From Fonticula alba ATCC 38817 (taxonomy: Eukaryota; Protista; Nucleariida): a stretch of 46,469 bases of DNA. Under the pieces are notes generated by a model that had not been told where the DNA came from, searched no databases, and worked only from the letters and a program-made list of their open reading frames with translations. Where the stretch lies: assembly GCA_000388065.2 (NCBI GenBank), contig KB932201.1; one strand, given 5' to 3'. Made by a program: the position numbers and the translations under genes. This document shows positions 1 through 46,469 of this stretch, piece after piece. Within the stretch, counting starts at the first letter, position 1. Every line of letters begins with the position of its first letter.

Positions 1-261
1 CCTTATCTCCTCATATTCCTTGCCGTGAGTATGTGTGTGTGTGTGTGTGCGCGCGTGTTTGCACCACAATAGACAACGCACATGCGTCCTTCCTCTTCTC
101 TCCTTCACTGTGTCCTGCTTCTTGGCCCCCCCCCCCCCTCCCCGCCCTCTCGTCCCTCTTCCATCCGTCTCTCTTTCCCTCCCCTCACATCAAAAGCCCC
201 CGGGGAGTCACGCCCTGGTCCAGGTGAGAGTCCCACCCGGCAAGAAGGGTGATGGGGGTCT

Positions 262-2986
262 CTATTCCTTGATGGTCTTCCGCCTGCTTGCGAGGATGGC
301 CGCAATGCGAGCTCGCCGGGCCTCTTGTGCGTCGACCTCAGCCGCGATGCTCAGCAGCTCCTTTTCGACACTGGGTTCAACATGCGGGGTGGCGTTCACC
401 TCCGGGTCATGTTCAGGAGCAGGAGTCGCGATGTCCTCCTCGGCCGGCGGGTGGACAGACGCAACGGTGGCCGCCAGTTGTGGCTGTTCTCTGGCACGAG
501 CCGACGCGGGGCCTACCCACGCCTCGTCACGAGCCACCGCCAGCAGATACTGATAGAAGCCATAGAACCGGTCCCACGGCTGGTCAAAGGATTCCATGAC
601 GTCCGGGGAGTTGGGCAATTCCGAGGATGCAGCCTCGAGCGGCGGGCTCGAGGGCAAGCGCGGCCGACACTCCGAGCACCAGTCCTTCAAAAGCCGCACA
701 TCGGCCGATGAGGCGGGCCATTTGCTGACTTCCCCCGGCGCAATGGGCTGCCAAAAGATGTCAACCTCCGGTGGCCCGGGCTTGGCGGCCACAGATGGCA
801 CTTCCTGGTGCACTCGTTGCCCTATGGAGCGCCGCAGGGAGGCCCCAGACTCGGCATCTGGGACCAAACTGCTCGAGTGGATAAAGGCAGTTAGAGAGCG
901 AGAGGGAGAGGCAGAGAGGGAGAGAGAGAGAGGGGGAAAAATGTCCTCATGAATCTATCGAGCCCGAAGGGGGTCGGCACATGAAAGGGAGGGGAGGCGG
1001 GAGCATATACGCGATATGCACATCTCATATGTATGTGCACAAAGACGAGATATGCTTTCACACGTGTGCATGCGGGTGTATGTGTGGAGGCAAAGGTGCA
1101 GAGAAAGGTGGGAGGGATGGGGCAAAAGAGGGCCGGCTCGCACATGGGTAAGCCATTGGGGAGGGCGTGGGGAATGTGCGTCAAGTGCTGGGCCAGAGTC
1201 TGTCGACGGTCCATCAGAGCCTGGGCGGCCGTGTGATAGCGGTCGCGACAGTCGCACGAAGGCGGCCGCATGGCCGGGCAAACAGCAGGGTGAACCATGC
1301 GCCGGCAAAGCTTGTCCAAATCGCGTCCTGCATCGTAAGCCTCCAACAAGAGACAGAACACCGGATGCAGCGGGGCACCTGGCGCAAGGAAGGCAAACAG
1401 ATCATTGCCCTGCTGTTTCGAGAGGATGGTTTGCTGGGCCCCCGGGCGCCGAGCAGCGGGAAGACCGCCGACGAAGCGCGCTGTCTTCAGGAGGATGCCC
1501 ATCTGCTTGTCAGAGGCAACCTGAGCATGATCAAAGGTGGCCCAGAGACCCCTGCAACGGTGAGTATTCCGAAGGAAGGCAGGGAGAAGAAGGCAACGGG
1601 GCGGGGGAGAACAAGCAGGAGAGGGAGCGAGCGAGGGAGGGCAAGGAGGTGAAAGCGCGCACCTGGCCGCATTCCGGGATAGCGTTTAGCATGCTAGCCC
1701 CGGCAGCAACATCCCGGCGCAGAGCCTCTCGAGCTGCCCGTCGGTCGCGCGCATCATCCCGCCGACGCTTGCGGACCATTTCTGCGGCGAAAAAGCAGCA
1801 CACACAAATTAGCAAGGAGGAGAGATGAGGGGGGGGGGGGGGGGCGAAAAAAAAGGACAGCCCCATCGGCCCACGGGCAAATCCAACGACATACCATTCA
1901 GAAAGACCGAATGATCATGGCGCGCATCGAGGAGCGGCTGAAAGCGCATGACGTCGATGAACATCCCAAGACGGTGGCAACGCCGTTCCAGGGCAGTGGT
2001 GTGTCTCGGCGGGGAGGGTGATGGCCTGGTGGCTGGGCCGGGGCTCGCAACATTGGCTTGGGTGGTCTTCGCACCCCGGACGGGCATCTTGCCAGGTCGG
2101 CTGGCGACAGAGGGGGGTGGCTTGTCTTCCTCGTCTGAGCTGGAGTCCGAGTGGGCGTAGGCCGAAAAGAGATTCGCCAGAGCCCCCACAGGCGCAAGTG
2201 CGGGCCCTGAAGATGGCACATCCTGCTTCGAAGGGGGAGACTGCTCCGCGGACCAGGTGTACTCGTCTTCCGAATCGGAGGAGGCTGGCCAGTCGGACAG
2301 GGTGTCCAGCTCCTCCGGCAGCCGGCCATAGATGACATCATGGACTTGCCCATGGTCGTGCTCAGTCTCGGATTCCACATCCCCCGGCGCGAGGTAGTCC
2401 TGTGGGCGGAATCGCGCTCGGAGAATCGTCCCCTCTGACGCGGGGCCCTTTGGAGAGGTTTCAGCCGGGAAGGTGCGCTCATCAAGCAGATGGTGGACAT
2501 CGAAGCTGGAGACAGACCCGCCCCCAGCCAACCAGGCCAGAAATACGTCAGTCGGGAGCCCTTCCATGATCCCGATCTTCTATTCCTTCCCCTCATCCCC
2601 CCCCCCCCCCTATTTCCATATCTTCGAAGTGGCTTTCAGGGAGAGCGTACGCACCGGTCGAAGGCCATCCGAGGAGTCGACGCGGGGAGAAAGTCCGGAC
2701 GCCAGGGGACCAATAGAGCTCCTGCATCGATGGCATCGGCCGCTGCATCATTTCTCAGGAGGACTGCCGCCTGGCCGCGCACCAGGAACGGGTTGTCCAA
2801 GGCGCGAAAGCGGTCAGCGATGGTGGCAACCTCCGGCGGTGAGAGAGGGGATGTCGGGTCGACTGGTGCCGAAGGAGGACTGGAGGTCATTCCGTCATCC
2901 GATGCGAGCGTCTGTTCCAGCGGGTTGATCATGCGCAGGCGCTTGGTCGGTGGTTGGGCCGGGCTTTCCTCTGGTGAGGAGGGCAT
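262..2986 (-). CDS. SFSWAP: SWAP-family splicing factor (DRY_EERY domain, one SURP, one degenerate SURP), ~681 aa
   Basis: Model complement(join(262..868,1144..1520,1663..1781,1895..2505,2655..2986)) is 2046 nt, in frame, all GT-AG. Splicing rebuilds FLVRGQAAVLLRNDAAADAIDAGALLVPW...AFDR|FDVHHLLDE, resembling the SFSWAP DRY_EERY region (LLVFGYACKLFRDDE...LIPW...IDRYD). ILLKTARFV...SKQQGNDLFAFLAPGAPLHPVF is SURP-like and SFDQPWDRFYGFYQYLL resembles the end of SURP2. The start codon is uncertain. Confidence 0.8.
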
Positions 2987-5650
2987 CTCAGGCGTGTGCG
3001 CGGCTGCGCATGCAGTCAAGGAGAAAAAAGGGGGCCACAGTCAGGAGGGAGGGAGGATATGAGCATGGGGCCAGGTTCTCTGCGCACCATCCAGCATGCA
3101 TGGGTCTCTTGTGTCTGGATGTTTCCTCGTGCTCTGACAAGCGGAGAGCTACCCGTCGGCTTGCTACTGCTGGCCAGGGGGGGGGGGGGGGNNNNNNNNN
3201 NCATCGGGCGGCGGGACGCGTCCCGCCGCCTGGTGTCAGACGCCTTCGCCATTGCGCCGTGGCCGCTCTTGGTTCCCTGTTCCCCTCCCCCCCCCCGGGG
3301 GGGGGGGGGGGGGGGGGGGACGGGGCCGTGCCCGGTTTCCCGGTATACGGGGGCGCCACGCGAGGTTGACTCATGGCCGCGCGCGCCTGCAGACCTTCCC
3401 GGAGCCGGGGGGGGGGGAGACAAGCGCGGGTGTGAGGCTCCGCCGGGACGCGCCGCCGACAGGCCCCTGCCATGGCCCGCCGGGGCGATTCGCAGACGGC
3501 ATGCACATGCGCGAGCGCGCGCGTGCACGACCGGGCTGGGGGGCGGTCGCGCCCGGCAAGGCGGACCATGCGTCGCGCCCGGCCGGCGCCAGGCCCAACC
3601 CGCGTGCGGTCGCGTGCAGCTGACCCGGACCGCGGCGCCTCAAGTCAGGCTGGTCCGTGGGGCCGTGTGCGGCGCATATTGGTGCGCGGTCTACCCGGCG
3701 CCCGCGCGTCCCCCCCCAGAGGGGGAACGCGCCGCCCGCAGATGAGTTCAGGCGAGCTTGTACGTGCGCCCTGCGTGGGTGCACACTTGCTCCCCCCGCC
3801 CCCCCCCCCNNNNNNNNNNCGCCGCAAAAAGCACGGGAACCCAACCCCGAGCAACCAGCCCCAGAGGCAGTCCGAGGGCCACGGAGAACGAGGCACCTCT
3901 TGCAGTTAGGCCCCCAGCCCAAACCGCAGATACACACATTTGCACACACATTTGCACACACACAAACATGCCCGATAAGGGGGCGCACCGTAGAGGGCCC
4001 CGTTTCTCGCCCTTCCAAGAAATGAGCATTGGCCACGAGTCCCCGGGCCCGGAGACCTCCCCGCTCTTTCGCAAGGGGACTTGCAGGCCCACTTCTTGTT
4101 GTTGGGGGGGGGGGGGGGCAGTAGCGGAAGATCTCCTGCGGGCAAGGGCAGGAGCTCCCGGGACGCGCCGATCGTCGATATGCCATGCCGGAGGGCGACC
4201 CACGCCCCGTCCCCCCGACCCCAAAGCGCCCAAAGCACCCAAAGCGCCCACATCGGGACGTATGTCAAGCCCCACACCATCGAGGGGAGGCAACTCCTCG
4301 GACTCGTTCTGCCGCACAAAAGGCGCGCAGGACGATGGGGGAGGCACAATGCACTGGACTTCCCCCCACCGGTCCGGCTCTCCGGGAAGTACGACCGGAC
4401 GGCCGAATCCCGAGGGCCTCGGCTTCCAAAGAGGCCGGTCGGGCGGGGGGGGGGGGGGATGGCGGAGGGGCACAAACAGCGCCCCGCCGGAGCGCGCGGC
4501 CATCACACTCAGCCACACTGGCCAGGGCCACCCGGCCCCCGAGCGCGCGTCCCGGCCCGGTCGTTGTGCCGCCTCGGCTCGTTCCCCCCGCCCCCCCCGC
4601 GCCGGAGCCGGGGCAGTGGCACCGCTGGCGGGGCGGGGAAGTTTAAATTGGCCCGCCCGGCACCAGGTATGCATGCACCCCGAGGCATCGGAATGTACCT
4701 CCCCCCTGGGCCGCGCTCGGTCAATGCGTCCTTCTGTTTTACCCCCCCCCCCCCCCTACAAACCGACTACCAGACCCGGGGAAACCTCCGGCCTTCGTCG
4801 TCGTCGTCGTCGTCGACCTCGGCCCCTCCAAACACCGATATACCGATGGAAAATATTATTGCCGGCCTTTTTCGCCCGGAGAAGACTGAAGCCCGGAAAC
4901 AGGAGGCGAGAGCTGGAAAAAGGGAATGAACGCCCAGAGAGACGACCTGCGGGTGTTGGTTTAGTCCCGTCCCCCCCTCCCCCCCCCCCCCCCCGCGAAG
5001 ACACACACTTGCAAGCGTGATGGCCTCGCCATGCCGGAAATGAATACCCCGCCACGCGCGAGCCGCTCAATTCCCTCGCCCCCCTCCCCCCCAATAAGTC
5101 GTCGTCGGCCGGAGCACCTTGGTGAACATTTTTCCCCCTGTCGGCGGACACGAGCCCCACTGTCCCCTGAATCCTTCTGAATAGATGCGTAGGTGGCCCA
5201 TATTATCATCAGGGGATGTGCCACGGTCCCGCCCCCCACCACCACTGCCCCACGCATTCTTCACTCCATCTCCCCGTTCTGTTCTCCCCCCTCTCCGGCA
5301 CCGAGGCCGCCGCACCCGAGACCTGCTCACGGCTCCCCCACAGCAGTTCCCCCCTTTTGGAGGCCGGGACACCAAAAGCACGGACCCCGGCCGCCACGCC
5401 CCCCCCCCCCCTCCCAGCTCTCCCGGTCCACCGGGGCAGGGAGTGGGAATGTGCCGCGGGACGAGCGGGAGCAGCCACCGGAACATGCCCCGCCTCCCCC
5501 CCTCCCCCCCCGCAGCCGCCCCAGCAGCGAGACGGTCTGACATACACACCACATACATACACGGCCGCCGTGGTCCGATATAGTGCCAACGAATTTCCCG
5601 GCCGACCGCGCGCCCGCGTACACACATGTGATTCATTGTACACGTGGGAC

Positions 5651-8143
5651 TCATTCGCGACCCAGCGACACCCGCAACAGGCGCATCGGGTCGAAGGGGC
5701 TCGCTGCCGTGCCCCCCCCCCCGGCCGGCGGGGCTGTGGCCCGGCCATTGGCCGGCTCCGGTGGACCGGCGCCCGGGAAGAGGATGTCCTCGGTGAGATC
5801 GCCCAAAGCGAAGCCCAGGTGCGACATCGGCCCAGCAGGGAAGTCGGCCACCTGCCGCACCACCTCTCCCGCCAGGGCCAGAGCCAGGTCACTGCCATGG
5901 ATCCCGGCCCCAGTGTCAGCACTGATGGGAGGCCCGTCCGGGGATCGATCTGTCTGACCGGCGACCGGGGCCCGCCCCTTGGCACTGACCCCGGCAGGCG
6001 TGGCCCCAGAAAGCAGGGCAAGCCCGGTGCCTCGCGACCCCGTGTCGGCCGCGGCCGCTGGGGCCAGATCCGCCACCAGGGCTTCCCAGTTGCCGGCACG
6101 CCACAGGTCCTCGTGCTTGGACTCCGGGCGCCAGGACACCTGCAGCAGGCCGGCGGCCACGCGTTGGGCCAGCGAACTGGCCTGATGCCCATGGTTGCCG
6201 GCCAGCTGCGCACGCGTTGCCGCCGTTGTCCGGCGATCGGCCAGCCGCCGAGAGATTTCCCCCAGCAGGCGTGCATCCGGACCAGCTAGCCCCAAGCCCG
6301 AGGGGGACCCCTGCAGGCCGAAGAGGACCAAGTCCGCGCCCAGGGGGCCGCCGGCCGCCGGGCCTGTGGCCGGCCACTTGCCGGCCTCGAGCCCGGCGGC
6401 AGGCTCCATTGTTTGCCCGATGGCCCGGGCCCACAGGATGCGCATCCAGGCCACGCGCACCAGAGAGGCGTCTGTCCCGGCCGAGGGGGCTTCCAGGGGT
6501 GGTACATCGGAGGATGTGTGAGAGGAGCCAAGCAGGCCGGTGTGCCGCTCGCCGCGGCGGGAACACATACTCACACACACACACACACAATAACACAGGC
6601 ACGCGCAAGCCAACTGTCCGCCCGCAGTCACTCTTCCTTCCCCCGCCCCTCGTGATTTCCCCCAGGCGCAGGCGACGTGCGTACCTCGACAAGCAAGACG
6701 CAGGAGGGTGTGCGCCGCATACACCTCAGCTCGCAGGTCACCGGCCAAGCGGTCCGCATCGACCGACATCCCGTCACATTGCATCTGCTCAGCCTCGCTC
6801 GCAGCAAAGCGGGCACTGGCCACCGGGGTCGATGCAAGCACCGGCTCCCCATAGAGCCGGGCAAGCAGGCGGCCCGCATCGGCCGCCGACAACATGCCGG
6901 ATGCCCCGTCACATGCGAGGGCCACCGATAGCATGCTTGCCGCGGCTAACCGCCACATGGCCAGACAGAAGAAGTATGCACAGTCAAACTGCCCCGCCCG
7001 AGCCACCCCGATGGCCCGAGCACGCCCCATGGTTAGCAGGAAGCCAGGGATGGGGGGAAAAACACAGCGCCATGGGGGCAAAGTGGGAGGAAGGCATACC
7101 TCTTGCCGGGGCCAAGCCCCCACCCGGGCGTCGGATGCCCATCGCAGCAGTCTCTGGACCCGGAGAAAGTGTGCACGGAAGTCCAGGAACGAGGCGACGG
7201 CCGCCCGCAAAGCCTCCCCGGGGGCAGCCCCTGCTAGAGGCACCTGCTGTCGGAGACCACACACCGAAGCATATACAACCGCCTGGATGAGGGCCGCCAG
7301 CGGCTGTCCCTCCGGCGGGGACATGCCACTGTCGGCCCCATGCTCCAAGCCACGGAGCATGCACTCGTGCCACTCCGGCTCATGGAGCAACCGCGGCGCA
7401 TGGTGCTGGTAGATGCCCGCCGCGACACTGGTGGCAAGGCGCTCGTCAGCACACGTCCCCTCGAGGGCGACATCAAGGGCGGGGAAGGGCCGGAGGGTGC
7501 CCCCTCCCGGCAATGAGCACCCCTCTGCCCACGCACCTGAGACCTGTTGACCGAAGGAACGCAGCCCTCAGCAGCCGCAGAGCCGCACTTCGGAAAAAGG
7601 GAAAGCCCGCCGAGGGCACGTCATTCGAGCTCAGGGCGGAGATCGAGCTAACCACGCGACGAAGGGTGGTGCCTAGCGCTGGGGGAGGAGGGGACAGCAG
7701 AGGCAGGTGAGTGCCGCGCAAAGAGGAGAGAGGAAAATGAAAAAAGAGGCCTTGGAGGCAGGGCCGAGGGAAATGACCCCCCGGCAGATCAGCCACACAC
7801 ACACACACACAGACAGACATACCGGATCCGGCGGCAACATGTGCCCGAGCTTGGATGTCAACAGCCACGAAGGAGAGCAGATCCACCGAGCACCAGAAGT
7901 CCTCGCTCGAGGGGCATTTGCCCGGGTCCATGACAAAGCCGGGGCCAATCCAGGGAAGATGCGCCAGGCGCTCGAGGCTCCGATCAAAGTCCCGGGCCAC
8001 CGCAGCACGGAAAGCCTCGATCAGGTCTGCGTGCCAGCGAGACCGCGGATCTGGCGGCAGGGGAGGGGCCACCCCCATCACGGGTAGCATGCTGTCCTTG
8101 AGCACTTCCAAGCAGCCGAGGTTGGGCTCACGTGCGATAGTGG
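5651..8143 (-). CDS. Hypothetical protein, at least 626 aa, largely helical and Ala/Leu-rich; 5' end unresolved
   Basis: Frame-consistent exons 5651..6489 (or 6471), 6685..6988, 7100..7427, 7537..7678 and 7823..8143, with donors GTATGT/GTGCGT/GTATGC/GTACGC, CTAAC/CTGAC branch points and microsatellite-bearing introns. There is an in-frame ATG at 8090, but a polypyrimidine/CAG acceptor at 8144 suggests a further upstream exon. No domain recognised. Confidence 0.6.
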
Positions 8144-9276
8144 CTGAGCGGGTGCGAAAGAGGGGGAAAGAAAATGAGGGAGGGGTTTGCTTGAAGTGGC
8201 TCTGCCTCTGGCCACCGGGGCCCGTGAAGAAGAGCCCCCCCCCCCTCCGGCGGCGCCCGATCGCCTTCTGCCTCGGGCCGAACACCGGGGGGGGGAGGCC
8301 GGGGACCGCTAATGAGCTGCCAATGTACACAGGCCATTCCCGTCACCCCCGCCCTGAGAGAGACCCCCCTGTCCCCGGGGCAGGAGGATGCAGGCACTGG
8401 CGCCGCGGCCAGGCCGGCGGGAGGTCGCCAGCGAGGGGGATCACCCGGCCGGGCTCCGCCGGTTGGCGATGCCGCACGGCGACTTTCCTCGCCCCCTCAA
8501 ATGTCTTGCCCGGTGGGCGTGCCCTCCGGCAGCTGCGTTTGGGCCCCCGCACACTAGGCGCAGTCGGCGGGGGCTTTGGACTTTTTTCCGCTGGCCTCTT
8601 GGTCGCGGGACTCGCCCACCTTCCCGGCAGACAGGCCAACATGCCTGTGTCTAGCCATCGGCAGCGAATTGTGCCTGCGCGGAATGTGACTTGCCTGTGG
8701 GTGTAAATGCCCGAGCTCACCAGTTAAGGGCTTTAGCCCAGTCTGGCCATTTAGAAACAACAGGTCACGCGACACAGGGACTTAATCGATCCCCGTCTGG
8801 TCTTTACCTGTGGACGAGGAGCTCCCCCCGAGCACTATGCGACCCACAACTGTTGCGCCTTACTAATCTGGCAGCCCTCACTCGCCCTCCCGGGCGCGAG
8901 ACCGCTCACGCCTGGGGGTCCCGGCAACATAAGCCACTCGGCCTGCGCCTGGGCGTATCTGCGCATATGTGCACCTACCCAAGCGGAAGGGTCCCTCCAT
9001 CATCCATGCACCCCCCCTCCCCCCCGTTCTCCTGTTCTCCCCTCCATGCTCTCGCTGCCTCTCCCCCTCCTCCTGTGCCGGCCTCAATCCCACCACCTCG
9101 CCGAGCGGCGGTGACACGCCATGACAGTGTACCTGCAAAGCCGCGTGCATGTGGTATGTGTATGTGTATGTAGCGGCTCGGTGGATGCGCGTGCGTATGC
9201 GAGAGCCAGGGGGGGGGGGGGGAGGAGCGGGCAGAGGAGTGGAGCATTTCAATGGCAGCGGCGGCCATAGTCGGGT

Positions 9277-12200
9277 CTAAAATAGGTATGCCGATCCTTC
9301 GTCATCAAAGCGCTCGACTGGCGAGGCACCAAGGCCCAAGAAAACTGTTCTCAGGCTGCTGGCCGCCAGTGAGGTCGACTCAACCGACCGCGCAAGGTGG
9401 TCCGAGTGGTGGCAGAAACGCTCGAAGTCTTGCTGGTCCGATGCAACAGCAGACTGCTCGCCGGGGCGCGAACCATGCAACATCGCCATGTCAATGGGGC
9501 AAAAACATGTCATGTATGGGTGGGAGAGGACGAGAGATGGGCCGGGTGAGCAAACGTCTTGGGGTGAAAGGGGGAAGAGGAAGCCCACCGGGAATCACTT
9601 CCGCGGGCTGAAGCACGCACGAGTACGCTCTTCCAGGTGAGCTGAGCCCGACAGCGCAAGGCCTCCTTCTCGTGTTGGGCCTCGCGCACAAGGAGCTCCA
9701 GCGATTCGATGGTGGAGTAAATGCGCCCGGCGGCGGCCCGGTCGAAATACGCGCGCCGCCGGGTCGCATGCTCGTACAGGCCCTCCAGGATGTGACGCAA
9801 CTCGAGCACACTGTGTGTGTGTGTGTGTAGCGGGGCGCGAGGGAGAGAGAGAGAGAGAGAGGGGGGGGGGCAACAGGGAAGGGGTCAGATAGGCGCCCGG
9901 GGGGACGGGAGCAACGAGGCAAGAGCATGAAGAGGCAAAAGACAGCGCATGGCGGCCAGTCTGCGCGACGGACATCTGTTCAAGTAGCCCCACTCGACGG
10001 GAGCTGAGTGCCAGGCGCTGCTGCAGGCGCAGCCAGGACCACACAGTCTGGCTGTTCCGCTCGAACTCCGCCCGCCCGGCGCGGTTCAGTTCCCGGAAGC
10101 TGGCCTCCAGCGCCAAAACAATGTGTGAAGTGTCCCCGAGAGCGGGAACATCGATCTTCAGCCGGAAAAGCCGGGCGGCGTCAAGCCGGGAGGAGAGAGA
10201 GAGAGAGAGAGGGAGGTGCGAGAAGGCAGGGGGGGGGATGACCGAAGGAAGAAGGGTCAGACACATTCACGCGAGGCATATTGCCACAGGGCCGGGGCCC
10301 GGGGAGAAGAAAAAAAAAGAGAGAGTACCTCACGCAGGCGTGACATCAGCCCTTCGTAGCTGGAGCGGAAGGAGGCGCGGCCGTCCGGGCCGCCACTGGA
10401 CACCAATTGCGCGGGCGAGGCCTCCGACAGGGAGAGCGCTTGGAAATTCGTAAACGGGTTGACCGGATCATTGCCCATCCGGGAGATGGGCGATGACAAG
10501 GCAGACCCCGTCACTGAAGAAGGCACTCGCCCGGGCGAAACGCCGGTGGCCGGCTTGGCCGACCATGCGGTGCCCCGCTGCTGCGACGCACCCAGAGGCT
10601 GGCCACTTTCCGACATGTCGGTGACCGAAATGGAGGGAACGCTGATGCTTGCGCGGCGCTGACCGGCCACCAGGGCCGGGGCCAGAGTGTGCCGACGCCC
10701 GGGTGGCGGCGCCGGCGGCGGGAACAGCGCGTACTGGAAGGCCGCCGGAGGGTGCGGCGCATTGTCCGAGCGCAAGGTCGAGGCGGCTCTCCCGGCACCG
10801 GATAACAGAGACCCGGACATGCGCCGCCTGGGAGACGAATCGATGGCCGGGCCCCGGGCTGCTGGGACCACCAGGGGCGGGGGGTCTTCCCCGTCGCCGG
10901 CCACGAGCGACTGCGTCGAACCAAAGCCCCTCCCGCTGTCCTCATCCACCGGCGACAGGACCCCCAATGACAGAGGTCCCATCCCCGGCTCGCCGCCGAG
11001 AGGACGCTCGGCCATGGCTCCCGGCGAATCGGCCAGCGAAGCCCGCGGTGAGCCCTCCAGCGAGCGGAGCTCTCCCAGATAGTCGCCCCCAGCCAGCGTG
11101 GCACTGCCGGGCGGTGTCGGCCGGACCGACTGCGGGGCGGAGGCGCTCTGCCAGTGCTGCACGGCGGAGGCGGCCGTGGCCGAGGCACTGGCGGCCGCGG
11201 CGCCGGCCGCCACTGCCCCGCCCCCGGGCGTCGCCGTGCCACCAGCTCCAGCCGATCCGCCAACCAGCCCCGGCAAGTGAAGTGACCCGGAGAAGGACCG
11301 GCCCAGGTGTGACCGGGGACTGGGCCGCGGGCGCCCCAGGGAGCGCGAGTCTCCGGGAGTCGACTGCCCCGAGCTCGCCGTCGATGGCAACACCCCCGCC
11401 GCATGGGACCCACCTCGGTCAAATTGCACCAGATGGTCATGCCCCGCGGCATCGGGAGTTGGCCGGATCAGCAGCTGCTGGAAGGCTGCATCAGCCTGGT
11501 TGACCGCCTGCTCGATTTCCTGATCCACATCGGTGGTGAAGATGCTGGGAACATGGCCCGGGCTGGTGGCCGGGGATCGAGGCGACCCGGGCGAGCTCCC
11601 GGCCAGCGGCATGGACACCGACTGGCCGGCCGAGTCGAGCTCGGGCACCTGGAAGACCGAAGCCTCGGGCGCCCAGGCATTGTCGAAAGGCGCGTCCCGG
11701 TCCAGCAGGGGGGGTGGCCGCGGCCGCCGCATGCCCTCCGAGCGCTGTGCCGCCTGATCGAGCCACCATTGTTGCGAGTGCGGCTGCGGGCGGGGCGGGA
11801 AATAGTGCTCCTGCGGTTCCGGATACTGGTGGATCGGCTGGGGCTGACCATGCTCCTCGTCCTCCTCGTCAAACCCCGGCAACAGCAGCAGTCGGCCTCC
11901 AAGCAGCATCGAGCGGAACTGCTGGTAAACCGTTTGCTCCACTTGCTGGCGGTAGTGCCTGAACATGACCTTGATGGCTGCCAGATTGGACCGGTGCTCC
12001 GAGTAGGAGTCCTTCAGCTTGCGCTTCATCTCCTGCATCTGCGCCGCGTGCGCTTGGGCTTGCGTCTGCAGGCGCTTCTCCAGGATGGCCACCCGCTCGC
12101 GCAGCTCCACCAGCGGGTGATCGATGTCGCTCTAGAGCGAGGGACGTCCAAAGGGGGGGGGGAGGAGGGGAACGTCAGCCGAAGAGGCCCCACCGCGGGG

Positions 12201-15200
12201 GAGGAGGAACACCGACAGGAGGCACAAAAAGCGGCTCCCGCGATTGACCCAAGCCCCTGGCGTACCACTTCAAAGTCCACATGGATGGACTCCACTTCTG
12301 ACAGGGGATCGGGCAGGTCGGCCGAGATGAGGCCAGTGAAGTCGTGAAGAACATCGCGCGCCCCATCGAGGGCAAACTCCTACGCAAGGGATCCAGCTGG
12401 TGAGTAATACCGCCGCGAGTGCAGGAGCATCTGCATGCTGGCACACGGGAAATCGGCGAGAAGGAGGGAGAGGGAGGGAGGGAGAGGGAGGGAGAAAGGG
12501 CAGAGACAGAGACGAGCAGAGAGGGCACCTTGTATTTGCGCCCGAGGAACTCGCCAAGGATCATCGGAAAGTACCGGGTGTCCTGTCCGATTGTCCGCTC
12601 CATGACAGATGCCAGGGTGATGCAGGACTTCAATTTGGTGGCCAAAAAGTCGGTCTTGACTTTCAGGGCATCCACTGCCAGCATTGTCCCGCGGCGCAGC
12701 AACCGGGAGGTTAGCAAGCCGGAGCATCCGAAGGCCGGCGAAGGGAAGTAGGCAGCGGAAGAGCAGGGCCGGGAGGTGGGAGCGCACTTTTTTCCTTAGC
12801 CGCGGCATTCAGCCGGTCAATCGCTTGACTACATTCGATCTTCAGACGCTTGTCATGCTCAATGAAAACCTCATGCACAAGCGCCTGGGTCTTGGCGTGA
12901 TTCTGTATCGGCGTGCAGGGCGAGGGGCGGGGTGGAGGGCGGCGAGGAGGGGATGCAAAGCAAGGGTGGGGAGAGGGGGGGCGCATGCCAGAAGTGTTGT
13001 GAGAGTGAGTCTCGAGGGAAGTGGAAAAAGCAAGAAGAAATCCAAGTCATCCCCTCCCCCCGCCCCCCTCCCCAGCTCCACGTACACTCTCGAGCACCGG
13101 CAGCAGGCCGGAAATGTTGATAAGGGACTTCGCGATCGACTCATTGTAATGCCGCAGCCGGTGGCACAGCTCCCCGAGGTTTTGCCGGAAGATCTTATCA
13201 TCGCTGAGGCTGATGGTTTGGGTGTTGCGTGGAAGGTTGCTGACCGAGCGCCGACCGGTCTGGGGAGTGTGCAGGAAGGCTGTTGAGGGCTCCTCAACGG
13301 CCATGGTACATGCAATGCACAGCATCCGTCCCTCAAATGGGTCGTACATGCGGAAGGGCTTTTGGTGCTGCTTGCAAATCCAGAAGCTCGTTGAGGCCGC
13401 GCTGGGCCGCGGGCCGAAGGACGTCTCCATCGGGAAGCCGGATAGCGCCGGACCCCGAGGGCTGGCCAGAGCCAGGGCTTCGGTTGTCCCGCTGGAAGCG
13501 CCGGCGCCGGGGGCGGAAGCGCCCGCGCCACCGCCCCCCGAGGTCGCCACCACAGTCGTCGAGAAGTGCGCGCGAACAACCTCGTGCTTGCGGTACATAC
13601 GCGCCTGGTGGACATCCTGATAGCAAGGGTCACAAATGAATGAGGCACACGTCTTGCAGTACCAGTCCACTGAGGGGCCGTTGCAGTTGGCTGGCAAGCG
13701 GGAGAATATGGTCAGCGAGGGAGGGGAGGGTAGGGGGGGGGGAGGGGTGGAAGAAGAGGAGAAAGAGAATGGCAAAGGGGGTAAAGAAAAACAAGCAGGG
13801 GGTGGCCAGTGGAGGGAGACAGGTCGAACGGCGGTCCCCTGGCCAGGGGACACCGAGGCGCACCACAAACATTTCGGTTCATGTTACTGCTGGCCGTGGC
13901 TCGGCTCATGTGAACCACATACTCTGTGTGAAGGTCTCGCTCGAAGGGACGATTTTTCTGGACGATGGAGTTCTTCTTGCAGACCTCACAGTCAACCACA
14001 GTGCCGAAGGCTGTGGCCCCATCCCGGAGAGGGGAAAGAGGGAGCAAGAGGAGCGTAGAAGTCACCGCAGGGTACATGTGCGTGCGTGCGTGCGTGCGTG
14101 AGAAGGAGAAGGAGAAGGGGGATGATCACAAGCAAGTCGGCGAAGCAGGCAAGGGGTGACATCGAAGGGAGCACGCACGCCGATCCAAGACATGAAAGCC
14201 ACAGCACGTATGAAGACAATCCAGGAACATGGGGTTCTCGCCGACTGGCGACACATGGCACACACAGCACGTGAGCGGGTCCACAAGGCGACTGAAGTCG
14301 ATGATCCCAAGTGCCGGCAGGATGGCCCTCAGCTCTTGCGAGTAGCGCGGCACTGCCACCCGCAGAGTGGCCGTCGTCACTGAGATCCCTCGTTGCAGGG
14401 GGGGCGGCTTGAAGCGACCCCCGCTGGCGCTGGAAACCGTGCCCCCGGGCGAGGGGGCCGCCGAGCCGGGGCTCGGCATGATGGCGGTCGGCGAGGGCGG
14501 GGCACTGGAACCAATGGTGGCACGTCGGCGCCCGGGACTGGTGCCCGGCCCGGGCCCGGGCCCGGGCCCCGGGAATTCCACACTACCGCTGCCGCTGCCA
14601 CTGCCGCTGTTCCACGCGCCGAAGCTCTCGTCATCCGAGCGGACCGGGCTCGAGGCTTCGGACTCGGAGCCGGAGCCACCGACACCCCGACCGGACGGCA
14701 ATCCCAGGAAGACCAGGGGCGACAGTTCGGCATTGGGCCGAGGGGAAGTCCCGCCGGCCAGCGTCGCCCCGGCCAACTCCGCATCTTCATCCTCCTCCAA
14801 GGGGCTGGGCAGGTCCTCATGGCCAAAGACGTATGTCAGCGTCGAGGGCGACGGAGGCGACAGCCTTGGAAGGGGCGAGGGAGGCCCGCTGCCTCCCGGG
14901 CCAGTGTGGGGGATTTTCAGGGGCCGCGACGGCGGCGAAGCCGAGCCCATTCCCTGTCCCTTGGCCCGGGAGTGGTGCGGGGCAACCACCAGCGGCGAGA
15001 GGAAGGTCCCCTCGGGAAGGGCACTCGTCCCGGCGGGCGATGTGATCGCCAGCAAATTGGCCGCCGGGTCATTGAGCAGCAGGGAAGGGCTACTGGAAGC
15101 CAGCAACAGGGGGTTGCTTTCTGACCGAGTGACCAGGGGCACCACACGTCCACCCGGCCCGGGGGATGGCATCACCGATGATCCCACCATGCCTGACAGG

Positions 15201-15321
15201 GAATGATGCGAATGGTGCAGGCGGACATTCTTTCCGGAGGGAGCACCGCCTCCCAGGCCCGAAAAGGCGCTCGAGCTTGCTTCCCCCATGTTTGGGAGGT
15301 GCCCGGACAGACGTCGGACAG

Positions 15322-15371
<50 letters not shown>

Positions 15372-15568
15372 AGATGGTGGTGGTGGTGGGGGGGGGGAGG
15401 ATGATGGCTCCCTGGGGTATCACCATGAGCTGAGGGACCAGTTGGCTCATCCTGCACGGTGATCGAGATTGAGGGATTGCTGCCGAAGGTGACATCGGCG
15501 GCCTGCAGCTGGTCCGCCTGGCCACCGCCGACCAGAGGCATTTCACTGCTGCGCCGCCGGCCGGCCAT
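9277..15568 (-). CDS. TRIM/RBCC-like protein (RING, B-box1, degenerate B-box2, coiled coils), ~1620 aa, probable E3 ligase
   Basis: Model complement(join(9277..9453,9627..9810,9974..10155,10329..12131,12266..12379,12529..12674,12788..12902,13086..13690,13864..14010,14179..15568)) is 4863 nt and in frame. RING: CCVC-x13-CLHTCCGFH...CEVC. B-box1: CANC...WYCKTCASFICDPCYQDVHQARMYRKH. B-box2-like: CKQHQKPFRMYDPFEGRMLCIAC. Helical coiled-coil segments follow. The AAG acceptor at 10156 is the least certain junction. Confidence 0.8.
15324..15388 (-). repeat. CAC/CAG trinucleotide run encoding polyH and polyQ in the TRIM-like N-terminus
   Basis: The + strand reads (CTG)n then (TGG)n; the translation is HHHHHLQQQQQQQQQQQQQQQQ. 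Confidence 0.9.
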
Positions 15569-16493
15569 GTGTCGCCCTTCTGAGAGGTGGGGAAAGATGA
15601 GGGTAGAGGGGGCGCAAAGAGATGGCAGAGAGAGCGAGAGAGAGAGAGAGGCAAGAGAGAGGGAGAGAGAAAGCGCGGCAGGGAGAGGATACGGAGGATG
15701 GGGGGAAGGGAAGAGAAAGAAAGAGGGGCCAAAATAGAGGGCCAGGGGAGGCGGGACGGAGGTGAATGACACGGGGGGGGCCGCGGCACACCCGGCCCCG
15801 CCGCGGCGGCCTTTTGTCATGGTTCGTCCCCGAACAGGTGGCGACTGGGGTGGTGCCAGCGGCTGTGGCGCAGAGCGATCTGCCTCTACGGCGGCCTGCA
15901 CGCCTGCCCGCCCGTCTGCCCGTCTGCCAGCCCGCCACCAGGAGCCGTCCCCAGGGGCGGGCAGCTCTCCGCGCTCAAGCCGCAACCAGGGGGACGCGGG
16001 ATCGCCGACACCTGGTGGAGCGTTGGCAGATCGGGCGCCCAGATTGCTTGAGTATCCTCGCCGAATGCCACTCCCGCGCGTCGCACACACAGCCCGACAC
16101 CGGGGTCCGGACCGAGGGGGCATCTCTTTGCGGGCACCGAACCGAACTGCGGCCCGCCCCCCTCTCCCCCCGAAGAGCATGCCCCCAGGGCGCATCCGGA
16201 CAAAAGGCGGGCTTTTTTCCCGACACATGCACACACACACACACACACACACACACACCGGTGTTGCACACGCGCAATACCACACCCGACAAAGGGAGAA
16301 AGAGGCGCGACAGACCCACAAGGAGACCCCAACGCGAGGGAGGGCATATATTCAAGAGAGGGAGTGGCCACGCACTCCAGTCACATGGACAGAGACAAGA
16401 AGGCCAGCCAATGACGGCGCCCGGGAGGCGGAGCCGCGTGCTGTATGGGGGAGAGGGGGAGGGAGGGGGGGGGGGAGAGAGGGAGAAAGACCC

Positions 16494-19400
16494 CTAGTGG
16501 CGAAGGAGCTCGGTGAGCTGCGCGCGTGTGGGTTCGCTCAGCTGCCCGACCATCACCGGCCACCGGTCCCCGGCGCGCAGGCTGTACCCATTGAAGAATT
16601 GGCGGAGCCCGGCCGCGAAGGGTCCCGACATGGACCGCCAGTTGGCCACCACATCACAGAGCATGGAGAACAAGGCCTGCTCGGCCGGGGGGTTTTCGGC
16701 AATGGCACACGAGAGCCCGGTGAAGGCGCTCTCCAGCATGGCATCAAGCGGCATGGCAATGGCCACCGAGCACCAGTCTGCCAGGAAGTGCGGCAGGAGG
16801 GAGGCCAGCTCCCCGGGGCACGAGTGCCCCAACCGGCCGAGGGTGATGGCGGCATTCTCCCGCAGAGAGCTGGGAACCGTCACCGAGGACAGGATCTTCA
16901 TCAGCCGCGGCAGGACCTCCATCACAAAGGGCCGGATCGGCCCGCTGAAGTCTTTGGTCATCTCGCCAAGAGCCCAGCAGGCATTGTTACACACCGACAC
17001 GGAATCCCGGTCCAAATTGCCCACCAGGTCCGGCATGATGAGGGACACATTGTCCGGGCCAATGTGCGCCGGGCTGGCGACCGTCAAGTCGCCCAGCAGA
17101 CCGAAGGCCGACTGTCGGACCTCTTCCGAGTCATCGCGGATGCAGTGCTTGATCAGCTCAATCAGCGGCGTCGGGCAGGAGGCCACCAGCGGCTCGATGG
17201 CTCCCTTTAGCCCCTCGGCGATGCCGGACAGCAGGTCGAAGGACACCACGATGAAGGACTTGTCCGGCTCCGGCAGGTTGGGGTTGTTGTCGTAGGCCTA
17301 ACCAAGTACATGCATACCCGCGTGTGTGTGTGTGTGTGTGTGTGCGTGTGTGCGTGTGCGTGTGTGTGTGCGCGTGTGTGTGCGCGTGCGTGTGCGCGTG
17401 CGTGTGTGTGTGTGTGCGTAGGTGCGCGCGCGCGCGCGCGCGCAGAAACACGGACAGGTCAGTAAATGCTTCCGTAAAGAGACAGCTCGCAGGCGGCAGG
17501 CGAGAAGAAGGAGCCGGATGGGGGAAGATCGCACAATCTCCGCATTGATGGTGTTGACAATGATTCTAACTGCCCGGTTGAAGCACACCCCGCTGTAAGG
17601 GAGGAAGTTCTCCCGCAGGGTGTTCGCCAGGGTGGACAGACACTCAAAGAGGGAGAAAATGTCGGTACTATCGTCCGGCGTGGCATCCCAGCGCTGCAAC
17701 AGCGGCGGCATCAAAATGCTCAACAGAGACTCTTCACAGATGGCGCTGCCGACATTCTGCACCAGCGTCGCCAGGGTGTCGTACATGAGAAGCAGGTTGT
17801 TTTGCTAAGCAGCGCAGGGGGACCAAAGTGCGGTGGCGGAGGGGTCAGTCGTCAAGAGAGGCCAACAGACCGGGGATCAATCGGGGAGAGAACAGACCGC
17901 GTCTCAGGCGCACCTGGAACAGGGAAAAGGCCTTGATCAGCGGCGGGAGCACCGAGTGCAAGTATGCCACCATGGCCAGGCCGATGGACTCGCTGATCAG
18001 GGTGAATGCGCAGCAGGCGGCACCCTGAACGCGCTTTGTGTTGTCGTGCATGGATCCCAGAATGGCTGACAGAACGCGCGGCATGTATGGCTCGAACTCC
18101 GGCGCCGAGTGGAACCACGCGGCAAACCGGCTAACCGACCAGCACGCGGTTTCACGCACAAGCGGCTACATTGAAGCAAGAGCAAACCAGCGGGCAGAGG
18201 GGGAGGCCGAGGGGAGAGGGGGGGGGGCCATATGTGTGAGCCAGACGCCGAGAGAGGAGGCCGCAAGGAAAACCAAAATTGCGACGCGGGCGGGGCAGGA
18301 TACGCACATGCGGGTGGCGAAGGTTCTCCAGCAGGAACTCGAATGCTCCGATGGCCTGGGGAAATCCGGGGAACACATGCTTGGACGCCACGCCGAGGAC
18401 CAGGATGCCAGCCTCGCGGGGCTTCCACTCGTCAGAGCCCAAGTAGGGCTCAAGGGTGCTCAGGACCGCGGGGCCGATCTCGGCTGAGAACTGCGAGATG
18501 ATCTTCTCCAACAGGGTAGCCGAGTACTGTTGTCAAAAGGGCGAGTTGAGGGGGGGGGGGGGGGGGGGGCGACATGGGTTGGTCAGAGGATGGTCCCAAC
18601 ATCTCGGAGAAGGAGCAGAATGGAGGGAGAGGGGCGGGGAAGCCCAAATGGCGCGAGGGATCGACGGTCATAGGGAGGCACAGCGAAAGCATACCCGGCG
18701 GAGGTTCCAATTCTGGACCTCACCATCATCCTCATCATCATCGTCATCATCATACCCGGCATAGTCGGCGCTTTCGTCAAAGTCATCCCCATCGAAGTCC
18801 TCATCTTCATACTCCTCCACAAAGGACTCCGACCCGGCGCCCGAGGTCTGGAGCCGCCGCCGGTGGAAGCGAGGGCGCAGCTCCTCCGGGCGATCCGGCA
18901 CTGAGGCATCCTCGATGATGCCGTAGGACCCCTCGGCATAGATGACATTCTGCACCAGAATCGGGAGGAGACTGTGCGCGGGCGAGGAGCGAATGGAAGA
19001 ACGGAGGGAAGGGGTGAGCAAAAGCCCACCCAGATGGCAGCAACGGTGGGAGCCCAAGCTGGGGGGCGGATGATCGCAAGCAGGGACATCGAGACGCACC
19101 GCTTGATGAAGGGCACAACCACCGAGTACAGGTCGGAAGTGTGCTGGAAGACAAGGAGCCAGAACTCGCAGGCTTGCAGGGCCACCGGCTCATCACGGTC
19201 GGTGATGGACAGCAACATGTACTCCAGGATCTTGTCGATAAAGGGAAGCAGCGAGGCCGGAGATACCTCGAAAATGTACACCAGCGCCTCGCACACGTGC
19301 TTGCGCACGAAGGAGTCCGAATCGGTGGCCGTGTTGGAGAGGGACTGATTGCACGAGCAAAGGACGAGGCCAGGATGTCAGGCGCCGGTGCGGAGGAGAC

Positions 19401-21073
19401 GAAACACGGGAGAGCGAGAGCGAGAGNNNNNNNNNNNNNNNNNNNNNNNNNNNNNNNNNNNNNNNNNNNNNNNNNNNNNNNNNNNNNNNNNNNNNNNNNN
19501 NNNNNNNNNNNNNNNNNNNNNNNNNNNNNNNNNNNNNNNNNNNNNNNNNNNNNNNNNNNNNNNNNNNNNNNNNNNNNNNNNNNNNNNNNNNNNNNNNNNN
19601 NNNNNNNNNNNNNNNNNNNNNNNNNNNNNNNNNNNNNNNNNNNNNNNNNNNNNNNNNNNNNNNNNNNNNNNNNNNNNNNNNNNNNNNNNNNNNNNNNNNN
19701 NNNNNNNNNNNCCCCCCCCACCCCACCCCAGAAGTGTGCATGCTGTGCTGGGGGTGGGGTCACCCTGACGACCGGGAAGCCGCACCTGCCCGAGACTGGC
19801 TGGGACTAGGTGGGACGAGACGAGGGGGCTCGGTGCGGGGCGCGGGCTGCGGGCGGGGGACGGGGGGGCGGGGGGCTGCCTGCCCAACGCGCATGAGGTC
19901 CAACGCGTCGGCAGTCCCCCGGGGGCGCGGTGCAGGACCAGTGCACCGGACACACATTGACTGGCATGCCGAATTCCTCGCATCCATTTTACGGGCACAC
20001 ACTTGTGGGGATGGGCCAGGAAAAAGGTGCCACTGGCCGGGGGCCAGAGGGTGCCACACATGGGGCCTCTGCGGAGGACCATCAACACGGGCAGGCCACC
20101 ACGTGAAGAAAACAACAAGCGATTGCCGCATGGCGCTACCGCGAGTGCCGCCGATCATTCTGCCGTCGGACGTGTTTGCCGGCCACCGAGTCCCTACGAA
20201 CGTGTCGCTCTTGGATGGGCACTTGGGCGTCTGTTGCGCACTCTCAAGTGCCACCGCGGCGGTCGGTGACGCCGGTGGCCAGCCCACAGGACCAACCACA
20301 CCCCTCCTTCCCTTTTCCGCCCCGCCACACGGTGTCCTAGCCTCTCCTTCCCTCTCTCCCTCTCTCCCTCTCTCCCTCTCTCCCTCTCTCCCTCGGCAAG
20401 GGAGGAGTGCGAAAAGAAGCGCACGGTCACAAAGACGTCCATATGCTGGGCGAGGATGGCTGGCTGAAGGAGGATAAACTGATTGACACAGGAGATGGCC
20501 ACACCGCGGATCTTGGCAACCGGATGCGAGGAGAACATCACAAAGGCCGGGATCAGGGTCTCCAGCGACTGGTCCGTCAGATCGGCCGCCGAGTCCTCGC
20601 AGATCATCAGGAGGGTGGCAAAGACGCCCTGCATTCGGGGGAACAGTAGACCGGCAAGGGCGTCAGAAGCTCCATCAGCAGGGGGTTGCCCCGGGATCGG
20701 GCCGAGAAAAAGGCCCGAGCCAAATGCCGCAGTTGCATACCTCCAAAATGAGCATATCCTGTGTCTGGAGCATGTTCACCAGGTACGGCAGAAGTTCCGG
20801 CCAATCGTGGATTGAGCCGATCGACAGGAGCGTCGAGATGATGGTGGCCACGGTCGACCGAACCAGGGGCTCCTTGTCGCCCACCAGACGAAGGCACTGC
20901 AGCTTGATGTACACCTTGGCCGTAGGGTGGAAGGTGTTGTACTTACTGCGGATGAGGTTCTTCAGCAGCAGACCAGCGATGGCTCGCAGGCCGGGATCCT
21001 CCACCGACGGATCGGTGAACAGGTACATCAGTGTCATGGAGTAATCTGGGAACCGGGTCAGCCCATCCAGAGT
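16494..21073 (-). CDS. TNPO1: Transportin-1 / importin beta-2 (Kap104), 5'-partial
   Basis: Exons 20741..21073, 20425..20628, 19100..19344, 18695..18971, 18308..18526, 17914..18165, 17535..17804 and 16494..17297 total 2604 nt in frame. Family motifs seen: GLLLKN, DWPELLP, the HEAT8 acidic loop ending WNLRRYSA, DKSFIVVSFDLLSGIAEGL, EVRQSAFGLLGDL, SVCNNACWALGE and ENAAITLGRLG. The first exon is not visible and probably lies in the gap 21219-21695. Confidence 0.95.
17321..17441. repeat. Compound (TG)n/(CG)n microsatellite in the last TNPO1 intron
   Basis: About 120 bp of nearly uninterrupted purine-pyrimidine alternation (gtgtgt...gcgtgt...gcgcgcgcgc). Confidence 0.9.
19427..19711. other. Assembly gap inside TNPO1 intron
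   Basis: Run of N flanked by (GA)n and poly(C). Confidence 1.
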
Positions 21074-21218
21074 CTGTAATGGGAGGGCCGAGGTGCGGGG
21101 AGGCCGGGAATGGGAACCGGCGGCGGGGCAGGCGGTCACAAGTTAGCACGGCCATGTTCGAGTGTGCGATGCAGCCTTGAGCTTTGTGCAGCGGGGGGGG
21201 ATGGTGGGATCGGGGGGG

Positions 21219-21695
21219 NNNNNNNNNNNNNNNNNNNNNNNNNNNNNNNNNNNNNNNNNNNNNNNNNNNNNNNNNNNNNNNNNNNNNNNNNNNNNNNNNN
21301 NNNNNNNNNNNNNNNNNNNNNNNNNNNNNNNNNNNNNNNNNNNNNNNNNNNNNNNNNNNNNNNNNNNNNNNNNNNNNNNNNNNNNNNNNNNNNNNNNNNN
21401 NNNNNNNNNNNNNNNNNNNNNNNNNNNNNNNNNNNNNNNNNNNNNNNNNNNNNNNNNNNNNNNNNNNNNNNNNNNNNNNNNNNNNNNNNNNNNNNNNNNN
21501 NNNNNNNNNNNNNNNNNNNNNNNNNNNNNNNNNNNNNNNNNNNNNNNNNNNNNNNNNNNNNNNNNNNNNNNNNNNNNNNNNNNNNNNNNNNNNNNNNNNN
21601 NNNNNNNNNNNNNNNNNNNNNNNNNNNNNNNNNNNNNNNNNNNNNNNNNNNNNNNNNNNNNNNNNNNNNNNNNNNNNNNNNNNNNNNNNNNNNNN
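21219..21695. other. Assembly gap that probably hides TNPO1 exon 1 and the TNPO1/PRPF31 shared promoter
   Basis: Run of N. TNPO1 lacks its N-terminus on one side, and the PRPF31 ATG lies 10 nt past the other side. Smaller gaps occur at 3192-3201, 3810-3819, 25038-25047, 29360-29409 and 40906-41012. Confidence 0.9.
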
Positions 21696-21704
21696 CCCAT
21701 CATC

Positions 21705-24200
21705 ATGTCCAAGTCGGAGCACATTCTCGATGATGACCTGCTCAGCGACCTGGCCGCCCTGGACGACCATGTAAAATCACAGCCGGGAGGCGATCGCACG
21801 CGCCACGGCATGTCGGCGGGCCTCGGTGCGGAGGATGATCCCGAGGCCGACGCATTCATGGACGACCTGGATGACCTGTTTGGTGATGATGGCGATGACA
21901 GCGACGGCGAGGGGGCCGATGATCCGGCCAGCGAGGCGGCGCGCCTGGCCCGGCAGCGCGACGCCCAGGCCTCCCAGCTGGCTGCCCGGGATTTGGCCGA
22001 GCTGGATACCCAGCACCTGGAGATCTCGGACATTGCTAAGCTGACTGGCTCGGCCCGCTTTTCGGAACTGACCTCGGTATGTTCCCGCCTCAATTTGCCT
22101 CCGGTCCCGGGGAGTTGGCCTTGTACTGACCACATGCCACCACCACACTGGCCATCTTGCGGGGCTATGGCGTGACATGGCGCGGTGGTGGGCCTTCTCT
22201 TAGCTGATCGATACCGCCCTGTCCGGGCCGCCGCCGGTCATTGTCGGCAACCTCTCCGATCACCAGGAGTACAACCTCATTTTGCGGTCGAATCGCCTGG
22301 CCTTGGAGATCGACGACGAGATGGACCTCATCCATAAGGTATGTGTCCTGGTCTTTGACCGCGTGCTCGATCACCGATCTCCCTTTCCCTTCCGTGGCCG
22401 CCCTGCCATTGGTCCTGACATTGGTCCTCACATCGGTCTTGGCGTCCCTCTCCCCGGTGCCTGGGCGCCCTGCTGACCGGCCTATCGGCCCGCCATTCCA
22501 GTACCTGCTTGATTACTACAAGCCCAAGTTCCCGGAGCTGGCTTCATTGGTCGCCTCCCCGGTGGAGTATGCCCGGACGATTCTCCTGATCGGCGACGAA
22601 ACCGACATGTCCAAGGTGGATCTCGGGTCGTTGCTTCCTCCGGCCACGGTGATTGTCGTGGCCACGGCTCGGATCAATGCCGAGCCCGGACCCGGGAGCG
22701 TGCAGATGCGCCGCGTGCGCGAGGCCGCCACCATGATGGTATCCCTGTCGGAGGCTTCTCTGCTGGTATGGACATTCCCTTTGCCCTCCTCATCCTGCCT
22801 CTGTGTCTGCCCTCTCCCTTGGGTCTTCTGACCTTGCGCTGCCTTTGCCCTGCGCTTGGCCCGGTGAAAGATTGTCCGCTTCATCCAAAGCCGCATGGCT
22901 TACATCGCGCCGAATTTGCACCGGCTGCTGGGCGCCACGGTCGCCGCACAGTTGATGACTGCTGCCGGTGGCATCGAGGCCCTGGCACGTATGCCCTCCT
23001 CGAACATCCAAATTCTTGGCCATTCGCGGCGCACTCCGCAGGGCTTGGCCTCCACCGGGACCCAGCACATGGGCTTCATCTTCCAGGCCCCGGCCGTGCG
23101 AGAGGCTCCGGCACTCGTTCGCCGGCGGGTGGCCCGGCAGATCGCCGGCAAGACGGCCCTCGTGGCCCGGGTGGACGCCTTCCGCCAGTCGTCGGATGGC
23201 AGTGTGGCCATCCGGTACCTGGATGATCTGGCCTCTCGTATTGAGCGCTGGATGGAGCCGGGTCAGGCCAAGCGCGAGGACATCCTCCCCGTCCCGGAGG
23301 AGAATAAGCGCAAGCGGCGCGGTGGCCGACGGTGCGCCTACATGGGCTTTCCTGCCATCCAGCCATGGCCTTTCCTGTCCTGTGCCAAGATCCCCGCCCC
23401 CCCCCCCCCCCCCCTCTGACCTTGACACCATTAACATCTTTTTCTTCTTCCTCCTCTTCTTCCTCTTCTTTTGTTCGCCACTCCCTCCCCCTGGCCCACC
23501 ATAGGGCTCGGAAGCAGAAGGAGGTGTATCAGATGACGCAGTTGCGTAAGGCCCAGAACCGGTCAGCCTTCGGCCAGGCCGAGGAGGAAATCATTGGCGG
23601 TGATGGCGATCTGATCGGCCTCGGCATGATTAACCAGGGGATCGGTGCCAGCGGACAGCGGATCCGAGTGGACAAGAAGACCCAAGGTATGTTGGAACTG
23701 TGCTCGCTGTCTGCACCCCCCGCTTCCGCCTCCTCCGCCCCCCTCCCCCCCCCGCCCCACGCTCTCCTCTCGCCATTTCCCTTTGCTCGCTCGCTCGCTC
23801 GCTTGCTCTCGCACTCTCTTCTCCACCACTGGACACCAGCCTTACCCAACCAATGCCAACATGTCGACATCCAGTCAAGTCGCGCAAGGCACGCGATGAG
23901 CTCTTGCGCATGCAGACCCAGCGCATCATGCCCTCGGCACTTCTGTCGCAATCGGGTGTGGCCTCGACGTATAGCTTCACCGCGCAGCGGGATGGCGGTT
24001 TCACGACGTCCGCCACGCCTGCACACCAGGCAAATGGGATTTTCACCGGGACGCAAGGCGCCACCGGCCGGGGGACTACCACCGGTGGAGCCACCGCCAC
24101 CGCTCCGGCCCCCGGTGTGCCACTCACCCCGGCCGAGCGTGTGCGCCAGGCTAACGAGAAGTGGTTCGGCAATAAGGGTTTCGGCGCTGGATCAAACTGA
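21705..24200 (+). CDS. PRPF31: U4/U6.U5 tri-snRNP protein Prp31, ~579 aa
   Basis: join(21705..22076,22204..22338,22502..22765,22871..23331,23505..23686,23875..24200) is 1740 nt. Motifs: EYNLILRSNRLALEIDDEMDLIHK|YLLDYYKPKFPELASLV, FIQSRMAYIAPNL, ARMPSSNIQILG, ARVDAF, KRKRRGGRRARKQKE, TQLRKAQNR and SGVAST. The ATG lies 10 nt after a gap, so an upstream start cannot be excluded. Confidence 0.95.
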
Positions 24201-25195
24201 TGTGATTGCTCCCTTTTGTGCTTCTCTTTCCCTCTTTTCCCTCTCCCTTCCCATCGCCCAAGGTGGTGCATATCAGCCAAGCGGATGGGGAGGGGGGGGG
24301 GCGGGAAAAACACAGACACCATTTTGTCTCAATGTGATGCCTTGGGGCCGCCTTGTCGGATGAGGACCCTGCAGCGAGAGGCGACGGGTGTGGCCACATG
24401 TGTCCTCATGGCCCCTATGCCGCGAAAGATTCGTGTCTACCCTCGCAGCCGCATGCATGTGTGTGTGTGTGAAAAGAAAGACACTGGGAGGGAGGCATGC
24501 GAAAAGAGGGTAAGAAGGGAGGGAAGGAGGAATGCTGTATTGTCGCTGCGCAACGTTCAGGACGAGCAGCGAGTGGAAGGGGGGAAGGGGGGAAGGGGGG
24601 TATAAAATGTGAAGTACAAGGAACAAGAACCCGACAAATGGGAAAGAGTGAAAGCATGCAGCCGAGGCCAGCCAGGACCGCGCAGTGAGTAGGAGTAGCG
24701 GGGGGGGGAGCAGGTGTGGAGGCGGTGGCCAGTGAGGGGCACAAATGCGCTCGGCACAGGGAGGGGAGAGGGGGCAGGCGAGGAAAGCAGCTGGCCAGGG
24801 AGAGGGGAGGGGTGGGAGGGGAGGAGGAGGAGGAGAGGAGAAATGGGTTGGCGTGGCGTGGCCGGGGATGGCCGCGAGGGGGTGAGAAAAAAGACACTCG
24901 CGCTCGAGGTCACAAGGGGTTCCGGAGCGCGGGCCCAGGTGCTATGCGTGGTGTGCGGGGCAGAGGGCGGGGGACATTCCGCCGAGCGAGAGGGGGGGGC
25001 GGGGCGGAGGATCTACCATGAGGAAAGCAAAGGCGGGNNNNNNNNNNGGAGGATGCGGATAGTGATTGACGGGGGGACGCGCCGGCGCACCCCCAGAAGT
25101 GCCAATACTAGCCCCGCAATGACTAGGAAAGAGAATGTGGAGAGTGAAGAAGGAGGGGAGGATGAGGGGGGAGAGGGGAGGGGCGAACAACGCGT

Positions 25196-26831
25196 CTAGG
25201 AGGACTTCTTGTTAGTGGCAGAGGCCGCCGGGGGGGGTGGCCCGTCGGGGGGAGGCGCCGCGGCGCTAGCACCCTTGGCGGCGGCAGCGGACTTGGTGCT
25301 GGAAGCCTTGGTTTGTTTTGCGCCACCGGTAGCCGGAGGCTTCCGCCCAGATCCAGCGGTCTTGGCTGGGGCCCTAGGGGCTGGCCGATCGGCAGCCCCG
25401 GCGGGGCCTGTGGCTGAGGTGTTGTTGACAGCGGCAGCGGTAGTGGTAGCGGCGGCCGAGTAGTCCCCAGTGGCCAGGGTAGCCGAACTGTCGGCTGACA
25501 TGTCCATCGGGCGTGAGTCTTCCCCACGAGGAGGATACTCAAGCGACCGCTCAGCCAGGAAGGCGCGCATCCGGAGGATCTCATGGATCAGCCGCATGTT
25601 GTGGTCACGCAGGAACTCCAGATACTCGTTGGCTGCAGGAGAGAACGGGGGGAGTGTGGATATGTGTGCGTGTGCGTGTGTGTGTGTGTGTGTGTCTGTC
25701 AGCGACCCGGCACCAAAGGCGACATGAGGCGGGAGATGAAGCAGTTGAAGAAAACCGGCGTACTCTTCAGCAAGATGGTGGCCTTGGAAAAATTGGTCCC
25801 GGTCAGCGAGGGGACCAGCTCGGTCATGTGCTTGAACGCCTGGCGGATGTTATTCCGGCGCTTCTTCTCCGAGAGGATGTGATTCCGGCGCTTCTCCTCG
25901 TCGGTCAGCATGCCACCTCCGTGGCGGGTGCCCGTGTAGCTGATGATCGGCGGCCCGGCCAGGCTATTAGACAGCCCGGCTGCCACGGCTTTGATTTCCT
26001 CCGCCAGCTGCTCGGAAGACATCTGTGGCTTGGCACCACGCGCGAGGGAGGGCTTCACCGTCGAGGTGGGCATACGTGGCTCGAGGAGAGCATGCTCAAA
26101 GGCCCCGAGCTGACCATGGCGCCCGGCATTACTGGTTGCCGTGCCGATCCGGGAGAAGTCCAGATCACCCGGGAGAAGATCCTGCAAACCCTCGGATTTG
26201 ACAGCCGATGAAGCGCCCGATGCGCCGGAAAGCTGCTTCAGTAGCATGTTCAACTCGCTGGTGCTCAACACACCAGACCCATTGGAGCCATCTGGCGAGC
26301 CGAGGCCACCAACCGGCAGGGTGGGAGTTTGTGACGCGGACAGTGAATCCGGCGAGGAGAGTGGGCTCGAGTCGCCGGCAGCCGCATTGACTGCTGTCCG
26401 AGCAGCAGCAGCAGCAGCGGCGGCGCCGGCGGCCTTTCCAGTGGCCTTCCGAGGGGCGGCAGAGGCCGAGGCACGCCCAGCCCGGCGCTTGGGTGCCGGC
26501 GGGGCGGAGCCGTCCGCGAGACCGGTGCCTGGCGACCCAGCACCCGAAGGAAGGAGCGACTCTTGGCTGGGCTCGTAGTCGCCCCCGGCGGGGTTCGCCC
26601 GGCGTTGACGCTTGGCAATGCTGGCAGAGGACCCATCGGTGCTCACAGCTGAGCAGGAGGAGGAGAAAGTGGAGGGGAGGAGATGGGCCGGAGGAGAAGA
26701 GAAGGCAGGACAAAAGCTTTTGCGTGAGTATACATATCTATAAATGTGTGTGTGCGTGCATGTGGGTATGCATGTGGGTATGTGGGTATGACTGCGTGCA
26801 AGAATGGACCCCACGCACCGGGACGCTTGAT

Positions 26832-26874
<43 letters not shown>

Positions 26875-27406
26875 GAGATACCCACCAGGTCGAGAGAGAG
26901 CCCGGTATTTGGATCGACACCCTGCGTGTGATGAGGTGCCTGAAGTGACTGCTGCTGTTGCTGCTGCTGCCGCTGCTGTGGCTGTTGTGGCTGCTGCTGC
27001 TGCTGCATGTAGGAAAGATGCTGCGTCTGCTGCGAATGATGGTGATGATGATGCGCCTGTTGTGGGTGGTGATGATGCGCCTGCTGTCATAGAGGGGGGA
27101 GGGGGGGGGGGGGTGTTGCGTGAGAATGTAAGAAACACAGGGGGGGTACATCAGGGCCAGCCGGACCCGTGAAGAGCGACCCCTCCCGGGGACATACCGG
27201 ATGCATGTGCATGGCAGTGCCATTGACACTGGAGACATCATGAATTGATTGGCGCAGGGACTGGTCCGAAGCCAGGTCATGACCGGAGCTCGCAACCGAA
27301 GCGAAGTCCCCACCGCGGCCAAAGAAGGCCTGGGACTGCTGCGGCATCTTGGTGGCGCTAGCAGCCCAGTGCGGAGCGCCCGGCTGCTGCAGGTGGTGGT
27401 GGTGCC

Positions 27407-27441
<35 letters not shown>

Positions 27442-28806
27442 TGTTGCTGCTGCTGTGAGTGGTGAAGATGGTGGTGGTGGTGCTGCTGCTGCTGCTGCGA
27501 GTGATAAGAGGACGAGGCGTTGGCCGGGCCGGCTCCGGCGAAGTCAGCCAGGCGCTCAGCAGGGAAGTGTCGGCTCATGGCAGTAGGCGATCCAGGCCCT
27601 TGCTGGCCGGTCTTCGGAGAGTAAGTGTGTCCCCGTGGTGGGCCCTGGCCTCCAGGCATGGAACTGCCATGGTCTGAGGAAGAGACCGAAGCGAGGGATC
27701 CCGTCGAGGAGGGAGTACTTGATGAGGATGCCGACGAAGAGGGCCCATTGGGCCCGGAGCCAGACCCAGCAGGCGTGGAGGGGGCACCGGCGTCGCCACT
27801 AGGGCCATGGTGCCGGGGCGAACTGTGAGCACTGCTGTTGGAGAAAGGATGCTGAGAAGGTTGCTGCTGCTGCTGCTGCTGCTGTGACATCCGACCGGCC
27901 TCCGGTTGTGACTGCTGCTGCGATGGCTGTTGCGATGGCTGCTGCTGGCCAAGCCCACCATACCGGAGAAGGCCATTCTGCAGGGCAAACTGAGAGAGTG
28001 GCGAAACCGGCTGCGAAGCGCCGGAGGCGTTGGCGCTATTGGCGATCAGGCTTTGGAAGCTGGGTGGTCCAGGAGCAAAGCGCGCTCCGGACAGGGTGGG
28101 CGGCATGCCAGTCGGGTGTGGAAGGTTGCCCAGTGCCTCCGGGGCAAGAGAGCCAAGGGCCTGGGCCTGGTCATGGGCTTTCCGATTGGATTGGGGAGAG
28201 GAAGAACGACGAAGAGCGGCCGAAGGGGGGCGGAGAGAGCGGGGACAAGTGGATCATCGACGGTGAGTCAACCACACGTGCGAAGGCATGCTGGCCGGGG
28301 AGGGACAGGGGGATGAAGAATGGAACGGGCGATGGGAGAGTGATCGGGCGCGCACTGAGCGGAGGAGGGAAGGCATTGAAGGAGTCAACGCCAGTAGGCT
28401 GGAAGAACCCGGCTGGCCCGACGCCCGGGCCAGCACCGACAGAGGAGGGAGAGAGCGAGGAAAGGGAGGCCATGTGGGCCGGGGCCGATCCGCCCGGTGG
28501 GCGCATCAACATCCCATCAAGGAGGCCAGGCGGGGCGCCAGTGCCGGACACCCCGCCGGCAGGTGGGACGCCGGGAAATGTCGGCGCAGTGGCCCCGGCG
28601 CCGGGGCGCGGCGGCCCGGCAAAGAAGCTGTCATGGCCCGGTGCCCCGGTGCCAAGAGGACCGAAGCCCTGAGGGAGCTGGGATTCCTCGGAGGCAAGTT
28701 TCTCAAAAAAGTTGTTGAGAATCGTCTGGTCATTGGAGGAGAAGAGGTAGCTGTCGGAGGCGACCGACGCGTCGCGCAAGGCGGGATCGAAGGGGCTGGA
28801 CGACAT
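25196..28806 (-). CDS. bHLH(-ZIP) transcription factor, fungal Ino2-like / Mlx-related, ~1005 aa with polyQ/polyH tracts
   Basis: Model complement(join(25196..25632,25764..26648,26819..27083,27198..28177,28356..28806)). bHLH: LTDEEKRRNHILSEKKRRNNIRQAFKHMTELVPSLTGTNFSKATILLK|TNEYLEFLRDHNMRLIHEILRMRAFL. N-terminal motif YLFSSNDQTILNNFFEKL. The boundaries of intron 1 are inferred from consensus and phase only. Confidence 0.85.
26836..27010 (-). repeat. CAG repeats encoding polyQ in the bHLH factor
   Basis: (CTG)n runs on the + strand are in frame with Q-tracts; further runs occur at ~27404-27500. Confidence 0.9.
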
Positions 28807-29127
28807 GGGTCCGGGTGGGGAAGGGGGGAAGGGGGAGAGGGAGGCGCACGCGTGCAGGCGCACGCAAGGGGGAGATCTGACCAGTCCGGGAGGGGAGGAG
28901 GAGGATGGCAAGAAAGGGAGAGGAGAGTACGAGAAGGGGCAGTGGCGGCTGGAAGGAGAGGGCAGAGAGACGGGGGAGATGGAAGTGGGCACAAGGAAGT
29001 GGTGGGGGGGGGTGGGGGTGGGGGGGACTACCAGACCCGAGCAATCCGGTGGTGGAGGTCACCGCCGGAAAAGCCATGAGAAGGCAGAAACGCGAAGGGG
29101 GGGAGCGCAGGCGGATGCCCAGGTCCC

Positions 29128-29359
29128 TACACACACACACGCACGCACACGCACACACACACACACACACGCACGCGCCGAAGTAGGCCCCCAGGAGAAA
29201 GGATCCTCCCTCGAACCGCCCGAAGCCGGGAGCTGGCCCACATCCCCGCGCCTCTCTCTCACCCGCCTGGCTTGAACGTTGGACTCGGGTCAGGGGAAGG
29301 CCCCGAGAGAAGGAGTGAGAAGGGAGCCGGCAACAGACACACACACACACACACACACA
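29128..29359. repeat. (CA)n/(CACG)n microsatellites upstream of the bHLH gene; the second runs into a gap
   Basis: Runs visible at ~29128-29172 and ~29336-29359. Confidence 0.85.
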
Positions 29360-32300
29360 NNNNNNNNNNNNNNNNNNNNNNNNNNNNNNNNNNNNNNNNN
29401 NNNNNNNNNGCAATCCGGCTCTGGATCTTACCCAGCGGGCGGGGACAGCGAGGTCGTGACCGCCCGCCTGAGGTGGGCCTCCCGCGCCCCTCGCGACGCC
29501 CTCCGGCTGGGGCATCTATCGGCGTTTGGGTCGATCCGTCCCAGCTGCCGGGACCACCGAGAGCCCGGGGATCCGGCTGGCACGGCTGACCGGGAGATGG
29601 CGCAAGCGCAAGTGGACGCAGGGGGGGGGGGAGGGCGCCCCGTCGGTGTACCCCAATTCGAAACTCTCCGGGCGTGGGCGGGCAGATTCCTTCCGAGGGG
29701 AGGTGGTGGGTGGGGGAGCGGGGGGTGCGGGGGGGGGGGGGGGGGCCACCCGGCCGCCCCAGGGCCTCACGCCCACCAAAAGCGGGGGGGCGTGAGGACG
29801 CGGGCAGAGGGGGGAGGATGAAGAGCGCGTGTGTGCCCACACGCCGCGCGACCGAGGCGAGAAAACAAAAACACACGACCAAGCCGCGGGGCGCCTGGCA
29901 TCGTGCCGAGGTGGCGCATGCGCCCCCCCCCAGTCGGGGGCGCACAAGTTGGCTGTTGGGCTGGGGCACCCTCCTTGAGGTGGAGTACCCCCCCGCGGTC
30001 ACCCCCCTCCCAGACGGTCTCCCTCGGCAGGGCGCGCATCTGGATGCGTGTATTTAGGGGGGGGGGGGGGGGTGCCTCGAGGCCAACGGGGGGATGTGCC
30101 CTGGGGCGGGTCCTTATGGCAGGATTTGGGCTCAAACGAGCGTGAGAGGGACATGAGGACGCGGCACACAAAACGGGGTACACCTCTGCTCGCACACAGG
30201 CCTCCGTGTGTCCCCGCTCCTCGCGGTGCCGGAAGCCTGCCCCAGCGGCGCCTCCAGTGTCTGGGCACCATTTTCCATGGGGGGGCGGAGGGAGGGTAAG
30301 GCCACCGTACCGAGGTGGCCAGCTCCGGCCCATCACTTGTGCCCGGGAAAGTGGTCGATGCAGGTGCCCCCCCCCCAAGCCCCCCTCGTCGCACATTCGC
30401 AGGCAGGTAGAGTTGCACACGCATGAGCACGGCGAGACACACGCCCCTTCGCCCCCCGGGGCAGGCCGCCAGCGAGGAGCTGCTAAGTGGTGGTGCTGGC
30501 GGGCTCCGGGGCGGAACGGCGGGCTCCGGGGTGTCGAGCGCCCTGACGGAGACGCCCCAAGAAAATCCCCCCCCCCCCACCCCCCCGCCTGGTGGAGGCC
30601 CGTCGAGACCGCCAGTCAGGCCCGCCGCCCCAGTTGGGGAAGAAGCCCCCCTGTTGTACTGCGGCGGGGGGGGGTGCAGGGCAGGAAAAGGAAGTATGGA
30701 ACCCGCCGCGGCGAACCCCCCACCCTTCTCCCTCTCCGGAGCGGAGGCGGATATATTACCCACCACCGCAGCACACCGTGGGCCGGCATCCGAGGGTTCT
30801 CGTGCGCAGTCCACGAAGGCGCGGGGAGAGCCATGCGTGCGGGATCGGGTGCTTAGGGGAGGAGGTCCGCGCGATGCGACGCTTCATCAAAGGCAGGCTC
30901 GCCGTAGGGCGGTGCGGCTACATCTGGGGGCGACCACCCCCGTTTAGGTGCTGGGGCGAGGGGCCGGGGGGGGGGGGTTCGCCGCGAAAATGTGGGGACC
31001 GAGGCGGCCCTACCGCGAAGTGACAATAATACCGGATGTTCCCAGGCGGCCGGGCCCGCAATTGATCCGGCCGCCCTTCGAGCCGCGGGGACGCCGGTGG
31101 GGTGAATACACTGGGAGTAGCATCCCTCGAGAGCTCCGGGCCCCTGCCACGAAAAGAGGGGGCAATAGGCCTGGCCCGGAGGTCGGCCCTGTGGGGGCTT
31201 GGAAACAGAGAAGCCGGCCACGGTGGCGGGGGGGGGGGGGGGGGGGAGGGGGGGGCGGGCAAACGTGTTGCCGCCTTTTGGAAACAGGGGTGCCGAGCCC
31301 CGCGGCCACACAAGAGGGGGGCCAAATGATGAAGGCCCGAAGGGCGGCTTTTTGGGGGCGCAGGCCGTTACAGCGAGAGCGGGCACGGCGCGGGGCCGGC
31401 GCGGCTCACAGACTGGAGTGAGCAAGCGGAGCGCGGGCCCACCTCGCCACCTCCGGCCCCCCGCCCGGCCTCCGGAAGCCGCTGGTCGTAGTCCTGAGCA
31501 TCAGGCGCCAGGGTGGGCAAGGGCGAAGCCCCCACCGGAAAACACACACATACACATGTGACACCACCCCATTTTGGGGGCAGGCTCGCGCACGCCGCCC
31601 GGGCTGAAGGCCCGGCGGCGGGGGGAGGAACCCAAGCGGCAGACAGCCACGCACAAGCGCCCACAGCTCCTGGACAAACAGCCGCGCCTGAAAGCGGAGG
31701 TATGTACAACCAGAAAAGGCGGGCCAGCCCCGGCGTACAGGAACACTGACGCCGAGTCGTTCCGGACGCACCGGACGCCCCCCCCCCCCCCCCCCCCCGC
31801 GGAAGGGCGAGGTCCGCCAACGGGCACGGCGCGTGTGAAAAAGCTCGCGACGCCTGCTCACCGAAAGGCAGGGCGCTCTGGCAAAAGCAGCGGCCGGCAA
31901 GCTGTCGGGATTCGCCAGCCGCCCCCCGTCCCCCTCCCCCCCGCCGGAAGGGCCCCCGCCCCTGTCCGCAATCGCGCCCTCGAGGAGCGTGAAAATGTGC
32001 ACACGCCTGAGAGAATGCCCCCCCCCCTCCTTGGACGATTACAACCCCCCCTCCCTCGCGGCCTAAGTGAAGCCCTCAGGTTCGCGCCGAAACAGAGAAC
32101 GCCAGGAAAGAGAGGGAGACAGAGGGAGAGAGAGAGAGACACACACACACACGCCATAGATGCTATGGTCTTGCGACTTTATGGGCCGCGCCTCATGGGG
32201 GCGCGTGTGCCCGGCGACCGCGCGGGAACACGGGCCAAAGGGAAAGCCCCCCTGCCGGGGCAGGCGCCAGAGTGGCCCGAGCACCCGCGCGCCTCACGGA

Positions 32301-34399
32301 CCTTCACGAGGTGTGAGCAACACACATGCTCCACACGGCGACATCCGCTCCCCCAAGCGGGGCATCCGGGACGCCGGGCACCACCCCGAGGTGCCCCCCG
32401 CCCCCCCCCCAGGCCCGGCCCAAATACGCAACCTCCTCGGCGTGCCGAGGGCCCGCATGTGTGCGGGTGTATTGACACACACACATGCACATGCACAGAG
32501 ACGGCGGCACACGCACACGCGCCACGGAGCCAGTGCTACAGCCTCGCACTGAAGGACGGCTATGCTGTTGCATGAATTTCAGCGCCCCAATAATCGCGAG
32601 GAGATCCCAACGCTCTCCAGCGCCTCGCACACCCTTGCCTGCTGCAACGTCTCGAGGCTTCTCGCGAGCAGGTGTCGTGCAGGATGGCTGGTGCCGGGGC
32701 CGGTCCGGCGCGGGGACGGGCGGGGGAGGAGGGGCACACATCGGAATAGGCGCAGCCCGCTCGCCCCCCCCCCCCCGGCTCTCACCTCGACAGAGGGGGA
32801 TAACTCAGGAGGCGAGGAGTGCGGACACAAAGACCGTCGGGTCTGACATCAGGCCGAGCGCGATGAACTATCCCCTCCAGCGGGGCGACCCCGGGAGCAA
32901 TAGCCAAGCTTGTGAGCTCCCCCACTCGCACGGAGGGGGGCCCCTTTTATCCGGGCCCCGGCCAGGCGGCAGCACGCCTGTGTACCTCGATCCTTGCGCG
33001 CGCGCGCGCACACACACACACGGATGTATATAGTTCGGCGCAAGCAGAAGGGAGGACAGGCGCGTGGACCTGCACAGCACACCCTGCTCGGTCTTTCTGC
33101 CCTATCCTTCCCACCCTACGGCCCCCTCGCCTGTGGTCCTCCGGGGAACACCAGGCCCCAGGATCAGCCAAAAGGAAGCACCCCCCCCCCCCCCCCCTCC
33201 CTCCCTCCGAGGCAGGGGCTAGAGCTCTTTCACATTGGCCGCGCATTACACCATAACTCGGGGAGCATATGGTAATCCGAGCATCAGGCAATGCTGCACA
33301 GGGCCCGGACGGCGCAGGTAACCCACAGGCAGAGGCCCCGCCTGCCGCAAGCGTATTTGGCGAATGCGGCAGGCGGCAGGGGCAAATGTGCGGTGACCAA
33401 TGAAAACCACGTCGGCCTCCCTCACGCGCCGGGCTCCAAGGGCCAGACCATCGAGGGGGGAGGCTCTCGCCCCCGGAAAGAGGGCGTGTCTCTCGCGGAC
33501 GTCCCCGTATCTCGCCCCCCCCCCCCCCCGAGGCATCCGAACGATGTGGCCTGAGAAGTGTCCAGCATGTGAAAGCGCAAAGGCCCATGCCCATTGGCAT
33601 AGCGCCTCGCCAACGGAGTTCTCTCAACACCCGAGGGTGCGGCCTGACACGCGCGAGCCGCGCCAGCAAGCCTTCGCCTGCGCGTCCCCTCCCACATCTC
33701 CTGGCCAGCCGCCCCCCCTCGGAACAATCGAAATCCCGAGGTACCAGGTTCGGAAAAAAAAAGGCCCCAAGCACCTACGCCTCAGCGAGTGCCGGCACCT
33801 TCACCGAAACATCCAGAGCAGCACTTGATCAGCGAACCCGAAACACAGCCCCTACCGCGGCCCCGCCTCTCGGAAGGGATTGATGCCAGGAGGGGCGGGG
33901 GGGGGGGGGGGGGGGGGGGGGGAGACCAAGGGCCCGGGTAGATGCCTGCCTTGCTCTGCACGGCCGGCTTGACTAAGGCTCGCGGCTCGGTGTGACCAGC
34001 CGCACCGCCAGCATCCACCCTTCGGGCGGGCCACCCAAGGGAGAGCAGGGGGCGGCGGACACAGAGACCCGATCCACGCATTACATCCGACAGCTCCCTC
34101 CCTCACCTCTCCCGAGGCAGAACCCGCCGAGGCGTCAAAGCGCCGACCGAGGCCCCAGAAGGGGACACCCCACCCAGGCCCAAGTCCCGGCACCCTGTGA
34201 CCCAACGAGGACCTCCTACGACCGGCGCTACCTGGCCGGGCTTTTTTGCACGGGCCGAGGAAGGCAAGTCTCAGTCTAGAGCATGGAGAGACCGGATAAT
34301 CCGACAATAAAGATGGAGGATTATTTTCAAATTGCATTAGCCGCTACACGTTCTGGATAGTGTGCGTTCTCCACCATCAGACCCATGGCCAGCACTTGA

Positions 34400-34646
34400 C
34401 TAACTTGCGGGAGCCTCCCGAAGCTCGAAACGCGAACAGATCGCGCACCCAGGTAGCCGCATCATTCGGAAGGTGCCGGAGTAAACGCCAATTTCCCCAT
34501 GAAAGGACATATAATCATCCAGGGGTCTTGCCAGGCCGGTGGCCAGCTTGAGCGCTTCGCCAACGCCGATGCCTACAAGGCCAAGCGTGAGTGGCAAATA
34601 AAACCACGGGGATGGTCATGAGTTGGAATACCTGAATGCGAAAAGG

Positions 34647-34683
<37 letters not shown>

Positions 34684-36275
34684 AGGGAGACGGGGGTGGG
34701 GGAGTGACGCACCAGCAATCAGGGCATTGGTCGACACAACGGCCGGCGTCGCCTGGCGCAGGGTCGCCACCACGGACGCACGACCGACCCCGGGGATGCC
34801 GAACTCCTGGGCCCGCGCCGCGGCCGACTGGGCCAGCCAGCTGATATGCGCCTCGTTCTCGGGCTGGATCTCGACGCCTGGACCGCGCGCCGGCCAGTCC
34901 ACCTGCACGGCCCAGGCAATGCAGTGTCCAGCAGTACGCGGCCGACCGGCCAGCGTGCAGAGAGGCGCCTCGGCCGTCTCGTCATTTGGATACAACCCGG
35001 CTTGGCATTCAATGCAGGAGGTAAATCCCGGGATGATAATGCGAACCTGGCCGCTGAGGCCTTTTTAGTTGATCAGGTCGGGCAAGGCCGACTGGTTAGT
35101 CTGACCGAGATGCGGTCTGGGTCAAGGGGAGTGGGGGGTGGTGATGCGAAGGACGCGCTTTCGAAGGGACACCGCCATGCGCACCCTCGGAGCCACAGTC
35201 GATCAGGGGAATGGCCGTGGCAGGGTCGGCGCCTCCGCCAGGTAGCATGTCAACCATCCTGTGAAGTGTTCTGCATGATGGTGTTTTTGGTTGGTGCTGT
35301 TCTTGTCAGGGGTGTTGGGGCGGAAGGGACGGCCGAGGGGCAAGCCGGCGAACATGCGTGCGGGGTATTAAAAGAAAGAGCATCATCACAGGGAGGAGAG
35401 GGAAGTACATGTTCACCCAACGCCGAGCCTCAATGGAATCCAGACCGGAGAGGATGAGTTGGAATCGGTGAAAAAAGGAACGTGGAAGCTGCGTCAGATC
35501 CGCGCACACCGATTCCACGGTGGCCTGGGGGAATCGCGCCCGTGCGACCTGCGCTGCGACCTCGGCCTTGGGGCGTCCAACGTCACGCTCACTGCATGCG
35601 AGGAGAAGATGGGGGGCGGGGAACGGCGGCACAGGGTCATGGTGATGGGGCGTGCAGGGGGGTATGGGTGGGTGAGTAAGTGACAGACGGTTGGAATGGG
35701 CCGCCATGTGCTGACGGCGGAAAGAAAAAGACGGGCTGGCGCACCGGAAAAGAAACTGGCGGTGGAGATTGCTCACCTCGACGGTGTCCATGTCGACGAT
35801 GACCAAGTTGCCGAAGCCACTCAATAAGCAACACTTGAGCAGCTCGCACCCGATGCCGCCGGCCCCGAGGATCAGGACGGGCAATTGGAAAAGTGCATTG
35901 GTCTGCGCGGCAGTGGTGGTGGTGGTGGTGGTAAGGGGGGGAGGGGGAGGGGGAGGCGGCGGGCGGTGAGAAGAGGGAAAGACACGACTGGCGGTGGAAA
36001 AGCAGTTGTCCGTGTTGGGGCACCTTTTGCGCAAGAAGCACCTCATCGGTGGCGGTGGAACTGGTAGTGCCAAGGGAGAAGGCGCGGAGGATCTCCGTGA
36101 GGCCGGGGGGGATCAGTGTGCCGGTGGGTGGGGTAGTAGGGAGACCCTGGTGTGCGTAGCAAAAGGAGGGAGGGGTGTGAGAGAAGGGCGGTAGTCCTGG
36201 TATGGGCTCGCCGTTTGCGGACCTCGGCCCCCCAAGAAATCCGAGCCAGTGATCGGCCATCGCGATCGGGGGCAT
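34400..36275 (-). CDS. UBA3: NEDD8-activating enzyme E1 catalytic subunit Uba3, ~399 aa, no visible C-terminal UFD
   Basis: Exons 36024..36275 (5' part uncertain), 35745..35902, 35409..35591, 35185..35270, 34713..35060 and 34400..34572. Motifs: [74 protein letters not shown], catalytic-Cys motif [22 protein letters not shown] and final CAIC zinc pair. Confidence 0.9.
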
Positions 36276-37360
36276 CTGATCACATGTGTCTCTCCCGTGT
36301 GGCAGCCAGCACGTGCCCGTGCTTATGCGTTTTGTACGTCACAAACCCGATGAAATTGGGAATAAATAAATGGTAAATCTTTTCCCCCGGTCTTCCCCAA
36401 ATAAAGTCGTTGGAACAGAGGGACAGCACGATCCACCGGGGCGGGGGATCATCTCGCACGAGAGGCGGCCCTGAGGGAGTCGGGGGGAGGCCGGTATCCA
36501 TCCCGCCTGCTCCCTTTTTCGCTCTCCCCGGCGTGTTTTCCAATCGGGTGGGACCGAAGGTCTGTCCCTGTCTGTTGCTCAAGGCTCGGCCAAAGGCATG
36601 GGTTATTTTCGCGGCACCTTCCCCCTCCCTCGCCCCTCGTGGAACATTTCCCTCGCAGTGGCAGGCGGAGAGTCGAATATGTCCGGGGGAATGCCGGCCG
36701 CGGCAGGCGGAGGGGGCGGGTGTTCTGGGCGAGGTCCCGCGCGGGCGGGGTGTGGCGAGGGTGCTCCGGAGTGTCGTCCACCTAGGCAGGGGAGTTCCGC
36801 GGGAGGTGATCCAGCGCGAGTTTCCCCACTGGTTGTGAGAGCGAGGCCCAGGGGGGGGGGGGGAACAGGCCATCCCTTGGCTCCGCTCCCCTCCGGATGC
36901 CGACGGGGGTGGCCCAGTGACGGGTGGACGGGGCTTGCACCTGGCAGTTGCTCGGGGCCTTGCGCGGCCGGCAGCGTGAGGGAGGCAGGCGCCCGGGGGG
37001 GGGGGGGGCTTGGCCGGGGGCGAGGCCCTTGGGGGGGAACTCAGCCGGGGCGACTACCTGGGGGGGGGGGGGAGGCGGGGGGCGGGAGGCGTGCGGCACC
37101 CGAGAGTCTGTCCCTTGCCCCGCAGGCGCCGGTCTGGCGGGGGGCCAGTCCCCGTTTGTCCCTGCCCCAGCGACGGGGGGGAGGGAAGGGGGAGGGGGAG
37201 ACGCCGCGCACCGGCGGCGGTTTTACCGCGGGAAGCCCATCCTGGCGCCAGGCCAGATGCTGAAGAGAGCCCGCGGCGGGCTTCACCTGTGCCAGGTTTC
37301 GGTCTCCAGTTGTGTGTTTGTTGTTTTTTTTAACTTAATCACTCGCACAAATCAGACATC
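36276..37360. promoter_or_regulatory. Putative divergent promoter region between UBA3 (-) and RPL23A (+)
   Basis: The two start codons face away from each other about 1.1 kb apart. There are AT-rich patches (aataaataaa at ~36361, ttttttaacttaatc at ~37325) and a TACGTCA CRE-like half site at ~36335. Function is inferred from position only. Confidence 0.4.
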
Positions 37361-39222
37361 ATGGCCCCCAGTTCGTATCCTCCCCTCCCCTCCCCTCCCC
37401 CCCTTTCCTGCTATTGCACCCTCCTCCCCCCCTGCTCGACCCTTCCTCTGGCCGGCTGGCCGCCGCAGGAATGTCCCTGCCCCTGCTGCTCCCTTCGCCC
37501 TGGGTGGAGGCCGCGCGACGTCCTCCCTCGCTGCTTCTCTCCTGCCGTCGTCCTCGCATCCGTTCATCCCTCCTCCTGAGGGAGGGAGTGAGAGACACAC
37601 CGTTTGTGCATGTCTCTCTCTCTCGGCAGGCTCGCTCCTTTCCCATACTTTCGCCTCTCGTCGCCTTGCTCCCCGCCTCTTTGCAACGCATGCCTCACTC
37701 CTCGGACGCGGGCGGCTTCTCGACGCTCGCCCGGCCTCTCCTTGTCCGCGCACCCGTGCCTTCGCCCCGGACCGCTCCCCGCCCGGATTCCCCCTTCCCG
37801 AGTTCCCATCAGTCAGGTGGCCATCAACAGGCATGGGCTCGTCCCGCGCGCGCGCGCGCGGTTCACGGCGCAGGTGTGCCCTGGATTGCTGGTCGCTTGC
37901 CTGTACTCGCGCGTGCGCATGTGTGATGGTGTGCTGCCTGGCCTCTCGGGGAAGGGGCGGTTCCGTCGGAGATCGGCTTCGTGGCGCCGGTGCGCCATCC
38001 AGGAGTGTGCCCGGGCGCCGCGCGGAATGCCGCGATATCCCGCCTCTCCTCTCCGAGGGGGAGGACTATCTCTCTCTCTCTCTCCCCCACTTCCGAGTGT
38101 GTGGCATGCGTCATCGAGGCCGGGGTAACAAGCAGGCACGCGGGGGGCGCCAGACACGGGACATGTGCGCCGCGGCTGTGTGTTGATGGTGATGCGTGTC
38201 GTCGGTCCCAGCTCAAGTCGGGAGTGCACGCATCGGATTCAACTCGCATCCGACAGTGGGGCATGTGTGTATGTGCGCGCGCGCGAGTGATGAACGTCAG
38301 AGAGAGGTGCCCCTCTCGCAACGGAGAGAGGCGTCGACGGCCGGGCAGAGCAGCCTCCCCCCCGGATCCGAGGCAGGAGGAGCCGGTCGTCCAGTAATGC
38401 GTGTGGGGCCACGCCCAGGGCGCGCCATGGCTATTTAAGTGGCGGTCCTGGCAGTCGATGCGGCCGGCAGGCTTCCTTTCCTCTTCTCCCTCCCTCTTTC
38501 CTCCTGTGCTCGCTCACTCTCCCGCGGCGTGTGCATCCTCTCTGACCTTCTCCCCTCTTCCTCTCCCCCCGCCTCACTCGCACACGATGTCCTCCTCCTG
38601 CCGTGGCCCTCGCACAGCCGGTGTCTCCAAGGCCACTCTCAAGGCTCAGTCCGCTCAGAAGGCTAACGCCAAGGGTATCCAGGCTAAGACCCAGCGCAAG
38701 ATCCGCACCTCCGTCCACTTCCGCCTCCCCAAGACCCTTTCTCTTGCTCGTGCCCCCAAGGTCCTCCGCAAGTCCATCCCCTCGGCCACCGCCCTTGACG
38801 CCTACACCATCGTCAAGTTCCCGCACAACTCCGAGGCTTCCCAGAGCCAGATCGAGGCCCACAACACCCTCGTCTTCATCTGCGACGTCCGCTCCAACAA
38901 GCACCAGATCAAGCTTGCCCTCAAGTCCCTCTACGACATTGATGCCTCCAAGATCAACACCCTGATCACCCCGTCTGGTGTCAAGAAGGCTTTCGTCCGC
39001 CTCGTCCCTGAGCAGGATGCCGCCGCTGTTGCCTCCAACGTACGCCACGGATGCGCTCTCTGCTTGCTGTCACCCTGCCACGTTGCCGCGCGCTTCTCTC
39101 TCTCTCTCTCTCTCCCCCGTGTCCATGTGTCTGTGTGCTGACCTGCTTTCGCCTCGCGCGTGCCGCCCCCCCCCCCTCCCTCCTTCCTTTCTTTCTCGTC
39201 CCTTCAGATTGGCCTCAACTAA
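37361..39222 (+). CDS. RPL23A: 60S ribosomal protein uL23 (L23a/L25)
   Basis: The body at 38618..39039 plus 39208..39222 reads KIRTSVHFRLPKTL, LDAYTIVKFP, IEAHNTLVFICDVRSNKHQIKLALKSLYDI, KINTLITPSGVKKAFVRL and VASN|IGLN*, with strongly C-ending codons. The preferred first exon is 37361..37370 (ATGGCCCCCA|GTTCGT), giving MAPTGVSK. An alternative in-frame ATG lies at 38587. Confidence 0.95.
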
Positions 39223-40363
39223 GTGATGAGCCCCTTTCCCCTTTCGCAGGCTCGCTCCGGCCGGAGGATGGATTTCTTTCTTCCTGGGGTTTCGCCTAGA
39301 ATATAGCTCGTTTCTGCAAAGAAAGACTTTCCCCCCCTCCCCGCTTTCTCGTGTGCTGTGGCGCTCTCGCGTGTCTGTCTGTGTGTGATCTCCATGTCAT
39401 GGGGGGGGGGGAGGAGGCTAGCTGTGTGTGATGGGCTCGCGGGGAGGGAGGTCGGTGCTGGTGGTGTTGTGCGCGCGTACGCGCGCGGCGGCCATCCATG
39501 GGTTTCCTCTGGCACGGAGGCGGCGGGGCGCAGCCCGGGGGGGGGGGAGGGGGGCGGGAAGACCCTGCCAGGGGGCGCCATGTTCGGCGGCAGAGGGTGG
39601 GAGTGGGAGGGAGACGACATCGCGCCGCCTGGGCCGGACTTCACGCACGTAAAAGGATGGGGCGGAGGGGGCGCCTTGCCGCTGTGTGTACCGACGGGTT
39701 CCCAGGCCGAGGGGGCGAGTGGTCGTTGTGCCGGTCGCCGTGCCGCGTCCTATCGCTCCCAATCCACCCGTCCTGTGATCCCCCTCAGATCGCGCTGTCG
39801 GCGGTGGCTCTGTGGTCTTGGCCCCCCGTCATCATCCCCCACACTCGCAGAGTACCTTCCTGGCCCTTTGGGCGCCGCGCGCACCGTGAAAGGGAGAGCG
39901 GCTCACGGTCGTGTATGGTGTTTCCGTTCCGGCCATTGTCTCGCGTCCCTTGCGGCCAGCGCGAGGTGCCGGTCCGCGTCCCGGGTCCCCCGGCGAGGTG
40001 TCCACCTCCGTGTTCTCCTTGTCCAGCATCTCCCGGTGGGAGGGGCCCTTGTCTGCCAGGGGGACGGCGTCGCACGGCCGTCCCCACATGCCAACGGATC
40101 ATCATAAGCGATTCAAGTTAAGGGAGTTAATTATTGCACCACATCCCTCCGGAGATGTCCGGCACCCGAGGTCGCCCGAGGTTGCGTGCGTCCTACATCC
40201 TGGAGGCGGGGTAGAACAGCCAGAGTGGATTGTATATGTGTGTGTCTATCTGTGTGTGTGTGTGTGTATTTGGATATGGGGATGGGACGGGGCCTTGGCG
40301 TAACGGGAGGCAGGGTGCCGCCCGGCCTCCGTCGCGCTCTCTCCGATTGGGCACGTGCCACCT

Positions 40364-40597
40364 TCAATGCCGATTGTTGACCCTGGCAAATGCAAGGACC
40401 AGGAGCAGCAGAAGAATCGCGGCCAGCACGGCAGCTCCGAGGACCATCCGCGCGCGAAGGCACCCGGCTCGGCGAGCGACTTCGGCCGGATCGGCCTCTT
40501 CGTCCTCATCCTCGTCATCCGGTCGGCGGCGGTATCGGTGGAGATAGTCGGGTGGCCGTACAGGCCCGAGGCCCAGGGGCTTTGGTCGGGCGGTCAT
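40364..40597 (-). CDS. Candidate small single-pass membrane protein (77 aa; ~95 aa if spliced to an exon near 40131..40198)
   Basis: MTARPKPLGLGPVRPPDYLHRYRRRPDDEDEDEEADPAEVARRAGCLRARMVLGAAVLAAILLLLLVLAFARVNNRH*. It has an A-rich start context (aataaaATG), an acidic tract and a ~21-residue hydrophobic helix. No homology recognised. Confidence 0.55.
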   Translation of the reverse strand: MTARPKPLGLGPVRPPDYLHRYRRRPDDEDEDEEADPAEVARRAGCLRARMVLGAAVLAAILLLLLVLAFARVNNRH

Positions 40598-40868
40598 TTT
40601 ATTCGGCCAGAGGGTGTTGTGGTCTAAGTGTGTGCAGGAAGGACACGTCCGGATGGAGGCACGTGTGCGATGCATGGGAGGGGCGCAGGTAGGGTAACCC
40701 TAATAAAGTCAAGAGGGGCGACTGCCTCATATGTGCTTCATCACATGGGCCTCACGCGGACGAGCCACTGCCACGGCGGTTGGGAGCTGATTCCTGTCCT
40801 CTTCCCGCCCCGGTCGCTGGGACGCCGGGTGCCTCCCCTGGCAGGCCCGCCAGGCCACCCTTACACCC

Positions 40869-40870
<2 letters not shown>

Positions 40871-40905
<35 letters not shown>
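40871..40905. repeat. 35-nt poly(C) homopolymer abutting an assembly gap
   Basis: Seen directly; followed by Ns at 40906-41012. Confidence 0.9.
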
Positions 40906-43291
40906 NNNNNNNNNNNNNNNNNNNNNNNNNNNNNNNNNNNNNNNNNNNNNNNNNNNNNNNNNNNNNNNNNNNNNNNNNNNNNNNNNNNNNNNNNNNNNNN
41001 NNNNNNNNNNNNCCCGCTTGCACCCCTCGCCTCCGTCCCTCCTACGTCGACGCCACTGTGGGGGGGGGGGGGGGCGGGGCACCAAGGCGAGGGTTGCAGT
41101 GGGCCGGGGGACGCGGGGCGTGGAGGGACCACACGCACACACATTGTGTCTACAGTCACTTATTCAGGGGCCAGTAAGGGCACTCCGGCTGGCGTACCCG
41201 GCACCGGGGGTGGGGGGGGCCAGGGCGCTGGTGAAGGCGGCGGCCACACGCGCGATGGATGATCATCTCGCCGGGTGGCGCGCCCCTCTCGACCCCAGTC
41301 GAGATATTGTTGTTGTTGTTGGTGGTGGAGCTGTTGTTTTCCCTGGCTGGAGACACTGCAGCCCCCCCCCCCCCCCGCTGAAGGCCATGTTCGCCGCACG
41401 GTCGCATAGGCGTATGCGCGGAGCCCGCCAGGGCGCCCCGGCTGCGACTCGGGCCGCCACGAAGGCGTCTTGAGCCTGGGCGGCCGCCGGTGGAAAGACC
41501 CGCATGTAACTAATGTGCGACCACCAAAGGGCCCCTGGGGCGCGGGGCTTGGCCCTCTCGGCCGTGCGGTTCCCCAGGGAGGGGGCGCTGCTCCCCCATT
41601 TTGCACACGCGGTCGGTCGGCCCTCACGCCCCTCCCCGGGGCAGGAAGGGGGGCGGGTCGTCCGCCCTGGCCGCCAAAGGGGGCGCCCATGTTGCGGGCT
41701 CTTCGGGGGTGGAGCCGAGGGGCCGGTCTCTCCTCGGGCAGGCGGCACTCAGCGCGCAGGGGCCGACCTAACCTTTTCCTTGGACCCTGCCACCGGTGGC
41801 ATTCGGGGAGGCCCCCCATCCTGGCTTTTTCGTCAACCCGCTCCAGGCGGAGACGGGCGGGGGGGAGCCGGTCAGCACTGTTTTCCGCCAACGCGGCCTG
41901 CAGACGCCAAGATGCCTGTAGAGACGCATGTCCATTATTCCGCCCGCCCCCCCCCCAGAAGCGAGACACGGCACCTCGCCGAGCCTCCACAGCCGTGAAC
42001 TAAAGCCGTGGCGTTGCCCCCTGCCCCTGTCTCCCGGCATGAGCCGAGGGCGCATCATCGCGCACGCTGCCTTCGGCAGGCCCCCCCCGCCCCGCTGCAA
42101 TGGAGGGTGGTTTGCGAGCTTGCCTCCTCCGGTCACCGGCTCGCATCAGACAGGTAACCGTTTTCGCCGGCCGGGAGGAGTACACGGTTGGGGGGGGGGG
42201 GGAGATGATCAGCACGCCATGAAAGGGCGGAGGGCGGGGCGGTTGACCCATCGACGAGCTGCCGGCCGCTCTGTTCATCTCCCCCCCCGGGGGGGGGGGG
42301 GCCACCCCAACCGCGGGCGTAAAAAGCCAACCCAAGAGGGGATCATTAATATAGCCCGCAGTTCGGGCGTTCACGTTTTCAAGCACCCCGCCTGGCACCC
42401 AAAACAGGCCCACCTTGCCTTTTCCACGAGACTCGGCAGACCACTTGCGGCGATGGCCGGACATTTCCCGTGGCACAAGGCGGGGGGGGGGGGGGGGGCA
42501 TTCCTCTGGTGGATATTATCGCCCGATGGGTAGAGTGAACCTAGGAGGAGGGCCCGGGTGGCGGGAGGTCACCAAGGGAGAAGGAGGGATACAGGGAGAG
42601 AGAGGGTGCGGGCGGGGCGGGGCACCGACGAGTATGCGTCCCATTCGTCGGCCCTTTTTCCATGGTCCCCCCTGCCCTGGGGAGGGGAGATGACAATACC
42701 GGAGCCGGGAACGGTTTCGGCGACCGGCTGGGCGGGGGGGGGGCATGTGCCCACCGATCGGGGAGCATGCGCATGTTGTGGCCCGTGCCCGACGCGCGAA
42801 AAACGGTGTGAGTACGCGCGCGATCCTACCCGCGGGAGCAGTTTTCCGCCCCACCAGGCTCAGCACGGCGATGTCCCATTGGGTGGCCGGCGCCGGTGCG
42901 CCTGCGAGAGAGGTGCCCCGCCCTTTTTTCGGCCCCGACATCGGCTCAGCGCCCACTGGCAGCCTCCAGCGCGCTCCACTCCCCCTCCCCCCCCCTTCTC
43001 CCCCCCCCCCACACCTGCCTCTTCCTCCGAGCAAGCACCCCCCCCCCTCTCGCCCTTTCTCCATCACCGGAAGCGCCTCCCTGTCCAGAGGATGGCCGAG
43101 TCGCCGAGGGACCTTTGCCTCGACCTACCTGCCCCGCTGCCGGCCTGATCCCCCGGGATACACAGCGGTAGAGGCGCTCTTTCCCCTTTCCCTCCTCTTC
43201 CTTTGTTTCTTCTCGTGGGGCGCGGCGCTCCCCCCTGTTGCGCCGGAGCTCCGACCGCTTCTTTTAGGCCCATTCGGGGGCTGCCTCCGTA

Positions 43292-46247
43292 ATGACACAG
43301 GGTACCATCGTTTATCTCTATAAAGAGGCCCTCTGGTACGTTTCCTTCTCCCTCCCCCCCCCTCTCTCTCTCTCTACCTGTCCATGACTGTTCTTGTGCC
43401 ATGTCCCGGCGCTCCGGCAAGCACCCCCTCCCCTCCACCCCGCTCCTGCTAACGTCGCACCCTCCACCCCCTCTCCCCCTGTGTAGCTCGATACTTGTTC
43501 CTCGGCGCGAGGATTTCGCCCTGATCCAGGCCCTCCTCCCGAAGTCTGATGCCCCCTCGAATGTGTATTTTGTCCAGCATGATGTACGTCCTGTCCTTCC
43601 TCCCAAAATGAGACACTCCACAGCTGGTATCGTAAATTCCCAAAACTGACAGCCTCCCCCCCTCCTCTCCGCCTCCTTCCCTTCCCCTTGGTACCGACAA
43701 CAGGACACCTACCTCCCGGTCCGCTCGAAAGAGGACTGGGCCCTGGTGTTGAAGCATGTGTCGGATGATGCATCCATTTATCTCATCATCGAGGAGGCCA
43801 CGTCCTCTGGGGGCCAGCGAAATGCCGCTGGTGCGCTTTCTTTCCCTCTCCCCCCTCCCGCTGCCCCCTTCATTCCCTGTCTCCTATCCTGCCCGCCCCC
43901 TGACCGTTCACTTTTGGCGCTCCCCCCTCCGGTCCTCCTCGGGTGGCTCAGGTGGTCCACTCAACTCAAATGCCCCCACCCCCGGGCAGGTGTCGCCGGC
44001 GGGCGACTTCCCACGGTCCATCTCTCCGCATTCCTTCGGACCGGTTTCTCTGACCAGCACGTCGATTTCCCTGCCAAGCGACTCCTTCCGCCCGGACTCG
44101 CCGTCGGGATCTCGCCTTGGTAATGCTGGCGCCCGAGGGGGCACCGCCAATGTCGGTGGCTCGGCCACCGGGGGCGGTCAATCCCCCACCCCCTCGGCCG
44201 ACAATGTCACACCGCCCCCGCAGCGACTCTACGGGGACTTGGGTCAGGGCGGTCGGAGGCAGTCTTCCTCCCTCTCGCTGCCAGTTGACTCGATTAGCCC
44301 CCATGGGAGCTTACAATCATACATTGCCGGCGGCAATATGCCCTCATTCGAGGGGGCGGGCCTGGCGCTCGGGCAAGCTCGTCATGCGGCACCTATCCCG
44401 CAGCAGGGCAGCTCCTCTCAGCATCATCAGCAGCACTACTTCCAGCCCCAGCAGGCCCATCACGGTCACCGGTCCTCCTCCTTTGGGACCAGTGGCTCGG
44501 ACATTTCTTCCATGCCTCGACCCCCCGCTGGCGTGTCACCGTCTGCCTCTTCAGTTGGGCAGCTCCTGCGCAATGGCTCTCAAGGGTCCATGGGTGTTCC
44601 TGGTGGCGGGCCCAAGCCGGCTGGCGATGCCGGACAACAGGGCCACCACCACCACCACCACCACCACCACCAGCAGCAGCAGCAACAGCACCAGCAACCA
44701 CAATATTACCCCTCGGGAGCTGCCCAGTCACAGCCATCGTCCCAACCGCCATTTCCGATGCAACAGCGTCGTCGACCCCGACGCGAGTCCAATCCCCAAA
44801 TCCCGATGTCGCGTTTCGGCCTCATGGCTCCCGACAGCCCGGCTCTGCCATCGTCCTTCATTGCCTCCTTCTCGTCCGATCGTTTTGCCGCCCCGGGATC
44901 ATCACTGAATGTCGGCCTGTCACCTGCCTCCTCGGCCTCCTCCATTTCCTCGATCTCCTCCGTCGCCAGCACCGCGTCCGGGTACTTGGCAGCACAGGCC
45001 CACCATGCGGCGGTGGCGGCAGCGGCAGCGGCAGCGGCCACGTCGGGCACATTTTGCATCGGCGGGAGCTCCAACAGCCTGGCTGCCGGGGCGGCTGGCC
45101 TCCCGGCCACCATGGCCAATGGCATGGACCCCGATGGGCAGGATGAGAATATGTATGTCAAGGGGGCCCTGCTCGGACGCGGGGCATACGGCCAAGTATA
45201 TCTGGCCATCCGGGCATCTACGGGCCAGTTCTTCGCCGTCAAGGATGTCCCCCAGAGTGATTATGCCAATACTCAAGCGCAGCAGGCTCTGCGCGAGGAA
45301 ATCCGCCTCTTCAGCCAATTATCCCATCCGCACATCGTCAAGTACATTGGTATCTCGGTGTCGGCGTCGACGGTATCCCTCATGATGGAGTATGCCCCGG
45401 GCGGGTCGCTGGCCACTTTCATCGGGCGTTTTGGCCCGGTCCCGGAGCCCCTTGCCTCGAGTTTCATGCACCAGTTGCTGCAAGGACTGCATTATCTTCA
45501 CTCGCGAGACATCATCCATCGCGACATCAAGGGTGGCAACATCCTGTTGGATTCCACGGGCCGAGTAAAGTTGGCGGACTTCGGGGCTTCAAGACACTTG
45601 AAGGTGCGTGTGTGTGTCTGTGTGTGTGTCTCTCTGCGTGTGTGTGCATATATCTCCTTGCTCTCAACAAGGGAGCGTCTTCCTTTCTTTCACTGACACT
45701 GTCTCATGCCCGTGGCTTGTTTCCATCCCTCCTACCTCCCCCCTTCCTCTTCTCGGTCCCGTGTGCATGTGTGCAGTCCATCACCTCCTCCGGACCCAAA
45801 TCCATCCATGGCACGCCGAACTGGATGGCCCCGGAGGTGTTCCAGTCTGATGAGGCCCACACCTTCAAGTCGGACATCTGGTCACTGGCTTGTACGCTGA
45901 TTGAGATGCTTTCCGGGAGAACCCCCTTCCCTGGATTGAACATTGTTCAAATTGTCTATCGGCTATCAACTTTCGAGCCACCAGAGTTCCCGGACGCCTG
46001 CAGCCCCGCCGCGCGGAATTTCCTCCAGCGTTGCCTGACCTTCGACTATAATGCACGTCCCTCTTGTGAGGTCCTGCTCCTGTCGGAGTTTGTCCTCCCT
46101 CCGGCCCACCAGCAAGACAGCTCCTCCCTGGACCTGTCGGGCGACCTGTCCTCTCCCAGGGACTTTTCAGATCCAGCCTCGCGTGATATCCTACACTCGG
46201 CTTTCCGGCAGCAGCAACAGCATGCCCAATTCCAGTACCAACAGCAA

Positions 46248-46282
<35 letters not shown>

Positions 46283-46397
46283 GCAATTGCTCCTCCTGCG
46301 CGGTCGAAACCGAGCGCTGTCCTTCTCCTCCGATGTCCATCCCTCCCTTCCGGCACCGGCGTGCGTCGCGAGCCCCACCCCGGCCCCGCGCTTCTAG
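43292..46397 (+). CDS. STE11-family MAP kinase kinase kinase with probable N-terminal PB1 domain (MEKK2/3-like layout), ~846 aa
   Basis: join(43292..43335,43487..43583,43704..43830,43952..45603,45777..46397) is 2541 nt. Kinase motifs: LLGRGAYGQVY, FFAVK, EEIRLFSQLSHPHIVKY, MEYAPGGSL, IIHRDIKGGNILL, KLADFGASRHL, GTPNWMAPE, SDIWSLACTLIEMLSGRTPF and RP. The first three small exons are inferred from GTACGT/GTGCGC donors and phase. Confidence 0.9.
46241..46286 (+). repeat. CAG/CAA repeat encoding the C-terminal polyQ of the MAP3K
   Basis: cagcaacagcagcag... is in frame with QQQQQQQQQQQQQQQQ. Confidence 0.9.
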
Positions 46398-46469
46398 ACC
46401 AGCTCGGACCAAGGACCGCGAGGGATGCATCGGCGTATACGAGGCCAAGGTGGTATTTACCCCCCCCCC

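Follow-up and report, generated by a model that had tools for sequence, protein, structure and literature searches.

The locus described here raises the question of whether a complete tripartite motif, with RING, B-box1, B-box2 and coiled coil in this order, occurs in a genome that is not an animal's and, if so, whether the protein belongs to a TRIM class of its own or to a family already known. The main survey of TRIM evolution found only the one-B-box, MATH-bearing TRIM37-like group (TRIM subfamily A) outside animals, where it is the sole TRIM group described, and inferred a RING/B-box/MATH ancestor (PMC3503706). Our analysis of a window of 46,469 nucleotides (the whole stretch of Fonticula alba DNA that was studied) leans, on the strength of the sequence, towards a real gene with several exons that is native to an opisthokont other than an animal, encodes some 1,620 residues and has a RING-B-box1-B-box2-coiled-coil core remotely related to that of animal RNF207. 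The host genome, which had been thought to be non-animal at first pass, proves not to be animal-like (31.3 Mb in 214 contigs, ~65% GC). The gene lies inside a 3-Mb contig and its composition matches that of the rest of the window.

Read on the minus strand, the gene is predicted to yield a product of ~1,620 residues, encoded by seven firm and three likely exons, from 15568 down to a stop codon at 9277-9279. The exons and the features they encode are as follows (a slash marks a splice junction):

15568-14179, 14010-13864, 13690-13086 and 12902-12788, minus strand: firm exons 1-4; GT-AG, phases agree
12674-12529, 12379-12266 and 12131-10329, minus strand: firm exons 5-7; GT-AG, phases agree
about 10155-9974, 9810-9627 and 9453-9280, minus strand: probable exons 8-10, followed by the stop at 9277-9279; open frames, AG acceptors, GTACTC donors
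14270..15568, minus strand: N-terminal part of exon 1, ~433 residues, Ser/Pro/Gly-rich and of low complexity, with His and polyQ; ATG at 15568
14179..14269, minus strand: first six ligands of the RING, end of exon 1; donor C/GTGCGT, phase 1
13864..14010, minus strand: exon 2, with the last RING ligand pair (C-x2-C plus Lys-Lys), a 37-residue linker and the first B-box1 Cys; donor TGTG/GTGCGC, phase 1
13584..13690, minus strand: ligands 2-8 of B-box1, start of exon 3; Pfam PF00643
13377..13583, minus strand: inter-box linker, ~65 residues, disordered Gly/Ala/Ser/Pro; pLDDT <50 at residues 43-96 of the exon 3 model
13269..13376, minus strand: B-box2, C-x2-H-x7-D-x2-E-x4-C-x2-C ... H, from 13376
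13086..13202, minus strand: start of the long helix and first coiled-coil segment, end of exon 3; AlphaFold helix with pLDDT 93-96
12788..12902, minus strand: exon 4, continuation of the helix; acceptor ...tacag/, donor A/GTGCGC, phase consistent
12529..12674, minus strand: exon 5, in which the helix continues and then breaks; GT-AG, phase consistent
12266..12379, minus strand: exon 6, an acidic linker that gives no heptad signal; GT-AG, both flanking introns in phase 0
11919..12131, minus strand: head of exon 7, second heptad helix of ~65 residues; residues 9-71 give the strongest heptad signal of the gene
10329..11918, minus strand: rest of exon 7, disordered, Pro/Ser/Gly/Ala-rich, ~500-530 residues; 624-codon frame, GC3 0.81, donor GAG/GTACTC

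The splice junctions were placed by sequence logic, i.e. by GT-AG boundaries, phase and the completion of motifs. Read in this way, the introns after exons 1-7 are 113-183 nt long, all GT-AG, and share a common GT[AG]C type of donor (GTGCGT, GTGCGC, GTACGT, GTGCGC, GTGCCC, GTACGC and GTACTC, in exon order). The three probable exons encode a helical tail of ~180 residues; their introns of ~160-173 nt resemble those in the rest of the gene and their in-frame GC3 values are 0.76, 0.85 and 0.62 for exons 8, 9 and 10, respectively. The donor of exon 8 is uncertain, with AT/GTCCGT as the sole phase-compatible option for the acceptor at 9810, and none of the three exons matched a family in Pfam or the RNF207 profile. 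Family scans, database searches and structure models were all run exon by exon, and the RING and the long helix were thus seen in pieces. The protein predicted from the assembled exons consists, in order, of a disordered head of ~433 residues, the RING, B-box1, B-box2, heptad helices, a second disordered stretch of ~500 residues and a short helical tail.

The disordered head is encoded by an open frame of 741 codons in exon 1. Synonymous-codon bias for this frame begins at about 15600, reading downward, and is absent upstream, which fits the ATG at 15568 as the start codon, but the bias is weak around the CAG/polyQ run and the true start could thus lie somewhat further in. The N-terminal extension of ~430 residues, rich in Ser, Pro, Gly and polyQ, which the first-pass annotation had noticed, is real; Pfam finds no domain in it, just low-complexity chance matches.

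With the ATG at 15568, the RING starts at about residue 434. Its pattern, C-x2-C-x13-C-x-H-x2-C-x2-H from 14269 in exon 1, continues after intron 1 as x11-C-x2-C in exon 2, and the eight ligand positions, canonically spaced, are each filled by a Cys or a His, the sixth being His. The RING is one of two zinc motifs that only the predicted joins complete; the other is the opening C-x2-C of B-box1, interrupted by intron 2. The RING half has no match among PDB sequences, and neither Pfam families nor profiles recognise exon 2 on its own. The usual E2-contact position, inside the first C-x2-C, is taken by a hydrophobic Val; between the last two Cys there is a Glu where a Pro is usual; and the 'linchpin' position, directly after the last Cys, holds a Lys. 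Lysine at the linchpin cuts the rate by about two thirds without abolishing activity (PMC13591260). Judged by these residues, the Fonticula RING appears to be impaired but not inactive.

The last complete codon of exon 2 specifies the first Cys of B-box1, and intron 2 interrupts the next one, a detail that the first-pass annotation had not mentioned; the junction reads C-A-N-C, identical to the invariant CANC of nematode RNF207. Once exon 2 is joined, B-box1 has its full ligand set (C-x2-C-x8-C-x2-C-x4-C-x2-C-x4-H-x7-H). It is the sole B-box of the gene to pass Pfam (zf-B_box, PF00643; E 2.9e-6, 27.8 bits against a cut-off of 24.1), and its AlphaFold model (pLDDT 75-91) has B-box1 of TRIM28 as its best fold match (rmsd 1.6 A). 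B-box2 falls below Pfam detection in the exon-wise scan. Measured against the reference pattern C-x2-H-x7-C-x2-[CDHE]-x4-C-x2-C-x(3-6)-H-x(2-4)-[CH], its zinc site 1 has all four ligands and its site 2 has D/E where C/[CDH] would be expected, plus just a distant His; the description of this box as degenerate at first pass was thus correct. Its model is well defined (pLDDT 86-90), with the B-box2 folds of TRIM41, TRIM5alpha, TRIM39 and TRIM21 at the top of a list that is not significant (E 0.5-1.4), and fold-search E-values for both boxes are all >0.1. Among PDB sequences, exon 3 matched CONSTANS-like 2 at E 0.08 (phmmer), the rest being low-complexity noise from antibody linkers. In the six frames of the 46-kb window, the RING, B-box1 and B-box2 patterns occur once each, in TRIM order and on this strand (0.05, 0.00 and 0.00 occurrences, respectively, would be expected from block shuffles), which bears out the canonical order first proposed for the gene.

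The long helix begins 28 residues after B-box2. According to a crude home-made heptad score, residues 160-195 of exon 3 and residues 1-28 of exon 5 exceed shuffled sequences; the 38 residues of exon 4 are helix-forming in sequence and do not exceed shuffles by the same score. The Pfam TRIM_CC model did not match the gene, whose helix is split over five exons, and exon 7 contains no Pfam domain. No SPRY, NHL, filamin, MATH or PHD domain was matched in any exon at E<=1, as the first-pass annotation had indicated.

The closest relative of this core is RNF207, which constitutes TRIM subfamily F, with a range given as 'Bilaterians' (Marin 2012, PMC3503706). An exhaustive phmmer search with exon 3 against 1.84 billion representatives (threshold E<=1e-3) returned a single match, weak at 35.7 bits and E 7e-4, to P0001, one of the nematode proteins named RNF207 homologues by UniProt and NCBI; no other RNF207 representative among the 1.84e9, vertebrate proteins included, was found with exon 3 at E 1e-3. 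Aligned by hhalign to 14 nematode RNF207 sequences, exon 3 scored 96.5% (E 9e-10) with both B-boxes colinear, and the RING half matched the N-terminal RING of the nematode proteins in its turn (BLASTP E 5e-5, hhalign E 3e-4). Exon 3 scored 14-36 bits against 34 nematode RNF207 proteins, compared to 13.5 and 5.5 bits for two TRIM-NHL controls. Conversely, when the whole genome was scanned with an RNF207 profile, this gene was the sole match (29.8 bits for B-box1), i.e. the best match is reciprocal between the gene and RNF207, with nematode members as the RNF207 sample. A shape search of the ESM Atlas gave two-B-box TRIM71, TRIM9 and RNF207 clusters as the nearest, chordate RNF207 among them. 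Word-index protein searches, seeded with a nematode query, returned only nematode RNF207 and two TRIM-NHL proteins, and the bias of such a search accounts for a list of relatives made up of nematodes. Metagenome contigs scanned with exon 3 and a five-sequence alignment contained pattern matches, none of which was confirmed by tblastn.

The likeness extends beyond the zinc ligands. Nematode RNF207, for example the 'probable RING finger protein 207 homolog' of C. elegans (P0008), has the same order of RING, B-box1, B-box2 and helical region; its B-box1 likewise opens with C-A-N-C and carries HQARM[FY]xxH, its B-box2 likewise reads C-x2-H-x-[EK]-P-[FY] ... L-x-C-I-x-C, and a degenerate third B-box2 ligand (Ser in their case) occurs in several nematode proteins too. 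Like the Fonticula gene, it is without SPRY, NHL or MATH. The identity of 20-27% (about 25%) is, however, confined to the RING and B-boxes, roughly 100 zinc-finger residues, and the differences are considerable. The RING is at about residue 8 in nematodes, with Cys as the sixth ligand, as opposed to residue 434 or so and His in Fonticula; no nematode RNF207 has the ~65-residue insert between the boxes; the Fonticula protein is about twice as long (~1,620 versus ~820 residues); and its host is outside the bilaterian range listed for the family (PMC3503706). A C-terminal homologous region is listed among the domains of RNF207 (PMC13615925), and in the nematode proteins this region matches Pfam AIP3. 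Such an AIP3-like region is not detectable in the Fonticula gene: no exon matched it, and the genome scan finds AIP3 at another locus only, C2:920 kb. More generally, exons 2 and 4-10 had no match to the RNF207 profile and exons 4-10 had hhalign probabilities of <=1.2%, in a comparison made exon by exon and with nematode RNF207 only, which limits its sensitivity. Since the C-terminal region was not detected, we describe the gene as RNF207-like and stop short of ranking it among RNF207 orthologues.

These results change the interpretation made at first pass, when the protein was thought to represent a premetazoan or convergent TRIM class. A class of its own is not borne out, as the zinc-finger core adjoins RNF207, the sole match of the exhaustive search and a reciprocal one in the genome. 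The term premetazoan is fair if it is taken to mean a remote RNF207-like member, with an identity of ~25% over the RING and B-boxes only; neither a new class nor convergence is supported. Membership of a known family, raised at the time as the outcome that would speak against a new class, is thus borne out in part, for the core, which lies next to RNF207, and stops short of the whole protein, in which the RNF207 C-terminal region was not detected and the RING is not N-terminal.

Other known systems fit less well. Two-B-box TRIMs such as TRIM71, TRIM9, those of MID1 type, TRIM28 and PML share the order of RING, B1, B2 and coiled coil and provide the nearest folds (TRIM28 for box 1; TRIM5alpha, TRIM41 and TRIM21 for box 2), but they have a C-terminal NHL, filamin, COS-FN3-SPRY or PHD-bromo module that the Fonticula gene does not, their sequences are less similar to it than those of RNF207, and Pfam TRIM_CC is unmatched. 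TRIM37-like proteins likewise combine RING and B-box in a ligase architecture in a non-animal eukaryote; what speaks against membership of this group is the presence of two B-boxes and the absence of a MATH match in any exon (E<=1), as opposed to one B-box plus MATH. Plant CONSTANS-like/BBX proteins (PDB 7vsp, 7vsq) have two tandem B-boxes, as here, and resemble B-box1 in sequence (phmmer E 0.08) and fold (rmsd 1.6 A), whereas RING and coiled coil are both absent from them and their two boxes adjoin and resemble each other. The Fonticula protein has a box 2 of C-x2-H type and a RING ahead of its boxes; the latter feature, together with the lack of a match to CCT, a domain often present in the plant-type family, speaks against membership of that family.

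The protein in this form depends on exon joins predicted from sequence logic. With a GC content of 65-70%, long open frames often arise by chance, several of them overlap the locus on both strands, and the codon bias is weak over the polyQ part of exon 1; the RING frame of exons 1-2 might then belong to another transcript or be non-coding, and the real protein would have only the B-box and coiled-coil parts. We consider such an artefact of the gene model very unlikely. Without exon 2, B-box1 would be short of its first Cys, and the intron upstream holds no in-frame Cys to replace it; the joins finish two zinc motifs with canonical spacing; the RING half and the B-boxes are matched by the same RNF207 proteins in the same order; intron length and donor type are uniform; and an open frame of 741 codons would arise by chance with a probability of ~1e-7, as estimated from base composition. 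An origin of the gene from contaminating or horizontally acquired animal (nematode) DNA has practically no likelihood at an identity of just 20-27%, with a GC content of 61-69%, as in the whole window, and with neighbouring genes of equal composition along the 3-Mb contig. The observation in its favour, that every relative retrieved by word index is a nematode protein, is a bias of searches seeded with a nematode query.

A more serious alternative, though still an unlikely one, is that the RBCC arrangement is convergent or was assembled independently, its likeness to RNF207 being due to generic B-box constraints and chance. The identity of ~25% over roughly 100 zinc-finger residues only, the single database match at E 7e-4, the absence of a common C-terminal region, and the RING position, linker lengths and 65-residue inter-box insert, all unlike RNF207, are what one would expect if this were the case, and B-box1 is equally close in fold, and nearly so in sequence, to plant CONSTANS-like B-boxes. 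Generic constraints do not readily explain, however, why both boxes are colinear with those of RNF207 and share its non-ligand family strings (CANC, HQARM[FY]xxH and [EK]P[FY]...LxCIxC), nor why an RNF207 is the one protein to pass the threshold among billions, a great many TRIMs and plant BBX proteins included, and why the two TRIM-NHL controls score below nearly all RNF207 proteins. A somewhat less probable possibility concerns function: the protein could be a pseudoligase or scaffold, with RBCC architecture and a RING that does not transfer ubiquitin, acting through assembly by its coiled coil and disordered regions. Several TRIMs are inactive pseudoligases, and linchpin changes are known to lower or abolish activity (PMC13591260); the His at the sixth ligand, the Glu for Pro and the linchpin Lys for Arg would all fit such a role, as would the loss of half of the B-box2 zinc ligands, and the polyQ and long disordered regions would suit condensate formation. 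On the other hand, every RING ligand position is filled at canonical spacing, Val occupies the E2-contact position, and a linchpin Lys reduces activity and does not abolish it (PMC13591260).

We therefore continue to favour a remote relationship by descent between the Fonticula core and that of RNF207. A tentative explanation, to which we give slightly less than even chances, is that the common ancestor of animals and fungi possessed an RNF207-type ligase, with a RING, two different B-boxes and a coiled coil, that was kept in nucleariids and lost, or changed beyond recognition, in true fungi. We expect the protein to work as TRIM proteins ordinarily do. By analogy with TRIM proteins (PMC13591260), the long helix would pair in antiparallel fashion to form a dimer that carries RING/B-box heads at its two ends, ubiquitin-loaded E2 would be recruited by the RING, and the B-boxes would modulate self-assembly. 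Partner choice or clustering may depend on the helical tail together with the two long disordered regions.

RNF207 is a little-studied and poorly understood ligase with cardiac and cancer links, and Fonticula alba is a fungus-related amoeba that can be grown in culture. We found no paper joining TRIM, B-box and Fonticula in the literature, and RNF207 was not found in the papers retrieved for RNF207 and unicellular opisthokonts. Our claim is an evolutionary and modest one. If our reading is true, animals did not invent the complete two-B-box tripartite motif, TRIMs older than animals would include more than the TRIM37-like proteins, the two-B-box layout would move back to the opisthokont ancestor, and RNF207 would gain a unicellular counterpart in a culturable organism. 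The gene also offers a natural set of variants: a RING whose sixth ligand is His and which follows a disordered head of 430 residues, and a B-box2 with a half-lost zinc site.

Some minor observations were made along the way. In the ESM Atlas, exon 3 fell by its features among generic short B-box clusters (TIF1-beta and others), and the neighbours nearest to C. elegans RNF207 were animal TRIMs, RNF207 and one B-box cluster labelled Ciliophora, which we mention as a lead only. Within the 31-Mb genome itself, the zf-B_box model matches three loci at E<=1, and the two besides this gene encode different proteins, one with a B-box and MSL2-CXC and the other with a B-box and DUF2009.

Our analysis confirmed that the minus-strand gene at 9277-15568 (the RBCC gene), as predicted from its sequence, has the RING, B-box1, B-box2, probable coiled-coil order of TRIM proteins, as the first-pass annotation had claimed. 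Its exons were derived by reading the three minus-strand frames and linking open segments via canonical GT-AG introns (113-183 nt), with consistent phases at all predicted joins:

Exons of the RBCC gene (1-7: open segments, GT-AG)
15568-14179, minus strand, exon 1
14010-13864, minus strand, exon 2
13690-13086, minus strand, exon 3
12902-12788, minus strand, exon 4
12674-12529, minus strand, exon 5
12379-12266, minus strand, exon 6
12131-10329, minus strand, exon 7
~10155-9974, minus strand, probable exon 8, donor uncertain
~9810-9627, minus strand, probable exon 9
~9453-9280, minus strand, probable exon 10, stop at 9277-9279

The donors are of a single type (GTGCGT, GTGCGC, GTACGT, GTGCGC, GTGCCC, GTACGC, GTACTC, GTACTC), of the donors just that of exon 8 is uncertain, and the predicted product comes arithmetically to ~1,620 residues; all searches, scans and folds were run per exon. 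The head of the gene is a 741-codon open frame, in which synonymous-codon bias favours the frame only downstream of ~15600, consistent with an ATG at 15568, and no frame upstream of this point. Because the onset of bias matches this putative start codon, the RING would seem to lie behind ~430 residues of Ser/Pro/Gly/His/polyQ sequence, which bears out the proposed disordered extension, with the limit that the signal is weak across the CAG run. This run comprises ~19 consecutive CAG (Gln) codons in exon 1 (15360-15420, minus strand). Several introns and the upstream region contain (CT)n and (CA)n microsatellites, which read as SLSLSL and THTHTH in open frames.

The end of exon 1 provides C-x2-C-x13-C-x-H-x2-C-x2-H and exon 2 adds x11-C-x2-C past the junction codon, together a full eight-ligand RING of canonical spacing with His as the sixth ligand. 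The final Cys codon of exon 2 is followed by a single base, and in exon 3 two bases precede the Asn-Cys codons, so that the join reads C-A-N-C and completes B-box1 (C-x2-C-x8-C-x2-C-x4-C-x2-C-x4-H-x7-H); the earlier observation is thus refined, in that introns split both the RING and the first Cys pair of B-box1. After ~65 disordered residues comes B-box2 (C-x2-H-x7-D-x2-E-x4-C-x2-C), degenerate as previously described, with zinc site 1 intact and site 2 reduced to Asp/Glu plus a distant His. A six-frame reading of the window contains a single copy of each of these patterns, all three on the same strand and in TRIM order (0.05, 0 and 0 expected by block shuffles for RING, B-box1 and B-box2). 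B-box1 exceeds the 24.1-bit cut-off of the Pfam B-box model (27.8 bits, E 2.9e-6) and is the sole Pfam match in any exon; the claimed lack of SPRY, NHL, filamin, MATH and PHD domains held in this per-exon scan, which found no CCT either. The RING has every ligand position filled and Val at the E2-contact position, with Glu replacing Pro inside the final Cys pair and Lys at the linchpin position, where Lys cuts the rate by about two thirds (PMC13591260). From these residues, a weak ligase and a pseudoligase are both possible.

A structure model of exon 3, built with an alignment of RNF207 (RING finger protein 207) segments, gave pLDDT values of 75-91 for B-box1, 88-90 for B-box2, <50 for the linker and 93-96 for a helix that begins at residue 163 and fills the remainder of the exon, in agreement with a second model of B-box2 plus helix. 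A crude, home-made heptad score rose above shuffles over the tail of exon 3, over exon 5 and, with the strongest signal, over residues 9-71 of exon 7. A coiled coil following the B-boxes is therefore likely, and by analogy it may form a TRIM-type antiparallel hairpin; Pfam TRIM_CC had no match in the gene, a weak test of a helix split over five exons. In a mechanism drawing on a TRIM review (PMC13591260), the long helix would pair as an antiparallel dimer with one RING/B-box head per end, the RING would bind E2~ubiquitin, clustering would be tuned by the B-boxes together with the polyQ and Pro/Ser-rich disordered regions, and substrates would be bound by the helical tail or disordered regions.

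An exhaustive HMMER search of 1.84 billion representative proteins with exon 3 (201 residues, both B-boxes and the helix start) yielded one protein at E<=1e-3, P0001 (828 residues, 35.7 bits), a nematode protein whose relatives, including that of C. elegans, are named 'RING finger protein 207' or 'probable RING finger protein 207 homolog' in UniProt and NCBI. RNF207 and its C. elegans homologue are assigned to TRIM subfamily F, with the range 'Bilaterians', and only subfamily A (TRIM37, with MATH) is recorded outside animals (Marin, 2012; PMC3503706). When 14 nematode RNF207 proteins were combined into a profile, it matched exon 3 across both B-boxes (96.5% probability, E 9e-10), and the strings CANC, HQARM[FY]xxH, [EK]P[FY] and LxCIxC are shared besides the zinc ligands. 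The first half of the RING aligns with the N-terminal RNF207 RING (BLASTP E 5e-5; hhalign E 3e-4), so that a single family matches exon 1 and exon 3 in the correct order. Against 34 nematode RNF207 proteins exon 3 scored 14-36 bits, whereas two TRIM-NHL proteins with genuine tandem B-boxes gave 13.5 and 5.5 bits, and in the reverse search the profile matched the RBCC gene alone in the 31-Mb genome. In some nematode members the third B-box2 ligand is likewise degenerate (Ser), which makes the degeneracy a trait of the family and not a sign of decay. In fold searches TRIM B-boxes ranked top, yet with E-values >0.1; chordate RNF207 clusters were among the nearest shapes, beside TRIM71 and TRIM9, the sequence comparison being with nematode members.

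The resemblance ends outside the RING and B-boxes: exons 2 and 4-10, taken singly, did not match the RNF207 profile, and the gene further differs in where its RING lies, in having His as sixth ligand, in the 65-residue inter-box insert and in its doubled length. A C-terminal homologous region is counted among the RNF207 domains (PMC13615925); in nematode members it matches Pfam AIP3, whereas no such region was detectable in the exons of the RBCC gene, taken singly. The only AIP3 match in the host genome (contig C2, 919922-920660, minus strand, 56 bits) is presumably the Aip3/Bud6 orthologue. We therefore class the gene as RNF207-like, a member of the RBCC kind, and stop short of calling it an orthologue of RNF207. 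The suggested premetazoan or convergent TRIM class is partly supported: the gene encodes a non-animal RBCC protein without a known C-terminal domain, but as an RNF207-like member, if a remote one, it is no class without a family. We found no paper describing the gene, and two metagenome scans no relative. By language-model features, the ESM Atlas clusters nearest to the RBCC segment of C. elegans RNF207 include a 417-aa B-box cluster in which the few members with a label come from ciliates; as a lead, further protists may have RNF207-like or other RBCC-like proteins.

Fonticula alba is a slime mould of the nucleariids, a group on the fungal branch of the opisthokonts. The contig (3 Mb) belongs to a 31.3-Mb, 214-contig genome, whose size, composition and short introns speak against an animal host, in keeping with the first-pass annotation. 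Nematode contamination is excluded by the 20-27% identity and the native composition and context. Our preferred reading, to which we give about an even chance, is that the gene came by descent from an opisthokont ancestor; that its likeness to RNF207 arose by convergence instead appears unlikely. The B-box model matches at only three loci in the whole genome, and the other two have unrelated architectures:

Other B-box loci
contig C55, 2314-4377 (ORF 637-1704), minus strand, B-box plus MSL2-type CXC (PF16682, E 2e-7), on a 4.4-kb contig
contig C4, 607850-610972 (ORF 817-2229), minus strand, ANCHR-like B-box plus the start of a DUF2009 'non-canonical E2' domain, within a 930-codon open frame

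A transportin/importin-beta-like gene ends directly upstream of the RBCC gene on the same strand; its last exon (16494-17249, minus strand) has HEAT_EZ, HEAT and IMB1 TPR matches, and its stop is ~930 nt ahead of the RBCC gene ATG. GC content is ~0.61-0.70 throughout the window, bar one dip to 0.48-0.54 at 18001-22000, where six ORFs of 241-337 aa matched no Pfam family; the transportin-like gene may have upstream exons in this stretch, or the dip may mark a repeat or a mobile element. Further genes are:

Neighbouring genes
23332-24360, plus strand, Prp31 C-terminal domain gene
25702-27138, minus strand, Gln-rich bHLH (HLH / INO4-type) gene
43756-45693, plus strand, protein kinase gene, domain interrupted by an intron
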